Position numbers and translations under genes: made by a program. Shown in pieces: positions 1 through 64,000 of a stretch of DNA of 64,000 nucleotides. A model generated the notes under the pieces. The model had not been told where the DNA came from, did no database searches, and worked only from the letters and a program-made list of their open reading frames with translations. How positions within the stretch are numbered: the stretch's first letter is position 1; each line of letters begins with the position of its first letter. Source of the stretch: Spirochaetia bacterium (GTDB taxonomy: Bacteria; Spirochaetota; Spirochaetia; DSM-2461); assembly GCA_963666985.2 (NCBI GenBank), contig CAXXIA010000002.1, forward strand, positions 1,728,001-1,792,000, written 5' to 3'.

Positions 1-450
1 GGCCGGAAGAGCGAACCCATGGAAGCCGAAAGAGCGGAGAAAATTCGTTCGGTTATCGACGGAGCGCACAAAACGTCCTACGGGGAATACATCAAGCTTC
101 TTGATGAAGGTACGGCCAGAGAGCTGGCCCGCGTTGTTCTTCCCTTGAGTCTTTATACGGAATGGTACTGGCAGATTGATCTTCATAATCTTTTCCACTT
201 TTTAAAACTGCGTCTCGATTCTCATGCCCAGAAGGAAATCAGGGCCTATGCCGAGGTAATGAAAGAGCTGGCGTCTAAGGTTTGTCCCTTGGCGTTCGAA
301 TCTTTTGAGCGTCATATTTTCGGCGGAGTCCGATTTTCCGATACGGAGATGGCGGCGCTTCAGAGAATGCTGGACGGCGGCGAGCCCGGCCTTTCGGGAA
401 AGGACGCGGAGCGGTTTGAAACGAAGCTTGCGGAACACCGGCAGATTTGA
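1..450 (+). CDS. thyX: FAD-dependent thymidylate synthase, 3' part (runs in from the window edge)
   Basis: ThyX C-terminal motifs ARELARVVLP..YTEWYW and LRLDSHAQKEIR. Confidence 0.9.
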   Translation, partial: GRKSEPMEAERAEKIRSVIDGAHKTSYGEYIKLLDEGTARELARVVLPLSLYTEWYWQIDLHNLFHFLKLRLDSHAQKEIRAYAEVMKELASKVCPLAFESFERHIFGGVRFSDTEMAALQRMLDGGEPGLSGKDAERFETKLAEHRQI

Positions 451-558
451 TCTTCGGTTTTTTTATTCCGGCCTAATTCCCTAAAGCGAAGAACATCGCC
501 GGTTTTTTGGGGAAAAGCAATTAAACGGCGGATTATCGGCCGCCGAAGGATCTGTTAA

Positions 559-3437
559 TCAGTCCTCCAAACCGTCCGTATTGTCTTTGTTCTCATCGGA
601 CGGCGGTTCTTGGGGAGGTTCGGCTTCCCGCGGCGTCTTTTTTCTGCCGACGAACGACATAATGGAGCCGAGCTTTCGAGAAAAACTTTCACTGACGGCG
701 CCGCCCGGATAGGATTCGGCCAATTGCTTGAACGCATTCAGGCTGTCTTTGATTTTTTCTTCGCTGAGAGCGATGTTATGGCGCTCTCTGCGGCGCCGGT
801 CGTATTTCTGGGCTACGTCCCTGAGATTGGGTTCGCCGGACAACTTGGCGGATAAACCGGCGAGTTTCAGAGGCACCCCTTCTTTTATCAGAAGATCCCG
901 TCCTTCCCCGCTTGTTTGGTCGGTAAGTTCGGAAAGGTATTTGAACATACCGGCCATGCGTTCGGGGGGAATCTTTTCATGCGGTGCTTCCTCCGCCGTT
1001 TCCGGTTCGGGTATGTCTTCCGAAAGATTCTCAAGGAGGTCTTCCGGCCCGCTCGATTCTTCCGACATATCCGTTTCTTCTTCTTCGGCCGCGTCCGCGT
1101 CGAGGTCGAAATCTTCGATAAGGAGGGTTTCCGGCTCTGAGGGCTCGGCCTCCAAAATCAATTCCCGCTCCACGGCGCTTTCGGAAAGGATTGTTTCTTC
1201 GGGAAGATCTTCCGAAAGCGCATCGCTGTCCGGAATGAGGAATCCGCCGTCGTCTTCGGGAACATCTTCTTCGAAAACGGGCTCCTCGGATTCGGTTATT
1301 TCCAGCGTTATTTCGTTCTCGTCTTCTTCAAGGAGGTCTTCTTCATTCAGAGATAAATCATCGATGCCGTCTTCGAGTGTTTCCTCTTCAATTTCCTCGG
1401 TGGGTTCCGGATACTCCGGGAGCTCTTCCTCGGACATGTCCGTTACGGAGATATCGGGTTCCGTTCCGTGAGCGGCCGGCCGCTCCGGTGAGGAAATCGG
1501 TCTGACGTCCTGATAGATAACCTGGGGTGAAACGGAAGGAGACTGGGGAGAAAGATGAATATGAATGGGCGTTCCTTGGTTCATCCCTAAAGCACCGTCG
1601 TCCGGAGCAGAGCCGCTTCGGCCGCCGCCCGAGCCGCGTGAAGGTTCTTCATATTCGGGTCGGTGGAGTTCCGTGTACTCATCGTCCAATTCTTCGGCGG
1701 ATTCATCCAGATAAACGGTTTCTTCTTCTTCATTGATCCGGATGACCGGTTCCATGGAGTTGATATCCAGCAGCGAAAGGGCGTCTTCTTCCTCAAGGGG
1801 GATTTCTTCGATGATGAATCGGTTTCCGCGTCCTCCGGAGGCTCCGGTACGGCCCATGGCCGATTGAAGCTTACGACCGAGCTGCATCGTTCGTTCCGTG
1901 AAGAGATCGCTTTTTTCCTCTTCAAGAGCGGCCGCGGCCGTTTCGTAAAGACTGAGAACATCATTCATTGTGTCCAGATCTTCCGCCTCGCCGCGGGAGC
2001 CTAAGAGATTGACGGCTTCGTCCAGTTTTCCCAAAGCCGCGTCTTTTCGTCCCAGATGTTCGTTCAAGCGGGCGATGGCGATAAGATCGTCCGTTCGGCC
2101 CGGTTCCGCCGCGGCGGCTTCTTCGCGAAGTTTAAGGGCTTGTTGCGAATCCTTTTTGGAGAGAAGGTCGGAGAGAAGACGTCGGCTTTCCGCGTCGTCC
2201 GGATCGGCGGCGACGAGTTCTCCCAGGAGCCTTTTGGCGTCATCCGTGCGATTCGTAGCGATATCAAGACGCGCCAACGCCTGAACGGATTCCGGGTTAT
2301 GCGGGAGTTTTCTAAGGAGAACCTCCGCCTCTTCCGGCCGTGATGTGGCCAGATAAAGATCGGCCTTGGCCCTTAAGGCCCCCGAATGCGACGGAGTCCG
2401 TTCCAGAACATGGTCGAGGCTTTTTTCCGCTTCCGTCCATCGGGCCAGACCCATCAGTGTTGCGGCCATCCGAACCCTGATGTCCGGATCGGTGGGATGA
2501 TGGGTTATTTGCTTGTTGATCTCCTCAAGAGCTTCGCTGAGTTCCTGATTCTCCTGATAGGAGCTGTAGAGATTGAGGGCCGCCTTGGTATAGGCCGGAT
2601 CTTCCTTGAGCGCTTTTTTATAACACTTCCGCGCGTCTTCGACGCGGCCGAGGCGGTCATAGGCGACGCCCAGGTTGTTCAGTGCGCTCAAGTTCTCCGG
2701 TTCAATATCCAGCAGGTTTCGGAAGGTTCGGGCGGCCTCGTCTTCCTGACCCATTTCCTGGAGGACGATGCCGAGATTGTTCAGTTCCGGGCACCCATCC
2801 CGGGCGGCTTTTCAGCGCCGTGTCGAATGCATCTTTCGCTTCTTTCCAGTTGGCTTGGTCTTGAAAAACCAGTCCCATGTTGAACCGGAGTGAAGCGTCC
2901 CCCGCCGTCCGCCGAGATGCCGCGGCGAAAAATCTCCACGGCTTTGTCGCGCTGTTTCCGGGATTCGTAAAGTGTTCCGAGGTTGTTGTAGGCGGGCGTG
3001 TAGCCCGGGTTGATCTCGATGGCCCGGTTGTAGGAAGCCGCCGCTTCGTCGAAACGGCCGGCGGTTTTATGCAGATTTCCGATGTTGTACGGAATATCCG
3101 CGCGGTCCGGTGCGTGTTCCTGAGCCTCCAGGAAGGCGTCGAGGGCTTTGTCGTCTTCTCCCTTTCGCCTGTAGAGAACACCGAGATTGTTCCATGCTTC
3201 GGCATTGTTCGGTTCGAGCTCCAAAACCTTTCGCCATGCCTTTTCCGCTTCAATAACGGATCCTCTGGCCAGGGCGATGTGCCCGGCGAGCAGGTGAAGG
3301 AAAGGATGTTCTTTTTTTGCCGAAGCGAAAGCTTTATCGAGTCTTTGTTCCGCGAGATTCAAATCCGATAGACGAAAAGCCCGCAGTGCGCTTTTAAGAT
3401 AGTCGTTCCAAGTCGTACCGTCGACAATGTTCCTCAT
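559..3437 (-). pseudogene. Large TPR protein with an acidic C-terminal region, split over three frames (pseudogene or sequencing error)
   Basis: The TPR register continues across ORFs 2781-3437, 2702-3253 and 559-2754 (..RRGISAD / DASLRFNMGLVFQ..PGWVP / LNNLGIVLQEMGQ). Extra bases lie near 2899-2903 and about 2785-2792. Confidence 0.75.
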
Positions 3438-5089
3438 GGGCGGAAGTTCATCTCCCTGGTCGGCTCACTGAGAGCTTCATAGTATTGCGGTCTTCCGTTT
3501 TCCGTCGGAGAACCTTCGTTCCAGGCGGCCCTAACGGAGGTATAAATAACTTGATCGCCGTGGACATCGGGCCAGGAAAAGTCCGGCCGTTCTCCCGGGG
3601 CGTATCGGCGTTTGGGTACCCAAGCCATTCCATGAAGGGTATCGTCTTCGTCCGTGGGAACATAGTCCCCGGGACGGGGTCCCCAGGAAACCCACCACCC
3701 GGCAACCTCTTCCTCGGAATCGGGGCTCCAGGACATCCGAAGACCGCTGTCGTCCTGTTCTTTGCGCAGATCGCCGGGCGGCCGCGGAGGAAGGCGGGGA
3801 TCATACTCCATTTGAAGCGTAGAGAGGACCGGTGCGATATCTTCGCCGGGATCGGGATCGAGAACATACCCCAGTATAAAATATCGGCCTTTAAATTGGT
3901 CGTTCGCTTCCCAGCGGTACCAGCGGCCGAAACCCGTCGGATCGTCGGGTTCTTCGACCATTTTGAGTTCCGTCCATGAACCGCCGTTCCCGCCGGGATT
4001 CGGCATTTTAACCAGCCAGGTTTCTTCCCGTGTATCCACGGCTTTTGCGTAAAAGCGGACGCGTGAGGCTCCGGGCGCGTCGTATCGGGCCCGGACGGCC
4101 GAAAGTGATGAACCCGGATAACCCGAATCAACGGCTTGCGTTCGTCCGGCACCCGCCGATGCGGCCTCTTTGTCCGAATATCCTCCGGCGGGGGAACGGG
4201 CCGCGTAGGATGAGGCGATGCGGAATTCGTCGATGTATCCGGAGAACGACGGCGCCAGGTTAAGAGGTCCGTCCGAAAGTCTTCCGATTTTCGGCGAGAA
4301 CGGTTCGGCGCCTTCGCGGCCGTTCGGTGTGGCATGAACCATATCCGTCGGTACGCCGTCGACCAAGTATTCCAGAAGTCCCGGCGAGGCGCCGGAGCGG
4401 CCCGGATGGGCGCTTCCGCGTTTGAACCGAATGCGGTGATGACGCCATTCTCCCGGAATAAGCGGTGAGGAAACTACTGTCAGAGTCAGTGAGCGGTCCG
4501 TATCATGACGGAAGAAATTGCGGAAGGTCCAGATGAGACGGCGGTTTTCAACACGGGCGACGACGCTTTGGACTTCGCCGTTTTCACTTCGTCCCTGCCA
4601 GGAAAAAAAGACTTCACCGTCGCTCAGAGTGACCGGACGGAGTCGGAAATCCAGGGTGAAGTCGCCCCATTCCCGTCCCGGCGCCCAGAACGCGCTTTCC
4701 GCGGGATAGAGACGGATTCCGCCCGCGCCGGGACGAATTGAGGTTTCGCCGCGGGCCGGAAAGAGATCGGAGACCGACCATTGTCCCTCTATGCGGTAAT
4801 GACCGGCGGGATTTTCAATTCCTTCCGATTCGGCCAGAAGCAGCAGATCGATGTCTTCGGGGCTGATATCACCTTCGAGAACGATGTTTGAAAGAAAAGG
4901 ATTGCGGCCCAGGGGAGAAAGGGTCAGAGCGCGCCGCCCCTTCCATCCGTCGGTTTCTCTAAGCCCCTCGGAAACGGTTTGCTCCCAGCCGGCTTCCGCT
5001 CCGTAGGTAACGGTTTCCAGAGCACCGGTTCCGAAGCTGACCGCGACCATAAGCATAAGAAAGGGAATTTTCATGATTTTGCTTTTCAT
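3434..5089 (-). CDS. Secreted hypothetical protein, possible LamG/concanavalin-like and FN3-like domains
   Basis: 551-aa ORF with signal peptide; DFTLDF, GEWRH and FSGYIDEFRI motifs; overlaps the start of the TPR gene. Confidence 0.6.
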   Translation of the reverse strand: MKSKIMKIPFLMLMVAVSFGTGALETVTYGAEAGWEQTVSEGLRETDGWKGRRALTLSPLGRNPFLSNIVLEGDISPEDIDLLLLAESEGIENPAGHYRIEGQWSVSDLFPARGETSIRPGAGGIRLYPAESAFWAPGREWGDFTLDFRLRPVTLSDGEVFFSWQGRSENGEVQSVVARVENRRLIWTFRNFFRHDTDRSLTLTVVSSPLIPGEWRHHRIRFKRGSAHPGRSGASPGLLEYLVDGVPTDMVHATPNGREGAEPFSPKIGRLSDGPLNLAPSFSGYIDEFRIASSYAARSPAGGYSDKEAASAGAGRTQAVDSGYPGSSLSAVRARYDAPGASRVRFYAKAVDTREETWLVKMPNPGGNGGSWTELKMVEEPDDPTGFGRWYRWEANDQFKGRYFILGYVLDPDPGEDIAPVLSTLQMEYDPRLPPRPPGDLRKEQDDSGLRMSWSPDSEEEVAGWWVSWGPRPGDYVPTDEDDTLHGMAWVPKRRYAPGERPDFSWPDVHGDQVIYTSVRAAWNEGSPTENGRPQYYEALSEPTREMNFRP

Positions 5090-5241
5090 TGGAAGCGATT
5101 GTCTCCTGTCCGCAGCGCACGAAGCTCTTTCATAGACTATTCGGTGCGGTTTTACTCAACCGCATTATAACCCGAAACCGATAGCGTCTGTTTCTATACA
5201 AGGTTGGAAACACCCTATATCGTATATATCGGTAGCAAACC

Positions 5242-7092
5242 ATGGCCGATGAAACCGGAAAGATGAACCGTTTAAAAGCAAAGGTCCGGGAATTTCCCCA
5301 AAGTCCGGGCGTTTATGTGATGAAAGATTCCGGCGGCAAGGTGATTTACGTTGGAAAGGCCAAGAGTCTGCGGGCCAGAACGTCATCCTATTTCACCGGA
5401 GAAAAGGATGTAAAAACAAGGTTCCTGGTGGACCGCGCCGCCGATATCGAAGCCATCCTTACGGCGACGGAATATGAGGCCCTCGTTCTTGAAAACACGC
5501 TGATTAAGCGTTATTCGCCCCGGTACAACATCAATCTGAAAGACGGAAAGAGCTATCCCGTCATCAGGATTACCAGCGAGCCCTTTCCCCGGATTTTTCG
5601 AACCAGACGCATCATTCGCGACGGATCGACTTACTTCGGACCTTATCCGAACGTCAACGCCGTGGACGTTTATATCGATTTGATCCACAGATTGTTTCCT
5701 CTTCGGTACTGCAAGAAGCTTCGAAAGCGGGAAAATCCCTGCCTGTATTATCACATCGGCCGCTGCTCCGCGCCCTGTATCGGCAATGTCACTCAAGAGG
5801 AATACGCGAAAAGCATCCGGAAGATTAAGTCTCTCCTGACCGGAAGAAACACCGGGTTCCGCAAGGAATTGGAGCGCCGGATGAAAGCCGCCGCCGCCGA
5901 GCTGGAGTTTGAACGCGCCGCCGAATTTCGGGACGCCCTGGCGTCTCTGGATGTTTTGGACGCCGAGCCCAACGTGATGGATTTTCGTGAAGAGTCCCGT
6001 GATTACGTCTCTTATGTCGCATCCGGCCGCCACGTGGTTTTTGCCGTGATGAAAATGCGGGGCGGTCAGGTGACCGGACGGGAACTGTATGCGAACGAAT
6101 ACGCCGGAACGGCGGCGGAGGCGCTGCCTGAGTTTTTAATTCAGTATTACTCGGAGAGCGGCCGGGACAGACCCGATCGTCTTTTTCTCCCCGACCCTCC
6201 CGACGAACTCGTGGAGCGGTTTTTTTCCGAGGGCGAGGGACGGGTGCCGGCGATACTTGAACCGACGGAAAAAAAGGATGCGGCCGTTCTGGCTCTCGTA
6301 AAACAGAACGCCGGAGCCGAACTTGACCGGATCGTGAGGGAGGAAGGAGACAGACCCGCCTTGGAGGAACTCAAACGGGTTCTTTCTCTTCCGAAGGTAC
6401 CGCGGCGGATTGAAGGTTTTGATATTGCCCATCTGCACGGCAAACACACCGTGGCTTCTTTAGTGTCGTTTTTGGACGGCCGTCCCGACAGAGCCGGATA
6501 CCGCCATTTTAAAATTCGGAGCACCGCGGGGGGCATCGATGATTTTAAAGCAATCTCCGAAGCCGTGGCGAGGCGCTACGAGCGTCTTGTGAATGAAGAG
6601 AAACCCCTGCCGGATCTGATTCTGGTAGACGGAGGGAAAGGGCAGGTTTCATCGGCTCTCGGCGTGCTTAAAGCTCTGGATCTCGATACACGGATTTCGC
6701 TGGCGGGGCTGGCGAAACGGGAAGAAGAAATTTGGCTTCCCGGCGTGAAGGATCCGGTCCGCCTGCCCGAGGGCGATCCCGGACTTCGAATTCTTCAGCA
6801 TGTTCGGGATGAAACGCACCGTTTCGCCACGGCGCACAATCAGAAGCTCCGATCCAAGGATCTGACTCTGGCCACGCTTGAGGGCGTGCCGGGAATCGGT
6901 CCGGCGAAGAGCGCCAAGCTCATCAGCGCGTATAAATCCCTGCAGGGAATCTATGACCGGCGGACGGAGGAAATCGCAAAAACCGCGGGAGTGGGACCGG
7001 AGGTTGCCGAAACGGTCAGGGAATTTCTCGGCCGGGCGCTGGAAAGCCGCGAAACGGCGGCGGTGATGAAGAAAGACGGGTTCGGGGAGTAG
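5242..7092 (+). CDS. uvrC: Excinuclease ABC subunit C
   Basis: GIY-YIG N-terminus (PGVY..IYVGKAKSLR), RIEGFDI, PDLILVDGGKGQ, RDETHRFA, HhH tail. Confidence 0.97.
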   Translation: MADETGKMNRLKAKVREFPQSPGVYVMKDSGGKVIYVGKAKSLRARTSSYFTGEKDVKTRFLVDRAADIEAILTATEYEALVLENTLIKRYSPRYNINLKDGKSYPVIRITSEPFPRIFRTRRIIRDGSTYFGPYPNVNAVDVYIDLIHRLFPLRYCKKLRKRENPCLYYHIGRCSAPCIGNVTQEEYAKSIRKIKSLLTGRNTGFRKELERRMKAAAAELEFERAAEFRDALASLDVLDAEPNVMDFREESRDYVSYVASGRHVVFAVMKMRGGQVTGRELYANEYAGTAAEALPEFLIQYYSESGRDRPDRLFLPDPPDELVERFFSEGEGRVPAILEPTEKKDAAVLALVKQNAGAELDRIVREEGDRPALEELKRVLSLPKVPRRIEGFDIAHLHGKHTVASLVSFLDGRPDRAGYRHFKIRSTAGGIDDFKAISEAVARRYERLVNEEKPLPDLILVDGGKGQVSSALGVLKALDLDTRISLAGLAKREEEIWLPGVKDPVRLPEGDPGLRILQHVRDETHRFATAHNQKLRSKDLTLATLEGVPGIGPAKSAKLISAYKSLQGIYDRRTEEIAKTAGVGPEVAETVREFLGRALESRETAAVMKKDGFGE

Positions 7093-7176
7093 GGCGCCCG
7101 GCTGCAGACAGGTGCGTGAAACGGGATCCGCGGTGGCACGTGTTTCCCCCGTGATTTTCAGCGATTATATCCGTTT

Positions 7177-7542
7177 TCAAATATCGAAAAAATCCTTCGT
7201 GCCGGCATCTTCAAACGGCCAGGGTGTGTCCGGGCAAAGACCTTCATCGAAGATGGTGCCTCCGATGATCTGTTCCGCGAAAAGCCGGTTTTCTTCTTGG
7301 ACTGCGTGTCGACGTTCCGCGGCCCGGTATCCGAAGAATGCCGCGGGCACGGCGGCCGCGATGCCTGCGGTGATGATTGCGGCCGCCAGGATTTTTCCGG
7401 ATCGAGTGAAGCCTCGGCTCTTCGGTGGCGCGTCCTGCGCCGCCCGCCGAATGGCGTTAAAATCCGGTGAAGCCGGTTTTTCTCCATAATCCAGAGCCGC
7501 ATCGAGCATCTGTTTCAGCCACGGCTCATCGTAATTGTTCAT
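7177..7542 (-). CDS. Small single-pass membrane protein, putative anti-sigma factor
   Basis: One TM segment; overlaps the stop of the ECF sigma gene. Confidence 0.5.
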   Translation of the reverse strand: MNNYDEPWLKQMLDAALDYGEKPASPDFNAIRRAAQDAPPKSRGFTRSGKILAAAIITAGIAAAVPAAFFGYRAAERRHAVQEENRLFAEQIIGGTIFDEGLCPDTPWPFEDAGTKDFFDI

Positions 7543-8096
7543 AGTTCGGCCTCCTCGAATTCTTCATATTTCGTTCTGGCTCGGCGGCGCGCCCGTGAGA
7601 GGCGGGATTTAACGGTTCCGGGGAGAATCCCGAGGATTTTCGCGATTTCCGCCGTACTTAAGGCTTCGCGTTCCTTGAGAATCAGCAGCTGGCGGTCTTT
7701 CTCGTCAAGTTCGTAGAACAGCTGTTTCAGTTCGGTCGTCCGCAGTGATTCCATGGCGAGATTTTCGGGATTCGCCCCGGTGTCCCTGCTTTCCCGAATA
7801 ACCCGGAATTCTCTTTGCCGGGCGCGCCGCCGTTTTCGCTCCAAATCGAGTGATGCGTTTCGGGTGATACGAAAGACCCATGTGGAAAAAGACGATTCGA
7901 ACCGGTAACCGCGCAGGGCGCGGTGAATGCGTATAAGGACTTCCTGCAGAACATCGTCCCGGTCCGAGGAGTCTTTCGGACCCGCCGCGGCAATGATGCG
8001 CCGCAGGGATTCGAGTCTTCCCCGGATTAACTGCTCAAAGGCCGATTCGTCTTCCGATTCGACAAAGCGGCGGATGAGCGTTTCTTCTTCGTTCAA
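7539..8096 (-). CDS. ECF RNA polymerase sigma factor
   Basis: DDVLQEV..FSTWVFRITRN (region 2); EIAKILGILPGTVKSRLSRAR (region 4). Confidence 0.92.
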   Translation of the reverse strand: MNEEETLIRRFVESEDESAFEQLIRGRLESLRRIIAAAGPKDSSDRDDVLQEVLIRIHRALRGYRFESSFSTWVFRITRNASLDLERKRRRARQREFRVIRESRDTGANPENLAMESLRTTELKQLFYELDEKDRQLLILKEREALSTAEIAKILGILPGTVKSRLSRARRRARTKYEEFEEAEL

Positions 8097-8659
8097 TTGC
8101 GGTCGGAATTCCCCGAACCGGAACCCGCGGAACCTCCCGCGCCGGATGAACCCGATCCGGAAACTCCCGGTCCCGAAGTCCCCGCACCGGTACCGGGAGA
8201 GCCTTCACCCCGGCGGGCTTGGGGATCGTTTGCATATCGGTCCCTTATTTTCTGCTGTACCCGGATGCGGCGGACGAATTCGGACCACGTTTCTTCGCCG
8301 AGCATTCGGCGAATTTGAAGATAAGTGCGGACCTGGGCCCGTTCCTGTTCCAAACGGAGTTCCGAAGCACGTTCCAGCATTCTGTCGATTTCCCGTTCGT
8401 CGGCGTCGGCTTTGTGGAGTTCCCGGGCCAATTGAGCCTTAATGACGTTTCGCTCAAGGGCCGTTTGCGTGCGAACTTCACGGAATTGTTCCTGAAGAGC
8501 GATGAGTTCCTCGATTTGCCTGTCGGTAAGGTTGAGATTCCTCAGGAAATCCCGGCTCATTTCTTGTGTGGTAACCGCTATTTGAAGATCAATATCTTGG
8601 GCCGAGATGGCCGATGCGGCCAGAATGAAAAGCGTAAGAGCCGTGAACAGTTTTTTCAT
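8093..8659 (-). CDS. Periplasmic Spy/CpxP-like (LTXXQ) protein
   Basis: Signal peptide, LNLTDRQ motif, helical core, Gly/Ser tail; first gene of the sigma operon. Confidence 0.65.
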   Translation of the reverse strand: MKKLFTALTLFILAASAISAQDIDLQIAVTTQEMSRDFLRNLNLTDRQIEELIALQEQFREVRTQTALERNVIKAQLARELHKADADEREIDRMLERASELRLEQERAQVRTYLQIRRMLGEETWSEFVRRIRVQQKIRDRYANDPQARRGEGSPGTGAGTSGPGVSGSGSSGAGGSAGSGSGNSDRN

Positions 8660-8854
8660 GGATGGTTCCCTCTTTTTTCATGCGCTTTCGCTTTTGAGCG
8701 CCGTTTATCCGTTGGACGCCGCCGGAGGGCTTTCGGTTCCCGAAAAGTCTGCTTTTTTCGAGAAACGGATGAATCAGCAAAAAAGGCTGAATAGCCGGTG
8801 CCGGTTAAATCGGCCGGATCGCTGTTCGGGAAACGCGGGGCCGCTTCAAATTCG

Positions 8855-9835
8855 TCAGGTCTCTTCCAGCCGCTTGCGAATTCGATACATCAGGAAGGTG
8901 ATCCACCGCGAAGGTTCCTTTTTGCCGCCGAAGTCAAATCCGGAGGCCGGTCTGTACACCGACGAGGGTGTGTACAGACCATCATCATCGGCCTGTGCTT
9001 CGGCTTTTGCAAGAATCTCTAAAAAACGCGTATCGCCGCGGGCGGCCGAAAAGCGTGAAAGGACGTTTAGGAAGTGGAGAACATCAAACCAGACGAACGG
9101 AGCCTTCAGCTTAAGGAAATCGGTGCCCATTCCGAACAGGAAGGGCCGCTTTTCGGTGCGGTGTTCCCAGAGATTGAGCAGGGATTCGATGCCGGCGGCG
9201 GCTTCGGGTGCGTCGGCGGGAAAACCGAGATCGGCCATCATGCGGAGAGTCACCAGGGTGCCGAAGGGGCAGGAGTCTTCCTTTTTTCCGGGGCCTTTGA
9301 AGCCGGAGCCGAGTACGGGATCGGCGGCGCAGGGCCAGCCGTTCTCCCGTACCAGAGAAACAAGGAATCCTCCCGCCTTGACGACGGCGGGATTTTCGGC
9401 GAGTCCCATTTTCGCCAGAGCGCCGACGATAACGGGTGCGTCGGTAAGAATCCAGGCGGATTCCACTTCGCCGCTTCCGCCGAACATTTTGGGAATCAGA
9501 ATGGGAATGCGGAAAGGGCCTTCCGGAGAGGCCGAGGAAAGAATATCCGAAACAACGGGAGCGGCGGTTTCGTCGGAACGGCGCCATCCGATGTCCGCGA
9601 GGAAATCAAGTTTGTGGATAAGCAGCGACAGTGTTTTATGGTTCTTCAGAGGCGCGCCGGGCCATTCCGAGAACAAATCAATCCATTCGGCGACAGGTTT
9701 GTGAGCCAGCCCCTCTCTGCGGAGCTGTTCGTTTTCCAAAGAATCCTCGGGTTCACCGAGCAGATCGATACGGACGCGCCGTTCCAGCCACGGAGGACCC
9801 TCCTTCAGCCATTCCGTCCGATCCGCCGCGGTCAT
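8855..9835 (-). CDS. Conserved hypothetical protein (possible alpha/alpha-toroid fold)
   Basis: 326-aa ORF; ENGWPC and KEPSRWIT motifs. Confidence 0.55.
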   Translation of the reverse strand: MTAADRTEWLKEGPPWLERRVRIDLLGEPEDSLENEQLRREGLAHKPVAEWIDLFSEWPGAPLKNHKTLSLLIHKLDFLADIGWRRSDETAAPVVSDILSSASPEGPFRIPILIPKMFGGSGEVESAWILTDAPVIVGALAKMGLAENPAVVKAGGFLVSLVRENGWPCAADPVLGSGFKGPGKKEDSCPFGTLVTLRMMADLGFPADAPEAAAGIESLLNLWEHRTEKRPFLFGMGTDFLKLKAPFVWFDVLHFLNVLSRFSAARGDTRFLEILAKAEAQADDDGLYTPSSVYRPASGFDFGGKKEPSRWITFLMYRIRKRLEET

Positions 9836-9837
9836 GG

Positions 9838-10434
9838 TCAGCGCCTTTTTCGTTCCCGGTCGCGTTCAATAGGATCGCCGTGGCCCTTTCGGGCGCCGGC
9901 CTGAACGAGTATGAACACAACCAGAAGGACAACGTAAAGAATCCATGACCATTTTTCGCTGCCGGATGGAAAGACTTGCGCGGTTCCGAGCCAGATCATA
10001 TAGGTTCCGACGAGGGACGTGACGAAGAGAATAAGAATTTTGTACAGAAGCAGAGTCAGCAGACCGCCGGCCAGGGCCGAGGCGAGATAAGCAATGAGCG
10101 TCCCGGTGGAATCGAGGGTCAGCGCCGTATAGGGAAGAACCATGGAGGCGATAACCGCCCCTCCGGCCATGCCGGCCAGAAACAGACTGAAGCGGATGAG
10201 AAAATGGGTCGCGATTCCCAAAGCGATTCCGACGATGATTCCCAGAATGATTCCCAGGCGTTCATTGTCGAGGATACCGCCGAGCCACTGGCCCAGCGAG
10301 AGTCCGATAAAGAGACCGATAATGAACAGTGAGATCTTGTAAAGCCGATAACCCAAGAGTCCGAGGAACAGACCGAAAGGAATAATAAGCCATCCATAAG
10401 GTCCGAAGACATTTACAGTCGTGATGAAATCCAT
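9838..10434 (-). CDS. DUF4203/TMEM198-like membrane protein
   Basis: About 6-7 Gly-rich TM helices; GYRLYK motif. Confidence 0.65.
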   Translation of the reverse strand: MDFITTVNVFGPYGWLIIPFGLFLGLLGYRLYKISLFIIGLFIGLSLGQWLGGILDNERLGIILGIIVGIALGIATHFLIRFSLFLAGMAGGAVIASMVLPYTALTLDSTGTLIAYLASALAGGLLTLLLYKILILFVTSLVGTYMIWLGTAQVFPSGSEKWSWILYVVLLVVFILVQAGARKGHGDPIERDRERKRR

Positions 10435-10477
10435 ACAAGCATCTCCTGAGGCTGAGTGTACGCCCGAGTTCTTCGGG

Positions 10478-11005
10478 CTACAAGAGTCGGCCTTCCAAAG
10501 CTTTAGTCAATTTGTACACATTAGATTCTCGGCGGAATCCAAGCCGCCGAAAAACATTTTCCATGGATCCCGGCGGTCTGTCTTCGTCGCGAATTATAAT
10601 AGAACGGCAATCATCGCGGCTGAACGCCCAGTCGACGGCGGAACGGACGGCTTCCGCGGAAAGCGGCGTGGCAATCCATTCGGGGGTAATGGTCCAGCGT
10701 AAAACGACGAGTCCGGGTTTCACGGACGAAGGGGAAAACCCCAGGAAACCGACGATGGTTTCTCCTTCGTGGATCATCGCCCAAAGACCTTCCAAGTCGT
10801 GCGTTTCTTCCGTCAAACCGCCGGTCATATCGGCGGAGGAAATCATGTTTTCGAGAATTCCAAGGAAGGTTTCATCGAGGAGAAACGGAGCCAGAGTGAG
10901 ATCCGAACTTTCTTCAAAGCTCTCCAAATCGAGATTTAATTCGGAGATTTCATCTTTGGGAAGATATTTGAGTGTTCCATAGGGGGTAATGATGTCTTCC
11001 TGCAT
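10478..11005 (-). CDS. GNAT-like (RimJ/RimL-type) protein
   Basis: IVGFLGF..EAVRSAVDWAF..VFRRLGFRRE pattern. Confidence 0.55.
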   Translation of the reverse strand: MQEDIITPYGTLKYLPKDEISELNLDLESFEESSDLTLAPFLLDETFLGILENMISSADMTGGLTEETHDLEGLWAMIHEGETIVGFLGFSPSSVKPGLVVLRWTITPEWIATPLSAEAVRSAVDWAFSRDDCRSIIIRDEDRPPGSMENVFRRLGFRRESNVYKLTKALEGRLL

Positions 11006-11186
11006 ATTTATGGATTATACAGAGAGAGCGCCGGCGGATAAAGTAAACATGTTTGTTTTGTTGTTCGCCCGAAGAGGATTGATCGTACCGTGCCGAGTTG
11101 TTCGAATATTCGCCGGTATTGAAAAATAAAAAAGAAAAAGAGGATTCTTTAGACGAAAGAACGCTTTCCGACGTCTTTAAGAGTGT

Positions 11187-11735
11187 ATGACGGATTTGGA
11201 ACGAACATATAGGGAAGAATCTCCCCGACTGCTCAATTGGATTAAGAGCCGTCTGGATTCCGATGAGGATCCGGAGGATCTGATGCATGAGGTGTTCGCG
11301 AGGGCGGCCGGTGCCATGGAAGCCGCGAAGCCGATAGAGAATTTGGTTTCTTGGCTTTACACGGCATCCCGAAACGCCATTGTGGATACATGGCGGCAGC
11401 GGGATCGCCGGCCGATTGCGGCCGAGACGGAAGATTTGGACGCGACGGTTGAACATCTTCTTTCGGAATCCGTTCTACCCGGTCCCGAGGAGTCTTTTTA
11501 TCGGAGCATGGCATTGGAAGCCTTGGAAGACGCCATAGAGGATCTTCCCGAGAAACAGCGGGAGGTTTTTCTTCTTCAGGCGGTGGACGGTTATTCCTTT
11601 CGGGAAGTTGCCGATTTTCTGGACATTTCCCTGAATACGGCGATGTCGCGGAAACGATACGCCGTGGCCAAGCTTCGGGAACGCCTCGCGGACTTTAAAG
11701 ATGTGACGCAAGGAGGAAAAGACGATGCGCACTAA
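11187..11735 (+). CDS. ECF RNA polymerase sigma factor
   Basis: EDLMHEVF..SWLYTASRN; LPEKQREVF..SFREVA..NTAMSRKRYA. Confidence 0.92.
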   Translation: MTDLERTYREESPRLLNWIKSRLDSDEDPEDLMHEVFARAAGAMEAAKPIENLVSWLYTASRNAIVDTWRQRDRRPIAAETEDLDATVEHLLSESVLPGPEESFYRSMALEALEDAIEDLPEKQREVFLLQAVDGYSFREVADFLDISLNTAMSRKRYAVAKLRERLADFKDVTQGGKDDAH

Positions 11736-12159
11736 ATTCAGTCGTGTACCCTGGCCCTTCAAGATGATGGGGGCGTTGATTCTGGTTCCCGGAATGCTGC
11801 TGCTGATTACCTGGGCGGCCTGGATGCTTTGGAACGCCTTAATGCCGGTGCATTTCGGCTTAACGGCGCTGACCTACTGGCAGATGATGGGTTTGCTTGT
11901 TTTGGTCAAGCTGATTTTCAGCGGACCCGGAATGCACGGTTTTCCGCATGCGCCGGTTCGGCCCAAACCGTGGTTCAAGGATCGGAACGCCTGGAGACGG
12001 CATATGAATGATCGGTTCGGTTCCGATGAGCACGGTTTTCACCGCGGACCCTACGGCCGTCCGGATCGGTACGGCCGATATAACGGACGGCGGGAAGACG
12101 GTGTACCGGGAAACGGCCCCGATTTCAGCGGAAACACGGGGGAGGAACGGAAAGATTAA
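11725..12159 (+). CDS. Small membrane protein coupled to the ECF sigma gene
   Basis: Overlaps the sigma stop; LWNALMP..FGL..LTYWQ motif. Confidence 0.65.
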   Translation: MRTKFSRVPWPFKMMGALILVPGMLLLITWAAWMLWNALMPVHFGLTALTYWQMMGLLVLVKLIFSGPGMHGFPHAPVRPKPWFKDRNAWRRHMNDRFGSDEHGFHRGPYGRPDRYGRYNGRREDGVPGNGPDFSGNTGEERKD

Positions 12160-12316
12160 GGAGCCTTTCGGTACTGTGCGGCCATTCCAAAATTCATGAA
12201 ATCGCCGCATGCTTCTAAAGAACGCATCGGCGGTGTACCGGGAAACCGGAGCGCCGCCGTTTTTTTGCGAAGGGACTCCGCAGAACGTCACTTGAATGCG
12301 AATTAAAACTTGTTGG

Positions 12317-13168
12317 TCATTGGGGATACCACAATGTATCAATTGTGCCTTCGGTCAGATCGTAAACAACAACACGATTTTTATTTTCCGTTAGGTTTTG
12401 CTCTCGGCGACGTTCGTTTTCCGCTTCAACCAGTTCGGCATTATAAGCGGCAACTTGATTATATTCCTCTTGCCAAGAGGCATTATTTTCTCTGTTTTTA
12501 TCAATATTTTGTTGTATTCGAATAGTTTTTTTATGTGAAGTACTATCGCCGATCATCCCGATAAGAAATCCCAACCCGGCTCCACCGCCGACCCAATACC
12601 AGAGGTTGTTGGAAAACAGTTCATCGGAAGTTGAATCTGAAGCTGACGTTAACAGCATATCGGCGCATCCTCCCAGTAATCCTCCCATGAGTGCGTAAAG
12701 AAATCCCGTATTCCATCCCGGACTCATTGATGTTGTCACCTTAGATTCCGGGAGCATTTCCGGCTTGGAAGGAGGTGTTTTATATCCGGGTAGAGTTGAA
12801 GGATCTACAAGTGATGTAAGCACTGTGTAGTGTTGTACCAGGTAAACATGGTTCGATTTAATAGGATATCTGAATGAGATCCCAGGAAATCCAGTTTGAA
12901 TATAGTAGATGCTGTCCCCGTGAAACAGTTCCATTTTTTCAAAGTCATTGTTATCAACTCTTTGAACGACAAAACTGTTGTTTTCGGATATTTCCATAGA
13001 TGATTCTTCCAGAACCTGTGAGAATAAACGTTTTGTGTCTTTAATACGGCTATCCATCTGGTTTACATAAAAGGTGATTTCTTCCGGTAAATTCTGTGAA
13101 AAAAGAGAGCCGGTTACAGAAAAAAGGAAGGCCGAGAACAGTATGGCAATATTGGAATAATTAACCAT
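12317..13168 (-). CDS. Hypothetical exported/membrane protein
   Basis: 283-aa AT-rich ORF; signal peptide, two Gly-rich hydrophobic segments, coiled-coil tail. Confidence 0.65.
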   Translation of the reverse strand: MVNYSNIAILFSAFLFSVTGSLFSQNLPEEITFYVNQMDSRIKDTKRLFSQVLEESSMEISENNSFVVQRVDNNDFEKMELFHGDSIYYIQTGFPGISFRYPIKSNHVYLVQHYTVLTSLVDPSTLPGYKTPPSKPEMLPESKVTTSMSPGWNTGFLYALMGGLLGGCADMLLTSASDSTSDELFSNNLWYWVGGGAGLGFLIGMIGDSTSHKKTIRIQQNIDKNRENNASWQEEYNQVAAYNAELVEAENERRREQNLTENKNRVVVYDLTEGTIDTLWYPQ

Positions 13169-13271
13169 AGTAACACCTTATGTATTGCGGGAGTGTACAA
13201 TGAGCCATTATTATTAAACAGAATAATCAAAAAGTCATCATTGTTCAACATTAACTTTTAAGGTAGAAATC

Positions 13272-16200
13272 ATGATCCGGAAGCTGTCGAGATATTTAAT
13301 GTTGCTCGTCATAATCAGTGGAGCTATTTCCTGCTCTTCAACAGGAAGCGGAACGGTAAAAGAGAGTGTCATTTTCTTCGAAGAAGATGGGGAACAGGGT
13401 GGCGGTAGCTTCCTGCTGATTCCCAGGGAATTGAATAATGCCCTGAAAAAAGGCGATGTCGATAAGGCAACAGCACTTATTCGGGCAATGAAAACACTGG
13501 ATATTGTTGACGAAACCGGTTCATCTCCCCTGCATATAGCTGTTCTGAATAAGCAATATGCAATGACCGAGCGTCTGCTTCAGCTTAAATTCGATCCGAA
13601 TCAAGAGGAGACAAGCGGGTTCACGCCGCTTCATTGGGCTGCATACATGGGCAGTAAAGACCTTATTGATTTGTTGATTAGTTCCGGAGCGTCTGTTAAT
13701 TCTCATAACTGCAGAGGTATTACGCCATTGCATCTGGCCATGAATTTTGATCATTCTCAGGCAGCGGAAGCCTTAATTTATCATGGCGCCGATCTACTTA
13801 GTCGGCAAGATGATGGTTTGCGTCCGATCGATTTGCCGAGCGAAACCGCACAAAAGTATCAACGAACCCTAACATCGTTAAAGGGAGAGATAAGAGAGGA
13901 CTCGGCTCTTCTGAAAATGAGATTCCATGATGACAAACTTTTGGAATATTATGAGCAATTCGGACCTACTGTGGCTCAAGCCTATTATCAAAAAGGGCTT
14001 GAGGCTTTTATTACCGGTGAGCCTGCTTTGCCGCCGACGGTAGATTCGACAATTGTCATACCGGGTACCTTTCATTATACGGAAACTCCGTATTTCGATA
14101 TCACAATAAATAGTATCGGTAAGGGGCCTGTTTTTGGTCTGCGTGCTGATGTAACCGTTCAATCGGCACACCTTGGTCAATATCTTCGAAAAAAATATCC
14201 CGTCTATTTCGGTATGATGGAGCCGGGGGAAAAGATAACCCGGCGTGTTGTGTTGGATATACCTGGATTTTCCGGTATCGGAGAAAATCTGGATATTGAT
14301 ATTCATTATTTGGAAAACCATGATAACGTCCCGCGAGATGAGCAGGGTCAGATAACGATTAACGATGTGGATAATCGGAGTGTTTTGCAGTATCCGGATT
14401 TGTTTTCAAGAGAAGATCTCAGAAAGCTTGTTAAAGCGGAAAAGGTGAATCGAACAGCCGTTGATCGGCTTATTCATTTCGGCCTGAAAGATTTTGCCAT
14501 AAACGACATTATTTTTTTCTGCAGCAAAAAGGCAATTTCCCAGGATATCTTAGAGAGAATTCTCACCGATGAACTTATCCCGTATTCCAACAGTGATTTG
14601 ATAGCCATTGCGGAAGAAGGATATTTAGACAAGACGATTGCCGAAGCTTTTTTTCTTTCAGGCCGTACGTTTACTCCGGAAGAAATGCAGACAATGATGA
14701 ATCTTAATGTTTTCTCAAAACCCCGAATCGGTTACGCATATATAATTGAAGATGATGATACCGACCGCTCCACCGGAAATGGCGATGGTAAAATCCAGAT
14801 ACAGGAAAGCGTTGAGTTCGTTCTTCTTCTAAAGAATGATTCGGTATTTCAACTGGATGATATTCATGTGGAAATCAGCTCAAAAGCAGGCACGCAAATT
14901 GCTCTTTATGATGAAGAAACGGTACTTCGGCGTTTCTCTCCATCCGAGCAGCTAAGTCTTTCGCCAATCATACAGGTAAAAACACGCTTCCAAGGTGATT
15001 CTTTTCCCATTAATGTTCGAGTTTATAATAAACAATTCAATGAGCTTTTAAATGAAGATATTGTTATTCCTGTTGGACAGTATGTTGAAAATCGCATTAT
15101 TACCATGTCTAAGAAAGTTGTTTCCAACCGCGCGCTGAATGTTTATAACGGTGCCGATGAAAATACTCCGGTTGTTGCAAGCCTTGAAGAGGGTGTTGTT
15201 TTTGAAACAGTAGGACAGCTTGATGATTTCTATAAGGTGAAGATTTTTGAACGATTCGGCTGGGTAAAGCTGAATGCACTTGATGATTATCAGGAAGGTC
15301 ACAGTGAATTCACGCTTGTAAGCAACATTGATGAATCCCAGCGTGTTTTTGAAAAAGTTAAACCGGAAGTTGTAATAATTACTCCAAGCAATAATGATGA
15401 GATTGATCATAATCGTGTTGAACTCACATTGGCGGCTCTTGACAGTGCAAGAGGCATAGAATGGATTTCCGTTTCGATCAATGGCGATCCTCTTCCGGGA
15501 AGCGGCGAGAGGGGTTTAAGAATTCTTGGATCGGCAGGCCGTGTTGAAAAAACCTATGAAATTCCACTTCGTAAAGGGAATAATGAAATCCGTGTCGTTG
15601 CCTGGAATAAAGCAAATGTCCCCTCGGAAGAACAGGTTATCAATATTTTTTCCACCGGAATAAGGAATCCTCCAAGATTATTTGTTCTCTCGGTTGGAGT
15701 CAGTGAATATCAGAATTCTGAATATAATCTTTCATACGCCGCGGCCGATGCCGAATACATTGCGAATGTTTTTTCTGGGCAGGAAGGTAAATTGTATGAG
15801 TCGGTTGAAACCGTTCTGCTGACCAACGAAAAGGCTACAAGAACGAATGTCATGAAACAAATGCAGGAATTTGTATATCAGTCACGTCCTCAGGATGTCG
15901 TGATGATTTTTTTAGCGGGGCATGGGGTTACAAGGGAGCGATACTACTTCCTTCCTCATGACGCTGATTTTAGCCAACCCGGAGTAAACGGTATTGCTGA
16001 CGATGAACTGAAACACGAACTAATGTACAACATTGATGCGAAAAAATCCCTTGTTATGCTTGATACATGCCAAAGTGGTTTTTTAAAAGGTCGACGCGGA
16101 ACCGGACCGGATATGGATGCTGTGATAGAAAAACTTGCCGAGCAGGAAGGCGTGGTATTTATAAGTGCCTCGAAAAGCACGGAAGCGGCCCTGGAAGACG

Positions 16201-16409
16201 ACCGATGGGGGCATGGAGCTTTCACCAAGGCGGTTCAAGAAGCCTTGGACGAAGGCCTAGCCGAAGATAAGAATCACAATGGAGCCATCGATATAAACGA
16301 ACTGTTGGATTATGTTACCGCACGTGTTCTTGATCTAACCAAAGGGCAGCAGAAACCCAATATGAGCGGCACCGGAATTGAATTTTTTCCTATCTTCAGT
16401 TTGGAATAA
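13272..16409 (+). CDS. Lipoprotein with ankyrin repeats and a C-terminal caspase-like (peptidase C14) domain
   Basis: Signal peptide ending AISC; ankyrin motifs SPLHIA, TPLHWA, TPLHLA; SH3-like segment (..FGWV); caspase dyad FLAGHG and LDTCQSG. Confidence 0.85.
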   Translation: MIRKLSRYLMLLVIISGAISCSSTGSGTVKESVIFFEEDGEQGGGSFLLIPRELNNALKKGDVDKATALIRAMKTLDIVDETGSSPLHIAVLNKQYAMTERLLQLKFDPNQEETSGFTPLHWAAYMGSKDLIDLLISSGASVNSHNCRGITPLHLAMNFDHSQAAEALIYHGADLLSRQDDGLRPIDLPSETAQKYQRTLTSLKGEIREDSALLKMRFHDDKLLEYYEQFGPTVAQAYYQKGLEAFITGEPALPPTVDSTIVIPGTFHYTETPYFDITINSIGKGPVFGLRADVTVQSAHLGQYLRKKYPVYFGMMEPGEKITRRVVLDIPGFSGIGENLDIDIHYLENHDNVPRDEQGQITINDVDNRSVLQYPDLFSREDLRKLVKAEKVNRTAVDRLIHFGLKDFAINDIIFFCSKKAISQDILERILTDELIPYSNSDLIAIAEEGYLDKTIAEAFFLSGRTFTPEEMQTMMNLNVFSKPRIGYAYIIEDDDTDRSTGNGDGKIQIQESVEFVLLLKNDSVFQLDDIHVEISSKAGTQIALYDEETVLRRFSPSEQLSLSPIIQVKTRFQGDSFPINVRVYNKQFNELLNEDIVIPVGQYVENRIITMSKKVVSNRALNVYNGADENTPVVASLEEGVVFETVGQLDDFYKVKIFERFGWVKLNALDDYQEGHSEFTLVSNIDESQRVFEKVKPEVVIITPSNNDEIDHNRVELTLAALDSARGIEWISVSINGDPLPGSGERGLRILGSAGRVEKTYEIPLRKGNNEIRVVAWNKANVPSEEQVINIFSTGIRNPPRLFVLSVGVSEYQNSEYNLSYAAADAEYIANVFSGQEGKLYESVETVLLTNEKATRTNVMKQMQEFVYQSRPQDVVMIFLAGHGVTRERYYFLPHDADFSQPGVNGIADDELKHELMYNIDAKKSLVMLDTCQSGFLKGRRGTGPDMDAVIEKLAEQEGVVFISASKSTEAALEDDRWGHGAFTKAVQEALDEGLAEDKNHNGAIDINELLDYVTARVLDLTKGQQKPNMSGTGIEFFPIFSLE

Positions 16410-16750
16410 TGAGAAGAGCATGCAGAGGATTCTTCAAGGAAACAGGTGCTTTTTTAATTAGAAACGGTTGTCCGATTCGCGGATATTAAAAAATATATTA
16501 TTGATTTCTTGTATGAAAAGAAAGGGCTGTATTCGGAGTGCGTTTCTACGGATATAGGCAGGGTTTCTTTCATCTATGATGAATGGAATAATCTGATCTA
16601 TTGAAGCAATAATATGTCTTTTTAGAATCCGCCGAAAAGCCGATTCAAACGCAATGATGGAAGCGGCGATTTCGAGTCGCGCCGACCGGCGTCGGAAAGA
16701 GGCCGCCAATGAAGTTTTTCGATCGATTTCAGAACGTATCTCGGGGCGGT

Positions 16751-18178
16751 TTAAACGCCGGAGGCCGCGTGCTCTCCGGCAATTCGCCCGGAGTTGACGG
16801 CGAACCCGAACCCGTGTCCGCTCATGCCGACATTATAAACATCCGCGTCGGCTCCGCCGAAATCGACTCCCGCAACGTATAAATTTTCCAGGGGTTCGAA
16901 ACGGGGGCTGAGAGCTTGAAAGTTCCGATTAACTCTGATGCCGCCATGGGTAATGAGCATGTCGGTTCCGGCTTTTATTGCGTAATAGGGCGGATCGGTC
17001 AGGGCCTGCAGAGAATCCGGTTTCTTCGCGTACTGTTCGTCTCTGTTGGAACGGCAGCCGTGATTATAGGCGGAAACGGTCTTTTTCAGGCTCTCGGCCG
17101 GGCAGCCGATAAAAAGCGCGATTTCATCAAGCGAATCCGTTTTACATAAAACACCGTCTTTACGGGCTTTTCGAATGGTGTCTTCCAATTCCGATTCCGA
17201 GTTTTCGGGCAGATGAATCAGTTCGATTATGTCCCGGCCCTGATTCAGCGTTCGATTTTTCATCGATTCATCGAAGAGAACCCACATTTCGGAGCCGGGC
17301 TGACGGAGAGCGGCATTTGCCGCGTGAGAGAAATTGTAAACGATTCCTTCATCGGCGAAGCGGTTTCCTTTTTGATTAATCCAGATATTCCAGGGCTTTC
17401 CCAGGAGAAGATTCAAGGGACCATGTCCCTTGATTTTAGGGGCCGCCATTTCCATGGCGAAATTTCCTTCAATATCCGCCCCCGCTTTGAGGGCCATGAT
17501 CAGACCGTCCCCTTTGTGGCGCATGCCGGGGCCCTCGCCGACGGCTTCCGGATTGAAATGAGGATAAAACTTTCGGATGAGTTCGGAATTTCCCGCGAAA
17601 CCGCCGGTGCAGAGAATCGTTTTGCCGGCTCGAACGGTTACGGATTCGCCGGTGCCGCTTTCTGCGTAAGCCCCGGCAATTTCACCATGTGATTCGATGA
17701 TGAGTTTTTTTCCTTGGGTGTGTTTCAGTATAACGGCGTCGGCGGAGAGCACCGCCGATTCAAGGGATTCGATAACCGCTTTCCCGACGTTTTTATGCGT
17801 ATCCGTTATGTGAAACACCGCCGGATTTTGTCCCGGAATATGCCGAACCACGTCCTTAAACTCCACGCCTTTTTTTTCGAGCCAGTCAATGGTATTTCCG
17901 CTTGTGTTGATAAGGGTTCTGACGATGTCGGGATCGATTTTCCAGTGGGAATGTTCCATGCATGTGTGAAACATCCGGTCTTTATCTATATCGATTAATA
18001 ATCGGCGCTGTAGACGGCTTCCGGCCGCGAAGATTCCTCTTGGAAAAAGACCGTTGCCCCCAACGGCTCTTTTGGCTTCAAGGACAAGGACTTTCGCGTT
18101 TTTCTCCGATGCCGCCGCCGCAGCGGCCATCCCCGAAGCTCCGCCGCCGATGATGAGCACATCTGTTCTATATTCCAT
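16751..18178 (-). CDS. FAD-binding oxidoreductase (fumarate reductase/flavocytochrome c flavoprotein family)
   Basis: DVLIIGGGASG, CTGGF, THGGIRVN, NLYVAG, AVNSGRIAG. Confidence 0.88.
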   Translation of the reverse strand: MEYRTDVLIIGGGASGMAAAAAASEKNAKVLVLEAKRAVGGNGLFPRGIFAAGSRLQRRLLIDIDKDRMFHTCMEHSHWKIDPDIVRTLINTSGNTIDWLEKKGVEFKDVVRHIPGQNPAVFHITDTHKNVGKAVIESLESAVLSADAVILKHTQGKKLIIESHGEIAGAYAESGTGESVTVRAGKTILCTGGFAGNSELIRKFYPHFNPEAVGEGPGMRHKGDGLIMALKAGADIEGNFAMEMAAPKIKGHGPLNLLLGKPWNIWINQKGNRFADEGIVYNFSHAANAALRQPGSEMWVLFDESMKNRTLNQGRDIIELIHLPENSESELEDTIRKARKDGVLCKTDSLDEIALFIGCPAESLKKTVSAYNHGCRSNRDEQYAKKPDSLQALTDPPYYAIKAGTDMLITHGGIRVNRNFQALSPRFEPLENLYVAGVDFGGADADVYNVGMSGHGFGFAVNSGRIAGEHAASGV

Positions 18179-18223
18179 TGAAATTTCTCCCGAGAAACGC
18201 GATGCCGCTATACCGCACGGCCG

Positions 18224-18880
18224 TTATGCCGCGGTCAGACCGCGCTTCGCGTCCGTGGTTTCGGCTTCGGAAAGATGGGAAACATCGCCCCAAAGCTGAA
18301 GAGACCAGAGACCGTCCGACCAGATGAACTTGTTCAGCGCGGCATTGTACAGGCTGTAATGACGCGGGTTTTCCTGAGGAATACCCAAGGTTTCCCGAAA
18401 AAGGCTGTCCACAACACCACCGTGCGTTACGACAAGGACATTGCCGCCGCGATGCTTTTCCGCGATTTCGGTCAATACGGCCACGGATCGTTCGTGCCGC
18501 TGCCGGCGGCTTTCCCCGCCCCGCGGAATATAGTCGGCATTTCCGGATTTCAAGCTTTCAAAATAACCCGGATCGCGCTCCAGCGCTTCGGGAAGCGCAC
18601 AGCCTTGAATAAGGCCGTAATGCTGCTCCCGCAAACGTTTATCGGTGAAAAACCGACATCTGAGCCGATCGGCGATTATCGACGCGGTCTTTACGGCGCG
18701 GCCCAAATCGCTGGAATAGAAGGCGTCGAAATTCTCATTTGCCAGAACCTTTGCCGCGGCCCGCGCCTGGGCCAAACCCCGCTCGGTAAGGGGACTGTCG
18801 AAATGACCCTGATAACGGCCGAGGCCGTTCCATTCGGTTTCTCCGTGGCGGATTATGGTTACGGTGGTGTTCGGTTTCAT
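18224..18880 (-). CDS. Histidine phosphatase (phosphoglycerate mutase family)
   Basis: RHGETEWN, SSDLGRA, VVTHGG. Confidence 0.92.
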   Translation of the reverse strand: MKPNTTVTIIRHGETEWNGLGRYQGHFDSPLTERGLAQARAAAKVLANENFDAFYSSDLGRAVKTASIIADRLRCRFFTDKRLREQHYGLIQGCALPEALERDPGYFESLKSGNADYIPRGGESRRQRHERSVAVLTEIAEKHRGGNVLVVTHGGVVDSLFRETLGIPQENPRHYSLYNAALNKFIWSDGLWSLQLWGDVSHLSEAETTDAKRGLTAA

Positions 18881-18964
18881 AAGTATCCTTCGCCTGATCC
18901 TACACAGACGAAGGAATTGAGTCGAGATTCTTCATACGGATTACATTCAACACACAGTTGAACC

Positions 18965-20029
18965 TCACCAGGTTTCCCTGCCCTTCTTGATGTCGCGGGC
19001 GAATTTGGAGATGTTGATCCATTTCTTTTCGTATTCGGAACGGGCCCGTTCATCCCGCTGTGTTTCCAGCCACGCCAGTTCCCGGCGGAGCTCCAGCCAG
19101 GCGTCGAAACGCTCCGGTTCTATAAAACCCGCTTCCAAATCTTCCCGAACGGCGCATCCCGGTTCATTTCCGTGAGTGCAGTCGCGGAAGCGGCAGCGTT
19201 CGGCCGCCGCTTCAATTTCCGGAAACGCCGCGTCGATCGAACCGGCCTCGCCCCAAAGCTGAAGTTCCCTGAGACCGGGTGTATCAAGAAGAAGCCGTCC
19301 GTCCTTAAGCCTGTGGAGTTCCCGGCTGACGGTGGTATGGCGTCCGCGGCCGTCGCCTTCGCGGATCGACCCGATGTCCGCAAGATTGCATCCCGCCAGA
19401 ATATTCAGAAGCGAAGACTTTCCGGCGCCGGAGGGTCCGACGAAGGCGCCCGTTTTTCCCGGAGGCAGCATCTTCGTTAAATCGGAGAGACCTTCCCCGG
19501 TAACGGTGCTGCAGAGCACGATATCCATGCCGGGAGCCGCGGCCCGGGCGTCCAAAAAAGCCGCTTCCGGATTTTCCGCAAGGTCGCACTTATTCAAAAC
19601 AACCACGGGACGGCAGCACGACTCCCAGGCCATGGCAGCGTAACGCTCCAGGCCCCGGATCGTGAAGCCGCGGCCGGCTCCCAGAGCCTGAACCACGAAA
19701 AGAACATCGATGTTCGCCGCGAGGATTTGCTGTTCCGCGGCGTTCCCGGCGGTTTTGCGTGAAACAACGCCGCGCCGCGGCAGAACGGCACCGATGACGG
19801 TTGTACCGCCGCCGTCCCGCCAGGCGACCCAGTCGCCGGCCGCGGGCGCCTCTCCCCGTCCCAGGGCGCGCCCGGTCAGCCGTCCGTCCCGTTCATCACC
19901 GCCGCCGGAGACAAGACGGTAAATTCCTCTGCCCGGCCGGACGATGCGGCCCGGCTCCCATCCGTCGTTTTTATATTCTATAAAGGCCTTTTCCAGGCGT
20001 TCGTTCCATCCCCAGTCATAAAGGCTCAT
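18965..20029 (-). CDS. rsgA: Ribosome small subunit-dependent GTPase A
   Basis: NKCDL, GPSGAGKSS, GRHTT, DTPG, Zn motif CRFRDCTHGNEPGC; start reassigned to ATG 20029. Confidence 0.93.
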   Translation of the reverse strand: MSLYDWGWNERLEKAFIEYKNDGWEPGRIVRPGRGIYRLVSGGGDERDGRLTGRALGRGEAPAAGDWVAWRDGGGTTVIGAVLPRRGVVSRKTAGNAAEQQILAANIDVLFVVQALGAGRGFTIRGLERYAAMAWESCCRPVVVLNKCDLAENPEAAFLDARAAAPGMDIVLCSTVTGEGLSDLTKMLPPGKTGAFVGPSGAGKSSLLNILAGCNLADIGSIREGDGRGRHTTVSRELHRLKDGRLLLDTPGLRELQLWGEAGSIDAAFPEIEAAAERCRFRDCTHGNEPGCAVREDLEAGFIEPERFDAWLELRRELAWLETQRDERARSEYEKKWINISKFARDIKKGRETW

Positions 20030-20433
20030 AGCGATGCCTCCTCTTTCGCGAAAACCATTTTGGGAACCGGCGGGTTGGCCAGAGGCGCCGCCGCCAGAGC
20101 CAGAAGCGCCGCCAAATCGTCGTCCGGCGCGATTCGATTGATGCGGACGGCCGAACACCGTTCACATCGGTGGATAAGGTTCCATTCTCCATTGCGGGAC
20201 CAGACCGCTACGGGAGCCATGAGACTCCTGCAGGATGAAAGACGGTCTCCCGGAGTCCTGTCCAAATGTCTGCTCCAGAGGCAGTAGGGACAATGGTTGC
20301 GATGATGGGTTCCGCCCTCGGGAGACGAAACGGAACGGCCGCAGCGGCCGCAGACGAATGGATCTCCCGGGGAGTTGTGTCGTGAGTTGTTGTTCGGCAC
20401 CTGTGTATTGTGCCGCCTGTTTTTGCGGGACAT
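20026..20433 (-). CDS. RNHCP domain protein
   Basis: FVCGRCG..HRNHCPYCLWSRH..PGDR..HRCERC..NRIAPDD. Confidence 0.9.
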   Translation of the reverse strand: MSRKNRRHNTQVPNNNSRHNSPGDPFVCGRCGRSVSSPEGGTHHRNHCPYCLWSRHLDRTPGDRLSSCRSLMAPVAVWSRNGEWNLIHRCERCSAVRINRIAPDDDLAALLALAAAPLANPPVPKMVFAKEEASL

Positions 20434-20637
20434 GGTGTCCTCCGAGCATAAAGCTACCCCGCGGCCGACGGCCGGGGGCCGATTTGGGCGTAAAAAACCC
20501 TTCTCGGTCTTGAGGCGATTTGCTCAGGCGGGGCTCCCCGCGATGGTGTGGGAAAAGGACGGCGGCGCAAAGCGGCGGATGGATTTCTTTAAATCCGCCG
20601 GATTCCTGCCGTATCCTTATGTCCGTTACTCGCGGTA

Positions 20638-20667
20638 TTACCCCGCGGTCCGGGTATTCGTGATCAT
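20638..20667 (-). promoter_or_regulatory. Putative leader peptide MITNTRTAG upstream of RNHCP-rsgA
   Basis: GGAGG SD just before ATG; 9 codons then TAA, followed by GC hairpins and a T-run at about 20492-20497. Confidence 0.45.
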
Positions 20668-20928
20668 CCAACCTCCGTTGATCGGAACGGGGATAGAAAT
20701 AACATGGTCCGCCGGAGATGTCAACGGATCGGCAACGGTATGTTTATGATTCGCCGCCGATTGCCGGTTTCGGCCGCCTTTTTACCGGTCATACCGCCGG
20801 CCGCACCGATGCCGTATTGATGCTCCACCGTCAAAAAACGGTCGCATCTCGGCCGCGGACGGCGGATCTGTCATCGAGGCGATTTCGCGATGAGTCAACG
20901 ATCGGACCGCCGTGTCTCCGCCCGGCCA

Positions 20929-21621
20929 TTAGGAAAGAGCTCTTTTTACCGCCTCCGCCGCATGGAGCGCCATGGTGTTGAGAATGGGCAGCGGGCTTTC
21001 TTCTTGCGTAAGGAGAAGGGGAAGTTCCGTACAGCCGAGAACGACCGCTTCGGCGCCCTTTGCGGCCGCATCACGCACGGCGTTCGCAAGGAAAGCACGG
21101 CTTTCGGAGCGGAAATCGCCGATGCAGAGCTCCGAGAAAATAATATCATCGATTCGTTTTCGCGCATCATCGTCCGGAATAACGGCTTCGATTCCCGCCG
21201 CGCGCAGCCGGCCGGTATAAAAATCTTCTTCCATGGTGAATCGCGTTCCCAACAGGAGGACTTTGGAAAAGCCTCTGCGAAGGGCTTCTTCGGCCGCGCA
21301 GTCGCCGATGTGGATCAGCCGGGCCGGAGCGGCCGCTTCGGCGATCGGCGAGGCCAGTTTGTGCATGGTATTCGTTGCGATGATGAGAAGTTCGGCTCCG
21401 GCGGCGGCGATGCGCACGGCATGTTCGGTCAGCGTCCGTTCGATGAAATTCCAGTCGCCGCCGTTCATGGCCCGGGCCAGAGGATCGAAATCAACCGAAG
21501 CCATGATGATTTGGGCCGAATGCAGTCCGCCGATGCGTTCACGGACGGCTTCGTTGAGCAGTCTGTAGTATTCGCGGGTGGACTCCCAGCTCATGCCGCC
21601 GAGGATGCCGATGGTTTTCAT
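20929..21621 (-). CDS. Aspartate/glutamate racemase family protein
   Basis: MKTIGILGGMSWEST, ATNTMH, LGCTE; start reassigned to 21621. Confidence 0.93.
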   Translation of the reverse strand: MKTIGILGGMSWESTREYYRLLNEAVRERIGGLHSAQIIMASVDFDPLARAMNGGDWNFIERTLTEHAVRIAAAGAELLIIATNTMHKLASPIAEAAAPARLIHIGDCAAEEALRRGFSKVLLLGTRFTMEEDFYTGRLRAAGIEAVIPDDDARKRIDDIIFSELCIGDFRSESRAFLANAVRDAAAKGAEAVVLGCTELPLLLTQEESPLPILNTMALHAAEAVKRALS

Positions 21622-21819
21622 AGCCGGTATTGTAGGTGATTCGCGCCAAGCCCGATAGAGACCCTTTTTTCGTTGTTTTGTGCAACAGTTGAGACTCTTC
21701 ATGAACACCGGGGAATTTCGGGCCGTTTTCTTTCGTGAAGGCGGCGATTGAAGAGCATGAAAGTAAGGAAACGAGGAAACGGTCATGAAAAAAGAGAACT
21801 CATGGCATAGACTTTCCAC

Positions 21820-22326
21820 ATGACGCGAATCACTCTTTTAAGACACGCGAAGAGTTCATGGGATCATCCCGAACTGAGCGATATGCACAGACCTTTGAAC
21901 GGCAGAGGAGAACGCGCCGCGGCGCTGATGGGAACAATATGCGCCGAAAGGCTTCCCGTTCCCGATTTCGTGATTCTTTCACCGTCGGTCAGAACCAAAA
22001 GCACTGTACGGCTTTTTCTTGAAGCCTGGAGCGCGGTTGACAAGCGGGCCGGCTCGGCGGAAATCCTGGAAATGGACGAACTGTACCTTGCCGGGCGGTC
22101 CGATTGGATCCAAGCGATGAAAGAGATTTCCTCAAGAGGCAATCATGTCGTGGGGTGCGGTCACCAGCCCGGAATCGGAGATTTCGCGTCTTGGCTGGAT
22201 TCGAATTTTCACGGTGACGTTCCGACGGGGGCGGTTCTTTCTTTTCCCGTTTCGGAAGGATTTTTTTCGGAACAAAGAGGATCCTATTCGGCGGATTTCA
22301 TAGGAAGGCCGAAAGAATTCGGCTGA
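21820..22326 (+). CDS. SixA-like phosphohistidine phosphatase
   Basis: LLRHAKSSW..RPLNGRG, SPSVRT, GHQPG. Confidence 0.85.
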   Translation: MTRITLLRHAKSSWDHPELSDMHRPLNGRGERAAALMGTICAERLPVPDFVILSPSVRTKSTVRLFLEAWSAVDKRAGSAEILEMDELYLAGRSDWIQAMKEISSRGNHVVGCGHQPGIGDFASWLDSNFHGDVPTGAVLSFPVSEGFFSEQRGSYSADFIGRPKEFG

Positions 22327-22386
22327 TGTTCCAAGGACGATGAAGATTACGGTCAAAGCCGTTCGGCCGTGACGATTCGGGGCGAA

Positions 22387-23610
22387 TCAGAGTTTCGCCG
22401 TATTTCTTCGCTGCGGTTTAAAATCCCGCGGATCGATTCCGTATTTTCGGACTCTCCAGGAGACCTGGCGCGGCGTTAATCCCAAGGCGCGGGCCGTCCG
22501 GGTCATGTTGCCCCTCTGGCGGGTGAGTTCTTCCTTCAGTGCCCGGTATTCAATGGCGATGAGTTTTTCCGGGAACGGACGGTCCGTCGATGCGTTTCGG
22601 GAGCCCCGTATGGCCGCCGGTAAATCTTCGGGAACGAGTTCTTTTTCCGCGTATGAAAGACTTCGGATCATTGTTTCTTTGAGCTCTCGGGTATTGCCGG
22701 GCCAGGAATAGTGGTACAGCAGCTCCATTGCGGCCGGAGAGAGAACCGGCGACTTGCGGCCGCATGAGGCCGCACCTGTCTTCAAAAACTCATCGGCCAG
22801 AAGCGGAATGTCTTCTTTCCGTTCCCGTAAGGACGGTACCGTTAGAATTAATCCTTCACCGCCCGTTAAGTCCTTCCATTCCTTCCGGAGAACGTCTTCA
22901 CCGTTACCCGATTTGGCCGAGGCGATAATGCGTGCCGGAGTGTTAAGATAAAGGGATCGATATCGGGCCGAAGCGTTCTCCCAGGACGGAATAAAGCATG
23001 TTCCGCCCGCTGAGAAATCAATCGGATCGGGTTCGCGAAGGAAAGGCTTCGACGGATCGAATCCGTTCTTATGGATCAGTGCGGCCACATGAGAGCGGCC
23101 GCTTCCGGTTTCTCCGATAAGAAGCAGAGGCTTTACGGATTGACCGAGTTGAGAGAGGCGATTCAAGACGATACGGGCCGACCGGCTGACGGCCACCCAG
23201 GCATTATTTACATCGTTATTCGAATCGGCCTCCCGCGGCCGGTTCCCTTTTGAAATTGCCGCCGGAACGGTACCGGAAAGCCATTGTTCGGCAAAGAGAT
23301 CAAGCAGAGATCCGTATTCCTCTTCCGCGCTCTCGGAAGCATCAAGCAGCCAGGAAGACTTTCCGACGGGAAAAGGTCTGCTTTTTAATCGCGACGTCTC
23401 GAATTGCGCCGGCAGGGATGCTTTGTTTCTGAGAACACGTTCTTCCCATCCGTAATCGGAGACGCTGTCGAAATAGCGAATTCCGATGAACGTGATATCC
23501 ATGATCTTTGCGAGCCATTTGAGCAAATGCCTCGCGCCTTCGCGGGATTCCTTATATTGCGAAAGAATTCTCCATCCTTCGGCGGCGATTCTGTAACATT
23601 CGGAAGACAT
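22387..23610 (-). CDS. Degenerate sigma-54-activator-like regulator with Fis HTH
   Basis: GETGSGRS, PSLRERKEDIP, YSWPGNTREL, GNMTRTARALG; no GAFTGA. Confidence 0.75.
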   Translation of the reverse strand: MSSECYRIAAEGWRILSQYKESREGARHLLKWLAKIMDITFIGIRYFDSVSDYGWEERVLRNKASLPAQFETSRLKSRPFPVGKSSWLLDASESAEEEYGSLLDLFAEQWLSGTVPAAISKGNRPREADSNNDVNNAWVAVSRSARIVLNRLSQLGQSVKPLLLIGETGSGRSHVAALIHKNGFDPSKPFLREPDPIDFSAGGTCFIPSWENASARYRSLYLNTPARIIASAKSGNGEDVLRKEWKDLTGGEGLILTVPSLRERKEDIPLLADEFLKTGAASCGRKSPVLSPAAMELLYHYSWPGNTRELKETMIRSLSYAEKELVPEDLPAAIRGSRNASTDRPFPEKLIAIEYRALKEELTRQRGNMTRTARALGLTPRQVSWRVRKYGIDPRDFKPQRRNTAKL

Positions 23611-24031
23611 TGTAAAATCTCATGCAAAGAACGCTCCAAGTTCGTGTTCTTTGTCGTTTCATAGAGAAAAGGGAAAGAGTTATTTCTCTATTTGGAAAGA
23701 AGATATGGGTGAAAAAAAAGATTCGCACTTGAAATTTACGCATTCTTTGCGCCACCGCCGAACCTACAAAGACGTCATTTTTATATTTTAAGACACACCT
23801 CTTCGTAGCGGAAATACTCTTGAGGGGAAGGTCTCTTCATAAAGCGGGATTTTCTAAAAAGAAAGACCCTTCGGACGAAAGCGAGAGATTTATGCCGCCT
23901 GAGTACAAGCGGCTGCAAGGAAAATCGTGAATCGAAGTCCTTTTAAACCGCGCCGATTTTTAAAAGCGCCAGATGATGAAATCGCCGCGCCGCCCCTTGC
24001 AATTCTCTTTTCCTGCGGCGATGATTCTGCC

Positions 24032-25108
24032 GTGAATATCGGAGTTCTCTTATCCGGCGGCGTCGACAGTTCGGCCGCCCTGATGTCCGTAAAAGAACGG
24101 TATCCCGGCGCCGAGGTAACGGCATACTATCTGAAAATTTGGCTGGAAGACGAATTGGCCTCTCTCGGATCCTGTCCGTGGCAGGAAGATTTAACGTATG
24201 CCCGCGGCGTCTGCGGCATCGCCGGCGTACCGCTGAAGGTGATCAGTCTTCAGAAGGAATATTGGGACAGGGTTGTTTCCTATACGGTTTCCGAACTGAA
24301 AGCGGGCCGGACGCCGAGTCCGGACATCTTCTGCAATCGCCGGGTTAAATTCGGTGCCTTTCTGGACAGAGTCGGCGAGTCGCTGGATAAGGTGGCCTCG
24401 GGTCATTATGCCGTGGTTGATCAAGAGGCGGACGGACTGTTTCGAATCCGGCGTTCTCCCGATCCCGTGAAGGACCAGACCTACTTTCTTTCGCATTTGA
24501 CTCAAGATCAGGCCGCTCTGGCTTTGTTTCCCATCGGCGGCATGATGAAGGATGATGTCCGCGCCCTGGCCGAGAAGTGGGATTTGCCGAACAAAGCCCG
24601 GAAGGACAGCCAGGGCATCTGTTTTCTGGGGAAGATTAAATACACGGATTTTGTCCGGCACTATTTGGGCGAGAAAGAAGGTTCCATCATCGAGGCCGAA
24701 ACGGGCCGTGTTCTGGGAACGCATCAGGGGACATGGTTTTACACCATCGGCCAGCGAAGCGGTCTCGGCCTTTCGGGCGGTCCGTGGTATGTCGTTGAAA
24801 AAGATCTGGAGAAGAATGCCGTTGTCGTTGCCGGATCTCCGAAGGCCCTGGAAGCGGCGAGAACGGCGTTTTCGGCCGTTAATCCGAATTGGATCGCCGG
24901 ACGGCCCGAACTGCCCGCGAAACTGCGGCTGAAGCTTCGGCATGGTCCGAAGATTATCGGAGCGAATGTTGAAGCGGCCGATATCGGTCCGAACGGAGAA
25001 GAGCGTCTGGCGGTTACTTTGGATGAAGCGGACCGGGGCTTGGCGCCGGGACAGTTCGCCGTTTTTTACGAAGACGATGTTTGCCTGGGCGGGGCGATGA
25101 TCGAGTAG
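24032..25108 (+). CDS. mnmA: tRNA 2-thiouridine synthase
   Basis: SGGVDS, PSPDIFCN, KDQTYFL, DSQGICF, TIGQR, PGQFAVFY; GTG start at 24032. Confidence 0.96.
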   Translation: MNIGVLLSGGVDSSAALMSVKERYPGAEVTAYYLKIWLEDELASLGSCPWQEDLTYARGVCGIAGVPLKVISLQKEYWDRVVSYTVSELKAGRTPSPDIFCNRRVKFGAFLDRVGESLDKVASGHYAVVDQEADGLFRIRRSPDPVKDQTYFLSHLTQDQAALALFPIGGMMKDDVRALAEKWDLPNKARKDSQGICFLGKIKYTDFVRHYLGEKEGSIIEAETGRVLGTHQGTWFYTIGQRSGLGLSGGPWYVVEKDLEKNAVVVAGSPKALEAARTAFSAVNPNWIAGRPELPAKLRLKLRHGPKIIGANVEAADIGPNGEERLAVTLDEADRGLAPGQFAVFYEDDVCLGGAMIE

Positions 25109-25190
25109 GCCCTTTCATAAAGTATGAATGCGCCTGCGTCCGCGTGCCGTGCTTTATCGCTCGGCCGGTCGAACGCGGCTCTTTCCGCCC

Positions 25191-26420
25191 TTACAGCACT
25201 TCCGCGAGAATCTCCCGCATGGCCGCCGCATTCAGCGCCACCGGCGATTTTTTGTTATCCGACGCCGCGACGACGGCATCGAGATCATTCTCGGTCAGAC
25301 CGTAGTGTGAAAGCCTCGGAAGCGGAGCGGCCCATTCTTCGAACAAATCCAAAACGGCCTCCGCATCACCCTCACTGGACGCCGCCGTATAGCCGCCGCG
25401 GCCGCTCTGCCCGCCCTGCATTCCGCGCACGTCCCCGCGTAAAAGAATCGCTCCGGCCAAAGCCAGGCGTCCTTGAACAGCGTCGGCCGCCGAATGTTCC
25501 TGTGCCGACGCGGCCTGAATCCGGCGGAACACCGGCGCCAGCAAAAGACCGCAGGCCGCCCCGTGCGGAACATCGCAGATCGCCCCAAGAGGCCCGGCAA
25601 GACCGTGAACCGTCCCGAGCCCCGCGTTGGCCAAAGTCAAACCGGAATAATACGCGGCCAAGGCCAGCTCGCCGCGCAATGCCGTCTCCTCATCCGTTCC
25701 GAACAGATTCTCGCCGAAAAGACGCCGGCCTCCGGCAAAACGGATCAGGCCGTCCCGGGCCAGAGCATCGGTTACGGGCGTGGCTCCCGTGGAAATAAAG
25801 GACTCCAAAAGCTGGCAGAACGCGTCCAGAGCGCAGGCCCTCGAAACCTCCTCGGGACACCCGAGCGCCAGCTCGGGGTCAATAAGAGCGATTCGGGGAA
25901 TGAAATTGTCGTGCCTCAGGGACTTCTTGAAGCCCCCCTTTCCCCGCCGGCTGATCACGGCGTTCTTGGTCGCCTCGCTTCCGGTCCCGGCCGTTGTGGG
26001 AACCGCGATCATCGGCACCGCCGCGCCCGTCGGATTCTTCGTGCCCACCCCTTCCAGATAGTCGGCCACGCTTCCTTCGTGCCGCAGCATCGCGGCCGCC
26101 GCCTTCCCCGCGTCCAGAACGCTTCCCCCGCCGATCGCTATAACCGCTTCCGCGCCGCGCTTTCGGGCCGCCACTGCAAGCGCATCAACAATTTCCGGGG
26201 AAGGCTCGCCGGAAACCGTTTCCCGAAGATACGCGCGCCCCTCGGCTTTTAAAGCGGATTCCAGATGCGGCCAAACGGAAGAGACTGCGAAATGACGGCC
26301 GGTTACGAAGAGAATCGGCCCCGCACCGGGGATTATCCCGGTTAAGCCGCGGATCGCGCCTTCGCCGTAAACAAGAGACTGATTGCCAAGATGGGAAAAC
26401 GGCTTCACGAACGGTACCAT
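25191..26420 (-). CDS. Iron-containing alcohol dehydrogenase
   Basis: GGGSVLDAGK, PTTAGTGSEAT, GTVHGLA, HGAAC. Confidence 0.92.
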   Translation of the reverse strand: MVPFVKPFSHLGNQSLVYGEGAIRGLTGIIPGAGPILFVTGRHFAVSSVWPHLESALKAEGRAYLRETVSGEPSPEIVDALAVAARKRGAEAVIAIGGGSVLDAGKAAAAMLRHEGSVADYLEGVGTKNPTGAAVPMIAVPTTAGTGSEATKNAVISRRGKGGFKKSLRHDNFIPRIALIDPELALGCPEEVSRACALDAFCQLLESFISTGATPVTDALARDGLIRFAGGRRLFGENLFGTDEETALRGELALAAYYSGLTLANAGLGTVHGLAGPLGAICDVPHGAACGLLLAPVFRRIQAASAQEHSAADAVQGRLALAGAILLRGDVRGMQGGQSGRGGYTAASSEGDAEAVLDLFEEWAAPLPRLSHYGLTENDLDAVVAASDNKKSPVALNAAAMREILAEVL

Positions 26421-26722
26421 TCCTCTTCCGCCGAAGGAACAACAGGCGTGTATTTCGTTCCATGCCTTTCCCGGGCCATCCAAGGCTCCACGGCATTCCG
26501 CCACTCTTTGTAATGCTTCGTTTCCTTATGCGCCTTTACCGCTTCGTCCGAACGGTACACCTCGTAGAGCATAAAAAGCGTCGGATCGTCCGTGTTCCGG
26601 ATAACATCAAACCGGAGATTTCCGGATTCCTTTCGGGTTTCCTTATGATTCGCCTTGCAGGCTTTTATAAAATCTTTTTCAAAACCTTCTTTCACCTGTA
26701 CCGAAACACTGTAGACAATCAT
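26405..26722 (-). CDS. Antibiotic biosynthesis monooxygenase/LsrG-like protein
   Basis: ESGNLRFDV..FMLYEVY..AHKETKHY..W; SD GGAG before ATG 26722. Confidence 0.85.
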   Translation of the reverse strand: MIVYSVSVQVKEGFEKDFIKACKANHKETRKESGNLRFDVIRNTDDPTLFMLYEVYRSDEAVKAHKETKHYKEWRNAVEPWMARERHGTKYTPVVPSAEEEWYRS

Positions 26723-27018
26723 TCTCCTCTCCTTCGCGTAACGCCCGCGCAATCCCGAAAAGCCGCACGGTTTCCGTTCCTTTGTAGCATAACTCGGAGT
26801 CCGGTAAATGTGAAAATTTTGTTGATCCCCAAAGCCGCGCGGAAAACATCGTCCGCGAAGCGCAAGAACCGGTTTCACCGATACCGGCGGCCGCTCGGAC
26901 CGGCCGGATAAACGCGGCCCGGGAACCGGCCGAGGCCTCCCTTTAGACATCGGCCGGCGCGGAATATCCCGCCGTTTTTCGTGAATCAAGCCTATTCGGC
27001 CGGAACGAAAGACTCTTT

Positions 27019-28581
27019 TTATACGAGGGTGATTTTTCCCGAAAACGGATCGGAAGAGAGCCGGGAAGCATATTCCCGGAAAGCCTCGGGGAGCGCGCGG
27101 AGAATATCGCCGGCCGTCATGCCCACCTCTCCGATCTTCTCGGCGGCCAAATCTCCGGCCAGACCGTGGATATGCACTCCCAGCCGGACGGCCTCCTCGA
27201 AACCTTCTTCCTTATCCCCGCATTGCGCCGCGAGCGCGCCTATAAGGCCGGAGAGAATATCGCCGGAACCGGCCGTGCCCATCCCGGCGTTTCCCGTCAG
27301 GTTCATCCAGGCGCGGCCCATCGGAGAGGCTATAATGCTGTGGGCTCCTTTCAGAATCACCAAACAGCCGTAGCGTTCGGCGGCTTCGAGAGCCGTTTCC
27401 ACGCGCCTGGTTTCCACCTCTTTTATCGATGAGCCCAAAAGCCGCGCCATTTCCCCCGGATGGGGTGTGAGAACCGTGGGAAACGTTCTTTCCCGGCAGA
27501 GTTCCTCATGGCCCGCCAGCGCGGTTAGCCCGTCGCCGTCCACGATAAGAGGCGCCTCGGCGGCCGGAATAAAGTCCCTGGCCAGGCGGACGGATTCCGG
27601 ACGGGTTGAAAGGCCGGGCCCGAGAACCGCCGCGTCGGCCGACGCCGCCTGCTCCAGCAGGTCGGCAGCATGCTCCGCGCCGAGCCATCCGGCGCTTTCG
27701 ATGGGAAGGAACACCGCTTCGGGCACATGAGAAAAAATCTGCGGAGCGATGTCGGCCGGAACGGCCAGCCGGGCGTATCCGGCCCCGGACTTCAAGGCCG
27801 CGGACGCCGCGAACGTCGGCGCGCCGCGGTAATCGGACGAACCGCCGATAATCAGAACCTTTCCGAAGCTGCCCTTGTGTCCCGCCGGATCCCGCGGCGC
27901 CATGGGCGGCGGAATATTCACCGAAAGCGCTAAAGACTCGTCTCCGGCAACCTCGGGAGGAAAAGAAATCTCGGAGAAATAGAGCCGTCCGCCGCGCGTG
28001 AATCCCGGATAAAGAAGGTTTCCTCTCTTGGGAATTCCGAAGGTTACCGTGGCGTCGGCCCGGATGGAAATTCCAAGTTCCTCCCCCGTGTCGGCATCGA
28101 TGCCCGAGGGAATATCGAGAGAAAGAATCGGAACCGAAGAACGGTTCAGCGCATCAATCAGAGAAGCCGTGCGGCCTTCGGGCGCGCGGGAAAGGCCCGT
28201 GCCGAAAAGCGCGTCGACGATATAGTCGTAGCGGCTGAAATCCGAAGTCTCGTCCGAATACAGAATTTCCAGGGGAAGGCGGCGGATCGTTTGATAGTTC
28301 TCCGCGGCGGCGCCTTGAAGTTTTTCAGGATCGCCCGCCATCAGAACGGTAACGGCGGCACCTTTGGCGTAAAGCAGCCGGGCCAAAGCGAAACCGTCTC
28401 CGCCGTTGCTGCCCGAACCGCAAACGACAAGAACTCCGCGGCCTTCAATGCCCCAGCGGGCGGCCGCAACTCTTCGCGCCGCGAGAGCGGCGTTTTCCAT
28501 GAGAACGGACTGCGGAACACCGTAATCCGTAATGACCGCGGAGTCGAGTTTTCGAACGTCCTTGGCGGTCCCGATTCTCAC
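27019..28581 (-). CDS. nnr: Bifunctional NAD(P)HX epimerase/dehydratase
   Basis: LMENAA, GSNGGDG, DALFGTG, HKGSFG, TPHPGE, AGSGDIL. Confidence 0.93.
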   Translation of the reverse strand: MRIGTAKDVRKLDSAVITDYGVPQSVLMENAALAARRVAAARWGIEGRGVLVVCGSGSNGGDGFALARLLYAKGAAVTVLMAGDPEKLQGAAAENYQTIRRLPLEILYSDETSDFSRYDYIVDALFGTGLSRAPEGRTASLIDALNRSSVPILSLDIPSGIDADTGEELGISIRADATVTFGIPKRGNLLYPGFTRGGRLYFSEISFPPEVAGDESLALSVNIPPPMAPRDPAGHKGSFGKVLIIGGSSDYRGAPTFAASAALKSGAGYARLAVPADIAPQIFSHVPEAVFLPIESAGWLGAEHAADLLEQAASADAAVLGPGLSTRPESVRLARDFIPAAEAPLIVDGDGLTALAGHEELCRERTFPTVLTPHPGEMARLLGSSIKEVETRRVETALEAAERYGCLVILKGAHSIIASPMGRAWMNLTGNAGMGTAGSGDILSGLIGALAAQCGDKEEGFEEAVRLGVHIHGLAGDLAAEKIGEVGMTAGDILRALPEAFREYASRLSSDPFSGKITLV

Positions 28582-28587
28582 GGCGGT

Positions 28588-28974
28588 TTAATCTTTTTCC
28601 GGTTCGGTTCCCGCAAATCGGAAGATTTCGGACTGTACCCAAATGAAGTTTCCGTTTTCGGTGGGAACCAAAAACTGAGAGGTTTCAACGTTTTTTTCGT
28701 CGTCGGCGATCAGCGTAGCGTGCTTAATGGAAAGGACGGGATACGCTTTGCCTTTTTTGAAATTCTTCGCAATGGCCGTATAGGCTTGTGCGATATAAGG
28801 GAAGTAATCCTGGCGATCTTTTTCATAATCGTCGCGGACCTTCACGAAAAAAATTCCATTGCTCATATCATCCATCCTCGTGCAATTCACCTCTGAAGTT
28901 ATCATACCTAGGGGATCATTTGCATCCATTTTACAAAAAACTCCTTCGACTTCTTCAAGATTCCACATTTTCAC
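28588..28974 (-). CDS. Hypothetical protein
   Basis: 128-aa ORF tightly packed between rlmE and nnr. Confidence 0.65.
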   Translation of the reverse strand: MKMWNLEEVEGVFCKMDANDPLGMITSEVNCTRMDDMSNGIFFVKVRDDYEKDRQDYFPYIAQAYTAIAKNFKKGKAYPVLSIKHATLIADDEKNVETSQFLVPTENGNFIWVQSEIFRFAGTEPEKD

Positions 28975-29581
28975 CGATGAAGTCGAGACCTACCATATAA
29001 ATTTCCATGGATTCGTTTCGAACGGCTTTGGGTTTGAAGGTTTTTTCCTCGTGGAACAACGTTTTAATTCTGTCCCTGATTTCACCTTCGTCGCCGCCCT
29101 GGAAAACCTTGACGATAAGGTTTCCGCCCGGATCCAGCCATTGTTCGGCCAAATCGAGAACCCGCATTACCAAATCGTAGGACTTTCTTGAGTCAACCAG
29201 ACGGTTCCCGGACGTGGACGGGGCCGCGTCGCTGATAACGCATCCGTAGGGCCCGCCTTCGGCCAGAAAGTCCGCGGTACTTTCGGAAAAAACATCTCCC
29301 TGAAGAAAACGGAGTTCCGTTCCTCCGGGAGCCTTAATCGAAAGCGGCTTCAAATCCACGGCGCTTACCCGGGTTCCTTTTCCCAGAGTTCTTAGGGCGT
29401 AAAGCGTCCAGCTGCCCGGCGCCGCCCCGACATCCAGAACCGACGAACCCCTCATCATGGGCGACCAGCGCTTTTGTATTTCTTCGAGCTTGAACACAGA
29501 TCGGGCGGGATAGCCCATTTTTTTTGCTTTCAGGGTCCAATGGTCGGGGCGTGATCTGGAGTTCATTTCATGAATATACAC
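28955..29581 (-). CDS. rlmE: 23S rRNA methyltransferase RlmE/FtsJ
   Basis: ARSVFKL, LDVGAAPGSW, SDAAP, VKVFQG, KP..R.ES.EIY. Confidence 0.92.
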   Translation of the reverse strand: MYIHEMNSRSRPDHWTLKAKKMGYPARSVFKLEEIQKRWSPMMRGSSVLDVGAAPGSWTLYALRTLGKGTRVSAVDLKPLSIKAPGGTELRFLQGDVFSESTADFLAEGGPYGCVISDAAPSTSGNRLVDSRKSYDLVMRVLDLAEQWLDPGGNLIVKVFQGGDEGEIRDRIKTLFHEEKTFKPKAVRNESMEIYMVGLDFIGENVES

Positions 29582-29605
29582 TACCGATAGCGTTTATGAT
29601 AGAAT

Positions 29606-31351
29606 ATGGCTATGGAGACCCTTCCCCGCAACGTCTGGAAGCGTTTGTCGCGCCTTTTTCCCGCGGACGAAGCGGAAGCCGCTCTTGCCGCCGAATGGTT
29701 CCGGGAATATGAATCCGAAGGCGCGCTGGAACGTCCCGTCGCCGAAGTCATCAATGCGCCGCGTGCCGTTATGGCGGATTTTTTCCGGCGCGTTTCCCTC
29801 ATGCACTCGGCCGAGAGCCCTATTCTTCGCCGGCGCGATACGCGGTGGATGAGCGAATACGATTACACACTCGTGAACATCAGAGCCGCCGGTCTTGCCG
29901 GCAAACCGGGGAATTTTCTCACGGCCGCTCTGTTTCTGGCCTCTCTGCGAACCCGGGGCATCATCCTCGCGCCCGTTACCAAAGGGCCTTCGGAAGATAT
30001 TCGCGTTCTTGAAAGTCACGCCCATTTCAGGGAAGAACTCGCCGATCCTGTCGCTTCGGCCGCCGGTTTTGGAGCGGATCTGCAGATGGCGGCCTTTTGT
30101 GAGGCGGCCCATCTGCTCGGTTTGGCTCTGGGCTGCGATTTGGACTACCGGGTGGATGCCTACGCGGCCGTGGTTGTGAACCGTCCCGAATTGTTTCTCT
30201 GGATGAAGGACGGACGCTCCCCGAACACCGAAAAAGAGCAGGACGAACTGCGCGAAGAGGTTCGGGCTCGAATCGCATCGGTTCGCAAAGCCGCTCCGGC
30301 GGCGGACCGGGATCTCTATTCCTCGGCCCTGGCGGTGGCCGGTTTGGCGCCGCTGCAGGCCCGGGACGGCAGCGGACGGACGCCTTTGGCTCTCAGACTT
30401 GTTTCCGGGAACGCACTCGGAGATCATCGCGATGCGGCGGTTGCCTATTGGGGGCGCGTTTTCGATTTATGGCGCGACCGCTACGGTTTTGATTTTCTGG
30501 TTCTCCGGGGAACCGGGGAAGCCGGTGAGGAAAACGGCGCCGCCCCTGAGGCCTCCGAAACACCGGACCGATCCCTGGTCCGCAAGGCGGCCGATGCCGC
30601 ACGGAAGGCGGGCGTTCGCCGGAATATCGGGGTTGCCGCTGAAGGCGACGGATTCGACGTGGAGAGTTTCGGGGTTCAGGGCGTGGACCTTGTTATCGAG
30701 AAAGACGACGAACTTAAAGCCGACGCCGAATGGTTCACGCGCGCCTTCGCCCTCGATGAAAAACTCCGCCGGGTGAATCTCGGCCGCAAACTTCGGTTCT
30801 CCGTGCCGATTACCGTAGATCCCGGCTCCAAAGACAGCCGTCCGCGCCGGGAGCGGGCCCTTATGAAAAGATTCGCCGCCCGGTTTCTCGGCGCCGGCCC
30901 CTCACGCAGACCCCTTTTGGAAACAATGGGCGCTCTGGAAGGCGCCTGGGGCTACAATACCGCGCTGGAAAAAGCGGCTTCCATGGGATGGATGCCGGAT
31001 AAGGAAGACGCCGCCGTCGCCCGCAGTATCGAACGGATCGCCATGCGTTATTCGGATATGATTTTGAACGGTGAGAGGCTGGATAAGCATCTGAACGATC
31101 GGTGCGCCTGGTGGGCCGTCCGGTCGAAAAAAGGATTACTTATCGCCGTTATGTCGGTGGAAAACGAAGATCTGCTCCCGCCCGATCCTTTAAGAATCGA
31201 CTACGGTTCGTATCTGAAGGATTCCGACGTTCTCTCCGTGCTCGAATACGACTTTCGGGGAGATCGGGGACTGCTTCGGCTCAGCTCCGACACCATAATC
31301 GATACGGGAGCCGTTCCGTACCGAGGATTCAGGCTCTACGCGGTTACCTGA
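29606..31351 (+). CDS. Hypothetical protein, possibly a degenerate glycoside-hydrolase-like fold
   Basis: 581-aa ORF; AFCEAAHLLGL and YGFDFL segments loosely resemble amylase-family barrels. Confidence 0.45.
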   Translation: MAMETLPRNVWKRLSRLFPADEAEAALAAEWFREYESEGALERPVAEVINAPRAVMADFFRRVSLMHSAESPILRRRDTRWMSEYDYTLVNIRAAGLAGKPGNFLTAALFLASLRTRGIILAPVTKGPSEDIRVLESHAHFREELADPVASAAGFGADLQMAAFCEAAHLLGLALGCDLDYRVDAYAAVVVNRPELFLWMKDGRSPNTEKEQDELREEVRARIASVRKAAPAADRDLYSSALAVAGLAPLQARDGSGRTPLALRLVSGNALGDHRDAAVAYWGRVFDLWRDRYGFDFLVLRGTGEAGEENGAAPEASETPDRSLVRKAADAARKAGVRRNIGVAAEGDGFDVESFGVQGVDLVIEKDDELKADAEWFTRAFALDEKLRRVNLGRKLRFSVPITVDPGSKDSRPRRERALMKRFAARFLGAGPSRRPLLETMGALEGAWGYNTALEKAASMGWMPDKEDAAVARSIERIAMRYSDMILNGERLDKHLNDRCAWWAVRSKKGLLIAVMSVENEDLLPPDPLRIDYGSYLKDSDVLSVLEYDFRGDRGLLRLSSDTIIDTGAVPYRGFRLYAVT

Positions 31352-31477
31352 AAATTTTTCGAAAGCCTATTTCATCAATATTGACGTTCAAGAGCCTCAA
31401 CTAAAAAACACCGATTTTTATAATCGCTTCTGGCATTTAAGAAATCCAAAATCTAAACTGTTATAAAAGCAAAAAAG

Positions 31478-33187
31478 GTGTTCATTTTGGCAAAAAAAAG
31501 ATTTTGGGCGATAATAATCCTATTCTTTACTTTTTTGCTCTTTATTGCTCTCTCCGCCTTCTTGTTTCGCAAAGCGGCGATAGAGATTCTCCAAAATGAA
31601 GAAAAAGTCTTTTTAAACCGCGTGTCTTCGGTGGAGCTGCTGACCGGAAGCACCTCATCCACGGTTATGATGCTGAATGGGCAAATTCAATTTTCCCTGG
31701 AGAATCGGGATTCCATTGCGTTTGCGGATTTTGAGATTCTTCCCGGATGGGACGATTATTACGGAACATGGAGACTGAATATCTCGCAAAAGAAAGTCGA
31801 TATGTTCGGCAATCGTTCGATTAATGATTTTTCTTCGGACGATTGGGAAGAGATTCAGGCCATCAGATATTTGGGCGGAATGTTCGAAGATATAGACAGC
31901 CGCGTGAATAATCTTGCGTATTTATACTATTTGTCCGAAAGACATTTCGTTGTGATCGCTCCGCCTCCGCCACAGATGATGTCCGAAAAATTCGACGGTA
32001 TCTACAACTGTCCCTTTTGGACCGAAGCGATACCGGAAAATAATCTTGAGAAACGCATGATTGTAACTTCCGCCTATGCGGATCCGGGAGGCTTGGGAAA
32101 AATAATAACGCTCTCCTGCCCCGTGATGGCCAATGGAGTTTTTCGCGGAGTTACATGCATGGATATTACCTTGGGAACTCTGAACAGAAGCCTTACCTTG
32201 GGGAGCAGTTTTGGGAAAACATCGGTATTCGATGAAGGATTGAATGAAATTTTCAGCAATTCGAAGCTCATTTTCCATAAGGCCGGAGAAACAAAGAACT
32301 TTTGGGGCGAGTTCTCCGGAAACTACAATTCGCGGGAAAAACACTTTGTATTCAACCATTATCTGGTTAATCGGGAATTGCTTCTTCAGCACACACTGTC
32401 CAATTCTCTTCTGATGCGAAAAGCATTGGAAAAAATCATGTCCTCCATTTTGAACTTTGTCGCCGTTATCATCCTGCTGTTTTTATTGTTCCACTTGTAC
32501 CTTCATCTTCATCATACCCGGGAAGAAACAATTTTCATCCGCAGGCTGATTCGAATTATCGGACACGACCTTCAAACTCCCTTATCCGTGTCTCTTCAGG
32601 CATTGGAAATGTTGGAAAATGAATATATTCCGGAAGCGGCGACTCTGGCGAAACAATCGCTTTCTTCGGCCGTGCTTCTTCTGCGGGATCTTTCCTTTTG
32701 GGGAAAAAGCCGGACGAAAGAAATCAAGGTGAATAAACTTTCCTATCCTATAAACACCGCCGTGGAGCAGGCCGTAAATCCTGTTCGTTCCATAACGGAA
32801 ATGAAAAAGATCACTCTTGAACTTCACTTGGAGGATTCCGCAATTGAATTGGATCAGAATATTTTTTCCACCGTTTTGCGAAATTTAGTTTCCAACGCGG
32901 CCAAATTTACTCCGGCCGAAGGAAGGATTGTCATTTCCGGACACACAGGAAAAAAAGGTCTTTATTTGCTCTCCGTCAAAGACAGCGGTGTCGGCATGAG
33001 GGAAGATCAAATTCATGACTTTAGAAAGAACAAGTCTCTTAAAAGCGAAGCGGGAACCCGCGGCGAGAAAGGAACCGGCTTCGGTTTAAGTCTGGTTCGT
33101 TCTCTTTGTTCCCAGGTCGGCTGGCCGATCAGCGTTGAGAGCGTTCCAAACGAAGGAACCGTTTTTACGATTGCGATTCCGAAGTGA
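31478..33187 (+). CDS. Membrane sensor histidine kinase with Cache-like domain
   Basis: Two TMs; AYADPGG; H-box GHDLQTPL, NLVSNAAKFT, DSGVGM, GTGFGL. Confidence 0.9.
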   Translation: MFILAKKRFWAIIILFFTFLLFIALSAFLFRKAAIEILQNEEKVFLNRVSSVELLTGSTSSTVMMLNGQIQFSLENRDSIAFADFEILPGWDDYYGTWRLNISQKKVDMFGNRSINDFSSDDWEEIQAIRYLGGMFEDIDSRVNNLAYLYYLSERHFVVIAPPPPQMMSEKFDGIYNCPFWTEAIPENNLEKRMIVTSAYADPGGLGKIITLSCPVMANGVFRGVTCMDITLGTLNRSLTLGSSFGKTSVFDEGLNEIFSNSKLIFHKAGETKNFWGEFSGNYNSREKHFVFNHYLVNRELLLQHTLSNSLLMRKALEKIMSSILNFVAVIILLFLLFHLYLHLHHTREETIFIRRLIRIIGHDLQTPLSVSLQALEMLENEYIPEAATLAKQSLSSAVLLLRDLSFWGKSRTKEIKVNKLSYPINTAVEQAVNPVRSITEMKKITLELHLEDSAIELDQNIFSTVLRNLVSNAAKFTPAEGRIVISGHTGKKGLYLLSVKDSGVGMREDQIHDFRKNKSLKSEAGTRGEKGTGFGLSLVRSLCSQVGWPISVESVPNEGTVFTIAIPK

Positions 33188-33239
33188 AGAATCCCGGCGA
33201 CGCCTTGATTTCCCCGAAGCCCGGACGTACTTTAATGCC

Positions 33240-33848
33240 ATGAATCAATTCGGAAGGCAGCGAAGCGTCTCGTTTATACTGGTGGCGATCAACGTTGCCG
33301 TTTTTTTTATTACGTATCTTGTTCCCCGTTTAACGGCTTACATGGCCATTTCTCCCGTAGGTCTTCTGCGGTACCATTTTTTCTGGACGCCGCTGACCTA
33401 TATGTTCGCCCACGGAGGCTTCACCCACATCCTGTTCAACATGATCTTCCTGATCTTCGTGGGACCCGGCGTGGAGGCGCGGATGGGCAGCCGGGAGTTT
33501 CTGGCTTACTACCTGATTACGGGCGTTCTCGCGGGTCTTTTTTCAGTCTTCGCTTATCTCTTTGCCGGCTACAACGTCCCCATCGTGGGAGCTTCCGGTG
33601 CGCTTTATGCCGTGATGCTCGCCTTCGCCGCGTACTTTCCTCAGGCCCGATTCATGGTGTTTTACGTTCTGCCGATGCGGGCTCCTCTCGCGCTGGCCCT
33701 GTTCGCCGCCATCGACATTGTGTCGCATCTTCGCGGCGGAGTCGGCGTTGCGCATCTGACGCACCTGAGCGGTCTTGCCTTCGGATATCTGTATTTCCTG
33801 ATTCGGCTGAAGATGAATCCGATTCGGGCCATGAGGCTGCGGCGCTGA
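33240..33848 (+). CDS. Rhomboid family intramembrane serine protease
   Basis: HILFNM, GASG, AHLTHLSG. Confidence 0.92.
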   Translation: MNQFGRQRSVSFILVAINVAVFFITYLVPRLTAYMAISPVGLLRYHFFWTPLTYMFAHGGFTHILFNMIFLIFVGPGVEARMGSREFLAYYLITGVLAGLFSVFAYLFAGYNVPIVGASGALYAVMLAFAAYFPQARFMVFYVLPMRAPLALALFAAIDIVSHLRGGVGVAHLTHLSGLAFGYLYFLIRLKMNPIRAMRLRR

Positions 33849-33871
33849 AAAAACCGGCGGCCGCGGCGATC

Positions 33872-34522
33872 TTGGCCCTCGCCGTCGCGGCGACGGTTTC
33901 CGCCGAACCTCTTCGGCTGGAATTCTGGCTTCAGGAGGACCCCGTTTCTCTGGTGAGCCCCGGCGAAAGCAAACGCGAACCGGGTGAACTTTCCGAGCGG
34001 GAACGCCGGCAGTATGAAATTCTTCTTGACGACGCCCGCTGGACTTTTTCAGGGATGATTTACGGATTTGATATCCGCTGGACTCCCTCCTCGCGGGCCC
34101 GTGATGTTGAGGAAGAACTCACCGTAACGCCTCGGGCCCTTATTCCCAAGGAAGATTTTCGGATGAGGGCGGTTTCCTTTATCGAGGAAAACGGCTTTGT
34201 TTTCGTTCAGTTGGAATATCATCCCGACGACACGCAGGCGCGCCGAATTCAGGCCTGGAAGGGCGGGGGAAATCCGCAGGCCTCGGGATACGGTTCCGCC
34301 TCGATCTTTTTGGACAATTCCCGCCGCGCCGCCATGGAGCAGGCGATTAAAGAAGCGATTCGCGCCTGGCTTCGAGCCCGTGAATATAACAGACCGCGGG
34401 AAATTGAAGGGCGGGCGGCGTTTGTTTCGGCCCCCGAGACCGGTTTTCTGAGAGGAGAAACCCGGGCTTACGTAAATTTGAGCATGAGCCTGGAGCCTCC
34501 GCGGGCCTACCGCGCCGACTGA
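33872..34522 (+). CDS. Conserved hypothetical exported protein (start uncertain)
   Basis: 216-aa ORF following rhomboid; FSGMIYG motif. Confidence 0.55.
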   Translation: MALAVAATVSAEPLRLEFWLQEDPVSLVSPGESKREPGELSERERRQYEILLDDARWTFSGMIYGFDIRWTPSSRARDVEEELTVTPRALIPKEDFRMRAVSFIEENGFVFVQLEYHPDDTQARRIQAWKGGGNPQASGYGSASIFLDNSRRAAMEQAIKEAIRAWLRAREYNRPREIEGRAAFVSAPETGFLRGETRAYVNLSMSLEPPRAYRAD

Positions 34523-34926
34523 TTCTTTCCGTTTTACCGAATTCGGCCGCCGTTAAGATTGAATTTCTCATATTCCGCGAGATTTCAGCACCTTATCCAT
34601 CGTTTGGAAGAAGAACGATAAAGAATCGGAAAAGAAAGAAGACGACTTTTTCGTTCCCTTTGGCGGTTTCTCGAAAAAAAACCATAAATCAAGAATACTT
34701 TAGGCTTTGTCAGCTCTCCCGTGTCGGAAAAAACCATTGCTGTTTGGTATATAGCTACTAGTGTGGAATAACCAGGTAAAAATAAGTTGCGGTTTTAGTT
34801 GAACCGAACACATTTCTTCCTGAAAAGGCCGCAAATTAACCTTGTTTTATTTTGACGGATCTTATAATTTGTCAAAATAAAGGTGTTATACGCGGCGGGC
34901 GGCTGCTGCGTATTCGGGAGGTCGAA

Positions 34927-35151
34927 ATGAGACGTGGTATACCGACGATCAATTCGGAACGCTGCAAAGGCTGCGGCCTCTGTATCTCCAACTGTCCCAA
35001 GTCGATTTTGGTTAAATCGGAAGACATCAATTCTCAAGGCGCCTATTACACCCTCTGTATTGATGAAAACCGGTGCATTGCCTGCGGGGCATGCGCTTTG
35101 ATGTGTCCCGATTCGGCCATTGAAATTTTCGTTCCGGCGGAGGCTGTTTAA
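34927..35151 (+). CDS. 2[4Fe-4S] ferredoxin (delta subunit)
   Basis: CKGCGLCISNCP and CIACGACALMCP; SD GGAGG. Confidence 0.92.
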   Translation: MRRGIPTINSERCKGCGLCISNCPKSILVKSEDINSQGAYYTLCIDENRCIACGACALMCPDSAIEIFVPAEAV

Positions 35152-36230
35152 TGTCGCGAGTTGTTTTAATGAAAGGAAACGAGGCCTTGGCCGAAGCGGC
35201 GCTGATAGCCGGCTGCCGACATTATTTCGCGTATCCGATAACGCCGCAGAATGAGATTCCGGCGTACATGGCCCGGCGCCTGCCGGAGCTCGGCGGAACC
35301 TTTCTTCAGGCCGAAAGCGAATTGGCCGCCATCAGCATGGTTATGGGGGCCGCCGCCGCCGGGGTGCGGGTTATGACCAGTTCTTCATCGCCGGGAATTG
35401 CTCTGAAACAGGAAGGAATTTCCTATCTGGCCGGAGCGGAACTTCCGTGCGTCGTGGTGAATGTTATGCGCGGCGGACCCGGACTGGGCGGCATCGCCGG
35501 AGCCCAGGGTGATTATTTTCAAGCCACCCGCGGCGGCGGAAACGGGGATTATCGGACCATTGTGCTCACACCCGGCAGCGCTCAGGAATTGGCCGATTTC
35601 ACCATCCGCGCTTTCGACTTGGCCGACGAATACCGCATTCCGGTTTTGATTCTGGCCGACGGATACCTCGGGCAGATGTCCGAGCCGTTAAGGCTTCCCG
35701 AACCGTCGGGACGTATTTTCGAAAAGCCCTGGGCCGTTACCGGCGCCAAGGGACGAAAGAAAAATACCATTGCTTCACTGCGGCTTATCCCGGAGACGGC
35801 TCTGGAAGACCACAACCTGCACCTTAAGAAAAAATACGATGAGGTTGCCGAGGCGGTTCGGGATTTCGAAACGTACCGAACCGGGGATGCCGATTGGCTG
35901 ATTGTCGCTTACGGGACCGCCGCCCGGGTGGCGAGAAAGGCCGTCGACCGTTTGCGGGCGGATGGGATTCGGGCCGGCCTGTTCCGGCCCAAAGCCGTCT
36001 GGCCTTTCCCCGACAGGGAATTAAAAGAGCTGGCCGAACGCGCAAGGCGTGTTTTGACGGTGGAAATGAGTCTTGGTCAGCTTGTCGAGGATGTCCGCCT
36101 GGCGGTGGAAGGCATCGTCGGGGTTGACCTTTACGGCCGGGCCGGAGGCGCCGTTCCCGCCGTGGACGAGATTATCGGAAGAGTGAGGGATTATGAGCGG
36201 CAAAACTACGCCCATGTACGCGCGTCCTGA
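35151..36230 (+). CDS. vorB: 2-oxoacid:ferredoxin oxidoreductase alpha subunit (VorB-like)
   Basis: MKGNEALA, YPITPQ, QAESE, TSSSSPG, RGGPGLG. Confidence 0.88.
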   Translation: MSRVVLMKGNEALAEAALIAGCRHYFAYPITPQNEIPAYMARRLPELGGTFLQAESELAAISMVMGAAAAGVRVMTSSSSPGIALKQEGISYLAGAELPCVVVNVMRGGPGLGGIAGAQGDYFQATRGGGNGDYRTIVLTPGSAQELADFTIRAFDLADEYRIPVLILADGYLGQMSEPLRLPEPSGRIFEKPWAVTGAKGRKKNTIASLRLIPETALEDHNLHLKKKYDEVAEAVRDFETYRTGDADWLIVAYGTAARVARKAVDRLRADGIRAGLFRPKAVWPFPDRELKELAERARRVLTVEMSLGQLVEDVRLAVEGIVGVDLYGRAGGAVPAVDEIIGRVRDYERQNYAHVRAS

Positions 36231-37050
36231 AGCATTAAAGGATGTCAGAACCCATTACTGCGCCGGCTGCGGCCACGGGATCATTCAAAAACTGGTTGCC
36301 GAAGCCCTGGATGAGCTCGGCGTACGGGAAGAGACGATTGTCATCGGCCCGGTGGGGTGCTCGGTTCTGATTTACAACTATCTTGAGGTTGACGGTCTTG
36401 AGGCCGCTCACGGCCGGGCTCCTGCCGTGGCCACGGGATTGAAGCGGGCCAGACCCGACAAGCTGGTTATTTCCTATCAGGGCGACGGTGATTTACTGGC
36501 GATCGGCACGGGAGAAACGGTTCATGCCGCGAATCGCGGAGAAAACATTTCGGTGATTTTCGTGAACAACGCCATCTACGGAATGACCGGCGGCCAAATG
36601 GCTCCCACGACCTTGGAGGGACAGAAAACCAAAACGTCTCCGGCCGGACGAAATCCTCTTGATGTGGGATTTCCGATAAGGGCCTGCGAAATGCTGGATA
36701 CTCTGGAGGCTCCGGCCTATATCGAACGTGTTTCCGTTCATAATCCGGCGGCCGTGAGGAAGGCGAAAAAGGCCGTATCCAAAGCCTTGCGCTATCAGAT
36801 GGAGGGCCGGGGGTATTCCTTCGTGGAAGTGCTTTCCATGTGTCCCACCAACTGGGGGATTGATCCGGTGCGGGCGGCCGAGTGGGTAAAGGATGCCATG
36901 ATTCCCTGGTATCCCCTGAATGTTTTTCGGGACAGGCCCGCGGCGGAATCGGGTGAGGCCGCAGCGCCGGCAGGCGGGGGCGCAAGCGCGGGCGTTCGCG
37001 CCGAATCGGCGAAGAATAACGGTTTTGCCGTTGAGGAAAAAGCATCATGA
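36193..37050 (+). CDS. 2-oxoacid:ferredoxin oxidoreductase beta (TPP-binding) subunit
   Basis: HYCAGCGHG, HGRA, YQGDGD..NN.IYGMTGGQ. Confidence 0.9.
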   Translation: MSGKTTPMYARPEALKDVRTHYCAGCGHGIIQKLVAEALDELGVREETIVIGPVGCSVLIYNYLEVDGLEAAHGRAPAVATGLKRARPDKLVISYQGDGDLLAIGTGETVHAANRGENISVIFVNNAIYGMTGGQMAPTTLEGQKTKTSPAGRNPLDVGFPIRACEMLDTLEAPAYIERVSVHNPAAVRKAKKAVSKALRYQMEGRGYSFVEVLSMCPTNWGIDPVRAAEWVKDAMIPWYPLNVFRDRPAAESGEAAAPAGGGASAGVRAESAKNNGFAVEEKAS

Positions 37051-37607
37051 GCGATACGGAAGAAATCATTATCGCCGGTTTCGGCGGTCAGGGAGTGCTC
37101 CTGGCCGGAAAGCTTCTCTGTGTCGCGGCGATGAGGGAGGAGCGGCATGTTTCTCACATTCCTTCTTACGGCGCGGAGATGCGCGGCGGAACCGCCAACT
37201 GTTCCCTCGTTATCAGCGACGAAGAGATCGCGTCCCCTGTTATCGAACATCCCGGAGTTCTTATCGCCCTGAACGGGCCGTCGCTGGCCAAGTTCGAACC
37301 GAGAATCCGTCCGGGGGGGCTGGTGATCTGGAATGCGTCTTTAATAACGAAGGCGCCGAGCCGATCGGATCTAACGAGTGTCGGACTGAAGGCGACGGAC
37401 TTGTCCTTGGCGGAGGGTACCGAAAGAGGAGCCAACATGGCCGCCGTCGGTGCTTTATTGGCGCTGAAGCCGGACCTGGTTTCCCGTGCGGCGGTTGAAT
37501 CGGCGCTGGATGAGGTGATTTCCGCGAGGAACCGGAGTCATAATCCCGTGAATATTCGGATTCTGCGGGCCGGATACGAGGCGGCGGCGAACACCGTCGC
37601 CGTTTGA
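37047..37607 (+). CDS. 2-oxoacid:ferredoxin oxidoreductase gamma subunit
   Basis: AGFGGQG, SYGAEMRGGTANC. Confidence 0.92.
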   Translation: MSDTEEIIIAGFGGQGVLLAGKLLCVAAMREERHVSHIPSYGAEMRGGTANCSLVISDEEIASPVIEHPGVLIALNGPSLAKFEPRIRPGGLVIWNASLITKAPSRSDLTSVGLKATDLSLAEGTERGANMAAVGALLALKPDLVSRAAVESALDEVISARNRSHNPVNIRILRAGYEAAANTVAV

Positions 37608-37736
37608 AGCGCGGAGCCGGCCGATTCCGAAAGCGGGTTTTTCAGACTCCGCGGGCTAAGGTTCACCGAGGTTTCTCTGAAAGAGCCTTTAGCAGACTGT
37701 TGGAGAGCCGGGCTTTTCAGGCGACCGGAAAACACA

Positions 37737-38267
37737 CTATTCCAAGGCCCCGGCTTTGCGCAGCATTCTGAGCATTGACTCGTCCCGCGTGTAACGGTCC
37801 AGTTCCTTGATGGGAATCCATTTCAGATCATCCGATTCATGGCTGATCGTCAAAGGCCGATTCGAATCCGCGAAAAAGAGAAAACGGACATCATAATGAT
37901 CGTGAGTGCTTTCCTTGCCCCGCACCGGAATGGGATGAATATCCAAATCCAGAATTGGCGTCTCGGCTCGGCAGTCCCTCAGACCTGTTTCTTCTTCCGC
38001 CTCCCGGAGGGCCGCGGCTAAAAGGTTCGGGTTACCGTCCGCATGACCGCCGGGCTGCACCCAGAGACCCAGCTTGCGGTGCTTAACCAGCAGCACGAGA
38101 CTCCGTGAGTCATCCAGAATAAGCGAGGATGCGGTAAAATGGCCGGGACGGCAAGTTCGCCAGAAAGCATCCGGTTGTTCCAAGAGACGCCGGAATCGGG
38201 CAATCACGTTCGATTCTTCGGGATAGGTCCGTTCGTATTGATTCAGAGCATCCGGCAGAGTTTGCAT
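37737..38267 (-). CDS. NUDIX hydrolase
   Basis: GHFTAS, PGGHADG..ALREAEEETGL, HYDVRF. Confidence 0.92.
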   Translation of the reverse strand: MQTLPDALNQYERTYPEESNVIARFRRLLEQPDAFWRTCRPGHFTASSLILDDSRSLVLLVKHRKLGLWVQPGGHADGNPNLLAAALREAEEETGLRDCRAETPILDLDIHPIPVRGKESTHDHYDVRFLFFADSNRPLTISHESDDLKWIPIKELDRYTRDESMLRMLRKAGALE

Positions 38268-38275
38268 CAGTGTCC

Positions 38276-39211
38276 TTAATCGAAAATTTCCGCTGAGAAT
38301 GATACTAAAAAGAGCGTATCCCGATACAGATAGAGTTCGTCGCGAACTTGAACATACCGATTGACCGCGTCGATGTGACCGACATACAGATTCTCAAACT
38401 CCGAGGCCAAACCGATTTTTTTCGTCATGGCGATCGCACCCACGATGAAATCTTCCATTCCGACATTGACCGGCCCGTGAAAGCGGTTTTCACCGCCGTA
38501 TCCCAGTATGCCCAAGCCGCCGGCGCCGTCGGAGAGAAGCATTAAATGAACTTCTCGGTTCGCGGGCCAATGCACCGTTTCACCGTCTTTAAGCGCCATG
38601 GGAACCCAATGGTTGAAGACCAGATCTTTGTTCGCCTCGGCACGCTGCAGAATAAGCCCTTCGGAATCAGGCATTGCTTCGGGAACCAGACGGATTTTCC
38701 GCACGGCGGCGTTTTCCGCGGGATTATCGCCTTTCTTGTTCGCTTCCGCCGCGGTGCCGTCGGAATCGGTGTGTTTTGCCGCTTCGCTTCCGCATGCGAT
38801 CGCCTCGTCATCTTCTTCGGCGGAAAAGGCCAGAAAGGCCCCTTCAAGGGGAATCTCGGGCCGTCCGCTTAAAAGACTCATACTGAGCCGATTGCCTTGA
38901 GCCGACCATTCGTTTCCCGTCGCCGTATCCAGGTTTATAAGGAAGAGCTTTCCGTCCGAACCGAGATGAAAGCCCCGATAATCAGGATGGTTTTTCGGTT
39001 TCTTATCGGGAGAATCCGGAATAATCCACGTCGTTCCCGCCCAGTTTATCGAAACGGGTTTTCTTTCGGGAAGCGGAGCCGCCGCGGGAGGCGGTTCCGG
39101 AAGTTCTTCGGACGGCTCTTCAACACCGGCGCAGGATGATAACAGCGAGGAAAGGCCGATGGCCGCGGCGAAGAAAACCCGGAATAAGGCGTGAATCGGA
39201 TTCTTTTTCAT
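38276..39211 (-). CDS. Lipoprotein with a C-terminal META-like domain
   Basis: Lipobox LLSSC; GYGGENRFHG..IAMTKK; start reassigned to 39211. Confidence 0.6.
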   Translation of the reverse strand: MKKNPIHALFRVFFAAAIGLSSLLSSCAGVEEPSEELPEPPPAAAPLPERKPVSINWAGTTWIIPDSPDKKPKNHPDYRGFHLGSDGKLFLINLDTATGNEWSAQGNRLSMSLLSGRPEIPLEGAFLAFSAEEDDEAIACGSEAAKHTDSDGTAAEANKKGDNPAENAAVRKIRLVPEAMPDSEGLILQRAEANKDLVFNHWVPMALKDGETVHWPANREVHLMLLSDGAGGLGILGYGGENRFHGPVNVGMEDFIVGAIAMTKKIGLASEFENLYVGHIDAVNRYVQVRDELYLYRDTLFLVSFSAEIFD

Positions 39212-39438
39212 GGTTCCATTATCGGCAATGAGGTGCTTGAGAACAGTGCCGGCCGAACCGGATTTTCGCGGGATTGCCGTTCCGGGAATGCCCGCGGTCT
39301 TGCAGGTTCGGCCGGCGGGTTTGAGAATTTTTTTCCAGGCGCTCATCTGGATTACGCGGCGCTTAGCGCCGATTTGGGCCGACGGCAGCCGCCGTCCGCC
39401 GAAAGATATCGGCCGAAGGCGGTCCGTTGAAAAAAGAA

Positions 39439-40632
39439 TCACGCGCCTTTACGAATTACGTCGGCCAAAACCTTAACGGCGTTTCTTAACGTTTGCGGAT
39501 CGGCTTTTGTAAAATTCAGGCGCATCGACGGCGTTCCGAACTCAGGGTAAGCATAGAAATACTTCCCGGGTACGAAGGCGACATTCTTTTCAAGCGCCTC
39601 GGCGTACAGGGCACCGATGTCGGTTCCTTGAGGCCCCTCGGCCCAGACGAACATTCCGCCTTCCGGGCGGCTCCAACTCCAATCCGTCGGGAAGAATTCC
39701 TCCAGAGCGGAAAGCATGGAATCCAGCCGAGGTGCGTAATGGGCGACAATTTTCGGCAGCCGGCGTTCAAGGTGACCCTGTTCCATGTAGACCGCCGCCA
39801 TGGCCTGCCCGAGCGAGGAGGAATGAAGGTCGGTTCCCTGCTTCACTTTCACCATCCAGGTGGTCAGCTCTTCATTCGGCGCCGCGACCATGCCGAGACG
39901 CAGCCCCGGCGCAAAGATTTTGGAGAATGTCGTGGTGTACAGAACGTTTTGCGGCGCGAAGCTTTTAATCGCCGGAAGAGCTTCGCCGCGGTATCGTAAA
40001 GCGGCGTAAGGATCATCTTCAACCAGAAGGGCGCCGTGCCGCATTATAATTTCCGCGATGGCCTTACGCCGTTCCAAGGAAAGCGTTCGGCCTGTCGGGT
40101 TTTGGAACGTCGGCACCAAGTAGATGAATTTCGGGTGTTCGGTAAGGATTAAGTGTTCGATGGAATCAGGGACGGCGCCACCCTCATCGGTTTCGATCTC
40201 CACGTACCGGGGTTCGTAGGGATTGAACGCCTGGAGCGCGCCCAGGTATGTGGGTGATTCCACGGCCACCGCGTCGCCGCCGCCGATGAGCAGCTTGCCG
40301 ACTGCATCCAGCGTTCCTTGCGATCCGGAGGTAATCAGGAGTCCCGCCGCGTTCGTTTCCACGCCGTAACGCCGCAGATAAGGCGCCGCGGCTTCCCGAA
40401 GAGGGAGAAATCCTTCGGTCAAACCGTACTGGAACGCTTCGGATCCCCATCGGTTCAGCGACTCGGTGAAGAGATCTTCCAGGATTTCCATCGGGAATGT
40501 TTCGGGAGCGGGGATGCCGCCGGCAAGAGAAACCATGCCCGGCCGTCCGACAACCTTCAATATTTCTCGGATGGCGCTGGCGGCCATGGAGTTTGTTCGT
40601 GATGCGAGAAGAGAGGAAATATCCGGTTTCAT
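39439..40632 (-). CDS. PLP-dependent aminotransferase (class I, LysN/ARO8-like)
   Basis: SAIREILK, PTFQNPTG, EDDPY, TFSKIFAPGLRLG. Confidence 0.93.
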   Translation of the reverse strand: MKPDISSLLASRTNSMAASAIREILKVVGRPGMVSLAGGIPAPETFPMEILEDLFTESLNRWGSEAFQYGLTEGFLPLREAAAPYLRRYGVETNAAGLLITSGSQGTLDAVGKLLIGGGDAVAVESPTYLGALQAFNPYEPRYVEIETDEGGAVPDSIEHLILTEHPKFIYLVPTFQNPTGRTLSLERRKAIAEIIMRHGALLVEDDPYAALRYRGEALPAIKSFAPQNVLYTTTFSKIFAPGLRLGMVAAPNEELTTWMVKVKQGTDLHSSSLGQAMAAVYMEQGHLERRLPKIVAHYAPRLDSMLSALEEFFPTDWSWSRPEGGMFVWAEGPQGTDIGALYAEALEKNVAFVPGKYFYAYPEFGTPSMRLNFTKADPQTLRNAVKVLADVIRKGA

Positions 40633-40807
40633 GATGGGATTCTACAAAGGAAGAAAGAGCGAGGGAAGAGTCAGTTCCGCGGCGAATTTCACATAAAGTG
40701 TTTGAACCTCAAAGTAACCCGTTCGTGCCGGCGGCGGTTCTCAATTCCCGATTAGGACGGCTTTTCTTTCTGTCCGCGAAAGGCCGGCCATGGGAAAATT
40801 CTCTCGT

Positions 40808-41485
40808 TTATTGAGCCAAAGAGGCTTGGGACAAGAGCCGGATATCCTCGATGTTCAGTCCGATTTTTTTCTGCAGTTCGGACGAGGCATCCCGGATAAC
40901 GGCGTTATGGGTGAAATTGATCCCCACGGGGTTTTCGGTTTTATGGGCCGGATAAAAGATGAAGGCAAAATCATCGGGAACCAAAGTTTCTTCGAACATC
41001 CGGAGCGGATTTCCCGGTTCGCCGAGAAATGTTCCTTTACCGATGCCGCCGGTAATATAACGGTTGTCCAGTAAGGCTCTCGGCAGGTCTTGTTGAATTC
41101 GTTGACCGAGAGATACGGCTTTTTCCATGTTTTTGTCCAAATCTCCCGAGGAGAGGGCGGCTTTCACGTCGTTTTGATCAAGAATTCGCGAAACCTGATA
41201 GGGCGAGAAATCGGGCGGAATGGAAACCGCTATGAAGCCCGCGGCCGCGATGCCGAAAAGAGCCGAGGTCCATTCTGTTCGTGAATCGGGATGAACGGCG
41301 ATACGGTCGCCTTTTTGCAGTTTCAGAGCAAGGAACCAGGAACTCCATGCCGCCGCCTCTGTAAGCAAATGTGTATAGGTATATAAGGATGGAACGGCCG
41401 CGCATAAGGCCGGACGATCCGGCCATCTTTCGGCGGAGAGTAATAAAACATCCCGGAGAGTCAGTCGTAGGGAAGTCTGGGTCAT
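40808..41485 (-). CDS. Truncated/degenerate AMP-binding domain protein
   Basis: LQKGDRIA, degenerate P-loop FIFYPAHKTENPVG; only about 225 aa. Confidence 0.55.
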   Translation of the reverse strand: MTQTSLRLTLRDVLLLSAERWPDRPALCAAVPSLYTYTHLLTEAAAWSSWFLALKLQKGDRIAVHPDSRTEWTSALFGIAAAGFIAVSIPPDFSPYQVSRILDQNDVKAALSSGDLDKNMEKAVSLGQRIQQDLPRALLDNRYITGGIGKGTFLGEPGNPLRMFEETLVPDDFAFIFYPAHKTENPVGINFTHNAVIRDASSELQKKIGLNIEDIRLLSQASLAQ

Positions 41486-41910
41486 AAACGGTTTTTCTCC
41501 TTGATGCGAATTCACAAATCGCCGAATTCTGAACGGAAGCCCTTCAAAAGCGATTTCGGAAGGAATTCGATCATGGGATATATGCAAATTCATCATTTGT
41601 AAAATTGCCTTCTTTATCCGCGTTGCCTGATTCGTAAAGGTAGCGGCGGTAATGGTTTCCTTAATTAAGAAATGAGGGGATTTGTGTGTGTCTTTTATGA
41701 ATTCCGTTTGTTTCCGTAAAGACACCCCTTCATATAAAGGGGTTAATATAGAGAAAGCGTGATTTTGCGCGCTTATCAAACACAAATTCGGAGAAACCGG
41801 AGATTCCGGCCGTTAAAAACCTTGCGGGACGAACTCCGGCCGCGGATAAACGTGTTTGTGCCGTTTTTTACGGATGCCGGGATGGTTTATACTCTGAAGC
41901 GGAGGTTTTC

Positions 41911-42798
41911 ATGCGTCCCGTTTCCATTCAAAGACATTACATTAAAAATCCCGCCGGTTCCTGCCTGGTTTCATTCGGGGATACGAAAGTGATCTGTACG
42001 TGCAGCGTTTCCGAGGGAGCACCGCCTTTTTTGAAATCAGGCGGCTGGCTCACGGCCGAATACGCCATGCTTCCCGGGAGCGTCTCCGGCGGCAGAAAAA
42101 AGAGAGACGGGGCGAAAAAGGACGGACGGTCAGTGGAGATTCAGCGTCTTATCGGACGCAGCCTTCGTGCGGCCGTAAACTTGGCCGCTCTTCCCGAGGT
42201 GACTCTGACCGTCGACTGTGATGTTCTGCAGGCCGACGGCGGTACGCGAACGGCCGCCATCAGCGGAGGATGGGTTGCTCTGATGGATGCGCTGGCGACT
42301 TTGGCCGCGGCTCAAACGGCGTCAACGCAAAACGCGGCAACTCAAGACGCGGCGGAACGGAGCATGCCTCTTGATTCGAGTTCCGCAGCCGCCGCCGCTT
42401 TATCGCCGAGTGTTCCGGGAACAGCGAAGGGAAACGCATCCGCCGCGGGTCTCTCTTCTTCTGCGGCTTCTTCGGCCGCCGCTTCCGGCGGTCTTCTTTC
42501 CTTCGATGCGAACGACCCCCGCGCCCGCATTCCCGGCGAATGGCTTCTGGGCCGCGTGGCCGCGGTAAGCGTCGGGATTGTCGGCGGCGAGATTGTCTGT
42601 GATCTGGACTTTAAGGCGGATCAGAACGCCGAGGTGGATATGAACGTGGTAACCCGGGACGGCGTTTACGTGGAACTCCAGGGAACCGGCGAGAAAGGTG
42701 TTTTCGACAAAAAGAGCCTGGACGCCCTGCTCGCGGCCGCCGATGAGGGGTTGGCCGTTATCGCCGCCGCTCAGGATAAGGCGCTCGGCGGTTTTTAA
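41911..42798 (+). CDS. rph: Ribonuclease PH (with internal low-complexity insertion)
   Basis: GWLTAEYAMLP, GRSVEIQRLIGRSLR, DVLQADGGTRTA, DMNVV, ELQGTGE. Confidence 0.93.
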   Translation: MRPVSIQRHYIKNPAGSCLVSFGDTKVICTCSVSEGAPPFLKSGGWLTAEYAMLPGSVSGGRKKRDGAKKDGRSVEIQRLIGRSLRAAVNLAALPEVTLTVDCDVLQADGGTRTAAISGGWVALMDALATLAAAQTASTQNAATQDAAERSMPLDSSSAAAAALSPSVPGTAKGNASAAGLSSSAASSAAASGGLLSFDANDPRARIPGEWLLGRVAAVSVGIVGGEIVCDLDFKADQNAEVDMNVVTRDGVYVELQGTGEKGVFDKKSLDALLAAADEGLAVIAAAQDKALGGF

Positions 42799-42930
42799 GA
42801 ATCAAAACCCGATATTCGCGTTCCAGAAAACGCGTTTTTTTCGGCGCGCAAAAAAAGATTCTCAACGCTCTTGTTTCATCACCGCCCGGGCGGGGCTGTG
42901 TTTACGGCCGGAAAAAAGGATAATGAGGGC

Positions 42931-44139
42931 ATGAATGCCCTGGATGAACGCCTCGGACGCATTGAAGCGGTCCTCTCCGAAATACTGCCCGATATTGTTG
43001 ATTCCTTCTGGCTTTCCCGCGCCGCGGGTCAGGAGTGTTCCGAAGCGCGAACCGATTGGGCCGATACCTTTCTGGAGCCGGGGCGCGATCTGATGCGGCG
43101 CGGCGGGAAGCGCTGGCGGCCTTTGGTTACCGTGCTGACCTGCGAGGCCCTCGGCGGCGGGCGGCGGGCCGATATTCTGGCGCCGCTCACGGAGATTCCT
43201 CACAACGGATCGCTTATTATCGACGATATCGAGGATGCTTCCCTGACGCGCCGCGGCGCTCCGTCCGTTCATCTTCTCTATGGAACCGATCTCGCCGTCA
43301 ATATGGGGAATTTAATGTATTTCCTGCCCACCATGATTTTGGACGAATTGGAAAAACGAGGATTCGAAGAGACGGCCGCGGCCGCTCTGACGCGGGATTG
43401 GCTGGCGGTGATGCGCCGTCTGCACTTCGGTCAGGGCTATGACATTCTTTGGCACCGTGAAAAAGAACTTTTTCCGGACGAAGCTTCTTATCTGCGCATG
43501 TGCCGATTCAAAACCGGCAGTCTTTCCTCTCTGGCGGCTCGGCTGGGAGCCCGGGCGGCGCTGGCCGGTCAGAAAGAAGCGGCTGGTGAGGCCGATGAGG
43601 CGGCCGTCGGCGGAACAGCCAAATCAAGCGGTAGAATCGGCGCTCACAAACGCACTGAAAAAGCCGCTCATAAAACCGCTCGCAAAATTGCTGAAAAAGT
43701 ACCGCCCGCGAGCCGCCGCAGCGAAGACTTGATCGGCGCACTCGGCGCCGCGTGGGAAGACCTGGGCACGGGATTCCAGATACTGGACGACGTGCAGAAT
43801 CTCTCAACGGGCATTCCCGGCAAGGACCGCGGCGACGATATCGTCGAAGGAAAGAAAAGCCTGCCTGTTATCCTCCACGCGGCGAAAAGGCCCGAGGACG
43901 CCGGACGCCTCGCCGAACTTTTCGCCGCGGCGGCCGAACGGGCCCCGGCCGGCGATTGGTCGCCGGTGGAAGAGGCCATAACTCTTCTTCAGCGTTCCGG
44001 CTCGGTGGAAGAGGCCCGTGAGAAAGGCCGAAGGCTGCTCTCCGGCGGTCAAACGGCATTGGAAAATCTTTTGCCCGATAATGAAGCGCGGCGATTATTA
44101 CTCGACCTGGTGGACGGTTTCCGAAAAAAGATGATATAG
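42931..44139 (+). CDS. Polyprenyl diphosphate synthase
   Basis: GGKRWRP, LIIDDIED..RRG, FKT, FQILDD, DIVEGKKS. Confidence 0.92.
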   Translation: MNALDERLGRIEAVLSEILPDIVDSFWLSRAAGQECSEARTDWADTFLEPGRDLMRRGGKRWRPLVTVLTCEALGGGRRADILAPLTEIPHNGSLIIDDIEDASLTRRGAPSVHLLYGTDLAVNMGNLMYFLPTMILDELEKRGFEETAAAALTRDWLAVMRRLHFGQGYDILWHREKELFPDEASYLRMCRFKTGSLSSLAARLGARAALAGQKEAAGEADEAAVGGTAKSSGRIGAHKRTEKAAHKTARKIAEKVPPASRRSEDLIGALGAAWEDLGTGFQILDDVQNLSTGIPGKDRGDDIVEGKKSLPVILHAAKRPEDAGRLAELFAAAAERAPAGDWSPVEEAITLLQRSGSVEEAREKGRRLLSGGQTALENLLPDNEARRLLLDLVDGFRKKMI

Positions 44140-44340
44140 GCGCAAGGCGATTTCAAATTTTCGAACGCTGTTTCAGGGGTCTTTCGTGCGGCAAAAAACG
44201 TTGGATTAATAAAATTGAAATCGCGTTGGCCGGCACCGCTTTGGGGATCACCCGAGAAAAAACACAAATTAACACCCTTGAGTGTGAGTTTTTGATAAGA
44301 ACTGTTGCATATTGTTTGGTTTGGTTCTACATTTTGAATC

Positions 44341-45132
44341 GTGGATGCGCAGAACAATCCCATTCCGGCCGAACGCCGACAGATTATCTTAAGTGAAATA
44401 CGAACGCAGGGAGCGGTTCGCGTGGATGAACTCGGCCGGCGCTTTGATGTTTCCGAAATGACCGTGCGCCGGGATTTGGACGCGCTGGAAGCCGAAGGAC
44501 TTTTGGAGCGCACACACGGCGGAGCCATCGCGCTGCAGCATATGACCGGTGAGCGGCGGTATCGCGAAAAGGACGAGGAAAACCGTGAAGCCAAGGAGCG
44601 CATCGGCCGCTTGGCCGCCGCCATGGTCGCCGACGGGGAAACCGTTCTTATCAATTCCGGCTCCACCACGCGTCAGGTTATCCGCAACCTGATTCCCCGC
44701 AAAGGCATTCGCATCGTTACCAACAACATCGCCGCCGAAGCCGATCTCCCGGATAACTGCGAAGCGGAAATTTTGCTTCTCGGCGGCCGTTATCGAAGCG
44801 CGGCCGGATGCACAGTCGGGGACTGGGCCGCACGTTTCCTTGAAGAATTAGCGCCCGCCCGGGCCATTCTGGGCGCGGACGGAATCAGTCTGAAAGAGGG
44901 CTTGAGCTCTCCCATTCCGGAAGAAGCCGCCCTTACGCGGCTCATGATTTCCCGGACGCGGGGGCCGGTGATGGTGGTGGCCGATTCGGGGAAGATCGGA
45001 CGGGTTTGTGAATTCGGCATCGGGCCGATTTCCAAGATCGATATATTGGTGACCGAACAGGGTGAGGGGAGGCCCTGGTCTGAAGACTTTGCCGCCGCGG
45101 GTATCGAAGTGATTTCCGATTTCGGCGGGTGA
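44341..45132 (+). CDS. DeoR/GlpR family transcriptional regulator
   Basis: VSEMTVRRDL..RTHGGA, INSGSTT, ADSGK. Confidence 0.93.
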   Translation: MDAQNNPIPAERRQIILSEIRTQGAVRVDELGRRFDVSEMTVRRDLDALEAEGLLERTHGGAIALQHMTGERRYREKDEENREAKERIGRLAAAMVADGETVLINSGSTTRQVIRNLIPRKGIRIVTNNIAAEADLPDNCEAEILLLGGRYRSAAGCTVGDWAARFLEELAPARAILGADGISLKEGLSSPIPEEAALTRLMISRTRGPVMVVADSGKIGRVCEFGIGPISKIDILVTEQGEGRPWSEDFAAAGIEVISDFGG

Positions 45133-45463
45133 GAGACGTTCTTAAGGCTCCGTTAAGGAAACGGCTGAGCCTTGGGAATCAGCGGTGAAATCTTGTGCCG
45201 TCTTGCGGTGTGTGAGTGCGGGTAAAAAAACAGACGGCTCTTAACGGCAAATGATAAATCGGCGACCGTACTGCGGCTGTCGCGCCAAAACTCCGAACCC
45301 GATATCAGCCGCCGCTGAAACCGGCGGCCCTGTCCGCCGCGCGGCTGGCCGACATAAAAAAGAAAACTTCAGCCCCGTGCTCAAGGCTCCCGGCCGAGAG
45401 TCCGGCGGCGCGCGGCTGTCGAACAAAATAGATAAAGAAACAAAGAAACGAGGAGAGAAAAAC

Positions 45464-46603
45464 ATGGATAAGTATTTGGAAACCTACGGAGATCAGTACA
45501 AAAGCTGTCAGTGGATTGAATTCAGCCTGCTCGAAGACTTCATGAAACAGTGCCTGGTGAACATCGGCGTACCCGAGGCCGACGCCGACATCATCACCGA
45601 CGTACTCATCGAATCGGACAAACGGGGCATCGACTCGCACGGCATCGGACGGCTCAAGCCCATTTACCTGGACCGCATCGACGCCGGCATCCTCAATCCC
45701 AAGACCAAAATCGATGTAGTCAAAGACACCGAGACCACCGCGGTCCTGGACGGAAACAACGGCATGGGCCATGTGGTTTCCAAAAAGGCCATGGGCATGG
45801 CCATTGAAAAAGCCAAGAAATACGGCCTGGGCATGGTCACCGTGCGCAACTCCACCCATTACGGCATCGCCGGATACTATGCCACCATGGCCTCGGATGC
45901 CGGAATGATCGGCGTAACCGGAACCAACGCCCGGCCCTCCATCGCCCCCACAAACGGTGTGGAAAACATGCTCGGCACCAACCCGCTCACCTTCGGTTTT
46001 CCCACCGACGAGGAATTTCCCTTTGTTCTGGACTGCGCCACCAGCGTGTCCCAGCGCGGCAAAATCGAAATGTACAGCCGCGCCGGTAAAGAACTCCCCC
46101 CCGGCTGGGTTATCGACAAGAAAGGCGAAACCCGAACCGACACCGATCAGGTTCTCGTAGACCTTACCAAAGGCCTCGCGGCCCTGGCCCCCCTCGGAGG
46201 ACTGGGCGAAGTCACCGCCGGATACAAAGGCTACGGATACGCCACCGTCGTCGAAGTGCTCTCGGCCGCCCTTCAGGACGGATCCTACCTCAAGGCCCTC
46301 AATGGAACCGACGCGAACGGAAAGAAAATTCCCTACCCCCTGGGCCACTTTTTCATCGCCATCGACATCGAACATTTCGTGCCGATGTCCGTCTTCAAAC
46401 GCATCGCGGGCGCCATCATGCGCGACTTGCGCGCCTCCGAAAAAGCCCCCGGCGCCGACCGAATCTTCACGGCCGGCGAAAAAGAATATCTGGCCCGGAA
46501 GTACCGCACGGAACACGGCTGCCCGGTTCCCGAAGCCCTGCAGAAAGTCATGACCGACTGCCGCGCGCGCTGGAATCTGAACTTTAAATATCCCTGGGAT
46601 TAA
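45464..46603 (+). CDS. Ldh_2 family (malate/L-lactate dehydrogenase-like) oxidoreductase
   Basis: RGIDSHG, HYGIAGYY, GTNP, GYKGYG; SD AGGAG before ATG 45464. Confidence 0.9.
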   Translation: MDKYLETYGDQYKSCQWIEFSLLEDFMKQCLVNIGVPEADADIITDVLIESDKRGIDSHGIGRLKPIYLDRIDAGILNPKTKIDVVKDTETTAVLDGNNGMGHVVSKKAMGMAIEKAKKYGLGMVTVRNSTHYGIAGYYATMASDAGMIGVTGTNARPSIAPTNGVENMLGTNPLTFGFPTDEEFPFVLDCATSVSQRGKIEMYSRAGKELPPGWVIDKKGETRTDTDQVLVDLTKGLAALAPLGGLGEVTAGYKGYGYATVVEVLSAALQDGSYLKALNGTDANGKKIPYPLGHFFIAIDIEHFVPMSVFKRIAGAIMRDLRASEKAPGADRIFTAGEKEYLARKYRTEHGCPVPEALQKVMTDCRARWNLNFKYPWD

Positions 46604-46728
46604 TAAATCCCTTTTTAAGGGGTGACCCCCGAAGCTCCCCGCGTTCAGCCTCGGCCGGATCGGTTTTCGGCCATCCGGCCGAGCTCAGCGCCCTGAGCAA
46701 AACAGATGAATAAAATAAGGAAACAACA

Positions 46729-48009
46729 ATGGACGACATGAAGCAAAAAGCCCTGGCCTACCACCAACTCTACGGCAAGCCCGGCAAACTGGAAGTTAAT
46801 GCCACCAAACCCTGTACCACCGCCGATGAACTCTCCCTGGCCTATTCGCCGGGCGTGGCCTACCCCGTATTGGAAGTCGCCGACGATCCGGAAAACGCCT
46901 ACCGCTACACCAACAAAGGCAACCTGATCGCGGTTATCTCGAACGGAACCGCCATCCTGGGTCTCGGCGACCGCGGGGCGCTCGCCTCCAAACCGGTAAT
47001 GGAAGGCAAAGGCGTTCTCTTCAAGAGATTCGCCGACATCGACGTGTTCGACATCGAACTGAACACCAAAGACGCCGACAAAATCATCGATATTGTTAAG
47101 GCTCTGGAACCCACCTTCGGCGGCGTGAATCTCGAGGACATCGGCTCGCCCGACTGCTTTAAAATCGAGCAGGAACTCATCAAGAAATGCAATATCCCGA
47201 TTTTTCATGACGATCAGCACGGTACGGCCATCATCTGCACCGCCGGACTTCTGAACGCCGCCGAAGTTACCGGCCGCAACCTGGCCGATATGAAAGTCGT
47301 CTTCAACGGCGCCGGCGCCGCCGGAATCAGCTGCGGCAAAATGTTCATCGATGCCGGTGTGAAGAAAGAAAATCTTCTGATGTGCGACAGCAAAGGCGTC
47401 ATTTCCAAGGACCGCCCCAGCCTCACCCCGGAGAAGGCTCTCTTTGCAACCGCCCGTCCCGAACGAACCCTCGCCGAAGCGGTGAAAGGCGCCGACGTTT
47501 TCGTGGGCCTCTCCGTTGCCGACGTGCTGACTCCCGAGATGCTCTTAAGCATGAACGCCAACCCCGTCGTTTTCGCCATGGCCAACCCCAACCCGGAAAT
47601 CACCTATCCACTGGCCAAGGAAACCCGCGAGGATGTCATCATGGGAACAGGCCGCTCCGACTACCCGAACCAGGTGAACAACGTGCTCGGCTTCCCGTTC
47701 ATCTTCCGCGGCGCCCTGGACGTCCGCGCGACAAAAATTTCCGAAGGCATGAAAATGGCCGCCGCCAAAGCCCTGGCCGCCCTGGCCAAAGAACCCGTGC
47801 CCGATGAAGTCCGCAAAGCCTATGGCCGCGACTTCACCTTCGGCCCCGAATACGTGGTTCCCAAACCCTTCGACCCCCGAGTCATCGAGTGGGAAGCCGT
47901 GGCCGTGGCCAAAGCCGCCTGCGCCGAAGGCCTGGCCGCCAAACCCATTAGCGACTGGGATGCCTACGCCGCTTCATTGCGTAAGCGAATGGTCAAATAC
48001 TGGAAATAA
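46729..48009 (+). CDS. NAD(P)-dependent malic enzyme
   Basis: AYSPGVA, VMEGK, NLEDI, FHDDQHGTA, GAGAAG, NQVNN. Confidence 0.95.
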   Translation: MDDMKQKALAYHQLYGKPGKLEVNATKPCTTADELSLAYSPGVAYPVLEVADDPENAYRYTNKGNLIAVISNGTAILGLGDRGALASKPVMEGKGVLFKRFADIDVFDIELNTKDADKIIDIVKALEPTFGGVNLEDIGSPDCFKIEQELIKKCNIPIFHDDQHGTAIICTAGLLNAAEVTGRNLADMKVVFNGAGAAGISCGKMFIDAGVKKENLLMCDSKGVISKDRPSLTPEKALFATARPERTLAEAVKGADVFVGLSVADVLTPEMLLSMNANPVVFAMANPNPEITYPLAKETREDVIMGTGRSDYPNQVNNVLGFPFIFRGALDVRATKISEGMKMAAAKALAALAKEPVPDEVRKAYGRDFTFGPEYVVPKPFDPRVIEWEAVAVAKAACAEGLAAKPISDWDAYAASLRKRMVKYWK

Positions 48010-48018
48010 TCTTTAAGC

Positions 48019-48049
48019 GGCCGACCGGGAAAATTTCCCCCGGTCGGCC
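48019..48049 (+). terminator. GC hairpin after malic enzyme, probable terminator
   Basis: GGCCGACCGGG..CCCGGTCGGCC 11-bp stem; weak U-tail. Confidence 0.55.
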
Positions 48050-48245
48050 TTGGCCGATCAATCCCGCGTTGCCGGAAGTCCGTTTTAGCCTGCTTTTTCA
48101 TTTTTTCAGGCCTCTCTCCTTACGGCTCTTAATTTCCAATAACATTACGAGTATTCGCCGAGTTCCCGGCTATTCCGAGCGGGGGGAGCCGCGCGTTCCT
48201 CCAACCCCTTTTCACTCAGTGCGGCTCCGAGTCATCATGCTCCCG

Positions 48246-48899
48246 ATGAAACAAGCAATACTTTTCGACAACGACGGCACCTTGAGTGATTCGGTCCCTA
48301 TTTGCCAAGAAGCGACGAATCAAGTTCTTACAGCCCGAGGATTTCTACCGGTCTCATTAGCTCAGATTTCCGCCGGTATGCGTCTGGAAACACCCTTGCG
48401 AATGATGGAGCACGCCGGTATTGACGATATCGCTTTGGGGCGAATCATGTCCGATGAATATTATATCCAAGCCCAGCCTCTCGCGGAAAAAACAAAAATC
48501 TTCCCCGGGATAGCCGAAATGCTGGAACAGCTGATCGACGCCGGTTTTAAACTCGGAATAGTCAGCAATAACAGCACGACCTTTATTCAAAGAGTTCTCG
48601 AAAGGAACAAAATTTCGCGCTTTTTTTCAGTCCTCATCGGTGATGATAACGCCGATGAGATCAAACCTCTTCCCGGAGGACTGCTGCAGGCATGCCGGAT
48701 CCTTGGAGTCAAGCCGGAGGATGCGGTGTATGTCGGTGACGGACCTTCCGATGTCAAGGCCGCGGCCTCAGCTTCGATTCGATCCATCGGTGCCTGCTGG
48801 GATTCTTTTGCCCGAGAAAAAATCCGTCAAATGGGATTCGACCGGCTCGTCGAGACCCCTGCGGATGTTTTTTCTTCTGTCTCTACCTTATCTTCCTGA
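48246..48899 (+). CDS. HAD hydrolase (phosphoglycolate phosphatase-like)
   Basis: FDNDGTL, VSN, KP.P, YVGD..SD. Confidence 0.9.
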   Translation: MKQAILFDNDGTLSDSVPICQEATNQVLTARGFLPVSLAQISAGMRLETPLRMMEHAGIDDIALGRIMSDEYYIQAQPLAEKTKIFPGIAEMLEQLIDAGFKLGIVSNNSTTFIQRVLERNKISRFFSVLIGDDNADEIKPLPGGLLQACRILGVKPEDAVYVGDGPSDVKAAASASIRSIGACWDSFAREKIRQMGFDRLVETPADVFSSVSTLSS

Positions 48900-48951
48900 T
48901 TAAAGGTCTTTAATCCGACTTCGTCTTTCATCCTGTATTATCTTATTTTGG

Positions 48952-49073
48952 GATTATTTCCTTATCACGAATAATAGTGGGTCTTTTGGCCCATTTCTTC
49001 CGATTAATTCCTTATTACGAACAAATTGAAGCACTTTGATGAAAGCCGCTTCCGATTAATTCCTTAAAGCGAA
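48952..49073. repeat. Three 20-bp direct repeats GATTAWTTCCTTAWHRCGAA
   Basis: Copies at 48952-48971, 49002-49021 and 49054-49073 (spacing 50 and 52 bp). Confidence 0.8.
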
Positions 49074-49132
49074 TTCGCATTATATCTTTATAGCTGTATG
49101 AAGCTTGATAATCCTTCATTATTAATTTTTTA

Positions 49133-49966
49133 TCACGAATTCGTATCATCCAACGGGGATCTGACTTGCTTCAAGATTTCATCAGTCATATGCGTATACA
49201 TCATTGTTGTTTTCAGGTTTGAATGGCCCAACTGGCTTTGAATAACCCGAACGTCTGTTCCTCGTTCCAATAGATGTGTGGCAAAAGAATGCCTTAATGT
49301 ATGACAGGAAGCTTTTTTTCTTATCCCTACGTGTCCTTTGGCCTTTTCGAAAGCGGCCTGTACTGATCTAATTTGATATCTTCGTCCGCTTCTGGTTGTA
49401 AAAAGCGGGTCCTTTCCGTTTCTTTCTCCGATGATTGAGGATAATTCAGGGATTAATGTATGTGGGAGAACGACATAACGATCCTTTGCTCCCTTTCCAC
49501 GCTTAACATGAATCCGTCCATATTCTAAATCAAGATCACCAATATTAAGAGCAACTAATTCACCGACCCGCAGACCTGATCCGTATAATAGTGCAAGCAT
49601 GAGCCGATGCTTCCTGTTGTTAACAGCGTCCAGTAGTTTTACAACTTCTGTTGGGGTTAAAACGGCCGGTAAGGATCTAGATCGCTTTCTTCGAAGAGAA
49701 AAAACTTCTAGCGGCATCCTTAAGTAATCATGATAAAAGAATTTAAGTGCAGCAAATGCCATTTCACGACTTGCCTCTTTATCTTCAAAAGACTCAAGAA
49801 AATACCGAACTTTTTCTTCTCTCCCTAAATTCCGTCGAGATATTGTAAACTCAAGATAACGGGACAACATTTGTGTATAAGCCTTAATTGTCCGCTCAGA
49901 ATAGCCCCTAATCACAAGTTCTCTTTTATAGTTGTTGATAAGTGATTCCTTGGATATGATCTTCAT
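49133..49966 (-). CDS. Tyrosine recombinase, putative cassette integrase (atypical: no IntI-specific insertion)
   Basis: GLRVGE, GKGAKDR, HTLRHSFATHLL, LGH, TMMYTH; N-terminal RGYSERTIKAY. Confidence 0.92.
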   Translation of the reverse strand: MKIISKESLINNYKRELVIRGYSERTIKAYTQMLSRYLEFTISRRNLGREEKVRYFLESFEDKEASREMAFAALKFFYHDYLRMPLEVFSLRRKRSRSLPAVLTPTEVVKLLDAVNNRKHRLMLALLYGSGLRVGELVALNIGDLDLEYGRIHVKRGKGAKDRYVVLPHTLIPELSSIIGERNGKDPLFTTRSGRRYQIRSVQAAFEKAKGHVGIRKKASCHTLRHSFATHLLERGTDVRVIQSQLGHSNLKTTMMYTHMTDEILKQVRSPLDDTNS

Positions 49967-49968
49967 AT

Positions 49969-50060
49969 GCGTTATAACGCTTTGTTAGCTCATTTTTCTT
50001 GATAAGAGACTAATTAAAAGATGATTAATGTATCGAGTTAGCATCTATGATGAGTTATAA
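49969..50060 (+). other. attI-like site; core GTTATAA at 50054-50060
   Basis: GTTATAAGCCATTTT is the reverse complement of the end of cassette 1 (51201-51215), and no attC precedes it; GAGTTA is repeated at 50035 and 50052. Confidence 0.75.
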
Positions 50061-50268
50061 GCCATTTTTCTGTATAGATTTATATGTAACAAATAAGAAT
50101 AACAAATAGCGCCAGATGGATTATTCGCAAAAGGAGAACGCGCGATAGCTATAAGGCGGTCCTTGAAGTATACTAAGTATACAGAAATTGCTTCTCTTCA
50201 CACTTCATTTGGCATTTACTCTCTTCTGAGTTGAGGAGATTACGATTTTGAACAAAGGAGGAGTGAAA

Positions 50269-51162
50269 ATGAGGATCGGGACGTTCAATGTAGAGAATCT
50301 ATTTGCGAGGTATAGATTTAACAGCAACTTTGATCCGATTAATAGCGATGGATTTTCAATAAATAATCTTGCTTTTAGCATTAACGATGAAACTGCAAAA
50401 CAAATAACCGCAAAGGCAATACGAGAAGTAGATGCTGATATCTTAGCATTACAGGAAGTTGATAATCTAAAAGTTCTTGATCGATTTGTTTCAAGCTATC
50501 TTGCAAAAGAAAAGTATAAGCATCGGATATTGATTGATGCATTTGATCCAAGAAATATCGATGTTGCACTCATTTCTAGATATCCAATTAAGAATGTAAA
50601 AACTTATAGGTCTGAAAGAAATAGATCAAATACTGCGAGTCTTTTCTCAAGAGATTGTCTTGAGGTTGTGATTGATGCTGAAGGAAAAGAATTGACGGTA
50701 TATGTTAATCATTTCAAATCAATGTTAGGTGGTCGTGATAATACTTTTACTAGGAGAAAAGAACAAGTTGAAAAAGTTGCTGAAATTATAAAGGAAGCAT
50801 GGCAGATAAAGAACTACGAAGGCAACTATGCAGTAGTCGGTGATTTTAATGATTATTTAGAAGGCCGGACCTCGCTGACTGATTTGATTACACATCCAGG
50901 ATTGAAGAATGTCAGTGAACGTATTTTAGAATCAGAAAGATGGACTCACTTTTGGGCCGGTGGCAATGAATATAGACAATTAGATTTCATACTACTATCC
51001 CCTCAGTTGGCCGAAATAAATAATAATGCTCCAGACATAATGAGAATGGGGCTTCCTTATCGAGCCGAAAAATATTCTGGAGATCGGTTTGATTTCGTTG
51101 GAGAAAACACTCCAAAGGCGTCTGATCATTGTCCTATTGTCATGGATATAGAATTAGTTTAG
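50269..51162 (+). CDS. Cassette 1: endonuclease/exonuclease/phosphatase family protein
   Basis: TFNVENLF, LQEV, NHFKS, GDFND, LDFIL, SDHCP; SD GGAGG. Confidence 0.9.
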   Translation: MRIGTFNVENLFARYRFNSNFDPINSDGFSINNLAFSINDETAKQITAKAIREVDADILALQEVDNLKVLDRFVSSYLAKEKYKHRILIDAFDPRNIDVALISRYPIKNVKTYRSERNRSNTASLFSRDCLEVVIDAEGKELTVYVNHFKSMLGGRDNTFTRRKEQVEKVAEIIKEAWQIKNYEGNYAVVGDFNDYLEGRTSLTDLITHPGLKNVSERILESERWTHFWAGGNEYRQLDFILLSPQLAEINNNAPDIMRMGLPYRAEKYSGDRFDFVGENTPKASDHCPIVMDIELV

Positions 51163-51208
51163 ATCGTAAAAGGAATTAGGATAGGTAATACTACTCAGAC
51201 AAAATGGC

Positions 51209-51426
51209 TTATAACAGCTGTTGATGCGCTCCGGCCGCTAAAAGTGTTTAGCGGCCTCCGGGGCTTCGCCCAAATTTCGTTTTGGCATGGCGTCTTGCAG
51301 ATGCAGATCCAGAAGTGATGTGATACAGTCAAAGGCGAACATGGTGTTGCTGTAGAAGAGCAAGAGCACATGCCAACCGGCTTTCAGCCGGACACGAAAC
51401 GTTCGCATAACAGCGGGCCGTTAATT
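51209..51426 (+). repeat. attC-like site 1 (218 bp, type A)
   Basis: TTATAAC-AGCTGTTGATGCG...CGCATAACAGCGGGCC-GTTAATT. Confidence 0.9.
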
Positions 51427-51468
51427 GCAATATCGAGGACTCCGTTTTATAGAAAGGAGTTGAATGAC

Positions 51469-52203
51469 GTGAAAAACAAAATCTTGATCGCTTCAATAAT
51501 AGCAGTTCTATGTTTCCCTTTTGTGATCTATCTAACTAGATTTCCTGGACTATACTCTGCTAACTCGGTGGAATGGGGAATCTTCGGAACGTTTATTGGT
51601 GGACTACTATCATCAATTTTCGCTGGTTTGAGTTTTATTGTAGTCTTACTTGTATATTGGCGCTCAAATGAGGATAGAAAGAATCGAGAGTCGCGCGAAA
51701 CAGTTCTTAAACTGCTGGAAGAGCTAAGTAATAGATATAAGAAAATTGTGATTAGAATTGAAGATACTGCTCAGATCGGAGAAATGGTATTTTCCTATTT
51801 TAATAGTAGTGCTTTTCAGCTTTATAAATTGTACCAAGACTATCTTAAAAACAAAGAAAATGAAAACCTTAAGGGACAGGTTAAGGCGCAAGCCTTACAG
51901 ATGGTCTTCTCAATCAATACAATACGCGAGTATCTACGATTTGTTGTTCTTACTTATCGATACATTGTGAATAAGTCAATTGAGAAAGAATTTCTTTCAA
52001 TACTATCAGCAAGACTTACAGAACAAGAGATGATAGCTCTTTCTATTTTGTTGTATGACGAAATTGAAGCTGATGACAATTTGTTTAGCTATTTAAAGAA
52101 TATGAAATACGGACCAATCGAAGGCTATGCTGCAATCGGAAGAAGTCTTACAGATGCCTTAAAGCTGAATTCTCCGGAACTACCATCAAATTTGAGTTTA
52201 TGA
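51469..52203 (+). CDS. Cassette 2: membrane protein resembling putative abortive-infection (putAbiC-like) proteins
   Basis: Two TMs with WGIFGTFIGG; C-terminal ILSARLTEQE; GTG start after AAGGAG. Confidence 0.55.
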   Translation: MKNKILIASIIAVLCFPFVIYLTRFPGLYSANSVEWGIFGTFIGGLLSSIFAGLSFIVVLLVYWRSNEDRKNRESRETVLKLLEELSNRYKKIVIRIEDTAQIGEMVFSYFNSSAFQLYKLYQDYLKNKENENLKGQVKAQALQMVFSINTIREYLRFVVLTYRYIVNKSIEKEFLSILSARLTEQEMIALSILLYDEIEADDNLFSYLKNMKYGPIEGYAAIGRSLTDALKLNSPELPSNLSL

Positions 52204-52268
52204 TTAGGAATTATTGATTTACATGGAGAAGCGAGAATAATTGCTGGTTAGAAATGAAACGATACTGC

Positions 52269-52476
52269 AATTAACAGCTGTTGATGCGCTCCGGCCGCTA
52301 AAAGTGTTTAGCGGCCTCCGGGGCTTCGCCCAAATTTGCCTCTGTCATAGATTTTGCGAATGTCTGGCACTGTGGTAAGATGAGTTGCGGTTAGCGGTTG
52401 AGGTTGTGAAGAATCGCAAAATCTCCGCCAGTCGCTACGCGAACGGCAAACTTCGCATACCAGCGGACCGTTATTT
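52269..52476 (+). repeat. attC-like site 2 (208 bp, type B)
   Basis: AATTAAC-AGCTGTTGATGCG...CGCATACCAGCGGACC-GTTATTT. Confidence 0.9.
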
Positions 52477-52530
52477 GCAAGAATGAATGACGATTTCTCC
52501 TCGCCCATCCATGGGCTCGGTGGTTAGAAG

Positions 52531-53760
52531 ATGTCAAAATATAAGAAACGAGACAAATACCAGCAGCTATATGAGTTTTTAAAAGCAAAAGAAAGCAGAT
52601 CCGAGTCATTCACTGTTGAAGAAATAATAACCGCGACAGGTTATCAAGAAGGATCCGTAAAGGCATATATTCGAAACAAGCTCAATAATGTTTATCTATT
52701 CTTAATAGATGATAGTCACTATCAAGTTTCAGGAATTGCATCAAAGACACCTGATGATTTTGAATCGATTATGTCGCAAAAAAGCGATTTGGTTGTGTCA
52801 GACTCAGAAAGCCTATTTACAAGCCTTAGGGATCGTAGTCTTCAAGCGTTTTATACTGCAATATCTGTATATAACAATCCCTTGCATGAATATAGGATAG
52901 AATCCTTTTGTATTCTTTTATCAAATGCATGGGAACTTTTACTCAAGGCTAGAATTGTTCAACTGGAAGGTGAAGATAAAATATACAAATCAAAAGGGAA
53001 GACAATTTCGTTAACAGAAGCCTATCGTAAAGTCTTTCCACGTTCATCTGATCCTATTCACAAAAACTTAGAAACACTTACCGAGATTCGAGATTCAGCA
53101 GTACATCTACTTATTCCGGATATTCAACATTCTTTATCTCGTATATTTCAAGCTAGCATTTTTAATTTTCTTTCAAAGGTAAGAGAATACAAATATCCAA
53201 ATAAGTACCATAGCGATTTACCAGGTCTCTTATCTTTTGTTACAGATAAACAAGACGTTCCTGAAAATGTAATACGTCTAAAGTATGGAACCTATGCAAG
53301 TGGACTAATAAAAGAATTTATTGAAAAGAATACCTCACGCGAATCCGAAGTTTCCGATATGCGTTATTCAATACCAATCGACTACAAGGTAGTTCTGACA
53401 AAAAGTGAAAAGGAAGGAGATTTATCTATCCGTATAGATAAGGATGGAGAACCCGCCATACTGGTAGAAAAACCCAAGGATGTTAATAAAACGCATCCCT
53501 ATCTTCAGAAAAATGTAATAGAAGCCGTGAATCAAGGTCTCGATGATGTCGGTCGGTCTCAATACCATCTCAACCGATATTCGTTTCGTGGAGCTCTCGA
53601 AGTTGAAAAAGTTAGGAGAACACAATCCAATAAATTCTATCATTTATTAGAAAATCCGGAAGTTCATAAGTACTCACAAGCATTTATAGATCTTCTTCTC
53701 CACAAACTTTCAAACAGTGATAGTTACCTACAGTTGTGTAAAAAAGCTTTGAAAAAATAG
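52531..53760 (+). CDS. Cassette 3: DUF3644-like (HEPN-type) protein
   Basis: AISVYNNP..RIESFCILLSNAWELLLKA; Rx4H motif RDSAVH. Confidence 0.75.
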   Translation: MSKYKKRDKYQQLYEFLKAKESRSESFTVEEIITATGYQEGSVKAYIRNKLNNVYLFLIDDSHYQVSGIASKTPDDFESIMSQKSDLVVSDSESLFTSLRDRSLQAFYTAISVYNNPLHEYRIESFCILLSNAWELLLKARIVQLEGEDKIYKSKGKTISLTEAYRKVFPRSSDPIHKNLETLTEIRDSAVHLLIPDIQHSLSRIFQASIFNFLSKVREYKYPNKYHSDLPGLLSFVTDKQDVPENVIRLKYGTYASGLIKEFIEKNTSRESEVSDMRYSIPIDYKVVLTKSEKEGDLSIRIDKDGEPAILVEKPKDVNKTHPYLQKNVIEAVNQGLDDVGRSQYHLNRYSFRGALEVEKVRRTQSNKFYHLLENPEVHKYSQAFIDLLLHKLSNSDSYLQLCKKALKK

Positions 53761-53821
53761 AAGTGGCCTGAAAGTACATCCTTGTACTTTCAGGGAGACT
53801 TATCCATCTCGTCATTCCTGC

Positions 53822-54039
53822 AAATAACAGCTGTTGATGCGCTTCGAATACATTTGCAGGCAAATGTATTCTCCGGGCCTTCGGCCAAATTTCGTTTTGG
53901 CATGGCATCTTGCAGATGCGTTTTCGAAAGTGATGTGATACAGTCAAAGGAGAACATGGCATTGCGTTAGAAGGGCAAGAGCGCATGCCAACCGGCTTCG
54001 CCGGACACGAAACGTTCGCATAACAGCGGGCCGTTTGGC
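53822..54039 (+). repeat. attC-like site 3 (218 bp, type A, variant first hairpin)
   Basis: AAATAAC-AGCTG...CGCATAACAGCGGGCC-GTTTGGC. Confidence 0.9.
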
Positions 54040-54096
54040 GAAATCTGTTTTAGAAAAATATTTTTTTGCCTCACCTTCCATGGTTCGGCTTTGTTC

Positions 54097-54381
54097 TCAC
54101 CTGTAGGCGCTACTTCGGGGTTCGAGAGAAATAATACTGACAATTCTAACGGCGTCATCGATTACATAGAAAAGTCTATAGTTACCAATTCGATACCGCC
54201 ACGTTTCTGGTTTCCAGTCTTTCAACTTTTTGATGTTTTTTCCGAAATAGGGGTTTTTGCGTAATTGGTCGTAGACCATGCCTGAAATCTTTCTGTATTG
54301 TGATGAACTTCCATTCATTCGTAGCTTTTTTAGATCTTTAAGAAATTGATCCGTTTCAAAAATTTTAAATCGTTCAGACAA
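54097..54381 (-). CDS. Cassette 4: RelE/ParE family toxin
   Basis: F.KDLKKL..NPY..KKLK..WRYRIGNYRLFY..R..AYR. Confidence 0.9.
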   Translation of the reverse strand: MSERFKIFETDQFLKDLKKLRMNGSSSQYRKISGMVYDQLRKNPYFGKNIKKLKDWKPETWRYRIGNYRLFYVIDDAVRIVSIISLEPRSSAYR

Positions 54382-54613
54382 ATCGACCTCTACCGTTCTT
54401 AGCGTCTTTGGTTCCCTGCTTCATTCGTTTTAAAAGGCTTTCATCAGAGAGGATGCTTTCCATTTCGAAATCGTCGGCATATTCAACCTCTTCGATGTAT
54501 CTCATTGTTGCAGTCTCGATAAAATTTGAAATCGAACGATTCTCAGCATCGGCATGGACTTTTAAGGAATCGTAGAGTTCTTCATCAATTCGTAGAGAAA
54601 CAGTTTTGGTCAT
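54374..54613 (-). CDS. Cassette 4: ribbon-helix-helix antitoxin
   Basis: KTVSLRIDEE..NRSISNFI; acidic; overlaps the toxin start. Confidence 0.85.
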   Translation of the reverse strand: MTKTVSLRIDEELYDSLKVHADAENRSISNFIETATMRYIEEVEYADDFEMESILSDESLLKRMKQGTKDAKNGRGRFV

Positions 54614-54627
54614 ATCATTATCCCCTC

Positions 54628-54684
54628 TATGAATACATTGTATTCATATGTGTTTAAATTAGTTCATAGCGTTATTGAAGTCAA
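54628..54684 (-). promoter_or_regulatory. TA promoter (TTGACT-17-TAATTT) and operator palindrome
   Basis: -35 at 54679-54684; perfect IR TATGAATACA-T-TGTATTCATA at 54628-54648. Confidence 0.7.
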
Positions 54685-54755
54685 TAGGGCGATTTTAGAG
54701 GTCTCCCAAGTACATCCTTGTACTTGGAAGAGTGGTAAAACACCAAACAGACTTC

Positions 54756-55027
54756 GCCAAACAGCTGTTGATGCGCGGCGGCCGCTAATGGGATTAGCGG
54801 CCTTGGGCCGAGCGATGGAAAACCAAGAGCTTTTAAATTTCTGTTGAAGGGAAAAATCAAATTGGTTCGGCTCGGCCAAATTTCGCTTTGGCCATGGTTC
54901 TTGCAGATGCGTTTCTAAAAGTGGTGTGATAAGCTGAAGAGCGAACGGGCTTTCTGTTAAAGTGCAAGAACGCATGCCAACCGGCTTCGCCGGACGCGAA
55001 ACTTCGCATACCAGCGGAACGTTTAAC
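54756..55027 (+). repeat. attC-like site 4 (272 bp, type A with expanded second arm)
   Basis: GCCAAAC-AGCTG...CGCATACCAGCGGAAC-GTTTAAC. Confidence 0.88.
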
Positions 55028-55155
55028 GAAAAAATCAGAAGGCCTTTTCCATGCCGCCTTTCTTGGTGCCATGAATAGGAATATTCAATTTCCTAAAAGA
55101 ATTAATGGTAATAATGTATAGTTAGTAATCCTGTAGTGATAACGAAGAGTAGAAA

Positions 55156-55860
55156 ATGGAAAACATAATCAAAATACTCGGTGAGCATCCAACTGCTGTT
55201 ATTGCAGATGCTGCTTTTAAGATTGGAGCAACAGTTCGTCTTCTTCCTTCAAATCTATACTCTCTTAAGCCAGATGCACGATTAATCGGTAAAGTTACAA
55301 CCGTTAAATGCAATAACGATTTGGTCTCTATTCTCGAGGGGCTTATGCGTGCAGAGAGTGGAGATGTTTTACTAATCGACAATAATGGTTTCTCAGGGGC
55401 AGGTTGTATCGGAGATGTCATCGTTTCGGAAGCTGTTCGTAAGAAAATCTCTGGGATTGTTGTCTATGGATCCATTAGAGATAGCCAGCAAATCTCTACG
55501 ATGGAAATTTCTGTGTTCTGTACTGGAAAATGTTCTGTTGGGCCATTGAAGCTACCTGGGCAGCAGTCGAAAAATGGTCTTGTTAACGTAGTCTTGGAAA
55601 TAGAGGGAACTTCTATAAAACCTGGAGATATTCTTATTGGCGATGTTGATGGTGTAATTGTTGTAGAAACCGATCGCCTTGATGAAATTATTAGCAAAGC
55701 AGAAGAAATTGAACATAAAGAAGAGACTTTAATGAAAAGAATCGAGTCAGGAGAAAGTCTTACAGACATATTTGGGGTTAAGAAGTTCTTAGAGAAAAGA
55801 GAAGGGGATCCAGAGTATTTATTCAATTCTCATTTGGCAGAACAGAATGAAACGATTTGA
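55156..55860 (+). CDS. Cassette 5: RraA family/HMG aldolase-like protein
   Basis: T..IADA, GDVLLID, GCIGD, GSIRDS, PGDILIGDVDGVIVV. Confidence 0.88.
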   Translation: MENIIKILGEHPTAVIADAAFKIGATVRLLPSNLYSLKPDARLIGKVTTVKCNNDLVSILEGLMRAESGDVLLIDNNGFSGAGCIGDVIVSEAVRKKISGIVVYGSIRDSQQISTMEISVFCTGKCSVGPLKLPGQQSKNGLVNVVLEIEGTSIKPGDILIGDVDGVIVVETDRLDEIISKAEEIEHKEETLMKRIESGESLTDIFGVKKFLEKREGDPEYLFNSHLAEQNETI

Positions 55861-55931
55861 TTCAGTGAAAGGTGAGCCAATAAGTGATTAGATAGAGGTA
55901 TTTTCTATTTGGCATTTTTAGGGATTTCTTC

Positions 55932-56208
55932 GTTAAACAGCTGTTGATGCGCGTCGGCCGCTAAAGGTGTTTAGCGGCCTTGGGCCGAGCGATGGGTATT
56001 GGTTAAGTTTTATTATTTTTGAAGAAGAAGAGAAAATCAGATTGAATCGGCTCGGCCAAATTTCGCTTTGTCATGGCTCTTGCAGATGCGTTTCCGAAAG
56101 TGATGTGATACCATCAAAGGCGAACAATGAATTGCTGTAGAAGAGCAAGAGCGCATGCCAACCGGCTTCGCCGGCCGCGAAACTTCGCATACCAGCGGGC
56201 CGTTAAAG
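55932..56208 (+). repeat. attC-like site 5 (277 bp, type A with expanded second arm)
   Basis: GTTAAAC-AGCTG...CGCATACCAGCGGGCC-GTTAAAG. Confidence 0.88.
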
Positions 56209-57047
56209 GAAATTCGGACGACGGAATAAAAAAGGTCTCTTTTTTGAGGGTTTTTTTCTGTGGCAGCCTCATTCCCTTCATTTGAACAAGTAACAAAAAC
56301 AGAATCCCTTTGAGTGTTCAGATTTTTTTAACAGGCCTTCCTTCTCTTTGAACGAAACAGGTCGTTTTCATACGGCTTTCTCCTCACCCCCCTCGCCTTT
56401 GAGATCATCTTCAAGAAAGAAACCAAAAGCATCGGAATAAAACTCGCTTCGGGATCAGAAGCACTTAGTGATAAGGCGGTCGGTTCGGGAGAACTTGTGT
56501 CGTGAAGGTTTATGGTTTTTAACGATTATGGGAATCGCTCATGAGAAAATCCTTATCCGTTGATGGCTATCGCTTCGGGAAATGAGGCGCTTCCGGTTTG
56601 ATCGGTTCGCGAGAAAAGGGGTGGTAGCCTGAGAAGAATGAAGGGATGGAGATGAGAAGAATGGAGATTGTTTTCTCCGTAGTTTTGCCTTTGAGAATAA
56701 GGCTGAATGCTTTAAGAGAATACCGGTGTAGAAGGAGAAGACGAACATTCGGATTTACAGAATCCGTCCTGAGAGAAAGAGGTCGGGAAAGGCGAATTGC
56801 ATCGGATGAAGGCCTGAGTAAAGTGATGAGGCGATGAAAGGGAGAATAGGGGTCAGTACGAGAGAATGGATAGAAATTCCGTTAAATGAGTAAAAAGCGG
56901 AAGAGGGAAGTCTGTAAAAGGATGAATGAAGAAAAGATGAGAAGGAGAAGGGCAAGAAGAATCGAAACAAAGGGTCCGGCAAAACGGCGAGGAGGGGTGA
57001 GGAGAAGGAGAGGTCTTTATAGATGCGTCGTCCGAACTTCCTTTAAC
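56202..57047. other. Cassette 6: apparently non-coding cassette
   Basis: Ends are complementary over 21/22 nt; only unconvincing ORFs of 75 aa or less. Confidence 0.7.
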
Positions 57048-57248
57048 AGCTGTTGATGCGCTTCGGCCGCTAAAGGTGTTTAGCGGCCTGCGGGGCTTCG
57101 CCCAAATTTGCCTCTGTCATAGATTTTGCTTAAGTCTGTCGCTATGGTAAGATGAGTTGTAGTTAGCGGTTGATGTTGTGAAGATTCGCAAAATCTCCGC
57201 CAGTCGCTACGCGAACGGCAAACTTCGCATACCAGCGGGCCGTTATGT
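57041..57248 (+). repeat. attC-like site 6 (208 bp, type B)
   Basis: CTTTAAC-AGCTG...CGCATACCAGCGGGCC-GTTATGT. Confidence 0.9.
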
Positions 57249-57298
57249 GCTTTTTCGTTTTTCCAGTTAATAACATTAATTGCCATAAGGAGGGAGAA

Positions 57299-57751
57299 AT
57301 GGGCATCAATTATCAATTAAAAGCAGAAAAAGGCAAAATCGAAGATGAATTAAATTCCGCAATTAACAGGCTTATTTCTGGCTGCGAAAAGCTTGATATG
57401 GCTTTAGCTTTCGAAATCTTCTCAGATTCATCTGAGTTCTTGATGATGGGAACGGATGGAAGCCTTTGTGATTATCAGACTTACTTGAAAAACAATATCG
57501 ACTATTTATCCGGTTGTGAAAGTTTTAAGTTGATAACGTTTGATCGAAAAATACGAATCATAAACAGTGAGGTAGCCATCTTTTCATGGGCTTATGGGGT
57601 TGAGGCAAAATTAAGAACGGGAGATATTGATATTATTGATAATGCAGGAGCTTCTTTTGTCTTCCGAAAAATAGAGAATACATGGAAGGTTGTATATTAT
57701 CATGAGTCATCAGTACCTCCGAAAAGAAACTCTCCACCAAGAGAATCATGA
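57299..57751 (+). CDS. Cassette 7a: NTF2/SnoaL-like protein
   Basis: C-terminal SFVFRK..WKVVYYHES; SD GGAGG before ATG 57299. Confidence 0.75.
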   Translation: MGINYQLKAEKGKIEDELNSAINRLISGCEKLDMALAFEIFSDSSEFLMMGTDGSLCDYQTYLKNNIDYLSGCESFKLITFDRKIRIINSEVAIFSWAYGVEAKLRTGDIDIIDNAGASFVFRKIENTWKVVYYHESSVPPKRNSPPRES

Positions 57752-57845
57752 CGATTGAAATCCAAGTGTAAATAAGGGATTACACAGAACGTCGCGCAAG
57801 TATCGCTTTCTGTTGCTGTTTATAGTTATGTCGGAATCAGAATAT

Positions 57846-58334
57846 ATGGAAAATAAAATAGTAATAGATAAAAAAATCCAGCCGGGCGATTTGGGCTCTA
57901 TAGTGGAATTGCATGGCAAATATTACAGCAAGCATTTTGGCTATAACATAACCTTTGAACCATATGTTGCTTTACCTCTTGCGAAGTTTATACTTCGGGC
58001 CAGTGAGAATGAACAGATTTGGATAGTTCGACAAAACGGAATCGTTCGGGGGAGTATCGCTATTGCGAAGAAGAAAGCAAAAACTGCGCAGTTGAGATGG
58101 TTTATCCTTGATGGAAGTCTCCAAGGAAAAGGCATTGGAAATCAACTAATGAGATTCTCTATTGATTTTGCAAGAGAAAAAGGATTTTACAAGCTGATTC
58201 TCTGGACGGTAAGGGATCTAAAAAGTGCGATTCATCTGTACGAAAAGAATCTTTTTTTGCTTAAGAAAGAAGTTTCCCACAAGATTTGGGGGGTGGAATT
58301 GACGGAACAACTCTATGAATTGAAGTTGAAATAG
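57846..58334 (+). CDS. Cassette 7b: GNAT acetyltransferase
   Basis: AQLRWF..QGKGIG, LWTV..AIHLYEK. Confidence 0.88.
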   Translation: MENKIVIDKKIQPGDLGSIVELHGKYYSKHFGYNITFEPYVALPLAKFILRASENEQIWIVRQNGIVRGSIAIAKKKAKTAQLRWFILDGSLQGKGIGNQLMRFSIDFAREKGFYKLILWTVRDLKSAIHLYEKNLFLLKKEVSHKIWGVELTEQLYELKLK

Positions 58335-58400
58335 GGTTAATTCCGAATACTCTGTTTAAGAAGATGAACTCTCAATAAAGATAGATATGAGGGAAAAAGC

Positions 58401-58609
58401 ACATAACAGCTGTTGATGCGCTCCGGCCGCTAAATAGTGTTTAGCGGCCTTCGGGGCTTCGCCCAAATTTGCCTCTGTCACAGATTTTGCGAATGTCTGG
58501 TGTTGTGGTAAGATGATTTGCAGTTGACGGTTAATGTTGTGAAGAATCGCAAAATCTCTGCCAGTCGCTGCGCGAACGGCAAACTTCGCATACCAGCGGG
58601 CCGTTAAGT
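58401..58609 (+). repeat. attC-like site 7 (209 bp, type B)
   Basis: ACATAAC-AGCTG...CGCATACCAGCGGGCC-GTTAAGT. Confidence 0.9.
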
Positions 58610-58841
58610 GTATTATTGGAGGCATTTTGAAGAAATTATGGATTCTGTTTCTTTTTCCATTTCTTCTGGGATGTGTGACTCGTGCAGATGAAAAGTATAA
58701 AGGAACTATCTACGATCCTGGTATTGAGGAACCCATATCGTTGCATCCCTTTTACTTCTCACATGCACTTGCAGAGGCAATTTGGAATTCCCAGCTTTTG
58801 ATAGACACTGCTAAACTCAAAATGAGGAAGGAGTGTACATC

Positions 58842-59129
58842 ATGGGAAGTCCGCGATATTCGGACGAATTCAAGGCAGAAGCAGTCGGCCAGGTTGTTGA
58901 GCGGGGCTACTCCATCAAGGAAGTCTCTGAGCGTATAGGAGTCTCAACCCATAGCCTCTATAAGTGGCTGAAGGCCGATTCTCGAAATCCAAAAGCACCA
59001 GAATCGGCAAAAGCAAATAAGGAGCTTGAAGTCGAGAATGCCAGGCTGAAAGCAGAGCTGCGGCGGGTGCAGGAAGAGCGAGATATCTTAAAAAAAGCCG
59101 CGGCATACTTCGCGAGTCAGTCCGAGTAA
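58842..59129 (+). CDS. IS3-family transposase OrfA
   Basis: RYSDEFKAEAV..HTH..EERDILKKAAAYFA. Confidence 0.92.
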   Translation: MGSPRYSDEFKAEAVGQVVERGYSIKEVSERIGVSTHSLYKWLKADSRNPKAPESAKANKELEVENARLKAELRRVQEERDILKKAAAYFASQSE

Positions 59130-59167
59130 GATATGCCTTCATCAAAAACTACAGGGCTGAATTCAGA

Positions 59168-59986
59168 GTGAAGACTATGTGCCGGGTTCTCGATGTCAAT
59201 CGAAGCGGATTCTATGCATGGTTGAGAAAACCTCAATCAGAGAGAAAGATTGAAGACATTCGGTTGTTGAAGAAGATTCGCCACTTCTACGAAGAAAGCG
59301 ATCAGGTCTACGGAAGTCCACGAATCCATGAGGATTTGATGGAAGACGGAGAATCCTGCAGCGTCCATCGAGTAGCCAGAATCATGCGAGAGCATGGTAT
59401 CAGGGCGATGGTCGGCTTCAAGATGCGTCGATTCAAGTATGGAAAACCGTCCCAGGCTGCCCCGAACCATCTCCAGCAGGACTTTAATGTAGAAGAACCC
59501 GATACTGCGTGGACAACGGATATTACCTATATTCGAACTCATGAAGGTTGGCTGTATCTCGCAGTTGTCATGGATCTTTATTCCAGGAGAATCATCGGCT
59601 GGTCCATGCAGAACACGCTTCATCGTGATCTGGTTATCCAGGCCTTACTGACAGCTGTTTGGAAGAGACGCCCGAAAAACAAAGTCCTTATCCATTCCGA
59701 TCAGGGCGGCCAATTTGACAGCGGTGACTGGATTAGATTCTGTCGTGACAACGGACTGAAGAGAAGTATGAGCCGTCGTGGAAACTGCTGGGACAATGCA
59801 GCCATGGAATCATTCTTTGGTAGTTTGAAGAAGGAACGGATTCGCCGGAAGACATATCGAACAAGGGATGAAGCACGGTCTGATGTGTTCGATTATATTG
59901 AAGCATTTTACAACCGGAAGCGTCGCCACAAGCATCTTGGCGGGATCTCTCCGGTTGAATTTGAAAAGGGTTCTATTGCAAGCTAG
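59168..59986 (+). CDS. IS3-family transposase OrfB (DDE)
   Basis: YGSPRI, WTTDITYI, HSDQG, DNAAMESFF. Confidence 0.94.
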   Translation: MKTMCRVLDVNRSGFYAWLRKPQSERKIEDIRLLKKIRHFYEESDQVYGSPRIHEDLMEDGESCSVHRVARIMREHGIRAMVGFKMRRFKYGKPSQAAPNHLQQDFNVEEPDTAWTTDITYIRTHEGWLYLAVVMDLYSRRIIGWSMQNTLHRDLVIQALLTAVWKRRPKNKVLIHSDQGGQFDSGDWIRFCRDNGLKRSMSRRGNCWDNAAMESFFGSLKKERIRRKTYRTRDEARSDVFDYIEAFYNRKRRHKHLGGISPVEFEKGSIAS

Positions 59987-60335
59987 AGGTGTCTATAGAA
60001 GTCTGGGAATTCCAATTCATCTTAATTTCAATTTTCCAGATGCGTTTACTACGAAAGATATTGCTGAGTTGTATGGAAGACTCTACTATCACGCGCAGAA
60101 TGTTGAGGGTGTAACTATCCAAATAGATTCATACCCAGAAAAGCGAAGTCTTTTTATTAATATGAAACCAATTGTAATAGAAAACTATAGGCAATTTGGT
60201 AAAAGAGATAAGCTTGAATCACTTGGATACTTCTTTTGGTTCAATGTTGAGCAAGATCGCACACTAAAAGGAAAATATGTACCAGTGAACCACCCCGGCT
60301 TTACCGGAGGCACAATTACTTGAGAGGATTGTGTC

Positions 60336-60656
60336 ATGGGAAAGCAAACAAGGTACCCCAAGGAAGTCCGGGAACAATCTGTCCGGATGGTGTTTGAGAA
60401 GCAGAAGGACAGCGAATCTCAGTGGTCGGCGATTTGTTCAATATCCGCTAAGATCGGCTGTACACCCGAAACACTCCGGAAATGGGTTCGGCAGGCAGAA
60501 ATCGATGAAGGGCAGCGGGATGGTCTAACCAGTGAAGAGCGTAAGCGTCTTAAAGAGCTGGAAAAGGAGAATCGAGAACTTCGTACTGCCAACGAAATTC
60601 TTCGAAAGGCCTCAGCGTATTTTGCCCAGGCGGAGCTCGACCGCCGAAAGAACTGA
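60336..60656 (+). CDS. IS3-family transposase OrfA
   Basis: KIGCTPETLRKWVRQAE..ANEILRKASAYFAQAELDR. Confidence 0.93.
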   Translation: MGKQTRYPKEVREQSVRMVFEKQKDSESQWSAICSISAKIGCTPETLRKWVRQAEIDEGQRDGLTSEERKRLKELEKENRELRTANEILRKASAYFAQAELDRRKN

Positions 60657-61567
60657 TGGTCGGTTTTATCAATGAGAACCGGGAAGAATATGGAGTCGAG
60701 CCTATCTGCAAATCACTGCCGATTGCTCCGTCGACCTATCATCTACAAAAAGCAAGAGAAGCTGATCCTGAACTCGAACCTGATCGAACACGTCGAGACC
60801 GGTTTCTTAAAAATGAGATTCAGGAGATATGGGATGAGAACCGTAGAGTCTACGGCGCCAGGAAAGTCTGGAAGGTTCTTAGAAATGAGAAGCATCTCCA
60901 TGTAGCCAGGTGTACCGTCGAACGTCTTATGCGTTCTATGGGTCTCAGAGGCGTCATTCGGGGCAAGGGAACCAAGACCACCTTCCCGTCACCGAAAGAT
61001 GAAAGACCCGAGGATCTGGTTAACAGAGATTTCACAGCTTCCAAGCCGAATCGGCTTTGGGTTGCGGATTTCACCTACGTTTCCACCTGGCAGGGCTTCG
61101 TCTATGTTGCCTTCATCATTGATGTCTTCTCCCGGATGATCGTCGGTTGGCGAGCTAGCCGGTCGATGAAAACCGACTTTACTCTTGATGCGCTCAATCA
61201 GGCGCTTTGGGCCAGGGAAGTAGTCGACGGTCTGATTCATCACAGTGATCGTGGAAGGCAGTATCTTTCGTTTCGATATTCGGATCGATTGACAGAGGCC
61301 GGTATCGAGCCTTCGGTTGGGAGCAAAGGAGACTCGTACGATAACGCAATGGCTGAGACTATCAACGGTCTCTACAAAGCCGAAGTCATCCACCGGAGGA
61401 GCTCATGGCAGAGAATAGAACAGGTTGAATTGGAAACCCTGGACTGGGTGGACTGGTACAACAACCGCCGAATCATGGAGCCGCTTGGAGATATCCCCCC
61501 GGCGAAGTTTGAATCGATGTATTATGAACAGGAAGAATGTTCGGCAGTAGCTGCCGGACTCAACTAA
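60656..61567 (+). CDS. IS3-family transposase OrfB (DDE)
   Basis: YGARKVW, WVADFTYV, HHSDRG, DNAMAETING. Confidence 0.94.
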   Translation: MVGFINENREEYGVEPICKSLPIAPSTYHLQKAREADPELEPDRTRRDRFLKNEIQEIWDENRRVYGARKVWKVLRNEKHLHVARCTVERLMRSMGLRGVIRGKGTKTTFPSPKDERPEDLVNRDFTASKPNRLWVADFTYVSTWQGFVYVAFIIDVFSRMIVGWRASRSMKTDFTLDALNQALWAREVVDGLIHHSDRGRQYLSFRYSDRLTEAGIEPSVGSKGDSYDNAMAETINGLYKAEVIHRRSSWQRIEQVELETLDWVDWYNNRRIMEPLGDIPPAKFESMYYEQEECSAVAAGLN

Positions 61568-62067
61568 AACAGCCTCCGGGAATCCCGGTGTGGTTCACAG
61601 AGATGTTTGCCCGAACAAATGTGATGACGGCAAATACTTCCTGCTATACGTATAAGTATTTAGAATCAGGTTCACTGTATCGGTATCGGTCTAATGTTGA
61701 TTATACGATTACTGAGTGGAATGACGATATGTTGAATGCTGAGAATTGCATATTTGATGGAATCCCCAATAATAATGAACTTGCTCTTAAGTATATAGCA
61801 ACCGCAATTAAAAGAGCTGAGGAGATACCGGAGTTACAAAGAGGAAGATATCTGTATATTGTTTTGTACGGTAAACTTCTAGAATGTGAGTATAATATTT
61901 TGGTTGGACAATTCGATGAAGCTAGAGAATTACTAGAAGAATCTATTCTTACATTTGAGGAAAATAGTGAAATTATACGCTATAAGGAAGTTATAAAAAA
62001 CTGTATTGAACACGCTGAGATCGTGTTATTGCTAACAGAATTTCTAATGCCATATTATCAATAATAC

Positions 62068-62279
62068 ACTTAACAGCTGTTGATGCGCTCCGGCCGCTAA
62101 AGGTGTTTAGCGGCCTTCGGGGCTCCGCCCAAATTTCGTTTTGGCGATGGCTCTTGCAGATGCGTTTTTAGAAGTTGTGTGATAAGTTGAAGAGCGAACA
62201 GGCTTTCTGCTAAAAGCAAGAGCACATGCCAACCGGCTACGCCGGACACGAAACTTCGCATACCAGCGGGCCGTTAGGT
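62068..62279 (+). repeat. attC-like site 8 (212 bp, type A)
   Basis: ACTTAAC-AGCTG...CGCATACCAGCGGGCC-GTTAGGT. Confidence 0.9.
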
Positions 62280-62319
62280 GATTTGCAAATGAGATACAAT
62301 TAGATCAAAGGAGAGCGCC

Positions 62320-63456
62320 TTGGGCCCTGTAGTACTTCTGGATAAGTCTACCTACCAATGCCTCAGTTCTGATGAACTACTTTGTCTAGAAAGATACTAT
62401 TTCCTCAATTTGCCTCCAATACTCCTTTACGAAATAATTACAGATCTATCGAAAAAGTCTGGAAGAGATTCAGAAGAAGTTACTTCACGGCTTGCTGCAA
62501 AATTCACTCAAATGAGTAGTTACGCTAACGATGAGTATCGGATAGTACTCCGTTTATCACTTCTTGGAAGGCCGGTGCCAATGACACGTCAGGTTCTCAT
62601 TGCCGGTGGAGAGAAAATCAAAGACGAAGAAGGGAAGGTCGGGATTTTTCTAGATGAACCTCCTGAATTTAAGGCATTACGAGAATGGGAGAATAAAAAC
62701 TTTTCAGAGTTTGATAGAATCTTTGCAACAGCATTCAGAAAGTATAAAGATAGCTTCGATTTCGAATTGATTACGAAGAAAGATTCAGACTTCAAAAAAA
62801 TATGGAGCGAAGTCAATTCACTGGAAGATGCCCATGATAGCGCTGTTTTACATATTGATAACAAAGAGAATACAGCTCAGATGCTTGAATGGGCTATGTC
62901 GAGTATCAATCTCTCAAGCTTAGAGAAAAGTGCGGTTCGCAAACTGTGGAGTGTTAAAGGAAAACCGAATCTTTCTGACTTCTCACCTTATGCAAGATTT
63001 TGCATGATTGCGTCATTAACAGCGTTCATAGGAATCAGTAAAGGACTATTAGGCTCTAGGTCTTCAAACATGATAGATCTCGAATACCTTTATTATTTAC
63101 CTTTTTGCTCCATTTTTTCTTCAAATGACAAATTTCAACTACAACTAGCACCATTATTGATTGGAGATGATCAATACATCGTTTCGGGTGATGTTCTCAA
63201 AGATGATTTAGCAAAAATAATCACATATTTCTCAGGATTCACGAAAGAAGATCATGTTGCTTATCGAAAGCATAGAGGCAGCCACCCTCCTGAAATCGCA
63301 GACTCGTTTACTTTGAGTGTATGGGAGACGCTATGCTCGCCAGTAGATCCAGAGGCAGAAGAAAGGTTACAGAACACCCCACATGACGAGATTCTGAAGA
63401 AGATAAAGCCAATACTGGAAGCAATTAAGAAGCAAGAACAGAATCGGGGAAACTAG
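62320..63456 (+). CDS. Cassette 9: hypothetical protein, possible PIN-like nuclease
   Basis: N-terminal VLLDKS; later D..YL.YLPFC.IFSSND; SD AAGGAG, TTG start. Confidence 0.6.
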   Translation: MGPVVLLDKSTYQCLSSDELLCLERYYFLNLPPILLYEIITDLSKKSGRDSEEVTSRLAAKFTQMSSYANDEYRIVLRLSLLGRPVPMTRQVLIAGGEKIKDEEGKVGIFLDEPPEFKALREWENKNFSEFDRIFATAFRKYKDSFDFELITKKDSDFKKIWSEVNSLEDAHDSAVLHIDNKENTAQMLEWAMSSINLSSLEKSAVRKLWSVKGKPNLSDFSPYARFCMIASLTAFIGISKGLLGSRSSNMIDLEYLYYLPFCSIFSSNDKFQLQLAPLLIGDDQYIVSGDVLKDDLAKIITYFSGFTKEDHVAYRKHRGSHPPEIADSFTLSVWETLCSPVDPEAEERLQNTPHDEILKKIKPILEAIKKQEQNRGN

Positions 63457-63473
63457 TTAAATACGAGCAAATC

Positions 63474-63682
63474 ACCTAACAGCTGTTGATGCGCTCCGGC
63501 GTCAACTTGCGTTGCCGCCTCCGGGGCTTCGCCCAAATTTGCCTCTGTCATAGATTTTGCGGAAGGCTGGCGGCTGTGATAGGATGGCTTTCAGTAATCG
63601 GCCGATGTTGTTCTGTCTGGCAAAATCTACACCAGTCGCCTTCGGCGAACGGCAAACTTCGCATAACAGCAGAACGTTTAAT
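63474..63682 (+). repeat. attC-like site 9 (209 bp, type B, variant first hairpin)
   Basis: ACCTAAC-AGCTG...CGCATAACAGCAGAAC-GTTTAAT. Confidence 0.88.
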
Positions 63683-63806
63683 GAAAAAAAACAGAAGGCC
63701 CCTCAACAGTTCGGTATCCTGTTTCGCTAATAGGTTTCATTTAGTAGCTGAGAAATTAAGCAATTATGCAAAAAGATATATTTGTTAAAAAATTGCCGGA
63801 TACTAC

Positions 63807-64000
63807 CTATGCAGATTCTCTTCTCACTCTACGTTTTTCCTTTCTTAGACGTTTTCGAAATTTTCGAATTCTAATTTTTGTGTATTGCTGAAGATTCTCC
63901 CATTCAACGCGAGTTGATATTATCCCTTGTCGCTCGAACCGAAACTTAACTCCTGATAGAATTGAATCAGTTTTAACGAGAAATCCATCCCTTGCATCTT
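63807..64000 (-). CDS. Cassette 10: 3' end of a possible reverse-oriented ORF
   Basis: Open frame from the window edge (..DARDGFLVK..RKRLRKEKRRVRRESA) to TAG at 63807-63809. Confidence 0.4.
   Translation of the reverse strand, partial: DARDGFLVKTDSILSGVKFRFERQGIISTRVEWENLQQYTKIRIRKFRKRLRKEKRRVRRESA

Follow-up and report, generated by a model that had tools for sequence, protein, structure and literature searches.

Gene-less cassettes are a known component of integron arrays, and the closest described counterparts of the cassette studied here come from Vibrio; our account of them follows the accessible portions of the sources cited. Between 6 and 49% of the cassettes in Vibrio arrays are gene-less, and the non-coding ones have no translated match, tend to be paralogous within an array, are without homologues outside vibrios and are conserved over their whole length, perhaps because they are homogenised by gene conversion; a selfish and a regulatory role have been put forward for them as alternatives (Boucher et al., 2006; PMC1382264). 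Blanco et al., 2024 (PMC11014356) reported that, of 30 gene-less Vibrio cassettes with lengths of 491-666 bp including attC, most had sense-strand promoter activity, which in-silico promoter calls failed to predict, and Tansirichaiya et al., 2019 (PMC6557892) found promoter activity in three of five ORF-less cassettes of the Treponema type. The latter paper also cites sRNA-Xcc1, a trans-acting sRNA of Xanthomonas campestris that is encoded by an integron cassette.

Here we describe a family of gene-less 846-nt cassettes which, as far as the accessible text of Boucher et al., 2006 (PMC1382264) goes, agrees with their description on each of the points just listed, albeit in another phylum and in a non-canonical array. 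The paralogous, non-coding kind of cassette is already known from Vibrio; what is new here is the eight-copy family itself and the conserved, family-specific inverted repeat that lies inside it. Positions refer to the window, by which we mean the whole 64,000-nucleotide stretch of DNA that was analysed, except that those prefixed C1 or C2 are genome coordinates. The features of the cassette are collected in Table 1.

Table 1. Features of the gene-less cassette and its flanks, in window coordinates
Feature	Position	Strand	Remarks
Upstream attC-type repeat	55936-56205	+	long 270-nt variant
Gene-less cassette body, copy c1 of 8	56202-57047	+	G/TT to AAC of next repeat
Terminal inverted repeat, 5' arm	56202-56224		22/23 match, usual array mismatch at position 11
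Inner inverted repeat, 5' arm	56378-56397		pyrimidine-rich
Low-variation core among c1-c6	56399-56697		15 variable columns in ~300 nt
Candidate 31-codon ORF	56468-56563	+	GTG start, no Shine-Dalgarno; weak coding signal
Inner inverted repeat, 3' arm	56986-57006		purine-rich, Shine-Dalgarno-like; bulged A at 56993
Terminal inverted repeat, 3' arm	57025-57047
Cassette's own downstream attC-type repeat	57045-57245	+	201 nt

The array and its eight-copy family

Our whole-genome survey delimited an array of 82 cassettes, separated by attC-type repeats, at C2:1779420-1935716 (about 157 kb). Within the window the cassettes run on the + strand from about 50.2 kb onward, and the repeats that separate them are 200-270 nt long with constant ends; compared with 60 relatives, this attC type is nearly restricted to its own genome. 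The 16S gene of the window scores 1570 bits on the bacterial model vs 1042 on the archaeal one. A tyrosine recombinase of 277 aa, related to integron integrases, is encoded at 49133-49966(-). It passes NF040815 (224.6 bits vs 220), and against TIGR02249 it scores 220.2 bits in two stretches, below the integron-integrase cut-off of 265, so that on this model the array lacks the adjacent integrase above the family cut-off by which a canonical integron is recognised. An extended -10-like box (TGnTAAGAT, with a weak -35) occurs in 35 of the 81 attC repeats about 97 nt before their 3' end, facing the next cassette, as at 57128-57159 in the window. At the threshold used, it was present in 33 of the 66 short repeats and 2 of the 15 long ones, and in only two of the seven attC repeats upstream of members of the 846-nt family. 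Complementarity of the cassette to the recombinase gene and the attI region was limited to chance 10-11-mers.

The cassette at 56202-57047 opens with G/TTAAAGG and closes with ...CCTTTAAC, has attC-type repeats of the array on both sides and shares with the other cassettes the strand of its GTT junction, which bears out the original prediction of an 846-bp cassette with intact ends. No canonical attC was found nested inside it. Its 3' half is purine-rich, as had also been predicted (69.3% purine vs 50.1% in the 5' half), GAGAA is over-represented (14 observed vs 5.3 expected), and the first ~130 nt are rich in A/T tracts. The low-variation core of the closest copies contrasts with the 197 nt to its left, in which 34 columns vary.

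Eight paralogous copies were found in the genome by BLAST and an nhmmer profile, all of them in the array and on the + strand, spread from about 6 to 156 kb from the array start. Five are intact (c1, which is the cassette of Table 1, and c2, c3, c4 and c6, with c3 and c4 adjacent), whereas in c5 the first ~22 nt are missing at an IS, c7 is interrupted by an IS21-type element (istA/istB), and c8 has nested IS copies ~25 nt from its start and a deletion of ~90 nt in the purine-rich part. Pairwise identities are 94.3-97.2% among c1-c6, 85.6-86.7% for c7 and 66.4-68.8% for c8; close copies differ by 1-nt indels. Since the neighbouring cassettes differ from copy to copy, the copies must have moved as single cassettes. 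They are also mosaics of one another: the four-gamete test failed at sites 56265, 56397, 56715 and 56880, and such incompatible partitions of the variable sites point to recombination or gene conversion between copies.

Array families without IS-driven links have only two or three copies, at 98.8-100% identity. Just one further family is large, a gene-poor cassette of 243 nt with eight copies at 92-99% identity, and the gene-less families exceed the other repeat families of the array in both size and age. The copies of the 243-nt family lie outside the window, at C2:1797751-1797993 and at 1801980, 1832174, 1833905, 1896547, 1905294, 1905794 and 1914501. Seven of the eight precede a 262-nt attC variant (GATACGC...CGTATACC), and for the remaining copy, at 1832174, no matching attC end was detected downstream by motif search. 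This family has a local hairpin, GAGG-A-GG/CCCCTC with a bulged A, that resembles the inner part of the helix of the 846-nt family.

An IS with a transposase of ~374-397 aa (N-terminus MPWKETNIM...) lies on the - strand, in constant orientation, ~24-27 nt behind the GTT of many unrelated cassettes. Its sites include C2:1877974 (in c8) and C2:1933553 (in c5), and about eight further cassettes, recognisable by TGAGCGA at the end of their first 32 nt, carry it too. This IS seems to target cassette 5' ends; its shared position in c5 and c8 was rejected as targeting of the 846-nt family, the same IS being found in so many unrelated cassettes. Elsewhere in the window, two IS3-type elements (HTH_Tnp_1 and rve ORFs) lie within one 3.5-kb cassette (58627-61567), and one of them contains an ALIL frameshift pseudoknot at 60614-60730 (Rfam, 100.6 bits).

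Outside its own genome the family had no relative in the sets searched. A blastn search of 60 relatives and 400 genomes of the phylum returned no true homologue, and the family HMM did not bear out its two weak matches (E ~1e-3, in genomes G011 and G052). A two-block pattern matched nothing in the genome and metagenome contig collections, and no homologues were found in plasmids or phages. A 17-mer of the 5' inner arm hit at least 119 and at least 110 loci in two contig collections; among the matches listed, nhmmer assigned all to chance. In the terms of Boucher et al., 2006, these are whole-length paralogues in the same array with no homologue outside the lineage in the searched sets. Two short environmental contigs are near-exact matches: one of 176 nt from a wetland run matches 56274-56434 with 4 differences, and one of 151 nt from a wastewater metagenome run matches 56490-56640 with 2. 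The family, or its host, is therefore present in other samples.

Terminal and inner inverted repeats

Nearly all of the 82 cassettes have at their two ends an inverted repeat of their own, ~15-18 nt long and beginning with GTT; position 11 is often an A/G mismatch, which on the bottom strand would be a G-T wobble. Within the array, these terminal arms can pair solely with each other and not within the hybrid attC repeats. The outer inverted repeat of the present cassette measures 42 nt, and its terminal arms, with 22 of 23 positions matching, are a little longer than usual. When the first 32 nt of the cassette are set against its last 32, 26 positions agree vs 16-23 in most of the 82. End-to-end pairing is generic to cassettes of the array; only the inner repeat is specific to the 846-nt family. 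A family of 1119-nt cassettes (three copies, at C2:1803515, 1897046 and 1898360), which has a HicB-like ORF on the - strand, has the same first 13 nt (GTTAAAGGAAATT) and matching last bases as the 846-nt family, and 'cassette-specific' end sequences are therefore sometimes not unique.

The original prediction of a pairing between segments about 600 nt apart proved correct: 56378-56390 and 56994-57006 are exactly complementary over 13 nt, and with one bulged A the helix extends to 20 pairs, ending at 56397 and 56986. When the cassette was shuffled 1000 times by each of three schemes and the terminal arms were disregarded, 0.3-0.5% of the shuffles contained an exact inverted repeat of at least 13 nt. 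Of the 74 tested cassettes of at least 300 nt, only copies of the 846-nt family have a 5'/3' inverted repeat of 13 nt, all others reaching 11 at most, and in the genome the arm sequences are unique to the family bar a few chance near-matches within the allowed mismatches. The arms have also changed less than the rest of the cassette: c7, conserved at 85.8% overall, keeps 41 of 41 arm positions (P=0.0018), and c8, at 59.6% overall, keeps 23 of the 26 that make up the 13-nt arms (P=0.0014). Being conserved above the cassette average, the inner repeat is under constraint.

Most pairs of the inner helix never vary, and none of the 20 shows a compensatory change. The one-sided changes comprise two wobbles on the + strand, two on the - strand and five mismatches, the last mostly in the inner 7 pairs of c8, a copy that retains only the outer 11-13 pairs. 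Because the wobbles are split evenly between the strands, a DNA fold and an RNA fold are indistinguishable from them. Inner and terminal arms are separated by 18 nt on the 3' side and by 153 nt on the 5' side, and this latter distance means that the two stems are not coaxial. In a limited literature search, no description of a conserved long-range inverted repeat in gene-less cassettes was found in the accessible text of the sources.

A third inverted repeat, 56268-56282/56637-56651, is lost in c7 and c8 and was dropped as chance. A mini-ORF of 7 codons (ATG...TAA) at 57023-57046(+) lies 9 nt behind a strong Shine-Dalgarno-like run (GGAGAAGGAGAGG), with its stop codon within the terminal TTTAAC of the cassette; c8 has lost this mini-ORF, and c1-c7 retain it. 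MITEs are non-autonomous transposons with terminal inverted repeats, and the cassette resembles them in that a 13-20-bp inverted repeat surrounds ~590 bp of non-coding DNA. We rejected this identity, as there is no target-site duplication at the arm borders and the arms occur only inside the 846-nt family.

Possible roles of the family

The absence of a convincing ORF, part of the original prediction, was upheld: the longest ORFs are of 75 and 69 aa on the - strand and 63 and 56 aa on the + strand, and none of at least 56 aa is intact in all eight copies. The cassette does contain ORFs of 168-225 bp, compared with the limit of 150 bp used by Boucher et al., 2006, and none of seven cassette ORFs was found in a collection of 15 billion proteins. 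It is scarcely credible that the family is a decayed protein gene, amplified once it had become a pseudogene. Some gene-less Vibrio cassettes are truncated genes, as far as the accessible text of Blanco et al., 2024 (PMC11014356) goes, and in c3 a 1-nt insertion extends a - strand frame to an ORF of 134 aa, but the pyrimidine-rich strand gives long ORFs by chance, and eight copies have been kept over up to 32% divergence. Furthermore, the outcome that the original prediction had named as grounds for its own rejection, a decayed gene, did not appear: six ORFs had no Pfam match at E <=0.01, six-frame translations with X at stops matched only the family itself in its own genome (local tblastn), and the 134-aa ORF had no relative of 73-235 aa among 5.8 billion clusters. 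Very improbable, too, is a 31-residue protein encoded by the candidate ORF within the low-variation core. This frame is intact in seven of the eight copies (c1-c7), in which first, second and third codon positions account for 2, 2 and 8 of the variable columns (binomial p=0.019, without correction for the testing of 15 ORFs), and by eye c8 retains the start and the frame over 26 codons with no indel and 14 of 26 residues identical. However, the differences between c1 and c8 number 6, 9 and 10 by codon position (by eye), with no third-position excess; the ORF lacks the upstream Shine-Dalgarno that is strong in the cassette genes here; its hydrophobic stretch covers only ~11 residues; it is not in the 15-billion-protein collection; and its intactness says little because it is located in a region with few changes.

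A transcript rather than a protein could be the product, and the original prediction had put forward a structured RNA, possibly a protein sponge, along with a promoter module. We regard as unlikely a large (~0.85-1 kb) sense-strand non-coding RNA that would arise from transcription of the array, have the terminal and inner helices as its closure, and work in trans, either as a regulator or, via its purine-rich, GAGAA-rich half, as a protein-binding platform. It is consistent with the conserved long-range helix, the strongly purine-rich sense strand and its GAGAA excess, the low-variation core, the placement of every copy on the cassette sense strand, the presence of csrA in the genome and the precedent of the cassette-borne sRNA-Xcc1, as cited in the accessible text of Tansirichaiya et al., 2019 (PMC6557892). 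Several results count against it. An Rfam search of the window and the seven loci with other copies, at gathering and E-value thresholds, gave nothing for any copy of the cassette (chance-level matches only, E at least 3.3; no family match at gathering score), the homologue searches found no relative outside the genome in the sets covered, and among the copies none of the 20 inner pairs, most of which are invariant, shows a compensatory change. Both minimum-energy folds of the whole cassette contain the terminal and inner helices, and the whole-cassette z-scores of -2.1 (+) and -3.1 (-) over 20 shuffles are low because of these two long helices, which form on either strand. The core is no better folded than its shuffles (z -0.93 on the + strand and +0.22 on the - strand, 200 shuffles), the local hairpins predicted for c1 are by eye not maintained in c7 (86%) or c8 (68%), and most GAGAA sites are not retained in c8. 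A richly structured RNA finds no support in these results. An exhaustive enumeration of stems yielded mainly low-complexity pairings. CsrB/RsmZ-type RNAs, which act as sponges for CsrA, are purine-rich with many GGA triplets, and the cassette resembles them in both respects and in that its host has csrA. The predicted abundance of GGA held as a count (24 in total, 16 in the 3' half) but not as an enrichment, ~16.8 being expected for the 3' half from its mononucleotide composition. A CsrA sponge is therefore without support, and we rejected it on motif frequency; unlike in such sponges, the GGA sites are also not consistently in hairpin loops (by eye) and are not kept in c8. The csrA gene follows a flagellin-like gene and fliW in a row at C1:1505943-1509098, and in this fliW-linked arrangement the antagonist of CsrA is the protein FliW. 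Hfq was not found in the genome, which is 93% complete. Nor is the element bracketed by a promoter or a terminator in consensus scans, and the array's promoter-like box is, as noted, present in only two of the seven attC repeats upstream of the family. The fuller claim, that the family as such is a cassette-borne RNA of ~0.85-1 kb with a conserved long-range helix, present in eight copies and acting in trans on the array or the cell, for example as a purine-rich protein-binding platform, seems to us decidedly unlikely. If true, this would make it the first case of an integron cassette carrying a large structured RNA. Such an RNA would exceed sRNA-Xcc1 in length roughly tenfold. On present evidence, nothing found shows that the cassette produces a structured RNA, and it does not represent a new kind of RNA.

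That the cassette instead supplies a promoter by which cassettes next to it, remote from the promoter of the array itself, are driven or silenced is doubtful to a similar degree. The activities recorded for most of 30 gene-less Vibrio cassettes and three of five Treponema-type ones (Blanco et al., 2024; Tansirichaiya et al., 2019) argue for this, as do the dispersal of the copies along the array and the A/T-tract-rich first ~130 nt. In our hands, however, a consensus scan found no sigma-70-like -35/-10 pair in the cassette at the tool's threshold, and a looser scan of both strands found no promoter-like site conserved among the copies. The predicted promoter module is thus without in-silico support, although such prediction is reported to be unreliable for cassettes of this type in the accessible text of PMC11014356. 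Moreover, 35 of the 81 attC repeats already present an extended -10-like box to the next cassette, about 100 bp would be enough for a promoter as against 846, and the conserved inverted repeat would be left unexplained.

The reading that we tentatively prefer, with a little under even confidence, is that the family consists of non-coding paralogous cassettes which persist because the recombinase of the array copies and keeps them, whether selfishly or in the service of the array, and that the constrained inner repeat helps by folding. Persistence would then come from copying and retention by the array's own recombinase and not from an encoded product. In a single-stranded cassette, the generic end-to-end stem would be accompanied by a second one made by the inner repeat; this second stem could form in the single-stranded DNA of cassette recombination and, equally, in a sense transcript. 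Probably the conserved inner repeat brings both ends of the cassette together by folding: with the second stem in place, a shorter loop would separate the two recombination points, and this may favour excision and re-insertion, and hence raise the copy number of the family. The copying-and-retention reading is supported by boundaries like those of the neighbouring cassettes, by eight copies on the same strand, by the lack of a conserved ORF, by the lack of a relative outside the genome in the sets searched and by the mosaic make-up of the copies; the presence of terminal and inner helices in both whole-cassette folds and the Vibrio precedent agree with it. Points against it are that the inner repeat is dispensable, since the other cassettes tested in the array have none; that the two stems are not coaxial; that the one-sided changes leave DNA and RNA folds indistinguishable; that c8 pairs only over the outer 11-13 positions; and that the low-variation core and the purine-rich, GAGAA-rich 3' half are left unexplained. 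Furthermore, a body of 846 bp exceeds the need of a purely selfish cassette.

Comparison with known gene-less cassettes

The comparisons that follow extend as far as the accessible text of the cited sources. With sRNA-Xcc1 the cassette shares the lack of an ORF; sRNA-Xcc1 yields a regulatory RNA and, unlike the candidate RNA here, is a small RNA with shown expression (PMC6557892). The promoter cassettes of Vibrionaceae (PMC11014356) and the ORF-less cassettes of Treponema (PMC6557892) resemble it in being gene-less and in belonging to long sedentary arrays, where distal cassettes need their own transcription signals. Unlike the cassettes of 491-666 bp including attC in PMC11014356, this one spans ~1045 bp with its attC and shows no promoter-like site in our scans.

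The closest likeness is to the non-coding cassettes of Vibrio superintegrons (PMC1382264). In both cases there is no conserved ORF, no translated match and no outside homologue, the paralogues lie in one array and are conserved over their whole length with signs of gene conversion, and selfish and regulatory roles are the candidates. The present family differs in its spirochaete host, its attC-type repeats of ~200-270 nt, its 277-aa recombinase below the integrase cut-off, its 846-bp body with chance ORFs of more than 150 bp, and its conserved long-range inverted repeat (PMC1382264 for the Vibrio side). The role of gene-less cassettes is only partly understood, and the conserved inner repeat offers a concrete handle on whether their multiplication is selfish or serves the array. 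In a phylum distant from Vibrio, two gene-less families, of 846 and 243 nt, rank near the top in copy number among the repeated cassettes of an array of 157 kb. That such families are numerous, and much more diverged than ordinary duplicated ones, argues that gene-less cassettes, far from being debris, regularly form part of big arrays and are long-lived there.
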